Assembly (NCBI GenBank): GCA_963847445.1
Contig: CAWJZV010000014.1
Coordinates: 64,001-128,000 of the forward strand
Length of the DNA: 64,000 bases
DNA from: an uncultured delta proteobacterium
GTDB taxonomy: Bacteria; Desulfobacterota; Binatia; UBA9968
Direction: 5' to 3'
The notes below the pieces were generated by a model. The model saw nothing but the letters and a program-made list of their open reading frames with translations, ran no database searches and was not told where the DNA came from. Shown in pieces: positions 1 to 64,000 of this stretch (position 1 is its first letter; every line of letters begins with the position of its first letter). The position numbers and the translations under genes are program-made.

Positions 1-12
1 GATTTGCCGAAA

Positions 13-986
13 CTACTCCAGCGAAAATTTCGTACCCGACACCCTGCGCCACCGCCCAGCGGTACGCCCAGGCCGCCGCCACGGTATCCCAAATCGCCAT
101 GCCGACCGACTCGAAGACGACGGTCTCGTTATCACCCGCGCGGCCGGGGATTTTTCCCAGGATGACATCGCCCAATTCCCCGGCGATTTTCGCTGCCGAC
201 CAACTGCCATCACCAATCATCGCCATGTAGGGCTGGCGCGGCGCTTCGCCGCCGAGCAACTCTTCTTTCCAAGACACGATGACGCGCGAGTTCGCCACCG
301 TCTGCCGCGGCAGTTGCCCACTGGTGATGGAAACGATCAGCGCGCCCGGTTTGATCCAGCCCGGTTCGATCACTGGCGAGCGCGAACTAGTCGCCAGGCT
401 GACCATCGGTTGGTTTTCCACGGCGCTCTTGGCTGAGTCGACGGCTTCGACATCGATGTTGAGAAAATCGCTCATCGACCTGGCGAACGACTCGCGGTGT
501 TCCTTGGTCGAGCTGAAGACTTTTACCTTTCTTATTCCTGGCAGCGCCCGGGCGATGGCGACGATCTGGCCGCGCGCTTGCCGGCCGCTGCCGATCAGAC
601 CCAAGGTATCGGTGCCTTTGGGCGCCAGATATTTGCCCGCGACACCCGCCGGCGCGCCGGTGCGCCAGACATTCAGACCCGCGTCCGGCGACCAGGGCCA
701 GCAAGTCGCCGCTCTCGCCGTCGAACAGGACGATGAAATAGCCGTCCTTGGCGCCGCGGAACAGCGCGCTGATGCGCATGCCCTGCCCCGCCCCCGGCAC
801 GGCGGAGGTCATGATGCGATATTTTTTCTGGCGGTCGATCAAACTAGTTTCAACCCGCGCTTGTCCGGCGACCTCATTACTATTAAAATCGCCCATTGAG
901 GTTTCGATGAGCGGCAAGAGCGCGTCCATATTCGACGGTTGACAGTACAAAGAAGCTAAGTCTTTCTCGCTCAAGAGCAATGCCAT
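13..986 (-). CDS. Ornithine cyclodeaminase / mu-crystallin family protein (frameshifted)
   Basis: ORF 387..986 N-terminus joins another frame reading WRTGAPAGVA...LGLIGSGRQA...FESVGMAIWD, typical of OCD/mu-crystallin; indels near 680 and near the 3' end. Confidence 0.8.
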
Positions 987-1137
987 TGCTCAATCCTCCA
1001 TTTTGGCTGGCACTATAAAACCGACTGACTTTACCTGAGGAAAACCACGTCCATGCCGCACAATTCCAGCCAATGTGTTAGTATATGATCGATAGTTATC
1101 TCTCAATTCGGGATATCATATCTAGCCAATTTTATTC

Positions 1138-2133
1138 ATGGCGGACATCTATAATACCAAGGCGAAGCTCCTGCGCGGCGTGGTCCAGGATAACGTCGAC
1201 ATCGTCCAGGGGGTCAGAACTAAATATCCCGCCAAGCGCAGGCTACCCTTCCGCTATTGGCTTTCAGCCTGCATCGCCATGCTCGGCATCGCCTATCTGG
1301 CGATCCCCTCACAGGTCGTTTCCACCGCCAACACTTCGGCCAACGAAGCGACCGGCACGGTTTCCGCTGCCAATATCGCGCAAACCCCGGAGTCCGCCGG
1401 GGCGCTAAATTCACCCCGACCGCTAGACAAAAGAGCCGTACCGCTGTCGATCAAGAGAATCATCATCGATCCCGGCCATGGCGGCGAGTCCGGCGCGATC
1501 TCGCAATCGGGCGTCATGGAAAAAGAAATTACCTTGGACGTGGCGCTGCGCCTGCGCCGGCTCATGGGAAATGGCCCCTACGATGTCCTGCTCACGCGTG
1601 AAACCGACCAGTCGGTGCCACTCGACAAGCGGGTGGCCTTCGCCAATGAAAACAAGGGCGATCTGTTCATCTCGATCCACGTGAATTCGCTGGAACCGAA
1701 ATCTCTTCGCGTCCTGGAAACCTACTACGTCGGACCCACCGACGATCCGGCGACCCTCAGGCTGGCAAGCATCGAAAACAAAGACTCAGGCTACTCGCTG
1801 TCGGACTATAAAAAAATTCTGGAAAAAATTTACGTCGACGCACGCCACGATGAATCCAGAACCTTTGCCAAACACATCCAAGCCCAGCTCCATCATTCAC
1901 TTAAACCGGTCAATCCCTGGCTGGAGAACCGCGGCGTCAAGACCGCCCCCTTTGTCGTCCTGATCGGCACCCAGATGCCGGCCATCCTGGTCGAGATCTC
2001 GGCGCTGTCCAACGACGAAGAGGTTAAGTTGTTGACAAAAGAGGATTATCGCGAAAATATCGCCCTTGCCCTGCTCCAGGGCATCAAGAACTACGCGCGC
2101 AATTTCAACCTCCCCGAGAGGAAAGGCAATTAG
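1138..2133 (+). CDS. N-acetylmuramoyl-L-alanine amidase (Amidase_3) with N-terminal membrane anchor
   Basis: IIIDPGHGG, EKEITL, FISIHVNS, MPAILVE zinc-amidase motifs; hydrophobic stretch WLSACIAMLGIAYLAI after a basic N-terminal tail. Confidence 0.92.
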   Translation: MADIYNTKAKLLRGVVQDNVDIVQGVRTKYPAKRRLPFRYWLSACIAMLGIAYLAIPSQVVSTANTSANEATGTVSAANIAQTPESAGALNSPRPLDKRAVPLSIKRIIIDPGHGGESGAISQSGVMEKEITLDVALRLRRLMGNGPYDVLLTRETDQSVPLDKRVAFANENKGDLFISIHVNSLEPKSLRVLETYYVGPTDDPATLRLASIENKDSGYSLSDYKKILEKIYVDARHDESRTFAKHIQAQLHHSLKPVNPWLENRGVKTAPFVVLIGTQMPAILVEISALSNDEEVKLLTKEDYRENIALALLQGIKNYARNFNLPERKGN

Positions 2134-2136
2134 GTC

Positions 2137-3168
2137 ATGGAAGAAAGCAATGAACCCCTCTGCGTCGGCATCGATCTTGGCACATCGCGCAGCTCGATCT
2201 CCGCGTCAAACGGCGAGCGCCATGTGATCGACAGCTACGTCGGTTGGCCGCTGGATATGGTGGCGCGCAAGATCATCAAAAAAAGCATCTTGATCGGCCG
2301 CGAGGCGCTCGATAACCGCTCCATGCTCGACCTGCGCCGTCCGCTCGAACGGGGCATCATGAAGGAAGGCTCGGAGAAAGACCAAGAGGCGGTGCAGGAG
2401 ATCCTCAAACATCTGATCAACCTCGCCGGCATCAAGCAAAAAGGGAAAAACAAATCGAAAGTGCGCGCGGTGGTCGGCGTGCCGGCGGAGGCCTTCCGAG
2501 TGAGCCGGCAAAACCTGCGCAATACCATGGAAGGCATCGCCGACAGCGTCATGCTGGTCTCTGAACCCTTCGCCGTGGCTTACGGCCTGGAAGCGCTGCT
2601 GCATGCCTTGGTGATCGACATCGGCGCCGGCACCGCCGACTTTTGTGTCATGCAGGGGCGTTATCCCACTGAAGACGACCAGCGCACTCTGTCCGCCGCC
2701 GGCGACTCCATCGACGAACAATTGGAAAAACTGGTCCGCGAACACCACCCCGACGCGCAGTTTTCCGTGCACATGATCCGCCAGTGGAAGGAGCAATGGA
2801 GCTTTGTCGGTGAACCTAAAGACCGCGTCCTCGTCACCGCACCGGTCAAAGGCAAAGCCAGCGAACTCGATATCACTCACGAGATGCGCACCGCCTGCGA
2901 AAGCATCCTGCCGCCGATTTGCGAGACCTTGCAGGATATCCTGTCGAAAGTCGAACCTGACTTCCAAGACAAAGTCCGCAACAACGTCATCCTTGCCGGC
3001 GGCAGCTCGCTGATCGCCGGACTCACTGACGCGATCCAGAAATCGCTGATCGAGCTCGGCGGGGGTCGGGCGACGGTCGTCAAAGATCCGGTGTTCGCCG
3101 GTTGCGACGGCGGCTTGGCCATCGCCCGCGATGCTTCGAGCGCCGATTGGGAGAAGCTGTCGCTGTAG
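2137..3168 (+). CDS. MamK-like bacterial actin (MreB/MamK superfamily)
   Basis: GIDLGTS, VSEPFAVAYGL, IDIGAGTAD, DDQRTLSAAG, KEQWSFVG, VILAGGSS, VKDPVFAGC; motif set matches MamK as I recall it rather than MreB. Confidence 0.88.
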   Translation: MEESNEPLCVGIDLGTSRSSISASNGERHVIDSYVGWPLDMVARKIIKKSILIGREALDNRSMLDLRRPLERGIMKEGSEKDQEAVQEILKHLINLAGIKQKGKNKSKVRAVVGVPAEAFRVSRQNLRNTMEGIADSVMLVSEPFAVAYGLEALLHALVIDIGAGTADFCVMQGRYPTEDDQRTLSAAGDSIDEQLEKLVREHHPDAQFSVHMIRQWKEQWSFVGEPKDRVLVTAPVKGKASELDITHEMRTACESILPPICETLQDILSKVEPDFQDKVRNNVILAGGSSLIAGLTDAIQKSLIELGGGRATVVKDPVFAGCDGGLAIARDASSADWEKLSL

Positions 3169-3821
3169 AAATCGTGCACCCCTGGAACGATTACTCATGG
3201 TCAGCCGGTAAACCGGGTCGCTAATATTCGCTAGCGCGGCATCGGGGTTGGCACTCGCACCGATGATCCTCACGACCTCGCTTATCCGCGACAAAAAAAC
3301 CGCCGCACCGAGTCAGACACCGTCCATAGCCGGATCTCCTCTCCGGCATCAAGTAAAGCACGAAAAAGAAAATCTCGACGCAGCCCGCCGCACCGCCGAA
3401 GCGATCAACGGCGCGCACGACCAGTTGCGGCATCTTTTAAGCCGGACGTTGAACGGGCAACCGACGTATAACGTCGTCAGGACTCAAGGCAGGTATCAAC
3501 TCCAATATTTCGCCAATGTTAGCGCTCACTCTCAGATCAAAACAATCCCGATCGATGGACTGGAAAAGCGCAATCATCAACTCGGCTTGTTCAACTGCAG
3601 AGACACCATCCTCTTCGTCCACGACATACTTTACCCCGGTCATGATTCGGCGTTGCCCTCTGCCAAACTTGACCAATAAGTCTCTTGAAACCTCAGTCGA
3701 TTGGTTGTTGCCACTCCATCCGAGGTGGAACATTCTTAGTCAAAGATGTTCTTTAGTGCCGGCGCGACGGCCATTGAATATTTTTCCGACAGCTAAAATT
3801 CGCAGCGGAGGTATTTTACAC

Positions 3822-3890
3822 ATGCGCATGATCGTCATCGGCACCGGCGCCATTGGCGGCATTATCGGCGGCGGGCTGCCCCGTCGGGGA
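3822..3890 (+). pseudogene. Degenerate duplicate of the 5' end of the ketopantoate-reductase-like gene at 8533
   Basis: MRMIVIGTGAIGGIIGGGLPRRG versus MQRMIVIGTGPIGGIIGGRLARAG; GGAGG RBS upstream; about 5 mismatches in the first 59 aligned bp. Confidence 0.85.
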
Positions 3891-4083
3891 CCTTTCGCAA
3901 ACAGACAAGACAAGATTCGGCGCACAGCTATTTTCTCTAGCTCCGTTGGTCTGGCTATAGCCGATGACTTCAAAGAACTTTCGTTGCAAGAAAATTTGTT
4001 CCTGCTATGCGAAATTGACCCGGCTATAGGAATGGCAAACCTTGGCAGGGCCCGGCAATGCCGGGAATTGACCTATAAACTAT

Positions 4084-7000
4084 TTAAATGAAGAGTAGAC
4101 ACTGGCAGGCGTCGGCCTCGAACAACCAAAACTGGTCGAGTACGGTGAACCATAGTCCGCTCAGGCGAGTTTTCAATTTGCCTGCCCAATGCATTAGGTA
4201 GGGTTCTTTGAGGACGCTGCGATGATCGCCGGGGACGACGTGAATTTCCACGCCTCCTTCGGCTAACTGCGACCAACACTGGGATTCTTGACCGCCCTCG
4301 GCGCTCATAACGATATCGAGCCGGCCCGGATGAATGGAAGGTATATATTTCTCGACGGCCCGGCCGTATATCGCCAAGATGTATGAACTCCGAAACGCAA
4401 CCGGGATCTTGTAGCCGAGTTTCAGGCAAGCCTCAATAGTGATCTTTTTCGCAATCTTGACAACTGGCGTCGCAACCGAAGCACAGACGAGTTTTACAAC
4501 GCCAATTAAACGCGTGCGGCAATAATCTAGTTTTTCTGCTGGCGTGCCAAGGCTGCTGAGGCTGCGCAGATGCCGAGACCACCACCGCTGCGGTGACGAT
4601 TCCATGGTTGGTTTAGCAGCTACTGGCACACTTGCGGGAGCCAAGAGAACATTCTTGGGTTGGTCCGGATCCAACATGAAAAGCATGCGTATTTCTTCAC
4701 CTTGTTGGCTGAACTGATGAGCGATTTCGAAAGCCACGAGCGCACCGAAGCAATAACCTCCAAGCAAATAAGGTCCTCGCGGTTGGACCTGGCGAATCTC
4801 GCTGGCGTAATGGCTTGCGATGGTTTCCACCGTGATAAAACGGATTCGCCTCCCGTCTTCGCCCTGGTGTCTTAATCCATATACCGGTTGGTCCGAGCCC
4901 AGATAGCGCGCCAGAACCCCGTCGCTAGCTTCTCCATGGATCCAGAAAAAAGGATCTTTGGAACCATTGGGTTGAAGCGTTACGAGAGATGACCACGGGG
5001 TCGGCGGACCATCTTGGCAGATAAGCTGCGCGAATTGCTCCACAGTAGGCGCCTGGAAAAGGGCAGCAACGGGAAGTTTTTTTCCAAACACTTTCTCGAT
5101 CTGACCAATGAGTTTGACAGCCAACAATGAATGCCCGCCGTGGTCAAAAAAATTGTCACGCACGCCCACCCTCGCCATATTGAGAACGTCAGCCCATAGA
5201 CGGGTCAGTGTGGTTTCAACCGGAGTCCGCGCCGCAACGAAAGCTGCCTGCAGTGCTGCGGCGGGTGTCTCAGGAAGCGGTAGCGCTGCGCGATCTATCT
5301 TGCCGTTCGGTGTTAGGGGAAGCGACGTTAAGAGCGTGATGACTGACGGCACCATGTAGTCGGGTAGTTTTTCTCTGAGGAATGCCCTTAGGCCATCAGT
5401 CGACGAAACTTCAGGTTGCGTCAAGACCACATAGGCAACGAGACGCGTCTCATTGGTTTTATCCTGCCACGCTCGAACCACGCTTTCTCGCACCAAAGAA
5501 TGTTGAGCGAGGACGGCTTCAATCTCCTCCACCTCGATCCTGAAGCCCCGGACCTTGACTTGGGTATCCATGCGCCCCAACAACTCGATATTGCCGTCAG
5601 ACAGATACCGCGCGAGGTCGCCAGTTTTGTAGAGGCGGCCGTGCTCGGCTCCAGCAAACGGATCGTGGATGAATTTATCCGCTGTCAAGGCGGGATTATT
5701 AAGATAACCCCTCGCAACTCCTTCACCACCGATATGCAACTCCCCGGGTATGCCGATGGGAACTGGATTCAGCGCGGAATCAAGTATGTAGACCTTCGTG
5801 TTGGATATCGGGCGACCAATCGGCACCGGTGTCAGCGCCTGGTCTGCCCCGTGAGGCATGGCTTCAAAAATCGTGGTTGTGATTGTGGCTTCGGTGCAAC
5901 CGTAAGCATTGATCAAGCGAACGGCATCACCGACGACTTTGTGCCATACACGGACTTTTTCCGGTGATAATCGATCGCTACCTACCACGACCAGCCGGAG
6001 CGCTCGCGGGATCGCCATCGCGAAATATTCCAACTCGGTAACCCACTGATGCCAGTACGGCGCGGGGATATTGACGACGCTCACCATTTCCCTATCCAGA
6101 AACGCAACGAACTCCGCTATCGACAGCATCCGATTTGGTTTCATGACGAGTACGCCGCCGCCCAACCATGTGGGGAACATCTCTTCAGCCGCTACGTCGA
6201 AGCTCGGCGAAGCGAACTGTAGCACCCGGTCGCTTTCCTTGAGGTCGTAGTGGAAAACCGCGGCTAAGCTGGCATTCACGAGAGCCCGATGTGTAATCAG
6301 AACTCCTTTTGGAGTGCCGGTGGTGCCGGACGTGTAGTTAACGTAAGCGAGGTTATCGCTAGTTTCTTCAACCGGCAGGTTCATCGCACTTTCTGCGGCA
6401 ATCTCTGCCCAGTCGGTGTCAAGACATACCACATTTGTAAAAGACATCGGTGATCGGACGGCAAGGCGATGGGAAGTCAGCAGGACCGGTGCCTTCGTGT
6501 CCTCCAACATAAAACGAATGCGTTCTGTCGGATAAGCGGGGTCCAAGGGTAGGTAAGCACCCCCGGCCTTCAGAATTCCGAGAATTCCCACCATCATTTC
6601 TATAGACCGATCGACGCAAATGCCCACAGGAATGTCCGCTCCAACATGCATGTTTCTAAGGTAGCGAGCGAGTCGATTGGACCTCTCATCGAGGTCTCGA
6701 TAGGTGAGCCGTCCCACTTCGGATACAACCGCGACCGCGTCTGGAGTTAACCGTGCTTGCGCTTCAAAGAGACTGTGAATACATTTCTCGCCGGGATATG
6801 GTTTTGCCGTATTATTCCAATCGATCGCCACTTGATGCCACTCCGCCCGAGGAAGAATGGGCAGCTGCAAAATTCTTTGGTCCGGAGCCGCAACAACGCC
6901 TTCCAAAAGAACTCCGTAATGGGCAAGTAAACGCTCCATCGTGGCAGCTTCAAACAGATCGGTGCTGTACGCCAGTGATTGCTTAAGTCCGTCGGGCTCA

Positions 7001-8343
7001 TCCTGCAGAGTGAGACTCAGATCATAGATGGCAATGTGACTGTTGCCGGATCCTCTCCTCACATCAAGACCGGGGATTTTTAGAGGTTGCGCCGGGATAT
7101 TCTGAAGGGCGAACAGCACTTGGAAAAGCGGTGCCTGGTTTAGATTTCTCTCGGGCTTGATATCTTGCAGCAGCTTCTCAAAAGGAAGGTCATGATGCTC
7201 ATAAGCTCCAAGGGTTAGTTCACGCACGCGTTTAAGCAGCTCCCGAAAGGTAGGATTACCGCCAAGGTCGCTTCTCAGCACTAGCTTGTTATCGAAGCAA
7301 CCGATCAAGTCTTGGATCTCCGCACGATTCCGACCGTTGATGGGGGTACCCACCGCAAAATCCTCTTGTCCTGAATAACGGAACAATAAGGTTTGAAAGG
7401 CCGCCAATAAGGTCACAAATAACGTAACCCCCTCTTGACGGCTGAGCGCTTTCAGCTGGTCCGACAAGGTTTTAGAAAGAAAGGACGATCGCATGGCACC
7501 TTGATAGCTGTGACTTGAGGATCGAGGGTGGTCAGTGGGCAACTGCAAAGTTGGAACTCCGTCAAGTTGCTTCTTCCAGTAGTCGAGTTGCTTGTCGAGG
7601 ATCTTTGGCTGCGGCCACCGATGTTGCCACAAGGCATAATCCGCATATTGAATCGGTAGTTCTGGGAAAGGGCAAGATTCGCCCCTCAAGAAAGCACTAT
7701 ACAGCGCCGCGAACTCGCGCCAAAGAAGTTCGTTGGACCAATCATCGAAAACGATGCGATGTGTTATGACGACCAACGCATGGTCATTTTCAGCTAGTCT
7801 GACCAAGATAGCTCGCAGCATTGAGGCACGAGAAAGGTCGATGGGCTGTTCCGACAACCTAACGATTAAGCGTTGCAGTTCTCCTTCTTGCGCTTCTCGC
7901 GTAGATTCCCCAAGTTCTATGATTTTGAGATCTACGGATGGCTTTCCATTGATCAGCTGTACGGGACTTCCCTCATCCGTTGTCCCGAAATTGGTTCGAA
8001 GGATCTCGTGTCGCTCGACTAAAGCAACGAGCGCCGACTTCACTAATTCTCGATCAACATCGCCATGCAGGCGAATGAACGTCGGTTCTTCGTAAGCTGG
8101 ACAATCGGGTTCCAGCTGGTTCAAAAACCACAGTCGTTGCTGAGCAAACGAAAGTGGCGCCGAACGGCGGTCTTGCCGCCGTTGAATTCTCTGATGATTG
8201 GGGTCGGCATAGCCTGCCTCTCCAACCTGAAGATCGAGCGGCGCTTGCTCGTGGGGTGCAGCTCTAGTGAGCCAATCGCGAAAATTATCCATAAGCGACC
8301 AGAGGAAACTTTTGCTTGAATGCTGCGAGCATTTTATTTTCAC
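4084..8343 (-). CDS. Single-module non-ribosomal peptide synthetase (C-A-T-TE)
   Basis: PLSFAQQRLWFL (C), YTSGTTGTPKG / NAYGCTE / LYKTGDL / PNGKIDR (A), FFDHGGHSLL (T), GGYCFG (TE); visibly more AT-rich than neighbours; true start may be MDNFRDW. Confidence 0.95.
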   Translation of the reverse strand: MKIKCSQHSSKSFLWSLMDNFRDWLTRAAPHEQAPLDLQVGEAGYADPNHQRIQRRQDRRSAPLSFAQQRLWFLNQLEPDCPAYEEPTFIRLHGDVDRELVKSALVALVERHEILRTNFGTTDEGSPVQLINGKPSVDLKIIELGESTREAQEGELQRLIVRLSEQPIDLSRASMLRAILVRLAENDHALVVITHRIVFDDWSNELLWREFAALYSAFLRGESCPFPELPIQYADYALWQHRWPQPKILDKQLDYWKKQLDGVPTLQLPTDHPRSSSHSYQGAMRSSFLSKTLSDQLKALSRQEGVTLFVTLLAAFQTLLFRYSGQEDFAVGTPINGRNRAEIQDLIGCFDNKLVLRSDLGGNPTFRELLKRVRELTLGAYEHHDLPFEKLLQDIKPERNLNQAPLFQVLFALQNIPAQPLKIPGLDVRRGSGNSHIAIYDLSLTLQDEPDGLKQSLAYSTDLFEAATMERLLAHYGVLLEGVVAAPDQRILQLPILPRAEWHQVAIDWNNTAKPYPGEKCIHSLFEAQARLTPDAVAVVSEVGRLTYRDLDERSNRLARYLRNMHVGADIPVGICVDRSIEMMVGILGILKAGGAYLPLDPAYPTERIRFMLEDTKAPVLLTSHRLAVRSPMSFTNVVCLDTDWAEIAAESAMNLPVEETSDNLAYVNYTSGTTGTPKGVLITHRALVNASLAAVFHYDLKESDRVLQFASPSFDVAAEEMFPTWLGGGVLVMKPNRMLSIAEFVAFLDREMVSVVNIPAPYWHQWVTELEYFAMAIPRALRLVVVGSDRLSPEKVRVWHKVVGDAVRLINAYGCTEATITTTIFEAMPHGADQALTPVPIGRPISNTKVYILDSALNPVPIGIPGELHIGGEGVARGYLNNPALTADKFIHDPFAGAEHGRLYKTGDLARYLSDGNIELLGRMDTQVKVRGFRIEVEEIEAVLAQHSLVRESVVRAWQDKTNETRLVAYVVLTQPEVSSTDGLRAFLREKLPDYMVPSVITLLTSLPLTPNGKIDRAALPLPETPAAALQAAFVAARTPVETTLTRLWADVLNMARVGVRDNFFDHGGHSLLAVKLIGQIEKVFGKKLPVAALFQAPTVEQFAQLICQDGPPTPWSSLVTLQPNGSKDPFFWIHGEASDGVLARYLGSDQPVYGLRHQGEDGRRIRFITVETIASHYASEIRQVQPRGPYLLGGYCFGALVAFEIAHQFSQQGEEIRMLFMLDPDQPKNVLLAPASVPVAAKPTMESSPQRWWSRHLRSLSSLGTPAEKLDYCRTRLIGVVKLVCASVATPVVKIAKKITIEACLKLGYKIPVAFRSSYILAIYGRAVEKYIPSIHPGRLDIVMSAEGGQESQCWSQLAEGGVEIHVVPGDHRSVLKEPYLMHWAGKLKTRLSGLWFTVLDQFWLFEADACQCLLFI

Positions 8344-8532
8344 CAGTTCATCGAGTCAATAAATTTACTGCTCTTCATTCGCGCAATCTGCGGTTACGGT
8401 ACAACTAACCTCGTTGTCATCTGTGATCGGCACAGTCGAACTCGATCGTAAGTCATTTCTACAAGATTGACCGGTCGCGCATTTTTGCGTACTTATTGGC
8501 ATTTAAGAGTCGAAACTAGAGGAGAAACCACC

Positions 8533-9546
8533 ATGCAGCGCATGATCGTTATCGGCACCGGCCCCATTGGCGGCATCATCGGCGGCAGGCTGGCCCGCGC
8601 CGGCGCGGATATCACTTTCGTCGACATCGACCAGGAACATGTCAGCGCGATTCGTGAGAAAGGGCTGTATGTCGACGTCCCCGACGGCCCGTTCAACGTG
8701 AAGGCCAAAATCCTTTATCCCAACGAGCTTCATGAGATTGGCGGCAAGTTCGACATCGGCTTTATCGCCGTGCGATCGAACTATACGGCCGACGCTTTGA
8801 ACACCGTGTTGCCCCATCTCGCGCCCGACGGCCTGCTGGTGTCGATGCAAAACGGCATCAATCCGCCGCTGCTGCAAGAAAAAGTCGGCGCCGACCGCAC
8901 CCTCGGCATGGCGATCCGCATGGGCTGCCGCAAAATCGGCCCCGGCCATGTCCAGACCGACATCCGTGGCCACCTATACCTCGGCCACCTGCACGGCAAA
9001 ATCACGCCACGCTTGGAAGAGCTGCACAAGACCCTCAACGCAGTCATGGAAACGGATATCTCCGACAACATCCTTGGCGTGCTCTGGAGCAAGCTCACCT
9101 ACACCTGTCTCGGGTATTATGGCTCGCTAGCCGACGCGTCCTTGGCGACAACTTGCACGACCGAAGCCGACCGCCGCGCCCTGGCCGACTTCTTCGCCGA
9201 AATCGTCGCCGTCGGCGAAGCACTGGGCGTACACTGGATCAAGTTGGCGGAATACAACCCGGCCGACTTTCACCCAAGAAACTCCGCCGACAAACGGCTT
9301 GCCGCCGTCAACGACTTCGCAAAAACTTGGAAACCCGAAGACCGTAAAGGGCCGCTGCGCTACGTTCAGAAAAAGATCAGAACCGAAGTCGACTTCACGC
9401 TTGCCTATGTCGTTAGAGAAGGTGAAAAGCTGGGGATGAAGATGCCGCTGTGCAGTAAATTACTGGAGATATTTCGCGAGTTGGAAGCGGGCAAGAGGCA
9501 ATTTGGGCAGCAGAACTATGATGAGCTGGTGGCAACGGGGAGATAA
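8533..9546 (+). CDS. Ketopantoate reductase (ApbA/PanE) family protein
   Basis: IGTGPIGGIIG Rossmann motif, VSMQNG, LWSKL, RTEVD; GGAG RBS. Confidence 0.88.
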   Translation: MQRMIVIGTGPIGGIIGGRLARAGADITFVDIDQEHVSAIREKGLYVDVPDGPFNVKAKILYPNELHEIGGKFDIGFIAVRSNYTADALNTVLPHLAPDGLLVSMQNGINPPLLQEKVGADRTLGMAIRMGCRKIGPGHVQTDIRGHLYLGHLHGKITPRLEELHKTLNAVMETDISDNILGVLWSKLTYTCLGYYGSLADASLATTCTTEADRRALADFFAEIVAVGEALGVHWIKLAEYNPADFHPRNSADKRLAAVNDFAKTWKPEDRKGPLRYVQKKIRTEVDFTLAYVVREGEKLGMKMPLCSKLLEIFRELEAGKRQFGQQNYDELVATGR

Positions 9547-9591
9547 TTCAGCCGGGCGAAGCCATATGAATTCAATTCGAAAGGTTTGCCG

Positions 9592-9668
9592 GCTTGACGC
9601 CAAAACTCCAGCCGCCGTCTGCCTCCGCTTCGCTACCACAAGTCGGCGCTTGGAGCACATTGTTAGAC
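9592..9668 (-). mobile_element. attC-like integron cassette recombination site
   Basis: Minus strand: GTCTAAC (R'') 1 nt after the GFA stop, imperfect stem CTCCAAGCGCCG / CGGCGGCTGGAG with bulges, degenerate R' GTCAAGC; 77 bp. Confidence 0.7.
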
Positions 9669-9669
9669 T

Positions 9670-10068
9670 TCATAGATAGCTTGTGATCGGCGGGGCCGAT
9701 TGCCGGTCCTGCTTGCCGTCAATGTAAACAATCGGCGCTGCTGCAAGCTCCTCGGATGTTGCGTCTTCCAAGCAGCCCAAATTGACACCGTAAATTCTCT
9801 CCCCATCCGGCGTATTGCCAATGCCAAATGAGCGCACACCGCAGTGCTTGCAGAAGTAATGTTCGTTGCGCTTGGAGTTGAACAAGTATTTGGTTAGCAC
9901 AGTTTCGCCAGAAAGAAGGTGGAACGCTTCTGGTTTCACCACCGCGGGCCAGAAACGGGTCCTTGAGCAGATTGTACAGTTGCACCTATACGTCGCGGCA
10001 CTAAGGTCAATTTCAGCCTCGAAGCGAACTGCGCCGCAATGGCAACTACCTTTGTATGTCTTCAGCAT
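9670..10068 (-). CDS. GFA / CENP-V family protein (probable gene cassette)
   Basis: GSCHCGAVRF, CNCTIC, FCKHCG zinc motifs. Confidence 0.93.
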   Translation of the reverse strand: MLKTYKGSCHCGAVRFEAEIDLSAATYRCNCTICSRTRFWPAVVKPEAFHLLSGETVLTKYLFNSKRNEHYFCKHCGVRSFGIGNTPDGERIYGVNLGCLEDATSEELAAAPIVYIDGKQDRQSAPPITSYL

Positions 10069-10355
10069 TCTTTGATCCCCGTAGGCGCCTTTGAATGAGG
10101 TCTAACCAATAATATCTGGTTCCGTATCAGATCATCAAAACTTCTGTAGCGTACGATTCACAAATACCGATTGAAATCGCTTTTACTGCTGAAACAAGAA
10201 CTTGTAAAGGTATATTGAAAAGTCGATCCGACAAAAGCTGAAGCTGTTTCCGTCAATTCGCAGCTAGCCAGAAGCGTTGACATCGAAACCACCTTTCCAC
10301 TACTCTCGGTAATGATACAGCGCCTCGGAATTCCAATTCAAAAGGACATCAACCC

Positions 10356-11216
10356 ATGAGCGATCAACTTTACAAAGGCTTCCGCCCGGACGAGATGGAG
10401 TATCAGTACAACCCGCGCGAGTCGGTGCCGGAGTATCCGGAGCTGGCGAAGGTGCGCGCGGCGCAGGCGAAGAAAGTCCGCGAGACGGCGAAGTCTTGGC
10501 TGAATATTTCGTATGGCAGCTCGCCGCGCGAAACGTTGGATATTTACGCCGCCGACAAGCCCGGCGGGCCGGTGCTGGTCTACATTCACGGCGGCTACTG
10601 GCGCAGCGGCAGCAAGGATGACAACTGCAACTTCGTGCCGACCTTCACCAAGCGCGGCGCTACCGTCGTGTTGGTGGAATACGATCTTTGCCCGCAGGTC
10701 ACGGTCACCGACATTGTCCGGCAGACCCGCGCCAGTATCGCCTGGGTCTGTAACAACATCATGCGCTACAGCGGCGATCCGTCGCGCATCTTCGTCTCGG
10801 GCCACTCCGCCGGCAGCCATCTCACCGCCATGGCGCTGGCGCATGATTGGACGAAGGAAGGTCTACCGCTGGATTGCATCAAAGGCGCCGTCGCGACATC
10901 CGGCGTTTTCGATCTCGACATGGTGATGAAGATCAGCGTCCAGGAACAAGTGCGCATGACACCGGAAGCCGCGAAGCTCAACAGTCCTTTACTGAATCCG
11001 CCCAAAGTAAAATGTCCGCTGGTGGTCGCCGTCGGCAGCGCCGAACCTAAAGGCTGGCAGCAAATGTCGGAAGATTATTTCAACTATTGCAAACAACAGG
11101 GCATGAACGCCGACTATCTCGTCGTCCCGGGCGCGAACCATTACACCATGTCGGCGAAGTTATTGGACGAGAGCAACCCGCTGACCCAGGCGATGATCAA
11201 GCAGATGAAAATATAA
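10356..11216 (+). CDS. Alpha/beta hydrolase, arylformamidase/esterase-like
   Basis: HGGYW oxyanion motif, GHSAG nucleophile, C-terminal NH. Confidence 0.88.
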   Translation: MSDQLYKGFRPDEMEYQYNPRESVPEYPELAKVRAAQAKKVRETAKSWLNISYGSSPRETLDIYAADKPGGPVLVYIHGGYWRSGSKDDNCNFVPTFTKRGATVVLVEYDLCPQVTVTDIVRQTRASIAWVCNNIMRYSGDPSRIFVSGHSAGSHLTAMALAHDWTKEGLPLDCIKGAVATSGVFDLDMVMKISVQEQVRMTPEAAKLNSPLLNPPKVKCPLVVAVGSAEPKGWQQMSEDYFNYCKQQGMNADYLVVPGANHYTMSAKLLDESNPLTQAMIKQMKI

Positions 11217-11229
11217 ACCGAACAAATCG

Positions 11230-11362
11230 GTTCCAATGGTTCCAAATGTTCCAGTCGTTCCAATTGTAAAGCCCATGCGCAATCAAGCTGGCTTTCTCGG
11301 TTGAATATGGAATTGAGTTCCGAAACTTTGGAACGTCTGGAACCATTGGAACATTTGGAACG
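11230..11362. repeat. Palindromic element with inverted 9-mer tandem arms (GTTCCAnnn)x4 / (nnTGGAACn)x4
   Basis: Left arm 11230-11264, right arm 11327-11362, about 60 bp spacer. Confidence 0.85.
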
Positions 11363-11383
11363 AGTTCAAGGAGAAGTCTAACC

Positions 11384-12217
11384 ATGCCCAACGTAAATCT
11401 ACCCACAGGCGCCAATCTCTATTACGAAACCCATGGCCAGGGCGAGCCGCTGGTGTTGATACCGTCGACGGCGTTTTCCTGCGAAGTGTGGAAACCGTCG
11501 CAGTTGCCGCTGGCGCAGTCGACACAGCTGATCTTGCACGATCCGCGCGGCTGCGGCCGCACCACTGAAACGCAGAAAGTTTACACCATCAATCAGATGG
11601 CCAACGATGTCGTCGCCCTGCTCGATCATTTGAAAATTCCGTCGGCGCATCTTTGCGGCCACTCCATGGGCGGGCGCATCGCGCTGGAGATGGCGCTCAA
11701 TTTTCCCGGCCGGGTGAAGAGTTTGATCATGGCCGCCAGCGGTTCGGGCCAAGCGGCGCGGCCGGGACCGGACTGCATTCCCGGTCTTCCTCATTGGCTG
11801 GTGATCCGTCTTGTCGAAAAAGGCTTCGAGCGCGCGTTACGCGAGGAGTTTTGCGACACCGATGCATTTTTCACCAAAGACTTTCGCCAGCGCCATCCGG
11901 AAAAAGTCGAAGCATTTTTTCAGACAGCTTATGCCACCCACGCCAAGCTGCCGGAGTTCATTCATTTGATTATCGCGCGGCACAACTGGGAGGCGACCCA
12001 TCGTCTCGGCGACGTGCGGTGCCCGACGCTGGTATTCATCGGCGACCATGACTCGGCGCGCAGCAATCATCTCGCTCAAGCCGAAGCGCTCCGCACTCGC
12101 ATCGCCAATGCCGAACTACATGTGTTCAAAGGCCAATCCCACGGCTTTTTCTGGCAAGCGCCGGAAGAGACCAATCAAGCGATTGGCGATTGGGTAAAGC
12201 GACACAGCACCAGCTAA
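11384..12217 (+). CDS. Alpha/beta fold hydrolase
   Basis: HDPRGCG, GHSMGG, C-terminal SHG. Confidence 0.9.
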   Translation: MPNVNLPTGANLYYETHGQGEPLVLIPSTAFSCEVWKPSQLPLAQSTQLILHDPRGCGRTTETQKVYTINQMANDVVALLDHLKIPSAHLCGHSMGGRIALEMALNFPGRVKSLIMAASGSGQAARPGPDCIPGLPHWLVIRLVEKGFERALREEFCDTDAFFTKDFRQRHPEKVEAFFQTAYATHAKLPEFIHLIIARHNWEATHRLGDVRCPTLVFIGDHDSARSNHLAQAEALRTRIANAELHVFKGQSHGFFWQAPEETNQAIGDWVKRHSTS

Positions 12218-12679
12218 GGCCTCCCACTCACGACCCTATACACAAAGACGGATTGGCCATAAGAAACTCCTGGCTCGGCAATCCTAATTCCACGTAGTCT
12301 ATCGAGACGTTAACTTCGCGCTCATCCGTAGGCGATCCTGCCGTGGGATCAATTCTGCCCCTGCGTCGAGGCTGTCGGCGGACCTCCGGGCAGATTGCGG
12401 GTTGCCATCCAAACACGCGATAAAATTAATCTTTTTGCCTTATCCAAAGGCGCCGCTTGATACTGACAGCTAAGCATATTACTGCCCTAAAAGCAGCGCT
12501 CCCTGGCACCATTGGGGGTATGATTTGCGTTGCTTGCAGGAGCAGCCGACTTTGAGAATTAATCCCACTCGCCGACGTCAATTGTTTTGTAACACGAAGG
12601 TGGATTGTTTTACTTGACATAACGGTCGTATTTAATGCTAAGTTTAAAAAGCCTTCAACCATGACCGAGACGGTGGCCC

Positions 12680-13994
12680 ATGGCAGAGCGGACAACAGCA
12701 ATGTTCTCCTATAGTCGGATACAGCGGCTCGTCCAGGAAGGCCGCTACGATGATGCGATTGCCATGCTTTCGCGGCGGGTCGAATGCCAGCCACTGGATC
12801 GCGCGGCTCGGCTGTTGTTGTTGTTTGCCAACATGTCCAAATTCGGCCCCGGCGAGTTCAAGCGACAAATTGAAGAAATCAGGTTCATCGACGATCTTTC
12901 CGGCAACGAGCGGTATATCGTCCAGCAAATTTTTCTTGTCGGTTTCAGACATGCTGCGCAGGAAGGTCGCACGATTCAAAAAATGGCCTATCAATGTCTC
13001 ATCAGACGGCTCATGTCGAGGCAGCCTCTCGATGTGTCGATTAGCGAGGCTCAGGAGATCGAAGAAGAGTCCAGTAACCCTTCTTTCGCCGAAGGTATCC
13101 CACAGACTTTGGGCTTTTCGGGAATGAACTGCGATGAGGCCGAGTCAGAGATCGCTCCGGTATCGCCTCCACGGATCCGGCGCTGGAGCCACCACGCGAT
13201 GATCGGAGCGGGCGCGATGATTATCATCGTTCTTTCAGGCTTCTATGTCGCCAGCGGACACAAAACACCATTAGCACAGCAGCCGTCACGCGCCGCTTGC
13301 TCTCGTTGACGGCGGTGTTCAAATTGAGACCGGCGCGGATCGCAATCCACCCGCCGTCGTCTTGGCGCCGACATTTACCGCGGAGCCAGCAAGACGGCTT
13401 ATCGTCGGCCAGCTCGGAAAATTGAAACGCGCCTATGCCCGCTGGTCCAAAGCGAATCCCTTCACCAGCGGAACCGTGTCGCTTAAGCTCAGCATCGAAC
13501 CGTCAGGAAAAATCGCCAAAGTCGAGGAAGTGCTCTCCAGACTATCGGAACACCATTTCCTCGACGTGGTCGTCGCCGAGGTAAAACAGTGGAAACTCCC
13601 GCTGGGCGGCAAAAAGACCGCCGAGATCTCGGTGCCGCTGATTTTCATACCTGCTAAGGCTGGACCAGCACAGCCGGCGGCAGGAGGAAAATCTCGCAAA
13701 CCTGGCGTGGCGCGCCAAGACGGCCGCCCGACAACGCGTACGAGCTTCGCGGCGGTCAAACGCAAACTCGCCGCCACGTCTACCATCCCGGAGAGTGAAA
13801 CTGAAATCGTCTACACCGCTGCGCTCAAACACGCACCGCGCTTCGCCGCCGACGTGATCGAAGAAGTCGGCCTGGGGACGCGCGTGACGGTGCTGCGCAA
13901 AGAGCGCGATTGGATCAAAGTTAAGGTGAACGATTCAGGCAAGGTCGGTTATCTGCGCAAGGAATATTTGGCGGCCGTCGACACCCTTGATTAG
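12680..13994 (+). CDS. Membrane protein: helical N-terminus, TM helix, AgmX/PglI (TonB-C-like) domain and C-terminal SH3 (frameshifted)
   Basis: ORF 12680..13309 with TM AMIGAGAMIIIVLSGFYVA; ORF 13362..13994 with SGTVSLKLSIEPSGKI...WKLP and GTRVTVL..ERDWIKV...GKVGYL. Confidence 0.6.
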
Positions 13995-14106
13995 ACCCTC
14001 GCAGCGCACGCAAGCCTGAGCCGCCACTATCTATTGCCGATCTCCTACCAGGCTGCTGAAATAGACCAGCCTGCAGTTCGTCCTGAGACCAACGATTACG
14101 AACCGT

Positions 14107-16085
14107 CTACCGCGCCGGAGCATTGACACCGCCGGGCGTGGCGATCGTCTTAGCATGGCTGCGGGCGAGCCATTCCACGGCTACCAATAAGACAGCTAGC
14201 ACCAAGCCAATGCCATTGGACGCCCAGGTCAAACTAGCGAACTTGCCGCTGTGAACCACCGGGATGAGCAAACCGATCGCGGCGATGACAAACAGCCACC
14301 GTTTGACTGTGCCCACCGTGCCGAAACAAATAGCCGACAATGCCGACGCCGAGGAGTATCGAACCGATGATCGCGGTGACCACCGAAAGCACCACCTCGT
14401 ACCAGTGGCCGATCAACAAAAGCGATGGCGAGAAGACAAATAAGAACGGCACGATGTAGGCGATACTACAGAGCTTCATCGCCTCCCAACCGGTTTGCAC
14501 CGGGTCGGTCTTGCCGATGGATGGCGGCGGCGTAGCTCGCCATGCACACCGGCGGCGTCACCATGCTCAGCATGCCAAAGTAGAAAATAAACAGATGCGC
14601 GGCGATCGGCACGATGCCGAGCTTCGCCAAGCCCGGCGCCACCAAAACGGCGAGCAATACGTAGACAGCCGTCGTCGGCATGCCCATGCCGAGAATAATG
14701 CTGACAATGGCCGTAAGCACGAGCAGCAACAGCGCATTGCTTTGACCGATGTTGAGCAAGGTCAACGTCAGAGTGAAACCGAGCCCGGTGAGTTGCAAGA
14801 CACCGATGACCACGCCCGCAAGTCCGGTGATCGCAACGATCTCCAACATGCCGCGGCCAGCGTTAGTGAGAATCTTCAGAGATCCCGCTCCAGCCGATTT
14901 TCACCCCTGGGGTAAGAAAGCCGACGATGAGCGCCGCCAGCGCGCGCCGAGCAATCCCGCCTCTTCCGGCCGGCGATTGAGAAAAAACATCCAGTAGATC
15001 AGCACTGCGAGCGGCACGACGAAGCTCGCCGAGCGTTTGAGCACGGGCAGCAGATGCGGCACTTCTTCACGCGGCAGGCCGTGAATGCCGTTGCGCGCCG
15101 CCAGGAGATCGACCTGGATGAACAGCGTCGACGTAATAAAGGATCGCCGGCACCGCGCGGCGAGGGCCACCTGGGCGTAGGGGATCTGCAAATATTCCGC
15201 GATCAAGAACGCCGCCGCGCCCATCACCGGCGGCATGATCTGTCCGCCGGTGGAAGCGGTGGCTTCGATGGCCGCCGCCTGCGGCGCCGGATAACCGGCT
15301 TTCTTCATCATCGGAATCGTGAACGCGCCGTCGACGACCACGTTGGCCACGGCGCTGCCGCTGATGTTGCCGAACAAACTCGACGACACGATGGCGATCT
15401 TCGCCTGGCCGCCGCGAAAGCGCCCCATCAAGCGCGAGCGAGAAATCGCTCAAAAACTCGGCGCCGCCGACGACGTAGAGCACTTCGCCGAAGATGACGA
15501 ATACAATGACGATGCTGACGCCCACCTGCAGCGCCTGGCCGAAAATCCCGTTGGCATCGAGATAAAGATAGGTCGCCAAGCCGACTGATCGACCAGCCCT
15601 TGCCGTAAAAATCGCCCGGAAAGATATAGGCGAAGTAGGCGTAGAGCAGAAAACAGCTGGCGATGATGACCAACGGCCAGCCCACCAGCCGGCGCGATGC
15701 TTCGGCGAGCAACAGGATCGTCACGCAGCCGAGAATCACCCGCTCCGTGGAGATATCGCCCAGCGAATTGACGATCGACGGGATAGAAAATAAAAATGTA
15801 GAGCCCGACCGCGAAGCCAGCCATCGACGCGAGGATATCGTACCAGGGAACGACAGTACGGCCGACGGTCGGTTTGACCGGAATCAAGATATAGGTCGCG
15901 CATAAGCCGAGACCGAGAAACAGCCCCATGTACTGCTCGTTGAAAACCAACCAGCCGATATATTGCGGCACGTTGAGTAGAAAAAACATGCCGGTCAGCG
16001 GGATCGCGATGAGCAGCACCGCGCCCTAGCCCGTCGGCAACGCCGCTCAACTTCCGCGTCCGCGCACGCTTTCTTCGATCTCCAC
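14107..16085 (-). CDS. TRAP transporter fused 4TM/12TM permease (TAXI-associated, frameshifted)
   Basis: Fragments with FGNISGSAVANV, ASTGGQIMPPVMGAAAF, LGMGMPTTAVY, SMVTPPVC; GTG start after AAGGAG. Confidence 0.88.
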
Positions 16086-16180
16086 TAGGCTCTCCTTGTC
16101 ACCGTGACACGGAAATAGCCTTGAGCTGCGATGCGTTGACTATCGGCTCCACGATCAATTCATCGCAATTTCACCTTTCA

Positions 16181-17206
16181 TCAGCCGCAGATCTCTTTGC
16201 TCCTTGCGTCTTGCTTGGCGCCCCAAACCTTCGCTTCCTTGTAAAACTGGATCGCCCCCGAATGATAAGGCACGGTGAAGTTGGTCAGCGCCTGCATGTC
16301 TTTGGGCCATTTCTTGAAGAGCGGATGGATCGTCTGCAGCTCCGGCAAATTATCCCACCAGGCCTTCAACATCGTGTAGACGGTCTTGTCGCTGACGTTG
16401 GTCATGCTCGCCAAATGCAGCGGATAACCGATGACGTAGGTTTCGCCCTTGATGCCGGCGGCTGGGTCCGATTTAACCACCGATGCGCCGTAGCGGCCAA
16501 GGATTTTATTCGCCGCCGGCGTGTTCGCCATGCTCAAGAAACGCACGGCCTCCATGGCGTTGGCCTCTTCGACGACACCGATCCCCACCGCCGTGAACGC
16601 CGCGTCGACTTTTCCTTCGGGCACGGCGCGCACGCCGTCATTCAAATTCGACACCCGCACTTGCTGCACGTCGGCAGGTTTCAGACCGCTCGCTTCCATC
16701 ACCGCCAACTGCCAGGTTTGATTGATCGCATGGCCGCCGTAATCCCAGGCGACCCGCTTGCCTTTGAGGTCGGCCATCTGTTTGATGTCCGACTTGTCTT
16801 TAACGATGAGTCCCGCGGTAAATGGAAACACACCGCCAGCGACGATGCGAAGACCCGGATAGGCTTTTTTATAGTTGCCGGTGCCGGTCGCGGCCATGTT
16901 GGAATCGAGAATATTGATGATGCCGAACTCGATCTCGCCGCTTTCGAGCAGCGGCATCCAGGCGTTGGGACCATTGTAAGGCTGCACCTTCGCCGACACT
17001 TGGGTTGTCTTGCTGGCGATCGCCGCCAGGCCCGACGCGATCGCATGGGCGCCGGTGCCGGCCGGGTTAGTGCCGATGGCGAGGGTGCGTGGCAGTTGAA
17101 TGCTCTTATTGGCGGTCGGCCCACAGTCGAGCTTGGCCTCGACGACTTGAACTTGCGCCACGACTAGCAGAAGCGCCAACGTTAAAGCGAATCCCTTCTT
17201 AACCAT
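16181..17206 (-). CDS. TAXI-family TRAP solute-binding protein (copy 5)
   Basis: Signal peptide, GTNPAGTG, DLKGKRV, VPYHSGAIQFYKE. Confidence 0.88.
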   Translation of the reverse strand: MVKKGFALTLALLLVVAQVQVVEAKLDCGPTANKSIQLPRTLAIGTNPAGTGAHAIASGLAAIASKTTQVSAKVQPYNGPNAWMPLLESGEIEFGIINILDSNMAATGTGNYKKAYPGLRIVAGGVFPFTAGLIVKDKSDIKQMADLKGKRVAWDYGGHAINQTWQLAVMEASGLKPADVQQVRVSNLNDGVRAVPEGKVDAAFTAVGIGVVEEANAMEAVRFLSMANTPAANKILGRYGASVVKSDPAAGIKGETYVIGYPLHLASMTNVSDKTVYTMLKAWWDNLPELQTIHPLFKKWPKDMQALTNFTVPYHSGAIQFYKEAKVWGAKQDARSKEICG

Positions 17207-17239
17207 TATCACTCCTTTACTCCAATACTCCATTTTTAT

Positions 17240-18287
17240 TTACCCGCAGATCTCTTTCGTGCGCGCATCATGCTTCGCGCCCCACACGCTGGCTTCCTTG
17301 TAAAACTTCACCGCGCCGTCATGATAGGGCACGGTGAAGTTGGTGATCGCCTGGACATCCTTAGTCCATTTTTTAAATTGCGGATGGATGGTTTGCAGCT
17401 CGGCTAAATTATCCCACCATGCTTTGAGCAGCGTCGCCACGGTTTTGTCGTTGACTTTGGTCGAGCTCGCCAGATGCAGCGGATAACCGATCACCGTGGT
17501 CTCAGCCCGGATACCCGCTGTCGGCTCTTGCTTGGCGATCGATCCGCCGTATTTGGCGAGGATTTTGTTGGACGCGGCCGTATTCGGCAAGTTTAGAAAG
17601 CGGATCGGCTCCATGGCGTTGGCCTCTTCATTGATGCCGATACCGATAGCGGCGAAGGTCGCGTCCACCTTACCTTCCGGCACGCCGCGGATCGCGTCGT
17701 TCAAGTTGGAGAATCGCACTTGTGTCACATCGCTCGCTTTGATCCCCAAGACTTCCATCGCCGCGTTCTGCCAGGTCTGAGTGATCGCGTGGCCGCCAAA
17801 ATCCCAGGCCATGCGCTTGCCCTTCAAATCGGCGCCCGTCTTAATTTCCGATTTATCGCGCACCATGATGCTGCCGGTAAACGGAAATACGCCGCCGGAG
17901 ACGATGCGAATCGTCGGATAGGCTTTTTTGTAATTGCCGGTGCCGGTGGCCGCCATGTTGGAATCGAGAATATTGATGATGCCGAACTCGAGCTCGCCCT
18001 GTTCCAATAAGCGGCATCCAGGCGTTGGGACCGTTGTAGGGCTGCACCTTGGCCGACATGGTCGTTACCTTGCTCGCCACCGCGGACAGCCCGGAAGCCA
18101 GCGCATGGGCGCCGGTGCCCGGCAAATTGGACGCGATCGCCACCGTGCGCGGCAAGGCGATGCTCTTGTCCGCCGTCGGGCTGCAATCGAGTTTTGCCTC
18201 CGCGCTGCCGTGGAAATACCCAAGGGGCGAAAACACAAACATCATCGCCATCGACAGCGAAACTACAATAGAATGTTTTCTTCTCAT
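17240..18287 (-). CDS. TAXI-family TRAP solute-binding protein (copy 4, frameshift near 18005)
   Basis: ORFs 17853..18287 and 17240..18007 join into a paralog of copy 5. Confidence 0.87.
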
Positions 18288-18324
18288 CGCTCCAGTGCTC
18301 CTTTACTCCATCACTCCACTCTTC

Positions 18325-19377
18325 TCATCCGCAGATTTCTTTCGTCCGCGCGTCATGCTTGGCACCCCATACCCCGGCATCCTTGTAAAACTTCACCGCG
18401 CCGGGGTGGTAGGGAATCGTGAAATTGGTGATCGCTTGAACATCTTTGGTGAACTGCTTGAACAGCGGATGGATCGTCTGCAGCTCGGCGTGGTTATCCC
18501 ACCACGCTTTGAGCACCGCCATGACGGTCCGCTCATTGACTTTGGTCGACGTCAGCAGGTGCAGCGGGTAACCGATAATGTTGGTATCGCCGCGAATGCC
18601 CGTGGCCGCTTCTGCTTTGACCACCGACGCGCCAAGTTTCGCAAGTATCTTGCCGTTCGCATCGCTGTTAGGGATGGTGAGAAAACGCACCGGCTCCTGG
18701 GCATTGGCCTCTTCATTAAGGCCGGTGCCAAGCGATGCGTAGGTTGCATCGACTCTCCCCTCGGCAACACCGCGAATGCCGTCGTTGGAAGTGGTCAACC
18801 GAACCTGAATGATGTCGGATGGTTTTATTCCGCCGGTTTCCAAGGCGGCGTTGAGCAAAGCCTGGATCACGGCATGGCCGCCAAAATCCCACGCCAGCCG
18901 TTTTCCCTTTAGATCGCTAACCTGGCGAATGTCGGATTTGTCGCGCACCATGATGCCGCCGGTAAATGGAAACACCCCGCCGGTGAGCACGCGCAGACTC
19001 GGATAGGCTTTCTTGTATGTCCCAGTGCCGGTCATCGCCATGTACGCGTCGAGAATATTGATGATGCCAACCTCCAGCTCGCCGCTTTCGAGCAGCGGGA
19101 CAAACGTATTCGGCCCGGCGTAAGGCTGCACTTTGGCGATGATCGGAGTCGCCTTGCTTGCCACCGCGGCTAACCCTGAGCCTAAAGAAAATGCTCCCGT
19201 ACCCGCCGGGCTTGTGCCGATGGCGACGCTGCGCGCGAGATCGTTACCCTTGTTGACCACCAGTCCGCAGTCAACCTTGGCGCTGGCGCTCGTGATCAGA
19301 GAAGCCTGCGCAACTAACAGCAAAGCAACAACGTTCAAGGCAACGAACTTTGCACAACGCTCTCTGAGTACCATCAC
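18325..19377 (-). CDS. TAXI-family TRAP solute-binding protein (copy 3)
   Basis: Intact ORF, IPYHPGAVKFYKD, ends HDARTKEICG. Confidence 0.88.
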   Translation of the reverse strand: MMVLRERCAKFVALNVVALLLVAQASLITSASAKVDCGLVVNKGNDLARSVAIGTSPAGTGAFSLGSGLAAVASKATPIIAKVQPYAGPNTFVPLLESGELEVGIINILDAYMAMTGTGTYKKAYPSLRVLTGGVFPFTGGIMVRDKSDIRQVSDLKGKRLAWDFGGHAVIQALLNAALETGGIKPSDIIQVRLTTSNDGIRGVAEGRVDATYASLGTGLNEEANAQEPVRFLTIPNSDANGKILAKLGASVVKAEAATGIRGDTNIIGYPLHLLTSTKVNERTVMAVLKAWWDNHAELQTIHPLFKQFTKDVQAITNFTIPYHPGAVKFYKDAGVWGAKHDARTKEICG

Positions 19378-19412
19378 TCCAATACTCCTTTACTCCATCA
19401 CTCCATTTCTTC

Positions 19413-20451
19413 CTATCCGCAAATCTCCTTGGTCCGCGCGTCATGCTTGGCCGTCCATACGCCCATGTCTTTGTAAAACTTCACCGCGCCGGGGTGGTAA
19501 GGAATCGTGAAGTTAGTCAGCGCTTGATGCTCCTTCTGCCACTGCTTGAACAGCGGATGGATCGTTTGCATCTCGATGAGGTTGTCCCACCAAGCTTTGG
19601 TGATCGCCGTCACCGTGCGCTCGTTGACTTTGGTCGAGCCGACGATATGGAGCGCATAGCCGATAACGCTGCTATCGCCGCGAATGCCCGCTGCCGGTAT
19701 CGCCTTGACCGCCGCGCCACCATAGCGTCCGAGAATCTTGTTTGCTGCGTCGATATTTTGGATGGCGAGAAACCGGATCGGCTCCTGAGCATTCGCCTCT
19801 TCGTTGGTGCCGGTGCCGATGCCGGAAAAGGTTGCGTCGACACGGCCGTCGACGAGCGCGCGAATCGCATCGTTAACAGTCGACACCCGATACTGACTCA
19901 CATCCGTCGGTTTCAGCCCGCCGACTTCCATGATCGCTTGCAGCCATGTCTGCGTTACCGCGTGGCCGCCGTAGTCCCAGGCCATGCGTTTGCCCTTGAG
20001 ATCGCTCAACTGCTTGATGTCCGATTTGTCGCGTACCATCACGCTACCGGTAAACGGGAACACCCCACCGGCGACCACGCGCAACATCGGATAGGCCTTT
20101 TTGTAATTACCTGTGCCGGTGGCGGCCATCTGCGAGTCGAGGATATTGAGCACGCCAAATTCCAGCTCGCCGCTTTCCATCAGCGGCATCCAGGCGTTGG
20201 GGCCATTGTAAGGCTGGACTTTCACGGTGATAGCGCGTCGCCTTGCTGGCGGTCGCCGCCAGGCCCGATGCCAGCGCATGAGCGCCCGTGCCGGCGGGAT
20301 TGGTCGCGATCGCCGCGGTGCGCGGCAGGTCATTGCCCGCCACCGCCGGCCCGCAGTCCAGTTTCGCCTCAGCAACGTAAAGAGGAGCAACGGTCAGGAG
20401 GAAAACCGCCGCCATCGCTATGAATTGTCTCCAGCATCTCTTACCCATCAC
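19413..20451 (-). CDS. TAXI-family TRAP solute-binding protein (copy 2, frameshift near 20235)
   Basis: ORFs 20107..20451 and 19413..20390 join. Confidence 0.87.
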
Positions 20452-20485
20452 TCCAACACTCCTTTACTCCATCACTCCATATTTG

Positions 20486-21530
20486 CTAGCTACAAATCTC
20501 CTTGGTCCGCGCGTCATGCTTGGCCGTCCACACGCCGGCATCCTTGTAAAACTTCACCGCGCCGGGGTGGTAGGGGATCGTGAAATTAGTGATCGCCTGA
20601 TTCTCCTTGGTCCATTGTTTGAACAGCGGATGGATCGTCTGCAACTCGGCGAGATTATCCCACCACGCTTTGGTCAATGCGCCGACGGCACGGTCGCTGA
20701 GCTTGCTCGATCCGACAATGTGCAACGCATAGCCGAGCACATAGGTATCGCCGCGCACCCCGGCGGACGGCGTCGCCTTGACCACCGAGCCGCCGTAGCG
20801 GCCAAGAATCTTATTCGCCGCGTCGGTGTTGGGAACATTGAGCATGCGAATCGGCTCCATGGCATTGGCCTCTTCATTGGTGCCGGTGCCGAGGGAAGCC
20901 CAGGACGCGTCGACTTTGCCTTCGGGCACGGCGCGAATGCCGTCGTTGACATTGGACACGCGGACTTGCTGGACATCACCCGGTTTGATTCCGCCGGTTT
21001 CCAGAACCGCGTTCAGATAAGTTTGCGATATCGCATGGCCGCCGTAATCCCACGCCATGCGTTTGCCCTTAAGATCGCTGATCTGTTTGATGTCCGATTT
21101 ATCGCGCACCATCGCCGACGCGGTGAAGGGGAAAACGCCGCCGGCGATCACCCGCACCATCGGATAGGCTTTCTTATAGTTGCCGGTGCCGGTGGCGGCC
21201 ATTTGCGAATCGAGAATATTGAGCACGCCCAACTCGAGCTCGCCGCTTTCGAGCAGCGGCATCCAGGCATTGGGGCCGTTGTAAGGCTGCACTTTGAGCG
21301 CGATGCCGGTTGTCTTGCTCGCCACCGACGCGAGCCCGGCGCCGAGCGCGTGAGCGCCCGTGCCCGCCGGATTGGTCGCCAGCGCCGCCGTGCGCGGCAG
21401 GTCGTTGCTGCCGCTACCTGCCGCGCTGCAATCGAGCTTGGCCGCCCAAGCATCCGGTCAGCGAAATCAGCGGCGCTAGCAGCAGTTGCAAGACCAAGAA
21501 AACCCGTAAGCCAATGTTGGCACCTGTCAT
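20486..21530 (-). CDS. TAXI-family TRAP solute-binding protein (copy 1, frameshifted near 21410-21450)
   Basis: MTGANIGLRVFLVLQLLLAPL signal after GGAGG; body in ORF 20486..21325. Confidence 0.85.
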
Positions 21531-21686
21531 CGTCGCACCTCCGTCATGACCATCGTGCAGTTCACGCTCCCGCACCGCCACTCCAGGGCGGATCATGATC
21601 CGCCCCGACACGAATCCCGATATCTTTTTTTGCGCCCTTCGTGCTCTTTGTGGTTAAAAATCCGAATCTGCCACTCTGTAAACTCA

Positions 21687-22751
21687 TTAGTCGGTCAGCC
21701 GGTAAAACGTCCGCGCGTTGTCGGCCAGGATCTTGCGCTTGGCCATATCGGTAATATCCTTGCGTGCTTCGAGCTCGGGTATGTCGTGGAGGTACTGCGC
21801 GCGCTGGCGCTCGTGCGGATAATCCGACGCGAAGAAAATATGATCCTCGCCGAACAGTTCGAGCACGTAAGGCAAAGTGCGTTCTTCCGACTCCAAGGAA
21901 ACGTAGACCTGCCCGCCAGTGATGTAGTCGCTCGGCCGCTTGTTCAACCGCGGCGCCCATTTCTTGCCGCGCCGCTCGAAGTCTTCATCGAGGCGGTCCA
22001 TCATGAACGGCACCCAGCCGGCGCCCGCTTCGAGATAGGCGACGCGCAACTGCGGGAACAGCTCGAACACGCCCTGAAAAATCATGTTGGTCATCTGAAT
22101 CATCAATGGCAGCGGATGCTCCAGCGCGTGAACTTCAGCGAACGAATCGAAAAAGTCGAAACCGAGGTCGCGGCTCGGCGCGCCGTGGATGGCGATCGGC
22201 AGATCGAGCTTGCAAGCCTCTTCGTAGAGCGGGAAAAAACTCTCATGGCCGTAGCCCTTGCGCAGCCGGTTCACCGAGGGAAACATCGCGCCGGGCATGC
22301 CGAGATCGTGCTTCACCCGGCGCATCTCCTGGATCGCCGCCGGCACATCGTGGATCGGAATGATCGCCGCGCCGAGGATGCGCGAATTTTTCTTCGTGTA
22401 AGTCGCGTGCAGCCAAGAGTTGTAAGCGCGGGCGATATCCACCGCCCAGGCCGGGTCTTGGATCAAGCCGAACGCCAGCGCCGCCGTCGGATAAACCACC
22501 GTGGTCTGAATGCCGCACTCATCGAGAAACGAAACCCAGGTATCGCAGTCGGGATAATCGCGCAGCCCCGGCGAACTCATGCCGGAGAGCCGCGACCAAC
22601 CATCGAGGGAAGGAAATGGCGAGAACGTATCGGCCCAGCTTTCGTCCTTGGACGTGCCGCGATAGTTGCCGCCGAGATATTCGAGAATCTCTTTGCTGCG
22701 CTCGGTGATATGACCGTCGCCGTCGATCACCGGAAAACGATTTTGCCGCAT
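21687..22751 (-). CDS. Amidohydrolase_2 family protein
   Basis: IDGDGH, ARAYNSWL, YLEAGAGW, FASDYPH. Confidence 0.9.
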   Translation of the reverse strand: MRQNRFPVIDGDGHITERSKEILEYLGGNYRGTSKDESWADTFSPFPSLDGWSRLSGMSSPGLRDYPDCDTWVSFLDECGIQTTVVYPTAALAFGLIQDPAWAVDIARAYNSWLHATYTKKNSRILGAAIIPIHDVPAAIQEMRRVKHDLGMPGAMFPSVNRLRKGYGHESFFPLYEEACKLDLPIAIHGAPSRDLGFDFFDSFAEVHALEHPLPLMIQMTNMIFQGVFELFPQLRVAYLEAGAGWVPFMMDRLDEDFERRGKKWAPRLNKRPSDYITGGQVYVSLESEERTLPYVLELFGEDHIFFASDYPHERQRAQYLHDIPELEARKDITDMAKRKILADNARTFYRLTD

Positions 22752-22836
22752 GACCCGCCCTCTCGATCCAGGATTGGTGGCCGCTATCTATCTATCGAGT
22801 CCGGGCTTGTTGTCAAGCTGTTCTTCGGATCAATTT

Positions 22837-23035
22837 GTTCAAACAGTTCAAATCGTTCAAGCCGTTCAAATCGTTGGCGCGCGCTGGCGCGCGGTTCAAT
22901 GTTCAAGGGTTCAAACGTTCAACGTCGGATCGCCGATCAGCAGGATGATAGAAATCTTTCTCGAACTTTGCGCCTCGGCGTCTTTGCGGGAGATCTTCCG
23001 AATCTATTTTGTGACCTTTGCGTTCTATGCGGCTA
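22837..23035. repeat. Stack of repeat arms: 9-mer GTTCAA arm, GCGCGC hairpin plus 7/8-mer GTTCAA arm, and a CTTTGCG-type arm
   Basis: Direct reading; 22958-23035 is the reverse complement of the family at 31143-31203. Confidence 0.8.
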
Positions 23036-23047
23036 CTCCTCCGAGCC

Positions 23048-24109
23048 TTAGATTTGATAAAACCGCTTGGCGTTCTCCCTCAGCACGGCGCGTTTGTCGG
23101 CGTCCGAGATCGGCGCTTCGGCGACCTCTTCGATCTCGTGCAGGATATCGTCGGGGCCGATCTCATGGGGGAAATCGCTGGCGAACAGGAAATGCTGATT
23201 GCCGGCGCGCTGGATTTGATAGGCCAAGCCTTCTTCGTTGCCTTCGCAGCCGATATAAACTTGCCCCTTCTTGATGTAGTCGCTCGGCACATCTTCCACC
23301 GACGGGCCTTTATATTTGCCGCGCAGATTGAGTTCGAGGTGATAGGAGTGCGAGCGGTCCAAGCGGTCCATCCAGAATGTCACCCAACCGGCGCCGCCTT
23401 CGAGAAAGCCCATGCGCAGGCGGGGAAACTGGTTGAACACGCCGTGATAAACCATGCCGGTGAAGGCGATGATCAACGACAACGGATGGCCGAGCGCGTG
23501 AATCGGCACGAAGGTCTCGAAAGTATCCAAACCCATGCTGTGATGCGCCCCGCCGTGCACGCCCAACGCGCACCCCAGGCGCTCCGCCTCGGCGTAAACC
23601 GGCCAGTAGGTTTTGTGACCCAAGTCGAAGGGCAAGCCGCGCGACGGCAGCATGGCGCCGACGAAGCCCAATTCGGTAATCGCCCGGCGCAGCTCGACCA
23701 CGGCTTCGTCAACGTCCTGCAGCGGCAAGAGCGCCATGCCTTTCAAGCGCGGGCTTTGCTTCAAGTAGCGATCATGCAGCCAATCGTTGTACGCGCGCGC
23801 GACCAAGCAGGCCCAATCGGGATGGCTGATGTTGCCGATGCGCAGCCCTTTGGTCGGATAGAGCACGGCAAATTCGAGATCCGCCATCTCGACAAACTCC
23901 AGCCACTCCTTGGGCCCGACCCGCTTGCCGCCGCCGAAGGATTTCTTATTGCGCGTCGAATGGCCGCCGATGTGATGAAAGTCGAGGGACGGGAACAACC
24001 GGTCCCAACTCAACTGATGATCCTGCGCCCGATAGGAAGCGTCGAGATAGTCGAACAAACTGTCGTCCTCGATCACATGGCCGTCGGCATCGATGATCTT
24101 GTAGTCCAT
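23048..24109 (-). CDS. Amidohydrolase_2 family protein
   Basis: IDADGH, ARAYNDWL, FLEGGAGW, FASDFPH. Confidence 0.9.
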   Translation of the reverse strand: MDYKIIDADGHVIEDDSLFDYLDASYRAQDHQLSWDRLFPSLDFHHIGGHSTRNKKSFGGGKRVGPKEWLEFVEMADLEFAVLYPTKGLRIGNISHPDWACLVARAYNDWLHDRYLKQSPRLKGMALLPLQDVDEAVVELRRAITELGFVGAMLPSRGLPFDLGHKTYWPVYAEAERLGCALGVHGGAHHSMGLDTFETFVPIHALGHPLSLIIAFTGMVYHGVFNQFPRLRMGFLEGGAGWVTFWMDRLDRSHSYHLELNLRGKYKGPSVEDVPSDYIKKGQVYIGCEGNEEGLAYQIQRAGNQHFLFASDFPHEIGPDDILHEIEEVAEAPISDADKRAVLRENAKRFYQI

Positions 24110-24188
24110 GGGGGTCTCCCAAAATAAGTTGGAGTAATGGAGTGTTGAAGTAATGGGACAGTCAGCGAGATTCGCGCATCGCGCGTTT

Positions 24189-24246
24189 ATCCGAGAACCT
24201 TGAACCTTTGAACCCTTGAACCTTGAACGGCGCGCGCAGCGCGCGC
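24189..24246. repeat. TTGAAC tandem arm plus GCGCGC hairpin, inverted partner of 22876-22929
   Basis: atccgagaac cttgaac ctttgaac ccttgaac cttgaac ggcgcgcgcagcgcgcgc. Confidence 0.8.
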
Positions 24247-25232
24247 TATTTCCCCTCTTTCAATTCACGGAGCGCCTCGTTCAAATAGCTCTCGTCGACA
24301 TATTTCGCCGGAGCCGGCAGCTGGCCTTTGCTCTGGTTCTGCTCCGCCATCATCTGAATCACCGCGCGCATGCCCTCGGCATTGACCCGTCCGTCGGCGT
24401 CCCAGGCTTTGTTGCCGGCGTAGTATTGCCAGGCACGGCGACCGTGCTCCGGCTTGAAGGCGAACTCTTTGGTCATGTAATCGGTCGCCGCTGTCTCGTT
24501 TTCCATCAACCAGCGGATCGCCCGCAGGTAACCCTTGAGGAAGCGCACCATCAAGCGGCGATTCTTCTCCGCCCAAGCGCGGCTGCCGGCGATCACGGTC
24601 AGCTGATAGTTCGGAAATACCTCCATGAAACTGCCGATGGCATGATAGCCCAACTCCTCGGCGGCAAAATTGTACGGCAGCGCAAGCGGCGCCGCGGCGA
24701 TTTGATTCGATGTGAGGGCGGTAAACAGCTGCGGCGTGCCGCCGATAATTAACAATTTATAATCGCGCGGATATTCCAATCCCTTGGCTTTAAGCACATG
24801 GCGTAGAATCAAGCCGGTGCCCGCCGTCAGGCTGATCGTGCCCAGCGTCGCGCCGCGCAGATCGTCAAAGGTTCGGTAATTCTTACCGCCGAGTATCCAG
24901 TGCGCCAACCGCTGCGTGTTCCCCGCCGCGATGAATGCATCCAGTCCACGGTCCGCCGCCACCAGCGGCGCATCGGGCGCCAGCACCGAAGCGTAGACCG
25001 AGCCGCCGACCAAGGCTTGAATCACCCGGTCCGAACCGCGAATCACCACCGGTTGAACATCGAGCCCCTGCTGGGCAAAAAACCCCTGCTTCACCCCCGC
25101 CCACAGCGGCGTGTAACCCGCCGTCTTGGTCGATGCACCGACCGGAAAGGAGATTCGCTCCTGGCCATGCAACGATGCAACAAACAGATGCGCTGCAATC
25201 AGCGTCGTACTTGCATATCCACTCCACCTCAT
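24246..25232 (-). CDS. ABC transporter substrate-binding protein (SsuA/NMT1/THI5-like)
   Basis: Signal peptide, GFFAQQGLDV, DDLRGATLG, RFLKGY, YVDESYL. Confidence 0.85.
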   Translation of the reverse strand: MRWSGYASTTLIAAHLFVASLHGQERISFPVGASTKTAGYTPLWAGVKQGFFAQQGLDVQPVVIRGSDRVIQALVGGSVYASVLAPDAPLVAADRGLDAFIAAGNTQRLAHWILGGKNYRTFDDLRGATLGTISLTAGTGLILRHVLKAKGLEYPRDYKLLIIGGTPQLFTALTSNQIAAAPLALPYNFAAEELGYHAIGSFMEVFPNYQLTVIAGSRAWAEKNRRLMVRFLKGYLRAIRWLMENETAATDYMTKEFAFKPEHGRRAWQYYAGNKAWDADGRVNAEGMRAVIQMMAEQNQSKGQLPAPAKYVDESYLNEALRELKEGK

Positions 25233-25252
25233 CGCGTTACCTCATCAGGCAT

Positions 25253-25306
25253 TCCGAACGTCTTGAACGGTTTGAACGGAGCGCAGCGATTGAACGGCTT
25301 GAACCC
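25253..25306. repeat. 9-mer TTGAACG tandem arm
   Basis: ccgaacg tcttgaacg gtttgaacg gagcgcagc gattgaacg gcttgaacc. Confidence 0.75.
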
Positions 25307-25318
25307 ATTCTAGTCCGA

Positions 25319-26377
25319 TTAGTTCCAAACCGTGATGCCCATCAAATTTTTCCCGGCCTCGAGATCGTGAAACGCGTCGTTGATCTGGTCGTAGCCGTAG
25401 CGCTTCGATACCAAGCCCGACACCTCGACACGTTTGTCGCGCACCATGTTGAGCACTTCGACGACATCGGTGGGCCGGCGCAGCGCCACGCCGGCGATCT
25501 TGATCTCCTGCATGGTGAAGCTGCCGTCGCTGATGGTGAACGGCACTTTGCCCAGGCCGCCGATGATCGTCGCCGTGCCGCCGGGACGGGTCGCTTGAAT
25601 GATTTGATCCGAGGTTTTGACGTTGCCCAACGCCTCGAAGGATTTGTTGACGCCGCCGTCGGTCAAGTCGCGCACCGCTTTGACCGGATCTTCCTTGGCG
25701 CCGTTGATCACGTGGGTGGCGCCGAACTTTTTCGCCGCTTCGAGCTTATGGTCGTAGAGATCGACGGCGATGATCGGATAGGCGCCGAAGGTGCGCAGGA
25801 ACTGAATCGTGTTGAGGCCGACGCCGCCGCAGCCGATCACCAGCGCCGAATCGCCGGGCTTGATCTCGGCGGAGTTTTTCACCGCATTGTACGCCGTCGT
25901 CATGCGGCAGCCGACCACGCTCGCTTCTTCCAGCGACAAGCCTTCCGGCAGTTTGAAGACCATGTAGCCGGGCAGCGCGAGATACTGCGAGAAGCCGCCG
26001 ACGTTCCAGCGAAAAATCTCCTGGCCGTCGGTGCGTTTCAACGACGCCGGCGCCGGCCGGGCGCGGCATAGGTTTTCCCGTCCCGCCATGCAGTATTGGC
26101 AATGGCCGCAGCGGTAGCGCGTGCCGACGATGACCGCGTCGCCGGCCGTGAACGCGCCGCGCTGGCTGGCGCCGACTTCGGCGATGGTGCCGGAAACTTC
26201 ATGGCCGATGATGGTCGGCACCTTGCTGGGAATCCGTCCCTCGATGACTTTGAAATCGGTGTGGCAAACGCCGCAAGCTTTGACCTGGATCAAGACTTCA
26301 TCCGGCCCGATCCCCGGAATCTCGAAGTCTTCGATCGTCATCGGTTTATTCAGTTCATGTAAAACCGCAGCTTTCAT
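25319..26377 (-). CDS. Zinc-binding alcohol dehydrogenase (MDR family)
   Basis: CGVCHTD, GHEVSG, CGHCQYC...C, GCGGVG. Confidence 0.93.
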   Translation of the reverse strand: MKAAVLHELNKPMTIEDFEIPGIGPDEVLIQVKACGVCHTDFKVIEGRIPSKVPTIIGHEVSGTIAEVGASQRGAFTAGDAVIVGTRYRCGHCQYCMAGRENLCRARPAPASLKRTDGQEIFRWNVGGFSQYLALPGYMVFKLPEGLSLEEASVVGCRMTTAYNAVKNSAEIKPGDSALVIGCGGVGLNTIQFLRTFGAYPIIAVDLYDHKLEAAKKFGATHVINGAKEDPVKAVRDLTDGGVNKSFEALGNVKTSDQIIQATRPGGTATIIGGLGKVPFTISDGSFTMQEIKIAGVALRRPTDVVEVLNMVRDKRVEVSGLVSKRYGYDQINDAFHDLEAGKNLMGITVWN

Positions 26378-26419
26378 GGCAATCCCCCTCGTGCAAGATG
26401 GGCGATCCTACTACAAGCA

Positions 26420-26507
26420 AATGGAGAATTGAAAATGGATAATGGATAACGAAAAACCTAAGAGTCATGCGAATCTCCGACGATTATCAATTCTCCATTA
26501 TCCAATT
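26420..26507. repeat. Palindromic element with inverted heptamer arms (AATGGAT/AATTGAA versus ATTATCC/ATTCTCC)
   Basis: Left arm 26420-26450, right arm 26483-26507. Confidence 0.75.
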
Positions 26508-27737
26508 GCTGCGCAATCTGCCTTCTTTCCGGCCGCTTCGCGAAGAACATGCACACCGTCGACAAGAGCGCCGAACAGGCGAATATGCCGAACGCGATCG
26601 CGTAGCTCTTAGTCCGTGTCGTGAACGTAGCCGGCGATGAGCGGTCCCATGAAGGTGCCGATGGTGGTGATCGTCCGGCTGACGCCTTGGATGGTCGCAA
26701 ACGCTTTGGTGCCGAAGTAGTCCGCGCGGATCGGCTCCTGGCTCGCCGCCAGACCGCCGTAAGCCAGGGAATAAATAATCATGCAGGTGGTGAACAACAC
26801 GGCTTGACCGGACACGCCCATGAACGCCACCGAACCTGCCAGCGCCAGCAAGCAACAACATGATGAGCTTGCGCTTGTCGACCAGATCGCCGAGCCAGCC
26901 GGCCGCCAAGCGCGACGGCACGCCGATAAACGCCGAGACACCGAGCAGCGTGCTGCCCGCCTCCGTGCTCCAGCCGCGGTCGACGAGCAGAATCACGAAA
27001 TGCACCGACACGCCTTCGGTCACCATGTGTCGCAACGCCATGGCGACCGAGAGAAACCAGAACGCCGGCAGACGCAGCACTTCTTTGAGAGTGAATTGCG
27101 GGTCCGCAGAACCATGCGACTCGTCGCGCCGCCATGCTGCGAAGCCAGAGAGATCTCTTGCTCCGCTCTTTTCGCGCTGCGCGATGCGATTGATGGCGTA
27201 AGCGATGGGCACACCGACGAGCGCCAACATCGCCGCGGACATGATCGCCGCCATTCGCCAGCCCCAGGTGACGATAATCCAGCCGATGATTGGCACCATG
27301 ACACCGGAGAGACCGGGGCCCGAGCGAAATATACCGAAAGCCAAGCTGCGCCGCTCGCGAAACAACTGGGCGATCAAGAGACTGATCGGCATGTGGTAGC
27401 CGAGGCTCGATCCCAAGACGATGCCGAGGACGATCGCCACATAGAGCATCGGTAAGCTGTAGACGAAGCTAAGCGCAACGAATCCGGCGGCGCACAGGCA
27501 GATGCCGAAATACATCATGCGCCGCGGCCCGAACCGATCGACGAAATAGCCTTCGATGGGACCGAACAGTCCCGATTCGACGCGCGCCAGCGAAAACGCC
27601 CCCGAGATCGCCGTCCGGCTCCAGCCAAATTCTTTTTCAAATGACGGGAAAAACGCGCTCAGGCCGAAGTAAGCGAAACCAGTATTGGTTGCATGGGTGA
27701 GACAACCGAGAATGACGATCCACCATTTGCGGTCCAT
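26458..27737 (-). CDS. MFS transporter (frameshifted)
   Basis: GYFVDRFGPRR motif A, multiple TM helices, ADYFGTKAFATIQG; 3' end approximate. Confidence 0.87.
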
Positions 27738-27848
27738 CCCACCAGATGTCGGAAGAAACCAGCAACTGTCAAGAGACTGCTAGCGCGAAATCGCAAAGGC
27801 ACATACTTAATGTGGCAAGTGCTGCAGTCCTTCTGGTATATTGGCAAA

Positions 27849-28046
27849 GTGAAAGTGCGGGATGTGATCCGATGGATCGAATCGGACGGTTGGCGCTGCG
27901 TTGTCACTGAAGGAAGTCACCGGCAATTCAAGCATGCGACAAAACCCGGTCGCGTCACCGTCAGCGGCCATCCCGGCGACGACATGCCGAGAGGAACTCT
28001 TGCATCAGTCATCCGGCAAGCCGGCCTCAAAGGAGCGAAACGATGA
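27849..28046 (+). CDS. hicA: HicA family toxin
   Basis: DGW...GSHRQFKH..KPGRVTV..HPG.D...GTL.S...QAGL. Confidence 0.92.
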   Translation: MKVRDVIRWIESDGWRCVVTEGSHRQFKHATKPGRVTVSGHPGDDMPRGTLASVIRQAGLKGAKR

Positions 28047-28306
28047 AGAAGCTACAGTACTTGGTTCGTATCAACAAAGAGCTTCAAAGCGATTGGGGCG
28101 CGTCAGTGCCTGATCTTCCTGGCTGCGTTGCCACCGGCAAAACCATCGACGCAGCCCTACGGCGAATCCAAAGTGCTATCGCTTTGCATCTTAAAGGCAT
28201 GCGCGAAGATGGCGTCAAAGCGCCACCGCCACGCCACCGCTCAGTTACCCCCCGGCGCACGGATAGATTAGTGGATTTCTACGCCACCATTGAGGTTGCG
28301 GCCTAG
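28043..28306 (+). CDS. hicB: HicB family antitoxin
   Basis: WGASVPDLPGCVATGKT; ATGA overlap with hicA. Confidence 0.92.
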   Translation: MKKLQYLVRINKELQSDWGASVPDLPGCVATGKTIDAALRRIQSAIALHLKGMREDGVKAPPPRHRSVTPRRTDRLVDFYATIEVAA

Positions 28307-28314
28307 AGCACCGC

Positions 28315-29585
28315 ATGGAGCAACCCAACGTCAATTCGCTCTCCGCTGTCAAAGAAACCTCGACAAAAGAAGCGCGCGCGATCCATGATCGCGTCCTCGT
28401 CCTCGACTCCCATATAGACTTCGAGCCCGAAGACTTGACCGGCGAGCGCAATTACACCGCAGCGCGCTCGAAACCCAATTCAATCTGCCCAACATGATCG
28501 ACGGCGGCCTCGACGCGCTGTTCTTCGTCATTTACGTCGGCCAGACCAGGGAAGAGTCAGAATCCGGACGCGCTCAAGGCGGCTGGATACGAGCGCGCTT
28601 ACCAAGCCGCAGTCGAAAAGTTCGACGCCGTGCACCGATTCACGAGTGAGATCGCGCCGGAGCGAATCGAAATAGCCTTGAGCGCGGCGGACATTCGCCG
28701 CATCCACGCCGATGGCAAAAAAGCCGCGCTCATGGGCGTCGAGAACGGCTATCCGCTCGGCGATGATTTGACCCGCGTGAAAGAATTCTACGAGCGCGGC
28801 GCGCGCTACCTCTCGCTCAGCCACAACGGCCACAACCAGCTCGGCGACTCCCACACCGGCGAGCGCGAGGGCTGGAAATGGCAAGGCGTTTCGCCCCTCG
28901 GCGACACAAGTCATCGCCGAGATGAACCGTTTGGGCATCATGGTCGACATCTCGCACGCGTCGAAGCAGTCGATGATGCAAAGCGCCGCGCTGTCCAAAG
29001 CGCCGATCATCGCCTCCCACTCCGGCGCGCGCGCGCTGTGCAACGTCAGCCGCAACCTCGACGACGAACAGCTGCTCGCGTTAAAAAACACCGGCGGCGT
29101 CATCCAAATGGTCGCCTACGACGGTTTCGTAAAAACCACCGCGGCGGATTCCTCCGAGCGCGCCGCCGCCCTCGCCGAGGCCAGGAAACCATTCAATCTC
29201 CCCGATCCGAGTAAGTTGAGCCAACGCGCCCGGGCCCAGGCCGCGCTAAAAGCACTGCCGCCGACCAGCGCGCAAAATACGACAACAGAAACTCGCCGAG
29301 ATCGACGAAAAACTTCCCGGCGACCCGCCGGCGACAGTCAAAGACTTCGTCGACCACATCGACTACGCCGTCAAGCTGATCGGCATCGACCATGTCGGCA
29401 TCTCGTCGGACTTCGACGGCGGCGGCGGCGTCATCGGTTGGAACGACGCCGGCGAAACCTTGAATGTCACCATCGAACTGGTCCGCCGCGGCTACACCGA
29501 AGCGCAGATCGAAAAACTCTGGAGCGGCAATCTGCTGCGGGTGATGGACGACGTGCAGCGCATCGCGCGCGACCTGCAAAAGTAA
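28315..29585 (+). CDS. Membrane/renal dipeptidase family (peptidase M19), frameshifted
   Basis: VLDSHID, MGVENG, MVDISH, IASHSG, SRNLDD, GIDHVGISSDFDG, WSGNLLRV across frames. Confidence 0.87.
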
Positions 29586-29598
29586 ATCAGTTCATCAT

Positions 29599-29620
29599 GT
29601 AGGGTGCGCTTACGCACAAC
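29599..29620 (+). repeat. GTAG-type REP-like hairpin
   Basis: GTAGGGTGCGCTTACGCAC. Confidence 0.5.
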
Positions 29621-29717
29621 AGAATTGTCAGCTCCAGCGGAGTTGACAAGATGCAGGGCAGGCGAGACAATCCCCGCAACACACGCGAGTTCAGCAAAAT
29701 AGCAAGAGGTAAATCCC

Positions 29718-29969
29718 ATGACGAACGAATCAACGGATGTATCGAAACTGCTTGAACGGATCACAATCGATTCAGATATCTGCCATGGAAAACCTTGTAT
29801 TCGAGGATTGCGGTATCCAGTGGACATGATTTTGGAGTTGTTGAGCGCAGGGATGAAGAACGAGGAAATTCTCGCCGACTATGATGACTTGGAACCAGAA
29901 GACATCCTTGCGGTGTTGGCCTTCGCCGCCCGCCTAACTCAAATCAAACGGGTACAAGCCGTGCTGTAA
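29718..29969 (+). CDS. DUF433 family antitoxin
   Basis: RITIDSDICHGKPCIRGLRYPV...EEILADY. Confidence 0.92.
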   Translation: MTNESTDVSKLLERITIDSDICHGKPCIRGLRYPVDMILELLSAGMKNEEILADYDDLEPEDILAVLAFAARLTQIKRVQAVL

Positions 29970-30445
29970 TGAAATTCTTGGTCGATGCGCAGCTCCCGCG
30001 CCGGTTGGCGCGATGGCTGCAAGTTGAAGGGCATGAGGCCCTTCATACGCGAGATTTGCCCAGGGGAAACCGCACTGGCGACACCGCGATTAACGAGATT
30101 TCCGTGCGAGAGCAACGAGCGGTCATTACCAAGGACGAAGATTTTGTCGTCATGTTCTTGTTGCGTCATCAGCCCTACAAACTACTCTTGGTTTCCACCG
30201 GCAATATTAGCAATAAAGAGTTGGAGCAATTGTTCCGCAATAACCTCGAAGCCATTTTAGAAGCCTTCGAAACCCATGACTTTGTCGAACTTGATCGGTG
30301 CACCATGACTTGCCACTGGCTAAAGACAGCTAAGCTCGCCCTGGAAGCGCTAACCTCTCTAGGAACGGATTCGGTCAATGCAAAAAGACACCAAAAAACA
30401 GGAATTCATTCTAGCCGAGATCGACGACTTCAATCTCGAAATTGA
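29969..30445 (+). CDS. DUF5615 PIN-like toxin (C-terminus probably extended by read-through)
   Basis: MKFLVDAQLP...VITKDEDF; TAATG overlap with the DUF433 gene. Confidence 0.88.
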   Translation: MKFLVDAQLPRRLARWLQVEGHEALHTRDLPRGNRTGDTAINEISVREQRAVITKDEDFVVMFLLRHQPYKLLLVSTGNISNKELEQLFRNNLEAILEAFETHDFVELDRCTMTCHWLKTAKLALEALTSLGTDSVNAKRHQKTGIHSSRDRRLQSRN

Positions 30446-30551
30446 ACTCACGCGGCAAAATAAAGCTTTGATGAAGCTACTTGAGGCCCGCGGCAAACAG
30501 ACTAAAACATTCAAAACGGCTGATGTTAAGAACCAGCCCGGTCTCGATTGA
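30402..30551 (+). pseudogene. C-terminal remnant of an antitoxin-like small protein
   Basis: EFILAEIDDFNLEIELTRQNKALMKLLEARGKQTKTFKTADVKNQPGLD*, no start codon or N-terminus. Confidence 0.45.
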
Positions 30552-30740
30552 CGCCAATCACGGTGAGCAGCCGGCAAGATCGTCGCGTCGTAGGCACTTA
30601 TCTCAAAGGAGAGAGCGAACTCGTCGAGAAGTCGTGTCGGGTTCACTTGCGCACCTTTCCAGGAGCCATAGCGGCAATTGATTTTTCGCTGAGCTGAGAT
30701 ATACGGCGCATATGCGACTCTTAGAATGCAGGAGGGCACT

Positions 30741-31145
30741 ATGACCATTCGAAGCTTCGACCATGTCGCCATACCGATCCAGAACACCGACGCCATGCTG
30801 TCTTTCTACCGAGCATTGGGGTTTGGCGTACAGGACCGAGGGCAGGCTTACTCGGTCTTTTTCGGCGACAACAAGATCAATTTTCACAGCCCCGACAAAT
30901 GGCATAGCCCGCAGTTCACTCTGCGCGGCCCCACTGCCGTGCCCGGCTGCGGCGACTTCTGCTTTGTCTGGGAGGGTTCGGTCGAGTCGTTAAAGGCCAC
31001 GCTCGACCAAGCCGGCGCCAAAATCATCGAAGGCCCGATCCAACGCCAGGGCGGCCGCAACAACGGCCGCGCCAATGGCACAAGCTTCTACTTCCGCGAT
31101 CCCGACTCCAACCTTTTAGAGTTTATGATTTATAAAGAAGATTAG
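30741..31145 (+). CDS. VOC / glyoxalase family protein
   Basis: FDHVAIP, YFRDPDSNLLE. Confidence 0.9.
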   Translation: MTIRSFDHVAIPIQNTDAMLSFYRALGFGVQDRGQAYSVFFGDNKINFHSPDKWHSPQFTLRGPTAVPGCGDFCFVWEGSVESLKATLDQAGAKIIEGPIQRQGGRNNGRANGTSFYFRDPDSNLLEFMIYKED

Positions 31146-31326
31146 CCGCAAAGCCGCAGCTGAATTTCGGAATATCTCTCGCAAAGGCGCAAAGACGCGA
31201 AGGTGACGGGCCGATGCCCGTCATCCCGAGCGAATGCGAGGGATCTAAGAAAGATTTCTCCCTCTGGTCGAAATGACAATGATTCCGAACTTGGCGCCTT
31301 AGCGTCTTGGCGAGAGGAATATCCGA
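31143..31326. repeat. Nested palindromes: CGCAAAG-arm element with an internal GTCAT...ATGAC REP-like element
   Basis: Outer arms 31168-31203 and 31290-31326; inner 31220-31277. Confidence 0.8.
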
Positions 31327-31445
31327 GTCCAAGATTTTTACAATCCGGAAAATTTGCGCACAGGCTATCGGCAAACATGTTGAGCTAGTTTTCGGATCGA
31401 ATGCAACGGGCGCAAGATCACATGCCATAGCAGAGAAATCCGAAC

Positions 31446-31528
31446 GTAGGGGCGTATGGCATACGCCCTGGGGTGGTGGTATTGGCGTGGCGACCAAAGC
31501 TGCGTAGGCGAGGCAAATTCGCAACTAC
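31446..31528. repeat. Two GTAG-type REP-like hairpins
   Basis: GTAGGGGCGTATGGCATACGCCCT and GTAGGCGAGGCAAATTCGCAACTAC. Confidence 0.6.
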
Positions 31529-31639
31529 GGTTCGCGCAATTTTTCGATCGTCCCTTCCCCGGACTCGTAAGCTCTGAGCGCCGTCGAAGGACCCCGACGC
31601 CGTTTGGTCCGATCAACAAAGCATGCTAGACACAGCCGC

Positions 31640-32604
31640 ATGAGCACCAAACTACAATTGACCCTCGCCGCCGGCGATTACGATAGCATTGCCGCGCTGA
31701 AAGATGGCACCGTCACACCTGACGGCATCGAGCTGACGATCCTGACCGATATGACCGCGGAGGTGCGTCACGCGCGCATGCTGCGCGGGCGACAATTCGA
31801 CGTCGCCGAGCTGTCGATGTCGAATTACATGGTCGCCAAGGATAACGGCCTGCCGTTCATCGCCATCCCGGTGTTTCTCCATCGCCGCTTTCGCCACGGC
31901 TTTGCCTTCGTCAACACCACCAAGGGAATAGGCCAAGCCCACCGACCTGATCGGCAAGAAGGGTCGGCGTCGGCAGTTATCACGCCACGTCGAATCTATG
32001 GATTCGCGGTATTCTCGAGCATGATTTCAACGTGCCCCACAACCAGATTCACTGGTTCAAGGAAGACGAGGAAAAAATCCCCTGGCAAGCGCCGCCCGGT
32101 TTGAGCATTCAAAAAACTCCCACAGGCAAGAACATCGTCGACATGCTGCTCGCCGGCGAACTCGACGCCGTGATCGATCCGGAAGTCATCCGGCCGATGG
32201 CGACCAAGGACCCGCGCGTGCGCCGGTTATTTCCCAACTATCGCGACCTGGAAATCGACTACTTCAAACGCACCGGCATTTTTCCGATCATGCACACCAC
32301 GGCGATCAAACAGGAAATCGTCGACAAGCACCCCTGGGTGCCGGCGAGCTTGATGCAAGCTTTCGAGAAGTCGAAAAAGGTTTCCTACAAACGCATGGAG
32401 AACCCAAGAATCGTCCCGCTCGCGTGGTTCCGCTCTTTTGTCGAAGAACAGGAAGAAATTTTTGGCAGCGATCCATGGGTTTACGGACTCGGCACGGCCA
32501 ATCGTAAAAACGTCGAAACATTGATGCAGTACTCCCACGAGCAAGGATTGATCGGCAAGAAGATGGCGCTAGCGGAACTCTTTATCGATACGACGGAGGG
32601 TTAG
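31640..32604 (+). CDS. 4,5-dihydroxyphthalate decarboxylase-like / periplasmic-binding-fold protein (frameshift near 31930)
   Basis: LTLAAGDYD, FDVAELSMS, IPVFLHRRFRH, TGIFPIMH. Confidence 0.82.
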
Positions 32605-32673
32605 TGCGAGACTTGACCATGAAAACGACACCGACCAATGAAACTACGTAACCAACCCGTCTGGAGGTGAAGC

Positions 32674-32985
32674 ATGCGATTTTTACTGAAGGTCAACATC
32701 CCGGTTGAGTCCGGTAACGCGGCTGCGAAGGCCGGAAAACTCGGCGCGACGATTCAATCAATTCTGGCAGATTTGAAGCCGGAGGCCGTCTATTTTACCG
32801 ACAGCAACGGTCAGCGCACGGCGTTCATATTTCTCGAGATGCAAGATGCTTCTCAAATCCCAGCCATCGCCGAGCCGTGGTTCCTCGCGTTCAATGCCAG
32901 CGTTGAGATTCATCCGGTCATGATACCGGACGATCTAGCCAAGGCCGGCAGCGCCATCGAGAGCGCGGTCAAGAAATACGGCTGA
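32674..32985 (+). CDS. Small conserved protein, DUF3303/GYD-like ferredoxin fold
   Basis: LKPEAVYF, SQIPAIAEPWFLAFNA; GGAGG RBS. Confidence 0.65.
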   Translation: MRFLLKVNIPVESGNAAAKAGKLGATIQSILADLKPEAVYFTDSNGQRTAFIFLEMQDASQIPAIAEPWFLAFNASVEIHPVMIPDDLAKAGSAIESAVKKYG

Positions 32986-33085
32986 TCGCTCGAGTGATCG
33001 GTCGAGGAATGCGGGACACTTGAGTTGTTTCGGCAAAGGTTTGGCTCCCCGCCCCCCACACAGCCACAAAGAGGTAGGCAAAACG

Positions 33086-33286
33086 ATGCGCGGAATAATT
33101 CTTCTTAGCGTTATCTTGATTGGAGCCGGTTGCGCAGCCGAGCGCGCTGTTCTGATAAACAATCAAGGCGACGAACTCGCCTGCGAAACCAGCGGCGCTG
33201 GATTTTTTGGCGCAGTGTCGGTTCATAATCAACAGCAACAGTGTATTACAGACGCCGAGAAGCGGGGTTATCGGCTGAAGAATTAG
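33086..33286 (+). CDS. Small putative lipoprotein
   Basis: MRGIILLSVILIGAGC lipobox-like; two further Cys; GAGG RBS. Confidence 0.6.
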   Translation: MRGIILLSVILIGAGCAAERAVLINNQGDELACETSGAGFFGAVSVHNQQQQCITDAEKRGYRLKN

Positions 33287-33778
33287 GCAAGCGCTGCGGG
33301 AAGCTGTCGGGACAGGTTTTGCCATCACATATTGTTGCAATGCAAGACCAGACCCCATAAACCATAACCTCAGTCAATCTTGACGGTCAACGATAAGCCA
33401 GGATCGCATTGCGACTGTTGGCCGGGGCCTTTGCTCACTTTCATGAGCTTGCGGCACAATAGCTCGGTCCCGCTTTGTGATCTATACGGTTGATCTCTTA
33501 CGCTTGCCTTCCGCCTTGGCTACCATCAGCGGATTTCGATTCCCAGCCTTGCGAACGAAAAGAAGTTTGGCCTTTCACTTTTGCGAAGAGAACCTTCAAG
33601 TGCCTGCGCCAACGTCGGTCTGTAAGGACTTTTTGTTGCCTGTAGTTGGTACATTCCATGCACAGCATATCAACCAGCAGGAATTCCCTGAACCCTGCTA
33701 ATGAAACTGGTTCCAATTACGAATCCAAGCGACGAAGTTTAGACCTGTGCTAGCGGGAAGGACCAAAAGGAGGGTTGT

Positions 33779-35166
33779 ATGAAAAACGGCGCACATGTTC
33801 TGAAACATGCGCGGCAATGGCGGTCCCTTCCATGGCGCCAGATGGGTCTGCTCACGCTGGCCTTTATTCTTGCACTGATCGGGGGACGCCCTGCGCAGGC
33901 GGGGGAGTTCAACGTCGATTCCCTTCTGACCTTCACGCCTCTGTCTTCAACCTACCGTACCGTCACCGACACCACTGGGTGTTCGCCTGGCTTTGTCGGG
34001 AAGTTCACCTTCACAGCGCAGTTGACGAATAAACCGGACAGTCCCGTGATGCAGGGTCTGGACGTGTTCGTGCAGACACTGACCAACGGCAATATCTTGC
34101 TGGATCCGCAGACCAACCTGCGCTTAGGCGGGGCGGGCGCCGTCATGCCAATCCCGCTTGTCGGGCAGTATGCGGACGGCCTTTTGAGTGCCAACGAAGG
34201 GGTAGGTGTGCCGTTTGCTGTCTGCTTGAAGACGCGTAAAGCGTTTCAGTTCTTTGTCGACGTGTTCGGCGTCGCGACCGGCGTCGTGACAGAGCTCGTG
34301 AGCATTAATCAGGCGGGGACGGGCAGCGGCAACGGCGTCTCATTCAACCCTGTGTTCAGCACCGACGGCCGCTTCGTGGCGTTCTCCAGTGGCGCGAGCG
34401 ACCTGGTGGCAAACGACACCAATGGGACCGAGGACGTGTTCGTGCGCGACTTGCAGACTGGGACGACCACTCTGGTAAGTATCAACCGGACGGGGACGGG
34501 CAGCAATGGCGGCTCATCCGACCCCGTGATCAGCGCCGACGACCGCTTCGTGGCGTTCTTGAGCGACGCGAGCGACCTGGTGGCAAACGACACCAATAAT
34601 ACAACCGACATGTTCGTGCGCGACCTGCAGACCGGGACGACCACTCTGGTAAGTGTCAACCGAGCGGGGACGGGCGGCAATGGCGTCTCATCCGACCCCG
34701 TGATCAGCGCCGACGGGCCGCTTCGCGGCGTTCTATAGCGTCGCGAGCGACCTGGTGGCAAACGACACCAATGGGACCGAGGACGTATTCGTGCGCGACC
34801 TGCAGACTGGGACGACCACTCTGGTAAGTGTCAACCGGGCGGGGACGGGTAGCGGCAACGCTCCTCATCCGGTCCCGTGATTAGCGCCAACGGCCGCTTC
34901 GTGGCGTTCAATAGCATCGCGAGCGACCTGGTCGCGGAAACGACACCAATGGGACCGAGGACGTGTTCGTGCGCGACCTGCAGACCGGGACGACCACTCT
35001 GGTAAGTGTCAACCGGGCGGGGACGGACAGCAGCAATGGTGTCTCATACGTCCCAGTGATCAGCGCCGACGGCCGCTTCGTGGCGTTCGAGAGCGATGCG
35101 AGCAACCAGGTGATCGAGAACGACACCAATGGGACCCTGGACGTATTTGTGCGCCCGGTGCAGTGA
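33779..35166 (+). CDS. Secreted TolB/PD40-like beta-propeller repeat protein (frameshifted)
   Basis: Signal peptide; five 174-178 bp repeats starting 34295, 34472, 34646, 34821, 34999 encoding PVISADGRFVAF.S.ASDLVANDTNGT.DVFVRDLQTGTTTLVS. Confidence 0.85.
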
Positions 35167-35379
35167 GGAACAAGCTTATAGGCTTAACGGTTGCCCAGGA
35201 GGTGAAAAACCTGACATGCTTGTCTAACAAACCGGTGGTCGCTGACAATCACAGATCTCACGCAGTCAAACCGGAACGATAGCTCGGATAAAAGAACGGG
35301 ACGGTGATGGCCGTCCCGTGATCTTTGCACGCTTTGTGATCGGGTTCTTGCTCTCGCCTGGTTCCCCAACGCTTCTCGC

Positions 35380-35515
35380 CTATTTATCATCCAACCACAT
35401 CAGCTTCCCCGGATTGTCTTTCAGCATCAACATCACTTCTTCCGGTTTGATGCCAAAGCCCAACAATTCGCGCAGAAGCACCCGCATGCTGTCGACCGCA
35501 TCGATGGGAATGTGT
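35380..35515 (-). pseudogene. C-terminal remnant of a metal-dependent hydrolase-like (DUF6282-like) gene
   Basis: PHIPIDAVDSMRVLLRELLGFGIKPEEVMLMLKDNPGKLMWLDDK*, cut at the 35516 repeat. Confidence 0.5.
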
Positions 35516-35692
35516 GGACAGGTCTTGCAATCACACATTAACGTAATGCAAGACTATGGGTCATAACGGCCCCCAGGAGATTCTCGCCAAACGATAACGC
35601 TACGATTCTCGTGAGACCGCAGTTCAGTGTAACCAAGCTGTCAGCGCATTTCGCGAAGTCGAGGATCGAGCAGAACGGAAGGAGCCTTTATA

Positions 35693-36856
35693 ATGAAACA
35701 TAGCACCGACCGGATACTCACCACCCATTGCGGCAGTTTGGCGCGGCCCAAGGACTTGCTCGATTTGATGAAGGCGAAGTTAACCGGCGAGTCCTACGAC
35801 CAAGTCCAGTATGCAAATCGGATCACCAGTGCCGTCGCCGAGGCGGTCCGCGCGCAAGCCGAGACCCGCGTCGATGTCGTCACCGATGGCGAACAAGGCA
35901 AGCCGGGATTTTTCACTTACGTGCGCGAGCGGCTTACCGGCTTTGAACCGAAGACGCCGCCAACAGCGGGCTGGCAACAATGGGCGGCGGAAGTGGCGGC
36001 GTTCCCGGAATACTACGAGAAGTATTTCAGCCGGCGCATGATGGGCGGCAGCATCGCGCCGCGCACGCCGCTGGTTTGCACCGGACCGATCGCCTATCGC
36101 GGGCAGGAGGCGATTCGCCAGGATATCGCCAATCTCAAGTCGGCGCTCACGGGTGTCGATGTCACGGAGGCTTTCATGCCCGCCGTGGCGCCGAGCGGTG
36201 TCGGGAGCAATGAATACTATGGCTCGGACGAAGAATATCTCGCCGCCGTCGGCGACGCTCTGCGCGAGGAATATCTCGCGATCGTCGATGCCGGTTTCAT
36301 TCTCCAGATCGACGATCCCTGGCTCACTGAAGTTCACAGCCAAGACCCATCGTTGAGCGCCGCCGAACGGCGCAAGATCGCCGAAAGGTCTGTTGACGCG
36401 ATCAATCACGCCCTGCGCGGCATTCCAGCCGAGAAGATTCGCTTTCACACTTGTTATGGCATCAACGAAGGACCGCGCGTCCACGACGCGCCGCTGCAAG
36501 AAATCGTCGATCTGATCTTGAAAGTAAACGCCGGCGCCTACGCCTTCGAAGCCGCCAACCCGCGCCACGAGCATGAGTATCATGTCTGGGAAACTGCAAA
36601 ATTGCCTGCCGGTAAAATCTTGATCCCCGGAGTGATCACCCACTGCAGCAATATCGTCGAGCATCCCGAGCTGATCGCCGAACGGATCACGCGCTACGCC
36701 AAACTGGTTGGCCGGGAAAACGTCATCGCCGGCGCCGACTGCGGCTTCTCGTCGCAGGCGACCTACGAACCGGAAGTCCATCCGAAAATCGTTTGGGCGA
36801 AGTTCCAAGCGATGGCCGAAGGTGCGCGCCTGGCGACGAAGCAACTCTGGCGGTAA
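35693..36856 (+). CDS. Cobalamin-independent methionine synthase II (MetE C-terminal-like) family protein
   Basis: LTTHCGSL, VVTDGE, LQIDDP, FHTCYG, ADCGF. Confidence 0.9.
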   Translation: MKHSTDRILTTHCGSLARPKDLLDLMKAKLTGESYDQVQYANRITSAVAEAVRAQAETRVDVVTDGEQGKPGFFTYVRERLTGFEPKTPPTAGWQQWAAEVAAFPEYYEKYFSRRMMGGSIAPRTPLVCTGPIAYRGQEAIRQDIANLKSALTGVDVTEAFMPAVAPSGVGSNEYYGSDEEYLAAVGDALREEYLAIVDAGFILQIDDPWLTEVHSQDPSLSAAERRKIAERSVDAINHALRGIPAEKIRFHTCYGINEGPRVHDAPLQEIVDLILKVNAGAYAFEAANPRHEHEYHVWETAKLPAGKILIPGVITHCSNIVEHPELIAERITRYAKLVGRENVIAGADCGFSSQATYEPEVHPKIVWAKFQAMAEGARLATKQLWR

Positions 36857-36908
36857 ATCTTGTACGGTGCGCTTGCACACCGCTATGCTAAAAACGGAGA
36901 GCCTCGCC

Positions 36909-37472
36909 ATGGCAAAAAAGAGCGCAACCAAGCAGGACGATGTAATCGAGAAACTAACGCCGCAGCAGGCTCTCGAAATCCTCAAACGGCTGAGCCAGAA
37001 CGAGGGCAAGATTGGCGAAGCGGTGCGCGCCGAGGCGAGAACCCTTTTGCAAGCGGTGGACTTGGATGAAACGGCCGATGAGGTTTTCTTCGTTCTCGAT
37101 TCGATAGACGTAGAGGATTGTTGGGACCGGTCAGGCAGTTCCCGCTACGGTTACACCGAGCCTAGCGAGGCCGCGGTCGAACTCGTGGAAGAAGAGCTTC
37201 AGCCGTTTTACGATCAAGCCGCGCGGTTCCGCGAGCTGAACATGCCCGAACAAGAAATGACTTATTGCATGGGGGTGATCCTCGGAATCTACCGCTATGA
37301 GCATGAATCCAAGTCAGAGTTTCGGGAGTGGGCCGAGGATATTCCGATTGAATGCGCCGGCTACCTGCTCACGATCTGGCGGGAACGAAACCACAAAGCA
37401 GTCGACGCCCAGGCGATGGATGAGTTCATCCGCCAACGTTGTCCGAAGTGGGCCGAGAATTTAATCCGCTAA
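36909..37472 (+). CDS. Conserved hypothetical acidic protein
   Basis: Clean ORF with GGAG RBS; WDRSG..RYGY motif. Confidence 0.65.
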   Translation: MAKKSATKQDDVIEKLTPQQALEILKRLSQNEGKIGEAVRAEARTLLQAVDLDETADEVFFVLDSIDVEDCWDRSGSSRYGYTEPSEAAVELVEEELQPFYDQAARFRELNMPEQEMTYCMGVILGIYRYEHESKSEFREWAEDIPIECAGYLLTIWRERNHKAVDAQAMDEFIRQRCPKWAENLIR

Positions 37473-37594
37473 GTCTTGCCCCAATCGAATTTTATTTCCT
37501 TCTGTTTGAGCAACTGGCGGTCGAACAATCTTTAGCGGCGGGCGAATTGGCTCAGTCTCGCGAGCTACTCATTGCCTCAGCGATGCCGCATCAA

Positions 37595-37808
37595 TTAGAA
37601 TTTGAAGTTGCTCCCGGTAATAAACTTCCTCAGCTTGGGATCGCCAGGACAGATGCGGTTGATCGCCGTGAGCCAGCGCGCCAGGTCGTCAACACTCATA
37701 CGTTGCGCGATCTCTCGTGAGTTTCGTTCGCAAGGTGCGAAACTCTTCCCGCAAAGTTTCGGACGCACCCATTTCTCGCAGTTCTCGTTTTTCTTCCTCA
37801 CTGAGCAT
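37595..37808 (-). CDS. Small hypothetical protein (frameshifted)
   Basis: MLSEEEKRELREMGASETLREEFR joins ...MSVDDLARWLTAINRIC...NFKF; GGAG RBS. Confidence 0.45.
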
Positions 37809-38007
37809 GATCGAAACTCTCCCTGAACTTTTTAGTTGCAACTAGTTGCAACAACGAGAGCAACTACTTGTGAGTATCCGGCAACTCGACTTCACTAGAA
37901 CTAAGCAGCATTGCGATCCATGAACCGTTCTATATCACGCTTTTCCTGTCCCTTGCACTTATACCAATGGCGCACGGCACTGGCCCGTGCGTCGCCAGAA
38001 TTATTCA

Positions 38008-38035
38008 AAGGGGCCGATCCTACGACCGGCCCCTT
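38008..38035. terminator. GC-rich hairpin, terminator or REP-like
   Basis: AAGGGGCCG...CGGCCCCTT downstream of the LLM gene. Confidence 0.45.
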
Positions 38036-38070
38036 CCAAAAATCACACATATCCCCTCGTAATGTCGGGT

Positions 38071-38190
38071 AAGTAAAAAGTTAAAAGTAAAAGGTAAAAA
38101 AGCGGTGATTGCCTTCTCTCAACTTTGACTCTTACTTCGCCTTCCCGTTTTCGTTCGGTTATTTTACTTTTTCCTTTTGCCTTTTTACTT
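38071..38190. repeat. Palindromic element with inverted heptamer arms (GTAAAAA / TTTTTAC)
   Basis: Left arm 38071-38102, right arm 38162-38190. Confidence 0.8.
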
Positions 38191-38194
38191 CGTC

Positions 38195-39197
38195 TTACGC
38201 ATTCCCCCACGCCTCGAAGAATCGTCGCGCGTCCTCGACCACCGGCTCGGTCACCGGCACGTAGGGAATCACCATGCGGGTCACGCCGGCTTCTTCGAAG
38301 GCTTTCATCTTTTCTTTGATCTCGCTCACGTCGCTGGCCGGCACCACCGGCAGTTTGTCCATATACTCGTCGGTGAGCGCGCCCATGGCGGCTTTGAAGC
38401 CGCCCTTTTGAAACGCTTCGTGAATCGCGCTCACTTCTTTGTCGAAGCCCATGCCGCGCAGCATGTCGCTGTAATGATCGGCGATGTTGTAGAACGTCAG
38501 CACCTGGCGCAGCTTGGCGCGGGCGGCGTTCTTGTCGGGGTTGAGCGACACCCGCGACTTGGCGATGATCTCGATCTTGCTCGGATCGCGGCCCGCTTCG
38601 ATGGCGCCCTCGCGCACCCGCGCGGCGATCTCTTTCACCTTCGCCGGCGTCGCCATGTTGATAAACACACCGTCGGAGATTTTGCCGACCAGCTTGGTCA
38701 TCTGCGGTCCGAGACCGGCGAGATAGACCGGCACGTTCGGATAAGCTCGGCTTCCAGGAAAGTTGAAAGCGCTTGCCGGTGTTGTAAATCTCGCCTTCGT
38801 ACTCGACGCGTTCGCCGGCGGCGACTTTGCGCGTGACCTCGATATATTCGCGCGCCCGTTTGAGCGGCCGGTCGAAGACACCGCCATGCCAGCCGGCGAT
38901 CGCCTTGTTGGCGACGCCGAGACCGAGCAGCAAACGGCCGCCGGACAAATCTTGCAGCGTCGCCGATTGGATGCCGAGCGTCACCGGGCTGCGGCCGTAA
39001 ATGTGATAAATCGCCGTGCCTAGTTTGATTTTCTTGGTCCGGCTCGCCACCGCCGAGAGCATGACGAACGGATCGGTGCTGTTCGATTCGCCTTTCCAAA
39101 AGGCGCCGAAGCCGACTTGCTCTGCCAATTCGATGAGCCCCGGCACTTCGGCGGCCGGATAGTGCGCCGCGGAATTGATCTCAACGTCAAAAATCAT
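38195..39197 (-). CDS. LLM-class flavin/F420-dependent oxidoreductase (frameshift near 38750)
   Basis: IKLGTAI, LSGGRLLLGLG, PVYLAGLGPQM. Confidence 0.88.
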
Positions 39198-39376
39198 AAA
39201 TCGCGTCCTTCTCTGAGCTTTGAACCTTTGAACTTTTGAACCTTGAACGAATAACCTAGCCAATGGTTCGCTATGTCAAACTGGGACCTTGAACGAACAT
39301 TACCGCGCTAAGACTAGCCAGATGCTGTCATCCCGAACTTATAGTCAAATCTCCGCGACCGTCAACCGCCTGGCCT

Positions 39377-40353
39377 TCACTGCAGCGCTTTGGCTTTCTT
39401 GGTGAGGCTGTCGAGATCCATTTTGAGTTTGTCCGAACTCGCCGACAAATTCATCCACCGAAGTCGCCGGCACCCAGGCCGCGTCGATCGGCTTGACGAC
39501 GCCGGTGTATTCCATGATCGTCGAGAATTTGCTGCGCGCGGCGAAGTCGCTGATCGCGCTGGTGCCGACGACGACCAGACTAACCGCCGCGGCGGTCCAC
39601 AGGCGCGAACGGCGCCGCAACAGCGAGGCCGCTCCGAGATGACCGTAGACCAGCCCCGCCAGCACCAGCCCGTAACCGAACACACCGGCGATCCAGAGCA
39701 TGGGAATCCGCGGCAGGAAAAACTCCGACCACTCGGCGACCACGCCGAGGGCGCTGATCGCCAACAGTGCCAAGCAGGCGATGGTCACATGCCGGGCAAA
39801 GTTGAAACGGCTGACGACGATCCGGCTGGCCAGCGCCCACATGCCCGCCCAGGTCGCCAGCATCGACACCGTGACCCAAGTGCTCGCCGATGATTTTTGC
39901 CACGGTCACGCGCTCGACACTGGAAAGATAGGCCTCCAAACAGAGCAGCAACACCAAGACCACACCCGAAATCACCGCCGCATAGGGCGACGCCAAGGGC
40001 AAAACTTTCGCCGCGCCATCGACCAGCGTCGGCGCCAGCGGATGATCGACGCTGACGTAGCGCAGGGTGGTATGACCGATACGAAACTGGCTGCCGGATT
40101 GAAGTTCCAACTGGGCGACGCGCTCTTTACCCGAGCCGGGATAGAAGCCGTTGACGCTATCGAGATCGCTGGCGAGCAAACGGCCTTGTTCGTCTTGGGC
40201 AATCTTGAGATGACGCGGGCAGACGAATGGATCGGAGAGAATCACCTGATTGCCATAGGCGCGGCCGACGGTCACTGGAAATCCATCCACCGCGATGCGC
40301 TCGCTGACGCCGCCCTTGCCGTCGAGGATTTCGATATAGCCTAGCGCTGCCAC
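39377..40353 (-). CDS. FHA-domain membrane protein (frameshifted)
   Basis: VTVGRAYGNQVILSDPFVCPRH...DLDSVNG FHA motif followed by several TM helices. Confidence 0.8.
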
Positions 40354-41625
40354 TTGATGTTCTCCATGTAGCGCCGGCTGAACGCCTGAACATTGTCGAA
40401 GCTCACGCCGGAGAGCGAAAGCGTCGACACCAAACCGGCGTTGCGCGAGCCGAGGGTGGCGACGCGGAACACCGCGTCGTAGAGCGCCGGCAGCTTGATG
40501 TACTGGCGCGCGCACAGCACTCCTTTGAGCTTGCCATTGGCGGTCGCGACGTTGCGCGTCTGGCAGCGAAACGACGTGACTTCCTCTTCGTTGCCGAACA
40601 TCGCCGCGTTGCCGCCTTGAAACTGTGCGGAGTAGAGCGTGAAGAAGCGCGCCGGATTGAGCTCGCTGGTGGACAATAGTTGATGATAGAAGCGCACGAT
40701 GCCCGAGGACTGTTCGCTGGAAACGAAAATGTAATCGTCCGTCGAACAGTCATGGGTCACCGAAACGTAGGGCAATTCCTTACGGCGCAAGGCGTCCGCC
40801 CAACAGCGAAAGAACTCCGTCGGCTTGGTCGGCAGGTCGTACGGCGCCAGCGCCACCCGCGGCGTTTTCGCATCGAACATGCCGGCGAGATAGCGCGTCT
40901 GATTGTCGTGGATCTGCCGGCCGACATCGGCGAGGAAACTCGCCGGCGGCGGCATTTCGCCCTTGGCGGTCTTATCCAGCAAAGCCATGGCCCGCTCGGC
41001 CGGCACGAGAAAGCTGATTTGATTGCCTTCGGTGGCGACGTTGATGCCGACGACTTTGCCGTCTTGGGTCAATGTCGGCCCGCCGCTCATGCCGGGATTG
41101 AGCGATCCGGTGAAATGCACTTTGGGATAGAGCGTATGTTTGAGCAAACCGTTGTGCGTGCCTTCGACGATGGAAAGCCCAAGATCGCGCGGATGGCCGA
41201 GGGAATAGAGCCGCGTGCCCTGCGCCACCGGCTTCGACTCGAAGACGAGATGGCCCTTGGGCTGGCGATCGGTCCGCAGGATCGCCAAGTCATAGACCAC
41301 ATCGACGCCCAGCACCGTGCCGACGGTCGTGCCGCCGGCAACGTCGATCACATCGATCCGATAACGCTCCGGCGAATGCACCAACTTGGAAATCACATGG
41401 TAGTTGGTGACGATCGCGTCCAGAGTTGTCGGCGAAAAAGCCCGTGCCCGTGGACGCCTTCGCCGCCGAACTGGTTTCCACCACTTCAATCTTCACGACA
41501 TGCTCGGAAAACTGCTTGAAGATCTCCTGCGTGGTGCCGGGCATAAATTGAGCGTGAGTCGCCGGAATTATCAGCACGACACACCACGAAAGAATGAGAG
41601 CGCTGGTTGCTAGTAATTTATTCAT
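40341..41625 (-). CDS. Secreted trypsin-like serine protease (frameshift near 41425)
   Basis: GTGF, VTNYHV, DLAIL, NPGMSGGP catalytic triad motifs. Confidence 0.87.
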
Positions 41626-41664
41626 CGGCGGGCTGAGTAGATTGTTTACGCAGACCGACGAAAG

Positions 41665-42862
41665 CTAACGAACGATTTGACTCACGCCCTGGGTTAGCAA
41701 GTCGTTGATGATTGCATCGTCATATCCCAATTCTCGGAGAATCTTCTGCGCTCTGCTCGCCCACCAGCGGCGGCGGCTGCGGCGTCTTGTCTTGGCGAGA
41801 TTGTCAAAATGCACCGGTCCGCCGACGAACTTTAGTTTGCCGGCCATGGGATGCTCGACCTCTTCGATCAGCCCGAGATGTTTGACCTGCGGGTCGTCGA
41901 GCACTTCGGCGACATCGTAGAGCGGCACCGCCGGCACGTCGTGGGCTTCGAGGATTTTCAACCACTCGCCGCGCGGCTTGGTTTTGAATGTCGGCGCCAG
42001 CGTCTGTTCCAGCGCCTCGTAGTTCTGCCGCCGTGCGTCGCGGGTTTTGAAACGCTCATCCGCGGCAATGTCCATGCGCTCGGCGGCCTTTAACAGTGCC
42101 AGCCAAAATTTTTCCGGCACCGAACAATGGATCGCCAAGCGGCTTGCCGTCCTGGCAAACCAGCGCGAACGCATGGGCGTTCTTCACCCGCGCCATGCGG
42201 TTGGGCACGTTGCCGGTGCGCAGATAACCGGCAGCGGTCTCGCCGATGAATGACAGCGTCGCCTGCAGCAGCGAAGTTTCGACGCGGCAGCCGACGCCGG
42301 AATCGTTCCGCGCCAAGAGCGCCGCGAGAATACCGTAGCCGGCGGACAGTCCGGTGACGTAATCCGACACCGCCATGCCCATGACTTTGGGATCGTCGGG
42401 ATCGCTGAGCAGACTCAACAAACCGCTCATCGCCTGCCCTAGAGTATCGAAGCCCGGCTTCTCGGCATAAGGCCCGCTCTGGCCGAACGCCGAAATCGAA
42501 CAGTAGACTAATTTTGCATTGAGCGCTTTCAGCGTCTCATAGCCGATGCCCAGTCGGTCCGCCGTGCCGGGGCGAAAGTTTTCCACGAACACATCGGCTT
42601 TCTTGAGCAGCTCGATGCCGATCGCCTTGCCTGCCGGAGCTTTCAAGTCCAGCACTAAACTTTCTTTATTGCGATTGAGATGAGCGAAGTTGAAACTGAA
42701 CGCCGGGTCCGGCGCAAAGTAGCGGTAAGGATCGCCGTCCGGCGCCGACTCGATCTTGATCACCCGCGCGCCGAGATCCGCCAACAACGCCGTCGCGTAG
42801 GGCCCGGTGACGAAAGTTGCGCACTCAACCACCGTGATGTTGTCGAGGATTTTTACCGGCAT
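41665..42862 (-). CDS. CoA-transferase family III (CaiB/BaiF), frameshifted
   Basis: LADLGARVIKIE, NRNKES, DVFVENFRPG, YCSISAFGQSGP. Confidence 0.92.
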
Positions 42863-43079
42863 GAATTTCTTCCCGCGCTAATCTTCCACGGATCAGCGCG
42901 CCTTGCAACGCGGCGACGAGGATTAATGATGATCGCCGCAGCGTAGAGACGAATCGACTGGAAACGGAAGAATTCTGCCAGGACTGGCAATCGAGAGAGT
43001 GGGAAGTTGCCAGCGACGGTGAGGTTAGAAGCGGGGCAAACTTGTTTATGGCAATCGCCATAATCGGAACAGATACAAA

Positions 43080-43775
43080 CTACTCCCCCGGCATAAAGCC
43101 TTTGACTGAAATATCGATGCCGTTGCCTTCGGGATCGTGCAGGCGGAATTCGGCGAAGGGAATCCGTTGCGGCCTTGCGGCGCCGCGGCGCACGCCGGCC
43201 TTTTCGGCCCGGTCGCGGGTCTCTTCGACATCGCGGATCTTGAAGCCGAAGTGGTTGAAGCCGTTTTTCTCCTCGCGCACGCGCTGGTAGAGCAGCGCCT
43301 GATTGAAGTAGCCGTCGGAAACGAAGATCGAGCCGCGATCGGTGCTGCCGACCGGCTTCAAACCGAACGCCGCTGCATAGAAGTCGGCCAGCCGCCGTGG
43401 ATCGGCGGTGAATAGCGCCAGATGGCGGATCGGGAACGGCGTTTTCGCTGTCGATGCACCAAAGCTGCGGCTCGAAATATCGATTAGATTCTTGTCCGGA
43501 TCCGTCACTTGAAACTCACCGTGCGGCGACGGCGCGCTGCCCTTCTCAGCTTTCAGCCGCACACTTTCCAGGCTGTCGACAAGGAAGCCGGTAGCATGGA
43601 GTCCGGTGCGCGACGCATCATTTTCCTTGAGCAAAGCCAAGGTAAACACACCGTCTGACAAACGAATCGAGTTCGGCGCCTCGGAAACCGTTTCCAGTTC
43701 GAAAACCGCGCGGTAAAAATCCGCCAATCGTGCCGGTTCGCTCGCTTTGATCGTGAGACTGCGCAGACATGCCAT
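43080..43775 (-). CDS. Two-domain VOC / glyoxalase family protein
   Basis: Duplicated LADFY...SDG.F.LALL...DP.GN.ID modules. Confidence 0.85.
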   Translation of the reverse strand: MACLRSLTIKASEPARLADFYRAVFELETVSEAPNSIRLSDGVFTLALLKENDASRTGLHATGFLVDSLESVRLKAEKGSAPSPHGEFQVTDPDKNLIDISSRSFGASTAKTPFPIRHLALFTADPRRLADFYAAAFGLKPVGSTDRGSIFVSDGYFNQALLYQRVREEKNGFNHFGFKIRDVEETRDRAEKAGVRRGAARPQRIPFAEFRLHDPEGNGIDISVKGFMPGE

Positions 43776-44027
43776 CGGAACCTCCAGCGGAAAACGTTTA
43801 GCGATGAATTGCAGGAAACCATCCAGCCAATTTCATGCCAGCGCTTGCGCGGCCGTTCTAGAGGCGCACGAATGGAATCGAAAGGGCAATGAGTCTGAGG
43901 ACTTGGTCGACCGGAGAGACAGAAACAGTCTGCTTGCCGCGTCAATCGATTGTTGAATCCGGGAATTCGTCGCGGCTTGATTCTAATTCCTGAGAATTCA
44001 TCAGCGCTCGCGGTTAAACGATTCCCG

Positions 44028-45275
44028 TCATCGCGGCGCGACTAAAATCTCATCCCGCGGAAAGTAATCCATGATCTCGGCGCCGTTCTTCGTCACCACC
44101 AGCATGTTTTCCAAGCGCGCGCCGCCGACTCGGGTCGCGCCTTCGCGCGATTCCACCGCCAGCGTCATGCCTTCTTCGAAAACCTGCGGGTGATCGAAGG
44201 ACCATAGGCGATTGATGATCGGAATATCGTAGCCGGTGTTGGTGCCCAGGCCGATGCCGTGGCCGATTTCGCTGGCGAGGATTTCCACTTCGCTCTGGTA
44301 ACCCCACTTGGTTGCCGGCGGAAAATGTTTCGCCGCGTCCGCCGTGGTCTTGCCCGGTTTGATTTCGGAGATGACCAGATCGAGCCGCTCGCGCACTTCC
44401 TTGTACCAGTCTTGCTCCTTCGCCGTCGGCTTTCGACCGACGATGAAGGTCCGGTAGGTGCAGCTGCCGTAACCCATGTAGGTCGCGCCGCAGTAGGAGC
44501 CGTAAACCATGTCGCCGAACTGAATCACCCGGCTGGTGGCGTGCGGGCCGCGGTCGAAGGTCGTCGGCCCGGTGCGCCAGCCGCCGGGCACCGAGCCCTC
44601 CAGTCCCATCTCCCAGCCGGCGCCGGAGGCGATGCGCATCAGATCGGTGTCGCGAATGCCCGGCTTCAAATTTTCCCAGACGCGATACCAGACGCCGTCG
44701 ACCATCGACGCACAGGTCTTGAGACAATCGATCTCGTCCTGGTTTTTGATCATGCGCGCTTCGAGCATGAGGTTGCGCGAATCGACGATATTTTTCACGC
44801 CGGCGTTGACCAGCGCTTCGCGGGCGTTGCCGTCGAAACTGCCGAGCGCCAGCTTCTCGCCGAGCAGGCCGCGTTTTTCCAACTCAGATTTAATCTCGCC
44901 CGCGAACGCTTTGGCCTCGTCGGCACACGCGCCGGGGCCCGGCGCGCCGCTCAACCAAGAATGCGCCGGCCGCCATTCTTTGATCCACGGGCATTGATCC
45001 GGCATCTGATGAAAATAGCCGTCGTGCTCGTACATCACCGGATCATGCTCGGCGAAGAACAACACGTAGCGGCACATCGGATAAGTGAATCCGCGTAGCG
45101 CGGTCAGGTAGCGAATATTGTGATGATTGGCTTCGAGCAGCGCGGCGACGCCATGTTTTTTCATGATCGTCTGCGCCCGCGCCACGCGCTGGTTGCGCAT
45201 GCGTTCGGTATTGAGCCGCTCTTGCCAATCCGCGGTTTCCGGACCGAAGGTCAGTTTCGATGAGTATTGAACCAT
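44028..45275 (-). CDS. Peptidase M24 (Xaa-Pro/creatinase-like) family protein
   Basis: ARMIKNQDEI, IGHGIG, GMTLAVE, GARLENM. Confidence 0.88.
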   Translation of the reverse strand: MVQYSSKLTFGPETADWQERLNTERMRNQRVARAQTIMKKHGVAALLEANHHNIRYLTALRGFTYPMCRYVLFFAEHDPVMYEHDGYFHQMPDQCPWIKEWRPAHSWLSGAPGPGACADEAKAFAGEIKSELEKRGLLGEKLALGSFDGNAREALVNAGVKNIVDSRNLMLEARMIKNQDEIDCLKTCASMVDGVWYRVWENLKPGIRDTDLMRIASGAGWEMGLEGSVPGGWRTGPTTFDRGPHATSRVIQFGDMVYGSYCGATYMGYGSCTYRTFIVGRKPTAKEQDWYKEVRERLDLVISEIKPGKTTADAAKHFPPATKWGYQSEVEILASEIGHGIGLGTNTGYDIPIINRLWSFDHPQVFEEGMTLAVESREGATRVGGARLENMLVVTKNGAEIMDYFPRDEILVAPR

Positions 45276-45517
45276 GATCGCGCTCCTGGATATCTCAAGT
45301 GATCACGCTGCTCGCAGCGTGGAACCATCAAATGGGGTTTCCAAAGGGGGCGAGCATCCCCTTTGGCAATTTTAATAAGCACCGCGGTCAACACCCTGGT
45401 CGCGCAGTGGCTTCGTTTACTGAACGGCGCAAACTTATCTGGAACGGTTTAACGCTTCAACACTGACTAGTCTCCGTCGCAGACAATGGATTGCCTCACA
45501 ATCCGGTCACGGAAAGA

Positions 45518-45633
45518 TCCGTCATGCCGGTGAAAACCGGCATTCAGGTGACGGATAGCGTCCGTCATACCGTTGGAAAACGGTATCCAGGTGGATGATG
45601 GGTCTGGATTCCGGCCTGCGCCGGAATGACGGA
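45518..45633. repeat. CCGTCAT...ATGACGG REP-like composite with three hairpin units
   Basis: ccgtcatgccggtgaaaaccggcattcagg; ccgtcataccgttggaaaacggtatccagg; ctggattccggcctgcgccggaatgacgg. Confidence 0.75.
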
Positions 45634-45717
45634 TAGGAGGCAAATCGTCTCGCTGGAAGACCCTTGATTGCCAAGCGTGAACGAATGTAGTGTCTAGCAG
45701 GAAAGAGAACCAAGCCT

Positions 45718-46703
45718 ATGAAGAACTTACTACGGAGCCTCACCTGTTTTGGCCATGCTCAGCCTCTGTGCATCGGACGCCATTGGCGCCGAGCGCATCA
45801 CCGCCGCTTACACGAGCATCGCCGCCGCCTACGCGCCCTTCTGGGTGGCCAAGGACAAAGGCATCTTCGACAAATACAACTTCGATACGCGATTGATCTA
45901 CATGCGCGGCACCGTGCCGACGCTGGCGGCGCTGGCCAACAGCGAACTCGACTTCGTCCAATCGGGCGCCTCGCCGTTTATTCCCTACGCAGCCAAGGGC
46001 GGCGACGTGGTGCTGCTCGGCTGCTTGGCGAATAAGGTGATCGACTATGTGCTGATCGCCCACCCGTCGATTACTCGCATCGAACAGCTTGCGCGGCAAG
46101 CCCATCGGCATCAGCCGGGTCGGCGATCAGACCCATCATTATGTCCGGGAAATTCTCAAACGCTACGGCATCTCGCTCAAGGAGGTGCGCTTGGTGCAGA
46201 CCGGCCTGCAACCCGAGCGAGTCGCGGCGCTGCGCCAAGGCTTGACCATGGCGAGCATTCTCAACCGGCCCAATAATCTGCCGCTGGAACAAGAGGGTTA
46301 TAAACGCTTGCTCGACATCGAGGATCTCAAACTGCCCGCCGGCGTGCGCTGCCTGATCACGACAAAGAAAATCATCAAAACCAAACCGGCCATGGTCGAT
46401 AATTTTGTCATGGCCTGGCTCGAATCGGTGCGCTTCATCCTCACCCAGAAGCGCGAGACCAAGCAGGTCATCGCCAAATACACGCTCAACACCGACGACG
46501 TTCATCTGGAAGAAGCCTGGAATACCTTAGCGACGCAAACCGAGGTCCCGCCCTACGCCTCGGTCAGCCAGCTCCAAGGTCAGGCCAACATGATGGCCGA
46601 AGACCAGCCCGACCTCGCCCGCTTCGACGCCAAGGTGATGGTCGACAACAGCATTATCAAGAAGCTGGAAGACTCCGGCTGGATCAAGAAGCTCTTTCGC
46701 TAA
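45718..46703 (+). CDS. ABC substrate-binding protein, SsuA/NMT1-like (frameshifted)
   Basis: PFWVAKDKGIFDKY, LRGKPIGIS, VDNSIIKKLEDSG. Confidence 0.83.
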
Positions 46704-46720
46704 GAGGAGAGAAAAAGATC

Positions 46721-46801
46721 TCACCACGAAGGCACGAAGCGCACGAAGGTCGGAGCAAGGTATTTTCCGAAACCTTCGTGTCCTTCGCGCCTTCGTGGTG
46801 A
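46721..46801. repeat. TCACCACGAAG...CTTCGTGGTGA palindromic element
   Basis: CACGAAG tandem arms, inverted. Confidence 0.85.
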
Positions 46802-47020
46802 AAAATCTCCATCTCGGCGACCTTCGCCACTCGGCAAGAATGCGGTATCGATCACGCCCAGTCCCTTTCCCGTGCGGCGACAAATCATCTCTGCGCCAGC
46901 TCGGAAACCTTACCTCTCATTTTCTTCGAATCGCCATAGCAGCGGACACTAGCTTGGAGTTATTGTCGTATCAAGCTATCGCTTGCTATCTTGCAGCTGC
47001 CTAGTTACAGAACATGAATA

Positions 47021-47966
47021 ATGAAATTTCTCATTAGCAAGCTCGCGGCACTGCTGCTTCTGATCTCCGCTGTGCCGCCCGGCTTCGCCGCCGAACGGCC
47101 GCTGGAAAAAGTCCGCATCGCGGTGTCGTCGAAGTCGTTGGGCTTCCTCGACACCTGGGCGGCCAAGGAGCGCGGCTTTTTTCGCAAACACGGCCTCGAC
47201 GCCGAGATCATCGCCATGCGCCCGCCGCTCACCATCGGCGCCCTGCAAGCCGGCGAGATCGATTACGCCATCGGCGCCAGCACCATCTCGCGCGGTGCCA
47301 TCTCGGGCGCGCCGGTGCGCATCGTCAGCTTGGCCTTACGCTCGTCGTTTCATACCTTGGTCGCTCGGCCCGCGATCAAGACCATCGCCGACATGAAGGG
47401 CAAGACCATCGCGGTGACCGTCGGCGCGGCCGATGACTTCGTCGCGCGCCATCTGTTGCGCCGCGGCGGTCTTGACCCGCGCGATGTCCATTTCGTCAAC
47501 ATGGGCGGGTCGGACACACGCTTTCCGGCGCTGCACGCCGGTACCATCGACGCATCGCCGCTCTCTCTGCCGTTTTTCGTCGTCGCCAAGACGACAGGGC
47601 TACAATCTGCTCGGCACCGCCTCGGATGTTCTCGACATGGCCACCGTCGGCATCGGCACGTCGCTCAAGAAAATCTCGCAGGAGCGCGAGCAGGTCAAAA
47701 AAATGGTCCGCGCCCAGCTCGACACGCTGCGCTGGATCAAGACGCAGAAAGCCGAGGTCGTGCCGTTTTTGCAGAAATTCTACGGCCTCGACGAGGGCAT
47801 GGCGGTGGAATCCCACGCGATCTATGCCAAATTGATCATCGACGACGCCCGCCCGCTGGCCGAAGCGATCAAGACCGTGCTCGACCAGCAGGGCAAACCG
47901 GATCTGCCGCTCGACCGCGTGGTCGACGCCTCGGTGGTCGAAGAAGTTCTGCGTGAACGGAGATAG
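47021..47966 (+). CDS. ABC substrate-binding protein, SsuA/NMT1-like (frameshift near 47590)
   Basis: AKERGFFRKHGLD, DMKGKTIA. Confidence 0.85.
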
Positions 47967-48018
47967 AATAGATTCTACAGACTTTGGTGTGGATAATGTG
48001 GCAAGTTCAACTTGTATG

Positions 48019-48096
48019 TTCACCACGAAGGACACGAAGGTTTCGGATGATTAAGATTCCGAACTTCGTGCTCTTCGTGTCCTCCTTCGTGGTGAA
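48019..48096. repeat. TTCACCACGAAG...CTTCGTGGTGAA palindromic element
   Basis: Same family as 46721. Confidence 0.85.
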
Positions 48097-48134
48097 AACA
48101 TCGTCACGGTAAACCCGAAAGAACCGGAAAATAT

Positions 48135-49236
48135 ATGACTGACAACGATATTCGCATCATCGACATCGACGGCCATGTGCGCGAGGCCGATGATTTATTC
48201 GAAAAATATTTAGAAGCGCCTTTCCGCGCCCGCGCGCCAAAGGTCGAAAAAGTCGCCAACGGCCAACTGTTATTTCAAGCTCGAAGGCGAGCGCCATCAC
48301 CGCCGCCCGGACGAATCGCCGTTCCGCGTCAAAGACGACGGTTCGCCGGTCAACGAAGGGCGCCACCTCGCGACCAATCCCAAACAGCGCCTGGAAGCGA
48401 TGGACCGCGACCGCATCGAGCGCGGCCTGATGTTTCCATCCGCCGGTTTGTACTTAACGTCGGTCGAAGAAGAAGCCTATGCCGCGGCGCTCTGCCGCGC
48501 TTATAACAATTGGCTCTACGACTACTGCGGCGAAGACCGCAAACGCTTGATGGGCGTGGCCGCCGTGCCGGTGCAGGACGTCAAGCTCGCCATCGACGAA
48601 GCCAAGCGCGCGGTTAAAGAACTAGGCTTCAAAGGCATCTTCGTCAGACCCAATCCGGTCAAAGGCCGCAACATCGACGATCCTTACTACGACCCGCTGT
48701 ACAAGACCGTCGTCGATCTCGGCGTGCCGCTGTTGCTCCACGAGGGTTCGGGCGCGTTCCTGCCCACCGCCGGCGCCGACCGCTTCGTCGGCCAGTGGTT
48801 TTTCACTCACACGATATCCCATCCGCTGGAGCAGATGCTCGCCAGCCTGGGCATGATCTGCAACGGCACACTGGAGCGACATCCCGAATTGCAGTGCGTA
48901 TTTCTCGAATCCGGCGCCGGCTGGCTGCCCTATTGGCTCTGGCGCATGGACGAGCACTACGAAGTCCTGCCTTTCCAAGTGCCCTGGCTAAAAATGAAAC
49001 CGAGCGACTACTTTCGCCGCCAGTGTTTCATCTCCTTCGAAGCCGACGAAACCCGCTTGGGCCAGGTGATCGAATCCATCGGCGCCGACCATGTCGTATT
49101 CGCCTCGGACTATCCCCATTGGGACGCAACCTTCCCCGGCGTCACCGACATGATTATGAATCGCAAGGATTTGGACGCCGACACCCAGCGCAAGATCATG
49201 GGAGAGAGCCGCGCAAGATTGTTAAGGTTGGATTGA
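48135..49236 (+). CDS. Amidohydrolase_2 family protein (frameshift near 48275)
   Basis: IDIDGH, CRAYNNWL, FLESGAGW, FASDYPHWD. Confidence 0.9.
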
Positions 49237-49326
49237 ACTGTAACGGTTAACGGGTGTCGGCTATTGTTTTTTCGCGGAAAAAGTTGCCTTTCCCCTTCGC
49301 GACGAAATACAATTTAAGGAGGTTTT

Positions 49327-50103
49327 ATGGCAGACACACCAAAACTAGTTTCTTCAATGGGCCGCGCCGAGCTCGATAAGATCTACGTGCGCAATTACGA
49401 TCTGAATAAAGACCTGCTCGGCAAGATCAGCTTCGCCCAGATGGTTTGCTTGATGCTCGAAGGCCGGCTGCCCACTGCCGAAGAAGGCCGGATGATCGAC
49501 ACCATGCTGATCGTGCTGGTCGATCACGGCATGACCACCGGCGCGGCGGCGGCGCGCATGACTTTTCATTCCGCGCCGGAAGCGATCCAGGGCGCGGTGG
49601 CGGCGGCGATCCTCGGCGCCGGCAGCGTGCATCTCGGTTCGTCGGAGCACTGCGCGAAAATGCTCAACGACGCCTTGTCCAAGGAAGCCAAAGACGCCGA
49701 TCTCGACGCCGTGGCGTTAAAAACCGTCGAACGGCGCTTGGCCAACAATCAACTGATTCCCGGCATCGGCCATGGCATCCACACCGGCGGCGATCCGCGC
49801 GCCCACCGCTTGTTCGAAGTCGCCGAGGAAACCAAGGTGTATGGCCGCAACTGCGAGCTGTTGAAGAAGATCGGCAAGATCGCCGACCAGAAAGTCGGCA
49901 AACATCTGCCGGTGAACGTCACCGGCGCCATCGCGGCGATCTCCCTCGACATGGGATTTCACTGGCAGATGTCGAAGAGCTTCGCGATCCTCGGCCGCGC
50001 CTTGGGCGGCCTCGCCCATGTCGGCGAAGAAATCCGCCGGCCCATCGCCCGCGGCATATCGAATCTGATTCGGGATAATTTGCAGTATGAACCGGAGAAG
50101 TGA
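49327..50103 (+). CDS. Citryl-CoA lyase / citrate synthase family protein
   Basis: LVDHG, IPGIGHGIH..GDPR, LPVNVTGAI. Confidence 0.88.
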   Translation: MADTPKLVSSMGRAELDKIYVRNYDLNKDLLGKISFAQMVCLMLEGRLPTAEEGRMIDTMLIVLVDHGMTTGAAAARMTFHSAPEAIQGAVAAAILGAGSVHLGSSEHCAKMLNDALSKEAKDADLDAVALKTVERRLANNQLIPGIGHGIHTGGDPRAHRLFEVAEETKVYGRNCELLKKIGKIADQKVGKHLPVNVTGAIAAISLDMGFHWQMSKSFAILGRALGGLAHVGEEIRRPIARGISNLIRDNLQYEPEK

Positions 50104-50154
50104 AGATCATTCGAAGGCGCAAACGCGGCTCTGGAGTGTTGGAGTGATGGAGTG

Positions 50155-51175
50155 ATGGGAAGAATGAGGATAACAGCGTTGCGCCGCAAGACCTTGCGGT
50201 CATGATCGTATTGTATTGTCAGTCTCGCGTTAGCGGTCGCCGTCCACGCCCAGCTGCGCAAGATCAACATCGCCTACACGGCGACTAGCCCGTATCAAGC
50301 GGTGTTGATCGTCGCCAAGGAAGTCGGCTTGTTCAAGAAGCACAACCTCGATCCGACCTTGGTTTTCACCACCGGCGGCTCGCTGGGCATCCAGGCCATG
50401 CTCGGCGGCGATGTCGCGATGACGTTATCGGACGGTTCGTCATCGGTGGCGCAGCAAGATCGCCGGCGTCGATGTGCTCGTCATCGCCAGTCTGTTGAAC
50501 ACTTTCCCCTACAGCCTGATCTCGCTGCCGGAGATCAAGAAGGTCGATCAGTTGAGAGGCGCCAAGATCGCCGTCAGCCGTTTTGGCAGCGCAACGGATT
50601 TGAGCGTCAAGATGGCGTTGGCGCGAGTCGGATTGAACGCCGAGAAAGATGTCACGCTGTTACAGATCGGCGTGCAGACCGCGCGCTACGCCGCGATGCT
50701 ATCGAAGAACGTCCAGGCGACGATTATCACGCCGCCGTTTACCCTCACGGCGCGCAAGGCCGGCATGAACACGTTAATCGACATGGGCGAATTGAACATA
50801 CCGTTTCAATTGACCGGCTGTTGGCATTGCGGCCGTATCTGAAAAGCAATCCCGACATGGTGTTGTCGGTGATCCGCGTGCTGTCTGAAGGCATTCATTT
50901 CTACAAACGTGAAAAAGAAGCGACGCTGAAAATTCTCGGCAAGTATTTGAAAACCGACGACCGCGAGGCCCTCGAAGAGACCCATCGCGAGATCGCCGTC
51001 AAAGTCGCTGCCGGAAAAACCTTATCCGACTCTGGCGGGAATCAAGACCATCCTCGACGAGACCGCCCTGCGCAATCCCAAAGCCAAGGGCATGAGGCCC
51101 GAAGACTTCGTCGACTCGAGTTTCGTGAAAAAAGTCGACGATGAAGGATTGTTCGAGCGCCTGTATCGACGCTAA
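50155..51175 (+). CDS. ABC substrate-binding protein, SsuA/NMT1-like (several frameshifts)
   Basis: AKEVGLFKKHNL, IAVSRFGSATD, FVDSSFV; start sits in a GGAGTGATG repeat arm. Confidence 0.8.
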
Positions 51176-51205
51176 TTTCGCGAAAGCCTTATCGAGGAGG
51201 AAGGG

Positions 51206-51794
51206 ATGATCGGTGCAATGAGCAAGGTTTTCGCCCAAGTCATCTTCGTGGCAATCTATCTAGGGGTGAGCCCGGCCGACATCGGCGCTCAGGACATAAC
51301 CGCCTGCGGTGTGGTGAACGGCGACAATGCGCAAAAGTTCGTCGGCGGGCCGCTGGATGTGAAGGAACCTGCCAAGTGCGCCGATCGGCAACGCGCCGGG
51401 CGCCTACAGTTCAGTCTGCACTTACGTCGCCCGCGGGCGTGGACGTGGAGAAAGCGCTCACGTCGCCGCGCTTGCTCGATCTCACCCTGCACTTCTTAGA
51501 TTCGCCGGATTCGATGGCGATGATCTTTGCGAACTCGGTTATCGAATATAACCAATTGACAATCTCGCCGGAATCCACGTTCAAAAACGCGACGATCAAC
51601 TCCCCTCACCGGCTTCGGCGATAAGGCTTTCGTCTTCGAAGCGATCACCGATCCCACAGTCCGGCTACAAATCGGCGCTGATCGTTTTTTACAAAGGCCG
51701 CATCGGCGGCAGCATCGCCGCTTGGAAGAAGCCCGAGCCGGCGTTGGAAACCAGCAAGGCGGTGTTGAAATTCATTCTCAGCCGGCTGCCATGA
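51206..51794 (+). CDS. Secreted hypothetical protein, paralog A (frameshifted)
   Basis: DITACGVVNGDNAQKFVGGPLDV ... IAAWKKPEPALETSKAVLKFILSRLP. Confidence 0.55.
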
Positions 51795-51865
51795 CGTTGG
51801 ACCAATCGAACCACGATTCGCGCACCACGCGCAATGAACTTGCTCATCCAGGACAGGGCATATCG

Positions 51866-52447
51866 ATGAACCTTTAAAAAATCCTCTTGCTAACGGTTGG
51901 CCTACTGTCAAACTGCCGCCTGCTCGCTAGCGCGGCGGAATCTTTCGATATCAGCCGCCTGCGCAACCGTTACAGCGGCGGACGCCGAGAAATTTATCGG
52001 CGCGCCCTGGACGTCACCAAGATCGACAAGAAAATCATGATCAATGCGCCATGGACGCCATGACTCTCTATGCACCTACCTGCCGCAGGGCGTAAAAACC
52101 GACGACCCCACGGAGATCGCCCGCTTTCTCGATGTCAGCTTGCGATTTTTTCCGACGGCGGAAGCGGCGCAAGCGATTCACCAGGCGACCCTTGGAGCAG
52201 TTTCGCAAGATGGCCGGCAGTCCGGATAGCGCCATTCAAAATCATCGCCATCACACCCATCGACGGACTCAACGCCAGCGCATTCTACGTCGAGCTCCAG
52301 GCCGACCCGCAGTCGGATTACAAATCCGCCATGATCACGTTCGTGAAAGATACCATTGGCGGCGCCGTCAGCGCGTGGAAGAAACCGGAATCGTCGTTGG
52401 AGCTGAGCAAAACCGTCCTGCAACATGTCCTGGCCAAGTTACCGTAA
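51866..52447 (+). CDS. Secreted hypothetical protein, paralog B (frameshifted)
   Basis: TVTAADAEKFIGAP ... VSAWKKPESSLELSKTVLQHVLAKLP. Confidence 0.55.
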
Positions 52448-52469
52448 ACAACCGAGTCAAGGAGGATTC

Positions 52470-53506
52470 GTGAAAACTCCGCGCCTGCTTCTGCTCTATC
52501 TGTAATCGGCCTCTGGCAATCGCCGGCAGCTTTCGGTCAATCCGACTTTTTTCGACCGGCAAGCAGATCAAAATCGTCGTCGGCTTTTCCGCCGGCGGCA
52601 TCATCGATCTGTGGGCGCGGCTGTTCGCTCTCTATCTCGGCAAATATCATTCCCGGCAACCCGACCCTGGTCGTGCAAAACCTCCCCGGCGGCGGCTCGA
52701 TGATCGCGGCCAATCAGTTGTACAACGTCGCCAAGCCCGATGGCCTCACCGTGGCCATGTTGTCATCGGGACTTTATTTCGACCAATTGCTCGGCGCCAA
52801 GGAAGTCAAGTACGACTGGGCCAAGTTCGGTTGGATCGGCTCGCCGGTGAAGAATTTCGAAGTGCTCACCATGCGCAACGACACGCCCTACAAAACCATT
52901 GAGGATATTCAGAAAGCCGCCCAGCCGCCGCGCTGCGGCACCACCGGCAGCGGCGCCACGGGCCACTACTTTCCGAAATTTCTCGACGATGCGCTGGGCG
53001 CCAAGTTTCAGCTAGTGCTCGGCTATCCCGGCAACCGCGATGTCGAGATCGCCATCGAACGGGGCGAAGTCCACTGCTACGCCATCACCAAGGAAGCGTT
53101 CCTGCGCGAACCGGGACGTAGCTGGCTCAAGAAAGGGTTTGTCCGCGCCCTGGTCCAGGGCGGACAGAAACGCGACCCGCTGTTTCCGGATACGCCGACC
53201 ATCCATGAACTCATGGATAAACATAGAACACCCGATGCGCTCAAACGCTTCGCCGCCGTGCTGCTCTCCGTCGGCGCCATCGGCCGGCCGTTGGTCACAC
53301 CGCCGCATCTGCCCGCCGGCCGGCTGGCCATCTTGCGCGACGCCTATGCGAAGATGCTCAACGATGCGGAATTTCTCGCCGAGGCGAAAAAACGGGAATG
53401 GGAAGTCGAGTACATCAGCGGCCAGGAACTCGAAGCGATCGCCAGGAAGTCGGTCAACCAGCCACAGGATGTCGTCGACAGACTGCGAAAGACCCTGCGC
53501 GACTGA
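52470..53506 (+). CDS. Tripartite tricarboxylate transporter substrate-binding protein (Bug/TctC family), 5' frameshifts
   Basis: IVVGFSAGG..D, VQNLPGGGS, KPDGLT, GYPG...AIERGEV. Confidence 0.88.
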
Positions 53507-53546
53507 CGGGCTATCGGCCGGGTGCGGCAAGACCGCAAGGACATTA

Positions 53547-53857
53547 TTCACCACGAAGTGAACCAGAGCTGTACGCACGCCCACGGACACATGAAAATGC
53601 GGATGGATTCCTTCCGCAGAGCGCGCAAATGGCTTGCACAAGCGTCATTCCCGCGCACAGCGGGAATACCAACTTTGCGATCTGCGCCAAATTGGCGCGA
53701 GGAATATCCGACATTCGCGGGTATGACGGAACCCCGCAGGCTCAATTCGCGCGCATATCGTCCGCGCACATGTATTTTCGACAGAAGACACGAAGGATCA
53801 CGAAGGTTCGGAGAATCAATTTTCCGAAACCTTCGTGTTCTTCGTGCCTTCGTGGTG
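53547..53857. repeat. CACGAAG palindromic element interrupted by a ~229-bp insert that contains a GTCAT...ATGAC REP
   Basis: ttcaccacgaag at 53547, resumes acacgaaggatcacgaagg at 53788; REP 53643-53728. Confidence 0.7.
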
Positions 53858-53962
53858 CAATATTTCGCAGGCAAATCAGATTCCAAAAACACTGTGGAAA
53901 ATCTTCGCCGCCAATGTTAGGACGATTAGGTTTTCCAAGCAAAACCGACAAAGGAAACGACC

Positions 53963-54763
53963 ATGCTCACACCCGATAAAAATCGACAACCGCATCGACG
54001 CCCATCTCGGCATCCCCGACGGGCATCGGCAAACGGCCGGTGATCGTTCACATGCACGAACGCTACGGCATCGTGCAGCACACCATGGATTTGGGCGAGA
54101 AGTACGTCAAGGCCGGCTATGTCACCATCGTGCCCGACTATTTTTCCCGCTTCACCGGCGACCGCAAGGCGCTGGCCGAAGGCAACGACCGCTGCGAGCT
54201 CGATGACGAAGTCGTCCTGTCGGACACCGACGCGATCATGGCCTATCTGCGCACCGTGCCCCAGGCCGACATGACCAAGGTCGCCATGTCGGGCGTCTGC
54301 CAGACTGGGCGCCAACCGATATTAGTCGCAGCCAAGCGTGACTACCTTACGGCCGCGGTGGTGCTCTACGGCGCGGTCTACGACGCCGACTGGAAGTCCC
54401 ATCCGATGCGGCCCGAGTCCATCGAAACGCTGCTGCAAAAAATGCAGTGCCCGCTCACCGCGGTCTTCGGCGAACTCGACAATCTGATTCATCTCGACAA
54501 CATCGTCCGCATGACCGCGGTCTTGGCCGCGGCCAAGAAAAGCTTCGGCATCCGCGTCTACCCCGATGCGCCGCACGGATTTCTTGAACGACACCATGCC
54601 GGGCCGCTACCGCCAGCCCCAGAGCGACGCGGCATGGAATCAGATCACGTCGTTTTTGAAGTCGGTGTTCGCCGGCGAATGGAAAAAGGACCGGGCGATC
54701 TGGCGCTTCGAAGCCGACAGCTCGCTGGATTACGATTTCACCGCAATGAAGCGTTGGGAATAG
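53963..54763 (+). CDS. Dienelactone hydrolase family protein (frameshifted)
   Basis: HERYG, PDYF, GVCQTG nucleophile Cys, YPDAPHGF. Confidence 0.85.
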
Positions 54764-54867
54764 CGCGCGAAGCGCGCGCAATTACAAATTCCAGATTCCA
54801 AATTCCAAATTTCGGATTTTCTGACGGCGATCCCTAATATGGAATTTGGAATCTGTAATTTGTAATT
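54763..54867. repeat. GCGCGC hairpin plus palindromic element with heptamer arms (AATTCCA / TGGAATT)
   Basis: Left arm 54780-54811, right arm 54840-54867. Confidence 0.85.
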
Positions 54868-54883
54868 CCCCAGTCAAGCAAGC

Positions 54884-55787
54884 TTGACAGCGGACAGCAC
54901 GGCGAATACATTCGCGTCACCCGATCCCGAAGGAGCGCGCCACGGCGAAACCAGAACCAGAAGCCTTCGATCTAGTCTCCGTCGACGAATCGAATCCGCT
55001 GACCACCAACCGGTTGTGGCAGCGCACCCGCGAGATTCTATCCGATTGGCTCGGCGTCATCGGCGTCGTCGGCTTTTTCCTCGGCTGGGAGCTCTCGACC
55101 CGGCTGGAGATCATCAATCCTTTCTACTTTCCGCCCTTCAGTAAGATCATCGCCAAAGGCTACGAGCTTTTCGCCAACGGCTCCATCTGGGAGCATATGT
55201 GGTTTAGCCTGACCAACTTCTTGATCGGCTTTGCCATCTCGGTGGTGCTCGGCGTGGTCATGGGCGTGCCCATGGGTTGGTACCGGGCGGTGCACAAGAC
55301 CTTCGATCCGCTCCTATCCGGCATTTACGCCACGCCGCTGATCGCCTTGCTGCCGCTGATCATCATGATGTTCGGCTTGGGCTCGGTGTCGAAAATCATC
55401 ATGACGATCCTCGCCGCGGTGTTTCCGATCCTGATCAACACCATGGTCGGCATCGCCAACACCGACAACCGTTTGATCACCATGTCGCGGGCGTTCGGCG
55501 CGCGCGACAGCCAGATCTTCATGAAAGTGTCGCTGCCCGGCTCGCTGCCTTATATCGTCGCCGGCATGCGCGTCGCCTTGGGCCGCGCGCTGGTGTATAT
55601 CGTCGTCGCCGAGCAATACGGCGCGGCCACCGGTCTCGGTTATCTGAGTTCGGTGGCGGCGCAGCGCTTTCAGATGGCCGCGATGTTCGTTCCCATCGTC
55701 ATCATCGCCGGCCTGGGCGCCGGCTTGAACGAGACCCTCAAGGCCATCGAGCACCGTCTCGACAAGTGGAAACCGCAAAAAGCTTAA
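54884..55787 (+). CDS. ABC transporter permease (SsuC/TauC-like); start uncertain
   Basis: PLIALLPL, FPILINT, LPGSLPYIVAG.R, VVAE. Confidence 0.88.
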
Positions 55788-55810
55788 ACCAATCGTTTCG
55801 GGAGGATTGC

Positions 55811-56800
55811 ATGAAGTTGACCGGAAAAATCGTCGCGCTCGGTTTCTTTGTCCTGGTGCTGGCCGAAGTCAGCCATGGCGCCGACGCCCTGCGCAAAATG
55901 ACCGTCGGCCAGGCCGGCGTAAACCCAGGCGCTGGGCTATTCTCCATCGCCGTCAATCAGGGCTTCTACAAGAAGCATGGCCTCGACGTCGAGATAATCA
56001 AAACCAACACCACCGCCGCCGTCCAGGCGATGCTCGCCAACAAAATGCAGATGGCCACCGGTGCCGGCATGGCCGCTTTCGTCACCGCCAATCTCGAAGG
56101 CGCGCCTGGCTTCACCCTGGTCGGCTCCTGGGTGAACGTTTTCCCGTACAAGATCATGGCGCAGAAAGGCATCAGGAAGGTCGAAGACCTCAAAGGCAAG
56201 ACCGGCCATGTCGGCGCGCCCTTCGGCACCATCCCCGACACCGCGCTGCGTTTCGCCTTGGGCCGGCTGAAGATCGACGCGGATAAGGACGTCAAGTTGG
56301 TGCAGCACTCCAACGCCGATCCCGCCAGCATACTGGCCGCCATGGAAAAAGGCGAGGTGCAGTTCGGCATCCTGGCGCCGCCCTTCGATTTGATCGCCGA
56401 GCGGCGCGGTTATGAAATGCTGCTGGCGTTGCCCGGCTTGGGTATTCCCTGGCAGCAAAACGGCGAGATCGTGCCGACCGCGTACTTGAAAGCCAATCGC
56501 GACAACGTCGTCCGGCTGATGCGCGCCACCGCCGACGCTTCCAAGTTCTACTTCGACAACAAGGACAAGACTCTCGAAATCATGGCCGAATATCTCGGCC
56601 GTCCGCGCGACGAAACCGAGTACGCCTACAATCAATTCAGACGTTGGGTCGACAAGAGCCACCGGCCGCAGGTGGAAACGATCAAGACCACCTTGGAAGC
56701 GATCAAGAAAAATACTCCCAAAGCCGCCGGCGCCAACGCCGCCTCCTATATCGACACCAGCATCGTCGACCAGCTGATTAAGGAAGGGTATTACAAATAG
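55811..56800 (+). CDS. ABC substrate-binding protein, SsuA/NMT1-like
   Basis: Signal peptide after GGAGG, GFYKKHGLDV, DLKGKT. Confidence 0.87.
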   Translation: MKLTGKIVALGFFVLVLAEVSHGADALRKMTVGQAGVNPGAGLFSIAVNQGFYKKHGLDVEIIKTNTTAAVQAMLANKMQMATGAGMAAFVTANLEGAPGFTLVGSWVNVFPYKIMAQKGIRKVEDLKGKTGHVGAPFGTIPDTALRFALGRLKIDADKDVKLVQHSNADPASILAAMEKGEVQFGILAPPFDLIAERRGYEMLLALPGLGIPWQQNGEIVPTAYLKANRDNVVRLMRATADASKFYFDNKDKTLEIMAEYLGRPRDETEYAYNQFRRWVDKSHRPQVETIKTTLEAIKKNTPKAAGANAASYIDTSIVDQLIKEGYYK

Positions 56801-56813
56801 CACAGGCATTCGT

Positions 56814-56881
56814 CGAGGATAGAAGATGGAGGATAGAAATCGCGGGTCTGAAATCCATCTCTATCTCAATCCTCTATCTCG
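56814..56881. repeat. Palindromic element with heptamer arms (GAGGATA/GAAGATG versus TCTATCT/TCCTCTA)
   Basis: Direct reading. Confidence 0.7.
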
Positions 56882-56962
56882 GCCTTTTCTCCCACGCTGT
56901 TTGACCGCATTCACGGTCGAGTGTTAGCATCCGCGCAGTTTGTGTTTAAGGAGAACTCATTC

Positions 56963-58096
56963 GTGAAACTTTATAATTTCGATCTGCTCGCCTATCCGCA
57001 TGTGCCCGCCGACGCGCCGCGCACGCCGGTGCCGAGCAGCTATTTCGATCCGGTCAAAGGCGCGGCCAATTACGCCGAGCATTTGGATGAGATGACCTAC
57101 TGTGAGGAGCTGGGCTTCGACGGCGTGGTTTTCAACGAGCATCACTACAGCGCCTACGGCACCATGCCCTCGCCCAACCTGATCGCCTCGGCGTTGAGCC
57201 AGCGAACCAAGAAAATCAAAATCGGCGTCCTCGGCAACATCCTGCCGCTGCGCAATCACCCGGTGCGCGTCGCCGAAGAATACGCCATGATCGACTGCTT
57301 CAGTAACGGCCGGTTGATCGCCGGCTTCGTCCGCGGCATCCCGCCGGAATATATTTGGTACGGCGTCAATCCCGAAGAATCGCGCGGCCGCTTCGAAGAA
57401 GCTTACAACTTGATCATGACCGCCTGGACCGAACCGGTGTGGAGCCATGAAGGCAAATTTTTTAAATTGCACGACTGCGCCATCTGGCCGCGGCCGGTGC
57501 AACAGCCCCATCCGCCGATCTGGATCGCCGCGCGCAGCGCGGAATCGATCGAATGGTGCGTCAAGCGCCATCTGCCCTGCGCCCAGGTTTACCAGACCAC
57601 CGGTCAGATCGAGGATACTTTCAGCTACTACCGCGCCCAGGCCAAAGAAGCGGGCTGGGACGCCAAACCGGAGCAGTTCATCCTGTGCCGCCATATCTAC
57701 ATCGACGACACCGAGCAAAAAGCCCGGGCGAACATTGAAGCGGCGATGGCTTATTTTTTCACCGTCTTCAACCGCGGCTTCAACGAAGCGATCAACAAAG
57801 ACGCGGTGGACAAACAGTTGCAGGCCGCCCTGACCAGCGAACGTTCTTTCAGCTACTTCCGCGAAGGCAATCGCGAACGTTTCGATTTTTCGAAGATGGA
57901 TTACGATGGCTTGATCAAATCCGGCTATCTGATCGCCGGCAACCCCGACAGCGTCGCCAAACAGATCCAAGACCAGATGAAGCAAGTCGGCGCCGACCAC
58001 TTCATGGGCATGTTCCACATCGGCAACCTGAAACATGACAAGGTGATCAACTCGCTCAATCTGTTCACCAAAGAGATCATGCCGCGACTGCACTAA
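56963..58096 (+). CDS. LLM-class flavin-dependent oxidoreductase
   Basis: FNEHH, PVRVAEEYA..D..S.GRL, PRPVQQPHPP. Confidence 0.92.
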   Translation: MKLYNFDLLAYPHVPADAPRTPVPSSYFDPVKGAANYAEHLDEMTYCEELGFDGVVFNEHHYSAYGTMPSPNLIASALSQRTKKIKIGVLGNILPLRNHPVRVAEEYAMIDCFSNGRLIAGFVRGIPPEYIWYGVNPEESRGRFEEAYNLIMTAWTEPVWSHEGKFFKLHDCAIWPRPVQQPHPPIWIAARSAESIEWCVKRHLPCAQVYQTTGQIEDTFSYYRAQAKEAGWDAKPEQFILCRHIYIDDTEQKARANIEAAMAYFFTVFNRGFNEAINKDAVDKQLQAALTSERSFSYFREGNRERFDFSKMDYDGLIKSGYLIAGNPDSVAKQIQDQMKQVGADHFMGMFHIGNLKHDKVINSLNLFTKEIMPRLH

Positions 58097-58112
58097 CCGG
58101 CGGCGAACGGAA

Positions 58113-58184
58113 TTGGAGTCATGGAGTGGTGGAGTGATGGGTCCGGATTCGCAACACTCCATGACTCCAACACTCCAACACCCC
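58113..58184. repeat. Complete palindromic GGAGT/ACTCC octamer-arm element
   Basis: ttggagtcatggagtggtggagtgatgg ... caacactccatgactccaacactccaac. Confidence 0.85.
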
Positions 58185-58199
58185 CGGGGAGGCTTGCGA

Positions 58200-59185
58200 A
58201 TGATCCATCGAGCGCGTATCTGCCGTCTGGTATTCGCTTTTTTTGCGATCACCGCTTTCTTAATGCTGGGGTGGCCCCTCCGCCCTCGCCCAACCCGTGC
58301 GCATCGCTGTCGGCGCCGCCAGCATATCGTCACTGCCAACCTGGGTGGCTCAGGACAGCGGTTTCTTCACTCGGGAGGGCGTGCCGGCGGAATTGATCTT
58401 CATTCGCGGCGGGCCGCAGACGATGTCAGCCCTGATAAGCGGCGAGGTTCCCTTCGCGCAAATTTACGGCGGTGCGGTGATCGCCGCAGCATTGACTGGC
58501 GCGGACGTGGTCATCGTCGCCGGGATCGTCAACTCGCCGTTCTTTTCCATCGTCACCACCAAAGGCATCGACAAGCCGGAGGATCTGCGCGGTAAAAAAA
58601 TCGGCATCACCACCTTCGGCTCGGCGACGGACTTCGCCCTCCGCCTGGCGCTGAAAAAATGGCACATCAAGGCGGACAGTGAAGTGAGCATCCTGCAGAT
58701 GCGCGGCGTGCCGGAAATGCTCCCGGCAATGGCGGCGGGGGCGCTCCACGGCGGAGTCATGTCGCCGCCGACCAACATGATCGCGATTCGCGCCGGCTAC
58801 AAAGAGCTGGCGTTCTTGCCGCAGATCGGCGTTTCGTTTCAACACACCAGCTTGGCGACCAGCAGGAAATATTTAGAGCGCAATCGGCCGGCGGCGCTGA
58901 AAGTGATGCGCGCCTATCGCGCCGCCATCGAACGGATTAAAGCCGACAAGGCCTTCACCGTGAAAACTCTCGGCGAAATACATGAACACCCAGGACAACG
59001 TGGTGTTGGACTACAGCTACAACACCGGCGAGCCGCTGTTTCGCCCGCTCTCCTACCCGACCATGGAAGGAATCCAAGCGGCGCTCGATTTTTTGGGCGA
59101 CAAAGAACCCAAGGCAAAACTCGCGCAGCCGAAAGACTTCGTCGATGCCAGCCTGCTCGACGAGATCGCCAAAGCGGCGCGCTAA
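58200..59185 (+). CDS. ABC substrate-binding protein, SsuA/NMT1-like (frameshifted)
   Basis: WVAQDSGFF, DLRGKKIGITTFGSATD, FVDASLL. Confidence 0.85.
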
Positions 59186-59208
59186 CACAGCGTCACCGAG
59201 GAGTCTGA

Positions 59209-60182
59209 ATGATAATCGAGCCGAACTAACCGAGTTGTCCGCCGCTTCGCGACTATTTGTCCTTTTGCTCCTATCGATCCTATCCGTCCGATCGATTGCC
59301 GCCCAAGAGCGCATCACCTTGGGCTTGACCACGCGCAACGGCAGCACTTCGCTGCCCTATGTGGTCGCCGAGGAAAAAGGCTTTTTCAAGGCCGAGGGGC
59401 TGAACGCCATCGTCGTGATTATGCAGAACCAGGTGGTGGTCAACGGCGTGTTCAGCCGCCATGTCGATTACGGCGGCACGTTTTCAAACTTCGTCGGCGC
59501 GGCGATGTCCGGCGCGCCGGTGCGCATCGTCATGTCGGTGATGGACGGCGCCGACCATTTTCTCGTCACCAGCCCGAGCATCAAGCGGGTCGAAGATTTG
59601 AAGGGCAAGACGTTCGGCATCAGCAGCTTCGGCGGCACGCCGCACAGCGAAGCCATCGCGATCTTGAACAAATATAACCTGAATCCGGATAAAGACGTGA
59701 CCTTCTTGCAGGTCGGCGGCAGCTCGGCGCGCTACCTGTCGCTGGAGAGCGGCTCGATCCAGGCCGCCATGATCGTGCCGCCGTTCAATCACCTGGCCAA
59801 GAAGCGCGGCTTCAATCAACTGCTCGGCTTCAACGACATCATGAGCATGCCGGTCGGCGGCCTGGCGGTGCACACGCAAAAGATGAAGGAGAAGCCCGAT
59901 GAGATCGTCAAGATGATCCGCGCTTTGATCAAGAGCCTGGAATTTATTCGCACGCGCAAGGCCGATGTCCTGGCGATCATCGACAAACAATGGGGCATCA
60001 AAGAAGCCGATGTCAGAGAAGAGATGTACCGCGAAATGATCGGCCTGTTCAGCCGCACCGGCATCGGCCCCGACGAAAGCATGCGCAACGTCATCCGGCT
60101 TGGTGCGCGAACCCGCAAGAACGCGCCGGAGGTCGGCATCGCCGATGTGGCGGACTGGAGCTTTGCGCGCAAAGCGCAGTGA
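59209..60182 (+). CDS. ABC substrate-binding protein, SsuA/NMT1-like (start uncertain)
   Basis: AEEKGFFKAEGL, DLKGKTFGISSFG, VADWSF. Confidence 0.85.
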
Positions 60183-60195
60183 CGGAGAACGTAGT

Positions 60196-60269
60196 CCGTG
60201 TTCGTGGCTCGTGATCGTAATTCGGATCCGGTCTGAAAACGAACACGATCACGAACTCGACGAACACGG
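60196..60269. repeat. Palindromic element with TCGTG / CACGA hexamer-type arms between convergent genes
   Basis: ccgtgttcgtggctcgtgatcgt ... acgaacacgatcacgaactcgacgaacacgg. Confidence 0.8.
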
Positions 60270-60279
60270 CTTTCAATTT

Positions 60280-61266
60280 CTAGCCGCCCAGTTTCTTAAA
60301 GAACCCTTCCTTCTCCAGCTCGTCCATCAACGAGTGATCGACGAACTCTTCCGCCTTGCGATTTTTGAAGTCGGGGTTTTGCTCGGCGTAGAAATTGATC
60401 GTATCGCGCACGCCGCTCATGTTGACGCGCGGCGGAAATGAAAAGCGCGGCGCGAAGTAGTCGTAAGTCGATCGTACGGTCTCTGGATCTTCGACCCGCA
60501 TGCGGTTGGCAAATACCTTCATGGTTCTCTCGCGATCGGTCTTGATCGTGTGGATCGCTTCGGCGTAGGCGCGCAGGAATCGTTTCACCCGGTCGCGATT
60601 CTCCCTGAGTGAGCTGCCTTTCACGTATAAGGAAGATTGGGTGAAGTTGCTGCTCATATCGCCCATGTCGGCCAACACTCGATAGCCGGCTTTGACCGCG
60701 ATCGTCAGATGCGGCGGCGAGAGAATCGTCGCATCCATGCGCCCCGCCATCAGCGAACCCAAGCGCGTCGGCGCGTCGCCGCCGATGACGATTTGAATAT
60801 CGGCGAGTTTCAAGCCCCACTCTTTGAGCGCGAGTTGCAGGGCGAGATCGTTGGAACCGCCGTAGTTGAGGATATTGACCCGCTTGCCGCGCAAGTCGTT
60901 GGGAGAGCGAATGTCGGGCCGGACGACGAAGGCGTAGGGGAATTTGTTGTAAGACGCCGCGATGACTTTTATGTCCGAGCCTCTGACCGCGGCCGCCAGC
61001 GGCCCAGTCGCCGACCCGGTGGAAAAGTGCGTGCTGTTACCCAGCAGCGCGGCGACGGAGCGCGCCGCGCCGGTGATCATGATCACCTCGACGTCGAGCC
61101 CGTGCTTCTCGAAAATCTTTAAATCCTTGGCAACCCAGGTCGCGCTTTGAAACCCGGCGTGACCGCCGTAATCGGCGATCAGTTTCTCCGCCGCCATCTG
61201 CGGTTTCATGCCTACCGAGAAAATAGACCCAACAAACCGAGCACAAACACCGTTGGCATGTTTCAT
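60280..61266 (-). CDS. ABC substrate-binding protein, SsuA/NMT1-like
   Basis: WVAKDLKIFEKHGLDV, DLRGKR, FVDHSLMDELEKEGFF. Confidence 0.87.
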   Translation of the reverse strand: MKHANGVCARFVGSIFSVGMKPQMAAEKLIADYGGHAGFQSATWVAKDLKIFEKHGLDVEVIMITGAARSVAALLGNSTHFSTGSATGPLAAAVRGSDIKVIAASYNKFPYAFVVRPDIRSPNDLRGKRVNILNYGGSNDLALQLALKEWGLKLADIQIVIGGDAPTRLGSLMAGRMDATILSPPHLTIAVKAGYRVLADMGDMSSNFTQSSLYVKGSSLRENRDRVKRFLRAYAEAIHTIKTDRERTMKVFANRMRVEDPETVRSTYDYFAPRFSFPPRVNMSGVRDTINFYAEQNPDFKNRKAEEFVDHSLMDELEKEGFFKKLGG

Positions 61267-61394
61267 CTCACGCTCCTTTCGGCACGCGGAATAATAGGTG
61301 GTTTGCCACCATACGGTCAAGATAGTTGGCGCTTTGCTTGACAGCTTCACGGCGCTGAAATATCTCTCCAAAGACCAAGAAAGGAACCCATATT

Positions 61395-62590
61395 ATGAGC
61401 ATCAGAGGAAAAACCGCGGTGGTTGGCATCGGCGAAACGCCCGACGGACCGGCTCGGCAGCAAACCCGGCGAGCCGCGCAAGTCGACCGCCGAGTATCTC
61501 GCCTGGGCAGCGCGTCTGGCGATCGAAGACGCCGGCTTGACCAAGAAGGATTTCGACGGCCAGGGTTTGGCGGCGATTTACACGACCAATCATTCGCAGC
61601 CCTTCTGGCCCGAAGAAGTGGCGGCGATACTCGGCATCACACCGGGAGTATCCCTCGCCGGCGGCAACGGCGGCGCCAGCTCGGTATCGCTGTTGGGCCA
61701 CGCCGCAGCGGCGATCTCCGCCGGGTCTTTGCGATTTCGTTCTGGTCATCGCCGCAGCCGCGCCCTTCAGCGAGCACGGCGGCCATCGCGGCGCCCACGG
61801 CGACACCCGCGACTTCGAGATGCCCTTCGGCGTCATGGGACCCAATTGCAAGATTTCTTTCGTCATGAGCCGCTACATGCATGAGTCGGGCATGACCGAC
61901 GACCACTTCGGCAAAGTCGCCGTCACCGGCCGCTATCATGCCTCGCTCAATCCCAACGCCTATTTGCGAAAGCCGATCACCCTCGAAGACTACAAAAAAT
62001 CGCGCATGATCTCCGATCCGATCCGCCTGTTCGACTGCGTCATGCCGGCCAACGGCGGCAAAGCCTACATCATGACGTCGGCGGAGCGGGCAAAAACCAT
62101 GCGCAAGCCGCCGGTCTATCTGCTCGGCTGGGGCGAGTGCAACAACGCCAGCTTCGGGCCGCGCTATCGCGCCAATCCGTTGATCACCGGCATCACCGAC
62201 GCCGGCAAGCGCGCCTTCGCCATGTCGGGAGTCGCGCACAAAGATATTCGCTGTTTGAATCTCTACGACGACTATATTCCGGTGGTCATGATTCAGATCG
62301 AGGATCTCGGCTTCTGCGGCCGCAACGACAAAGCCTTCTTCGAGAAAACCGATTTCACGTTCAAAGGCGACCTGCCGATCCAAACCAGCGGCGGCATGAT
62401 CAACTGCGGCCAGCCGTCGACCACCGGCGGCATGCTGCATGTCATCGAAACCGTCCGGCAGATCCGCGGCGAAGGCGGCGAGCGCCAGGTGCCGAATATC
62501 AAGTTCGGTATCAGCACCGGCGTCGGCGCGGTCAACTACGGCAAGAATTTCGGCTGCACCGCCGCGGCGATCCTCGGCAGCGAATCGTAA
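61395..62590 (+). CDS. Thiolase family protein (SCP-x / lipid-transfer type), frameshifted
   Basis: AVVGIGET, LNPNAY, LFDC, LYDDY, LPIQTSGG, Q.RGE.GERQV. Confidence 0.88.
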
Positions 62591-62612
62591 GCGTGCGTGA
62601 CGATGAATTCGT

Positions 62613-62676
62613 TTCACCACGAAGGCACGAAGGCACGAAGTTCGCGAATTCATTCCGAACTTCGTGATCTTCGTGC
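62613..62676. repeat. CACGAAG palindromic element (truncated right arm)
   Basis: ttcaccacgaaggcacgaaggcacgaag ... cttcgtgatcttcgtg. Confidence 0.8.
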
Positions 62677-62713
62677 TCGAACGAATATCTCACGCATACC
62701 TCAGGAGTTCACC

Positions 62714-63144
62714 ATGGCAGAAGAAAAAGTATTTAAAAAACCTCTCCCCGAAGTGACCCCGGTCAACCAACCCTTCTGGGATGGCGCCAAAGCCGGCAAA
62801 TTGATGATGCAGAAATGCGCCAACTGCTCGCACCTGGGTTTTCCCGCCGCGTCCGGTGTGCGGCGATTGCGCCAGCGAAAAACTCGACTGGGTGCAGGTC
62901 AGCGGCAAAGGCAAAGATCTTTTGCTTCACGATCATTCGTGAAGTCGTCGGCACCGCGCTGCGCGGCTTCGGGCCCGACATCCCCTATGTCACCGCCTGG
63001 GTCGATCTCGACGACGGCCCGCGCCTGTGCAGCAACGTCATCGGCTGCCCCATCGAGCAAGTGAAGATCGACATGCCGGTCGTGACCGTGTTCGAAGATA
63101 CCGGCGACGGCATCACGCTGCCGAAGTTCAAACCGGCGGCGTAG
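62714..63144 (+). CDS. Zn-ribbon / OB-fold (DUF35) thiolase partner, frameshifted
   Basis: PFWDG..AGKL..QKC..C, PYV.AWVDLDDGPR, LPKFKP. Confidence 0.88.
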
Positions 63145-63219
63145 CTAAGCATTTTTGACATGACGGGCCGCTAGCTCTGCCGCCCGCTACTGATTGGCGC
63201 TTGGTTGAACCGTTGAATC

Positions 63220-63516
63220 ATGGCTGCGAAATTCGAATGGGATAACCGAAAAGCCAAAACTAACAGAGCCAAGCATCGAGTTTCCTTCGATGAGGCACTC
63301 ACAGTATTTGCCGATCCGCTGGCGCGAATTTTTGACGATATTGACCACTCAAACTCAGAAAGACGCGAGATCATCGTTGGCTGTTCAGCGCGGCAGCGCT
63401 TACTGCTAGTGTGTTTTGTCGAAAAAGGAGCTACAATCCGGATCGTAAGTGCAAGGACTGCTACCCGTAGAGAGCGCCGCGATTATGAAGAAAACCAGAG
63501 CACGCAAGAAGATTAA
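63220..63516 (+). CDS. brnT: BrnT family toxin
   Basis: FEWDNRKAKTNRAKHRVSF...IRIVSARTATRRE. Confidence 0.92.
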   Translation: MAAKFEWDNRKAKTNRAKHRVSFDEALTVFADPLARIFDDIDHSNSERREIIVGCSARQRLLLVCFVEKGATIRIVSARTATRRERRDYEENQSTQED

Positions 63517-63738
63517 CCGCGATACGGTAACAGACATGAGACCGGAATATCGTTTCGACTATCGAAACAGCACATCCCAACCGATTTGCCCACTTGATGC
63601 GCGAAACCACCGTGACGGTGTACACTCGATCCCGATGTCGCAAGAGTTTTCCAAAGTTCCGCTTCGGTTAATTCACTCTTGCGTTCGGTTATTTCTGCAT
63701 TCCCCAGGCAGCCCAGAAAACAAGCAAAATCAGCTTAA
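63485..63738 (+). CDS. BrnA-like antitoxin (frameshifted)
   Basis: DMRPEYRFDY...NRFA...LDPDVARVFQSSASVNSLLRS across frames; overlaps brnT. Confidence 0.75.
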
Positions 63739-63814
63739 CATTCGTTTACGTGCGGCCGCTGGAAATCGAATAGCGAATAAACCACTGGGATTAGAACTGC
63801 GTCCTATTCCTAGT

Positions 63815-64000
63815 TCATCGCCCGGTAATCACCGCGATCCCCGCCACCAACAAGATCGAACCGATCACCACCAGTCGGGTGATCTTCTCCTCGCCGCGCA
63901 AAAACATCGCCGTGAAAGCGATGATGAACAACGGTGTGGTGTTGATGATCGGACTGACCACCGATACCTCGCCGGCGTGCAAGGCGTGAAAGTTAAATAG
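63815..64000 (-). CDS. DMT/EamA family transporter, C-terminal part (runs off window)
   Basis: ALHAGEVSVVSPIINTTPLFIIAFTAMFLRGEEKITRLVVIGSILLVAGIAVITGR*. Confidence 0.82.
   Translation of the reverse strand, partial: LFNFHALHAGEVSVVSPIINTTPLFIIAFTAMFLRGEEKITRLVVIGSILLVAGIAVITGR

What the first reader, a model, noticed from the sequence alone, without database searches (positions are those of the whole stretch)
1138..3168. MamK-like actin paired with a membrane-anchored peptidoglycan amidase, outside any magnetosome cluster
Seen: the 343-aa actin starts 3 bp after the amidase stop, forming a two-gene unit, and no mamA/B/E/I/M/Q-like genes are present in 64 kb. Knowledge: VSEPFAVAYGL, YPTEDDQRTLSAAG..IDE.L, KEQWSFVG, ACE...P.I.E, VKDPVFAGC.G.L and the terminal W..L match Magnetospirillum MamK as I recall it, not MreB, and there is no mreC/mreD. 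The amidase lacks an obvious AMIN domain and has a ~38-aa tail before one TM helix. Inference: a non-magnetosome MamK-clade filament could position a cell-wall amidase through that cytoplasmic tail, a candidate undescribed cytoskeleton/cell-wall module that also bears on the origin of MamK.
Basis: partly seen in the sequence, partly recalled or inferred. Interest (0 to 1): 0.85.

Follow-up and report, generated by a model that had tools for sequence, protein, structure and literature searches.

The report
Actin filament gene paired with wall-cutting enzyme
A soil bacterium carries a two-gene unit, conserved across two phyla, in which a membrane-anchored cell-wall amidase appears to dock through a short cytoplasmic helix onto a MamK-type actin filament that has nothing to do with magnetosomes.

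Summary
Window 1138-2133 encodes a 331-aa Amidase_3 enzyme. Three bases later, 2137-3168 encodes a 343-aa actin whose best family is MamK (381 bits, cut-off 400), far above MreB (72).

The five magnetosome models tried (MamI, MamP, MamQ, MamB, MamM) found nothing over cut-off in the 91.8%-complete genome. MamI and MamB do ring in three magnetotactic genomes of the same phylum.

The amidase lies directly upstream of the actin in 79 of 80 related loci (Syntrophobacter-like Thermodesulfobacteriota, Acidobacteriota) and in two more distant genomes. These actins form one clade (99/92) inside the MamK family, apart from magnetotactic MamKs and BeeR.

The amidase is of the AmiA/B/C type, with invariant catalytic residues. 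Instead of a signal peptide and AMIN domain it has a conserved N-terminal cytoplasmic helix, one membrane helix and a disordered linker. The helix motif is present in 66 (strict) plus 4 of 72 assessable loci.

A complex model puts that helix in the actin's IA/IIA cleft: score 0.85, best control 0.03. Sixteen acidobacterial loci add an FtsN/DamX-like SPOR protein. My literature searches found no description. Function is inferred only.

The parts
1138..2133 (+). Gene for a bitopic N-acetylmuramoyl-L-alanine amidase (331 aa) of the AmiA/B/C type
   Evidence: ORF. Pfam Amidase_3 at 3e-46. It aligns end to end with AmiA 8c2o, AmiB 3ne8 and AmiC 4bin, including their insert. Best Foldseek hit is AmiA at 4e-19. 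H114, E128, H181 and E286 are invariant in 58 sequences.
1138..1257 (+). Cytoplasmic N-terminal tail (residues 1-40): amphipathic helix 2-23 carrying the motif K..LLR..V.(D/E)NV(D/E)...G, followed by a basic stretch
   Evidence: AF2 helix at 2-23. N19 is invariant and K8, L12, G25 are at 86-88% in A2. An unbiased count finds the motif in 66 loci (strict regex) plus 4 (one substitution, judged by eye) of 72 assessable loci, against 1.4% of shuffles. It is the only match to the tail profile in the whole genome: E 1e-12, next best 1.5. It is the predicted contact with the actin.
1258..1311 (+). Single transmembrane helix (about residues 41-58), N-in orientation
   Evidence: Hydropathy peak. AF2 helix at 40-54. 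Arg/Lys-rich stretch on its N-terminal side. The orientation is inferred from the positive-inside rule and from the need for a periplasmic catalytic domain.
1312..1452 (+). Poorly conserved, disordered periplasmic linker (residues 59-105)
   Evidence: pLDDT below 50 for 56-85. Mean column entropy is 2.39 bits, against 1.24 in the catalytic domain.
1453..2103 (+). Periplasmic Amidase_3 catalytic domain with the AmiA/B/C-type regulatory insert (residues about 200-260)
   Evidence: pLDDT above 90 over most of 110-320. The insert aligns with AmiA, AmiB and AmiC but not with CwlV, LytH or CwlD. E213 and N214 in the insert are invariant.
2116..2126 (+). Shine-Dalgarno-like GAGAGGAAAGG inside the 3' end of the amidase gene, 10 nt before the actin ATG
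   Evidence: Read from the sequence. The stop-to-start distances in the 79 loci cluster at 3, 1 and -4 nt.
2137..3168 (+). Gene for a MamK-family actin-like ATPase (343 aa), a member of a distinct amidase-linked clade
   Evidence: NCBIfam MamK 381 bits, BeeR 217, MreB 72. PDB MamK 5ljw at 8.5e-77. Nucleotide-binding residues D13, G15, E143, D161, G163-T166 and G288-G289 are invariant in 59 sequences. The clade has 99/92 support.
3238..3457 (+). Decayed remnant, split over two reading frames, of a third gene. In 12 related loci that gene encodes a 102-141 aa protein with an N-terminal TM helix and a charged coil.
   Evidence: tblastn of the intact relatives: 3356-3457 matches at E 2.7e-6, and 3238-3336 in another frame only at E 0.64. 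Intact copies lie 5-191 nt downstream of the actin in L025-L039. Nucleotide synteny with the closest relative, L024, ends at window 3454.

Best explanation
This is a two-gene operon for a cytoskeleton-guided cell-wall hydrolase. The first product is a zinc amidase of the AmiA/B/C type, the enzymes that cut peptide stems off peptidoglycan glycan strands. It is not exported with a signal peptide and targeted by an AMIN domain. Instead it is held in the inner membrane by one N-in transmembrane helix, with the catalytic domain on a roughly 50-residue flexible tether in the periplasm. The second product is a MamK-family actin-like ATPase that polymerises in the cytoplasm and has no evident membrane-binding element of its own. 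The amidase's conserved N-terminal helix (about 25 residues) docks in the cleft between actin subdomains IA and IIA. The filament would then decide where along the membrane the amidase sits or moves, and so where the wall is cut, and the amidase tail would tie the filament to the membrane. The most likely site is the division septum or another place of local wall remodelling.

What is shown: gene order and coupling, family assignments, conservation of the pair and of the tail motif, intact catalytic and nucleotide-binding residues, and the absence of detectable magnetosome genes. What is supported by a model only: the tail-actin contact. What is inferred: polymerisation, the positioning role and the cellular site.
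For: The pair is conserved in 79 of 80 loci from two phyla, in 19 of 19 same-genus loci (these are the same genomes as part, so not independent) and in two more distant Thermodesulfobacteriota whose actins are only 50-52% identical. No other neighbour is universal.

The start/stop spacing clusters at 3, 1 and -4 nt. The tail motif is found in 66 loci by strict regex plus 4 by eye, of 72 assessable, against 1.4% of shuffles. It recurs in the distant G334 and G066 amidases. It is unique in the own genome.

The tail helix (entropy 1.53 bits) is much better conserved than the basic stretch, TM helix and linker (2.1-2.5 bits) (the rows of A2 were chosen by the motif, so one search is the unbiased figure).

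Complex model: score 0.85 in three runs, best of 3 controls 0.03. That mark was reached by 58 of 80 solved complexes and 2 of 110 mismatched pairs. The runs agree in at least 70% of contacts, and partner pLDDT is at least 63.

Several interface residues are specific to this clade. R121, R128 and R175 are mostly hydrophobic or Thr/Ser in other MamK-family members. A333 is L/M/I/V elsewhere and D337 is Y/F elsewhere. Two lineages change both sides together. L044, L047 and L048 have actin Q121/L125 with tail T18. G334 and G066 have actin M333/Y337 with Tyr at the tail position that is V16 in the window.

Sixteen acidobacterial loci add a bitopic protein whose start overlaps the actin stop. SPOR was scanned in one of them, L070. 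SPOR domains bind the denuded glycans that amidases make (recalled knowledge).

Contigs from RNA libraries of two studies bridge the amidase-actin junction: X16 covers 2053-2203 and X18 covers 2082-2264.
Against: There is no experiment of any kind.

The complex score is a model's own confidence, and helices in the IA/IIA cleft of actin folds are known (ParR on ParM, WH2 on actin; recalled), so part of the pass may be likeness. That cleft also takes part in longitudinal filament contacts in actins (recalled). Binding might therefore be limited to monomers or filament ends, which would change the mechanism.

Over all clade-conserved positions the interface is not clearly more clade-specific than the rest. 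Other MamK-family sequences share the clade's residue at 0.58 of interface positions and 0.68 of the others, on only 6 interface positions. The two co-variation cases are single events.

The tail in the AF2 monomer has pLDDT of only about 50-56. Contigs from RNA libraries do not prove transcription or a single transcript. The cellular site is a guess; nothing links the pair to dcw or fts genes. The genome also has a conventional AMIN-type amidase, so this one is accessory.
Confidence: 0.6

Rival explanations
1. Same physical pair, opposite logic. The amidase is mainly the membrane anchor or nucleator of a filament whose real job is something else, such as organising a pole, an inclusion or the chromosome, in the way MamK-family filaments organise magnetosomes. 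Wall cutting would be secondary.
For: The actin has no membrane-binding element of its own, and the tail motif is the only one of its kind in the genome. Other non-magnetotactic MamK-family loci pair the actin with coiled-coil or TM-coil proteins instead of an enzyme (G171 and G260). Twelve relatives carry a small TM-coil protein downstream.
Against: The catalytic residues H114, E128, H181 and E286 and the whole catalytic domain are the best conserved part of the amidase (entropy 1.24 bits), which argues that the enzyme activity is what selection keeps. The SPOR protein in 16 loci points to peptidoglycan. No cargo genes are conserved nearby.
Confidence: 0.15
2. The two genes are co-transcribed and work in one process, but the proteins do not touch. 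The tail helix would bind another cytoplasmic partner (FtsA, FtsZ or a regulator) or the membrane surface.
For: Binding rests on a model only. The tail is amphipathic. There is no overall enrichment of clade-specific residues at the predicted interface (0.58 against 0.68).
Against: The score is 0.85 against 0.03 when the actin is replaced by an unrelated protein. Both sides change together in two lineages. Gene adjacency is strict over 50% actin divergence. The E/D152-K/R8 charge pair is kept in 58 of 58 pairs.
Confidence: 0.17
3. A leftover or detached magnetosome gene. The organism is, or recently was, magnetotactic, and the cluster lies in the unassembled part of the genome.
For: The genome is 91.8% complete with 6.9% contamination. 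The MamK model scores 381 bits, close to its cut-off.
Against: MamI was not found in the own genome. In 31 genomes of the genus it gives one marginal 22-bit match, and in 17 other carriers one 28.7-bit match. The same model gives 77-78 bits in 3 of 3 magnetotactic genomes of the phylum. The best MamB score is 59 bits, against 237-250 in those genomes. The clade is separate from the magnetotactic MamKs sampled. About 7% of sampled Acidobacteriota carry the actin (30 of 401).
Confidence: 0.03
4. An MreB paralogue with an ordinary rod-shape role, as public annotation says ('rod shape-determining protein MreB').
For: Sources name the close relatives MreB. Pfam's best family is MreB_Mbl.
Against: The MreB NCBIfam models score 55-72 bits against cut-offs of 293-515, while MamK scores 381. 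PDB MreB matches at 7e-15 against MamK at 8.5e-77. A separate MreB-like gene exists on C9. MreB is the long outgroup in the trees.
Confidence: 0.02

Closest known systems
MamK of magnetotactic bacteria (solved: 5ljw, 5jyg, 5ljv)
   Same: Best-matching family and best-matching solved structure. Same length, with no N-terminal extension. The nucleotide-binding motifs are kept. It lies inside the non-BeeR MamK group in the tree (98/99).
   Different: There is no magnetosome gene cluster. It forms a separate clade (99/92) from the magnetotactic MamKs sampled, to which it is 34-41% identical. Its partner is an amidase. It falls 19 bits short of NCBI's MamK cut-off.
BeeR, the three-stranded tubular actin of Verrucomicrobiota (PMC11929497, passages read; 8r2n)
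   Same: A MamK relative in non-magnetotactic, largely soil bacteria. It is the second-best NCBIfam family and the second-best PDB family.
   Different: BeeR scores 217 bits against a cut-off of 530. The BeeR hallmark, a disordered N-terminal domain, is absent. BeeR representatives branch outside the group that holds this clade under the site-heterogeneous model. The passages I read do not mention any partner gene.
ParM with ParR (plasmid segregation)
   Same: In concept: a short helix of an adaptor is predicted to sit in the IA/IIA cleft of an actin-like protein (the ParR site is recalled, not tested here).
   Different: The partner here is a periplasmic enzyme anchored in the membrane, not a DNA-binding adaptor. 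It is chromosomal. The Pfam match to Alp7A_like_C is only weak.
FtsA with FtsN, and the septal amidases AmiA/B/C
   Same: An actin-fold protein binds the cytoplasmic N-terminus of a bitopic protein that acts on septal peptidoglycan (PMC7613929, abstract seen in the listing). The third gene in 16 loci has an FtsN/DamX-like layout: cytoplasmic N-terminus, one TM helix and a C-terminal SPOR domain. The amidase catalytic domain with its regulatory insert is of the AmiA/B/C type.
   Different: The actin is MamK-family, not FtsA (FtsA model 22 bits). The amidase itself carries the cytoplasmic tail. It has no AMIN domain. No link to dcw or fts genes was seen.
MreBH directing the wall hydrolase LytE in Bacillus subtilis (recalled; no paper read here)
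   Same: A precedent for an actin homologue governing where a cell-wall hydrolase acts.
   Different: It involves a different actin family, a different hydrolase class (endopeptidase) and a secreted enzyme, and there is no conserved gene pair or tail motif.
CwlD-type membrane-anchored sporulation amidases
   Same: Best NCBIfam score for the amidase (120 bits). An N-terminal membrane anchor (the anchor is recalled).
   Different: The score is below the cut-off of 221, and the match is split in two because CwlD lacks the AmiA/B/C-type insert.

Membership tests
MamK family (NCBIfam NF040964) | Score at or above the curated cut-off of 400 bits | tested here: not met
   381 bits over the full length, positions 1-330 of 335. 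The more distant amidase-linked relatives G334 and G066 do pass, at 424 and 442 bits.
MamK family (NCBIfam NF040964) | Branches with MamK rather than with BeeR or MreB | tested here: met
   Careful tree, 49 rows, LG+C20+F+G4 PMSF. The non-BeeR MamK group has 98/99 support and includes the window. The bootstrap had not fully settled.
MamK family (NCBIfam NF040964) | Encoded in or with a magnetosome gene cluster (MamI, MamB/M, MamP, MamQ) | tested here: not met
   None is over cut-off in the own genome, and MamI gives no match. Positive controls ring in 3 magnetotactic genomes. MamQ does not discriminate.
Actin/ASKHA polymerising ATPases | Phosphate-1, phosphate-2 and adenosine motifs and a catalytic Glu | tested here: met
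   D13, G15, T16, E143, D161, G163-T166 and G288-G289 are invariant in 59 sequences. The roles of these residues are recalled. Polymerisation cannot be tested with these tools.
MreB | MreB model over its cut-off | tested here: not met
   71.8 bits against 293, 57.8 against 366, 54.7 against 515.
BeeR (NF053558) | Score at or above 530 bits, and a disordered N-terminal domain | tested here: not met
   217 bits. The actin fold starts at residue 8. The N-terminal domain as hallmark is from PMC11929497.
Amidase_3 (PF01520), zinc N-acetylmuramoyl-L-alanine amidases | Pfam domain over its gathering score, with two His and one Glu as metal ligands and a catalytic Glu | tested here: met
   158 bits against 27. 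H114, E128, H181 and E286 are invariant in 58 sequences. The residue roles are recalled.
Cell-separation amidases AmiA/AmiB/AmiC | Regulatory (self-blocking) insert in the catalytic domain | tested here: met
   Residues about 200-260 align continuously with 8c2o, 3ne8 and 4bin, whereas CwlV, LytH and CwlD match only the flanks. E213-N214 are invariant. That this helix blocks the active site is recalled knowledge and was not measured on the model.
Cell-separation amidases AmiA/AmiB/AmiC | Equivalog score; export signal; AMIN targeting domain (AmiB, AmiC) | tested here: not met
   AmiA 108 bits against 400, AmiC 93 against 700, AmiB 69 against 532. No AMIN domain in Pfam. The N-terminus is a conserved helix plus a TM anchor.
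Actin-plus-adaptor systems (ParM/ParR-like logic) | Partner peptide binds the actin directly | tested here: inconclusive
   The complex model passes: 0.85 against a best control of 0.03, a mark reached by 58 of 80 solved complexes and 2 of 110 mismatched pairs. This is model support only.

The most novel reading that the evidence does not exclude
A widespread, so far unnamed bacterial cytoskeletal machine. A MamK-type filament in the cytoplasm physically carries or places a periplasmic peptidoglycan amidase by gripping its cytoplasmic tail in the cleft that ParM uses for ParR, perhaps tracking filament ends. In some lineages a SPOR protein reads the cut wall. Local wall hydrolysis would then be steered from inside the cell independently of AMIN targeting. 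If so, the MamK family began or diversified as a cell-wall cytoskeleton and was recruited to magnetosomes only in some lineages.
Probability: 0.3. Interest if true: 0.85.

Novelty: new variant of a known kind. Interest (0 to 1): 0.72.

Why it matters
Bacterial actins are known to guide wall synthesis (MreB), division (FtsA), plasmids (ParM) and magnetosomes (MamK). A filament wired directly to a wall-cutting enzyme through that enzyme's own cytoplasmic tail has not turned up in my searches. Four searches found no paper on such a pair.

The family is large. More than 6,373 clusters at 90% identity score E 1e-10 or better among the 8,000 candidates scored. 30 of 401 sampled Acidobacteriota genomes and 20 of 24 genomes of the window's genus carry the actin. 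The named ones among the 120 close relatives listed are labelled only 'MreB' by their sources.

The prediction is sharp and cheap to test: a 25-residue peptide, one invariant Asn, and three clade-specific Arg residues on the actin.

It also matters for surveys that use mamK as a marker of magnetotactic bacteria (so described in the abstract of bioRxiv 10.1101/682252, seen in the listing). Soil metagenomes are full of MamK-family genes that have nothing to do with magnetosomes.

Tried and rejected
1. BeeR as sister of the amidase-linked clade. The quick LG+G4 tree showed this (SH-aLRT 91). It was not upheld under the site-heterogeneous model, where BeeR is basal. I treat the first result as a long-branch effect.

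2. A fusion of amidase and actin as independent support. Ten long MamK-family representatives (523-1232 aa) were scanned. None has an amidase domain. Nine have N-terminal extensions with no Pfam match, and one is an FtsZ-MamK fusion. The long open frames (666-726 aa) at some acidobacterial hits are not fusions: in L057 the two genes lie in different frames (coordinates).

3. Promoter and terminator scans of 800-4200 found no more sites than shuffles do.

4. MamQ as a marker. It rings at 80-119 bits in magnetotactic and non-magnetotactic genomes alike, so it was dropped as a discriminator.

5. General enrichment of clade-specific residues at the predicted interface is not clear: 0.58 against 0.68, on 6 positions.

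6. RNA evidence. Six RNA runs hold only 6-10% of the sampled words. The four that were laid give short contigs at 88-99% likeness, and depth or gaps cannot be interpreted. Only the two junction-bridging contigs are used, and only as a weak hint.

7. G260's tandem MamK-like genes were examined as a possible magnetosome cluster. Their neighbours are Mla and radical-SAM genes.

8. The BeeR paper's supplement, which may hold a wider MamK-family tree, could not be seen because supplements are closed. I saw only found passages of PMC11929497 and PMC10653835, and listings with abstract starts of the other papers.

10. Unpublished genome G005 enters only as one unit in the counts (L021). No claim depends on it.
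Full report
**What is in the window.** The first ends with TAG at 2131-2133. Three bases (GTC) follow, then the ATG of the second. A purine-rich GAGAGGAAAGG lies 10 nt upstream of that ATG, inside the first gene. A consensus scan finds no promoter or terminator signal above chance between or around them.

The window is contig C14:64001-128000 of a 7.19-Mb assembly of 48 contigs, 91.8% complete with 6.9% contamination. Titles of near-identical public contigs place it among uncultured Syntrophobacter-like Thermodesulfobacteriota from soil and sediment metagenomes.

**The actin.** Pfam sees only the generic MreB_Mbl and Actin families. NCBIfam separates them: MamK 381 bits (cut-off 400), BeeR 217 (530), MreB models 55-72 (293-515). 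The best solved relatives are the three MamK entries (5ljw at 8.5e-77), then 8r2n (5.8e-41), then MreB (7e-15). The nucleotide-binding residues are invariant across 59 relatives. The genome has one such gene and a separate MreB-like gene on C9.

**No magnetosome genes.**
- I located NCBI's Mam models by trying accession numbers around NF040964.
- In the own genome MamI has no match. The best scores are MamP 29 bits (cut-off 300), MamQ 83 (250), MamM 62 (350) and MamB 59 (350).
- As positive controls, three genomes of the same phylum carry MamK next to MamB-like genes (237-250 bits) on the same contig. One of them, G358, also has MamI and MamQ matches on that contig.
- All three give MamI scores of 77-78 bits.
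- MamI gives one marginal match (22 bits) in 31 genomes of the window's genus, and one (28.7 bits, on another contig) in 17 other carriers of the pair.
- MamQ does not discriminate. MamA and MamE were not tested.

**The pair is conserved.**
- A scan of one genome per GTDB species found 174 relatives of the actin, of which the best 80 loci were kept. They comprise Syntrophobacter-like MAGs at 78-99% identity and Acidobacteriota (Thermoanaerobaculia, Holophagales) at 62-69%.
- tblastn with the amidase finds it immediately upstream of the actin, on the same strand, in 79 of 80. The exception has only 85 nt of upstream sequence.
- Stop-to-start distances cluster at 3, 1 and -4 nt.
- Clustering all ORFs of the 80 loci shows that nothing else is universal.
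- Two Thermodesulfobacteriota from other families (G334, G066), whose actins are only 50-52% identical to the window's, also have an Amidase_3 gene directly upstream.
- The actin is present in 20 of 24 genomes of the genus, in 0 of 16 genomes of the two other families of the order that were searched, and in 30 of 401 evenly drawn Acidobacteriota.
- In the large protein collection, 6,373 clusters score E 1e-10 or better among the 8,000 candidates scored. The named ones among the 120 closest listed are called only 'rod shape-determining protein MreB'.

**Place in the family.**
- I built trees from three sets of sequences. The first was the amidase-linked actins. The second was MamK-family genes of 3 magnetotactic and 6 non-magnetotactic Thermodesulfobacteriota. 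The third was full-length members among the 150 listed representatives at 50% identity. The genome's own MreB served as outgroup.
- In the careful tree (49 rows, site-heterogeneous model, bootstrap not fully settled) all amidase-linked actins form one clade with 99/92 support. Two representatives of unknown context fall inside it.
- Everything except BeeR forms a group with 98/99 support. BeeR representatives (562 bits on the BeeR model) are basal.
- The magnetotactic MamKs fall in at least two other lineages.
- The order among lineages is unresolved (46/51).
- A quick LG+G4 tree had put BeeR next to the clade. That did not survive the better model.
- So the protein belongs to the MamK family in the broad sense, as a distinct subfamily. 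The tree says nothing firm about which lineage came first.
- MamK-family genes over NCBI's cut-off are not rare in non-magnetotactic Thermodesulfobacteriota. Fifteen of 401 genomes have one, and I could tie only three of them to Mam genes.

**The amidase.**
- Pfam finds Amidase_3 at residues 108-318 and nothing else.
- The sequence aligns continuously with the catalytic domains of E. coli AmiA, Bartonella AmiB and E. coli AmiC, including the insert at about 200-260. CwlV, LytH and CwlD match only the flanks.
- Foldseek ranks AmiA first.
- H114, E128, H181 and E286 are invariant in 58 relatives, as are E213 and N214 in the insert. From recalled knowledge these are the metal ligands, the catalytic Glu, and the Glu of the self-blocking helix that LytM-type activators displace. 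If that is right, the enzyme is active but regulated.
- The N-terminus is what differs from the known amidases. The AF2 model gives a helix at 2-23, a basic stretch, a TM helix at 40-54, disorder to about residue 105, and then a confident catalytic domain.
- The genome also has a conventional amidase with an AMIN-like N-terminus next to mutS. Four acidobacterial carriers each have three Amidase_3 genes. The actin-linked enzyme is therefore an extra paralogue.

**The tail motif.**
- The tails share K..LLR..V.(D/E)NV(D/E)...G, with the Asn invariant.
- The alignment rows had been chosen by that motif, so I recounted without selection. Of the 79 loci, 7 have the N-terminus cut by a contig end. 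Of the 72 assessable, 66 match a strict pattern 90-140 residues before DPGHGG. Four more carry the motif with one substitution, judged by eye. Two have frameshifted tails.
- Shuffled upstream segments match in 201 of 14,400 trials.
- The distant G334 and G066 amidases have the same motif, with Tyr in place of Val16.
- A profile of the tail finds only the amidase itself in all six frames of the genome: E 1e-12, next best 1.5.

**Predicted contact.**
- The actin alignment and residues 1-42 of the amidase alignment were folded together. The score was 0.84-0.85 in three runs, and the best of three controls was 0.03.
- That mark was reached by 58 of 80 solved complexes and 2 of 110 mismatched pairs. 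The runs agree in at least 70% of contacts, and partner pLDDT is at least 63. My own alignments were used, so the calibration holds only roughly.
- Tail residues 4-25 touch actin residues 121-128, 138-141, 149-155, 174-176 and 329-341. By alignment to the actin fold this is the cleft between subdomains IA and IIA (my inference).
- Several of these actin residues are specific to the clade. R121, R128 and R175 are hydrophobic or Thr/Ser in other MamK-family proteins. A333 and D337 are larger, hydrophobic or aromatic residues elsewhere.
- Two lineages change both sides together: Q121/L125 with T18 in L044, L047 and L048, and M333/Y337 with Tyr16 in G334 and G066.
- These are only two events. An overall test shows no clear enrichment of clade-specific residues at the interface (0.58 against 0.68).
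- Helices in this cleft are known for other actins (recalled), so the pass may partly reflect likeness.

**Third genes.**
- In 16 acidobacterial loci a gene starts with an ATGA overlap on the actin stop. It encodes a conserved N-terminal region of about 75 residues and a Pro-rich stretch of 200-300 residues. A TM helix was called in 12 of the 16. Pfam finds a C-terminal SPOR domain in the one member scanned, L070. This is the layout of FtsN or DamX.
- In 24 acidobacterial loci a PilZ-domain protein lies just upstream of the amidase.
- In 12 Syntrophobacter-like loci a 102-141 aa protein with an N-terminal TM helix and a charged coil follows the actin. In the window only decayed pieces remain at 3238-3457, split over two frames. 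Nucleotide synteny with the closest relative ends at 3454.

**Expression.** Near-identical DNA occurs in biofilter, soil and sediment metagenomes of several studies. Six RNA libraries hold small shares of the sampled words. In four that were laid, short contigs cover parts of both genes. One contig in each of two studies bridges the junction (2053-2203 and 2082-2264). This is compatible with co-transcription but does not prove it.

**Reading.**
- The best account is a cytoskeleton-guided amidase. A MamK-type filament binds the cytoplasmic helix of a bitopic, AmiA/B/C-type amidase and thereby sets where the wall is cut. The tail in turn gives the filament its membrane attachment.
- I put this at about 0.6.
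- The rivals are: the same pair but with the filament's purpose lying elsewhere (0.15); co-transcription without contact (0.17); a stray magnetosome gene (0.03); and an ordinary MreB (0.02).
- The literature searches found the BeeR work as the only described non-magnetotactic MamK relative. They found nothing that joins MamK-like actins to amidases. Subscription journals and supplements were not covered.

**Verdict.** I class it as a new variant of a known kind, actin plus membrane adaptor. It is widespread, unnamed and directly testable.

Noticed in passing
window 4084-8343 (-), with 3516-4091 (+) and 8467-9546 (+): A single-module NRPS (Condensation, AMP-binding, PP-binding, Thioesterase; 1419 aa) lies between a short ORF and a full gene that share the same N-terminal dinucleotide-binding motif (MIVIGTG.IGGIIGG). 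The short ORF may be a truncated copy of the full gene. The closest relative, L024 (95% nucleotide identity over window 1-3454), has unrelated sequence from 3454 on, with an NMT1-like binding-protein gene there. The region right after the actin operon is therefore a rearrangement breakpoint.
   Followed up: partly
P0137, P0139, P0143, P0144, P0147, P0160, P0169, P0138, P0197 (representatives): Many MamK-family actins sit at the C-terminus of proteins of 523-1232 aa. Their N-terminal 190-900 residues match no Pfam family. They form a tight clade in the quick tree.
   Followed up: partly
P0187 (768 aa): A fusion of a complete FtsZ (Tubulin and FtsZ_C domains) with a MamK-family actin in one protein.
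   Followed up: no
L125 (G260:C12:26000-45999), L126 (G318): Non-magnetotactic Thermodesulfobacteriota carry tandem MamK-family genes that score over NCBI's MamK cut-off. In G260 they are separated by a 160-aa protein with a TM helix and a coiled coil, and are flanked by Mla lipid-transport and radical-SAM genes. This may be another non-magnetosome MamK system.
   Followed up: partly
L127 (G171:C3), genus g36 (6 of 6 searched genomes): A small-genome (about 2.7 Mb) lineage has a MamK-family actin preceded by two coiled-coil proteins (117 and 663 aa) with no Pfam match.
   Followed up: no
L131 (G000:C30:377363-381001), ORFs 2058-2867 (-) and 1465-2079 (-): The genome's second amidase, with a signal-like and AMIN-like N-terminus, next to mutS, is split into two overlapping frames. 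This is either a frameshift in the gene or an assembly indel.
   Followed up: no
L128 (G334:C184) 7726-9066 (+); L049 3472-4881 (+) and 23 further loci: Genes of c-di-GMP signalling sit beside the pair in some lineages. A GGDEF protein lies next to the actin in G334, and a PilZ-domain protein lies just upstream of the amidase in 24 acidobacterial loci.
   Followed up: no
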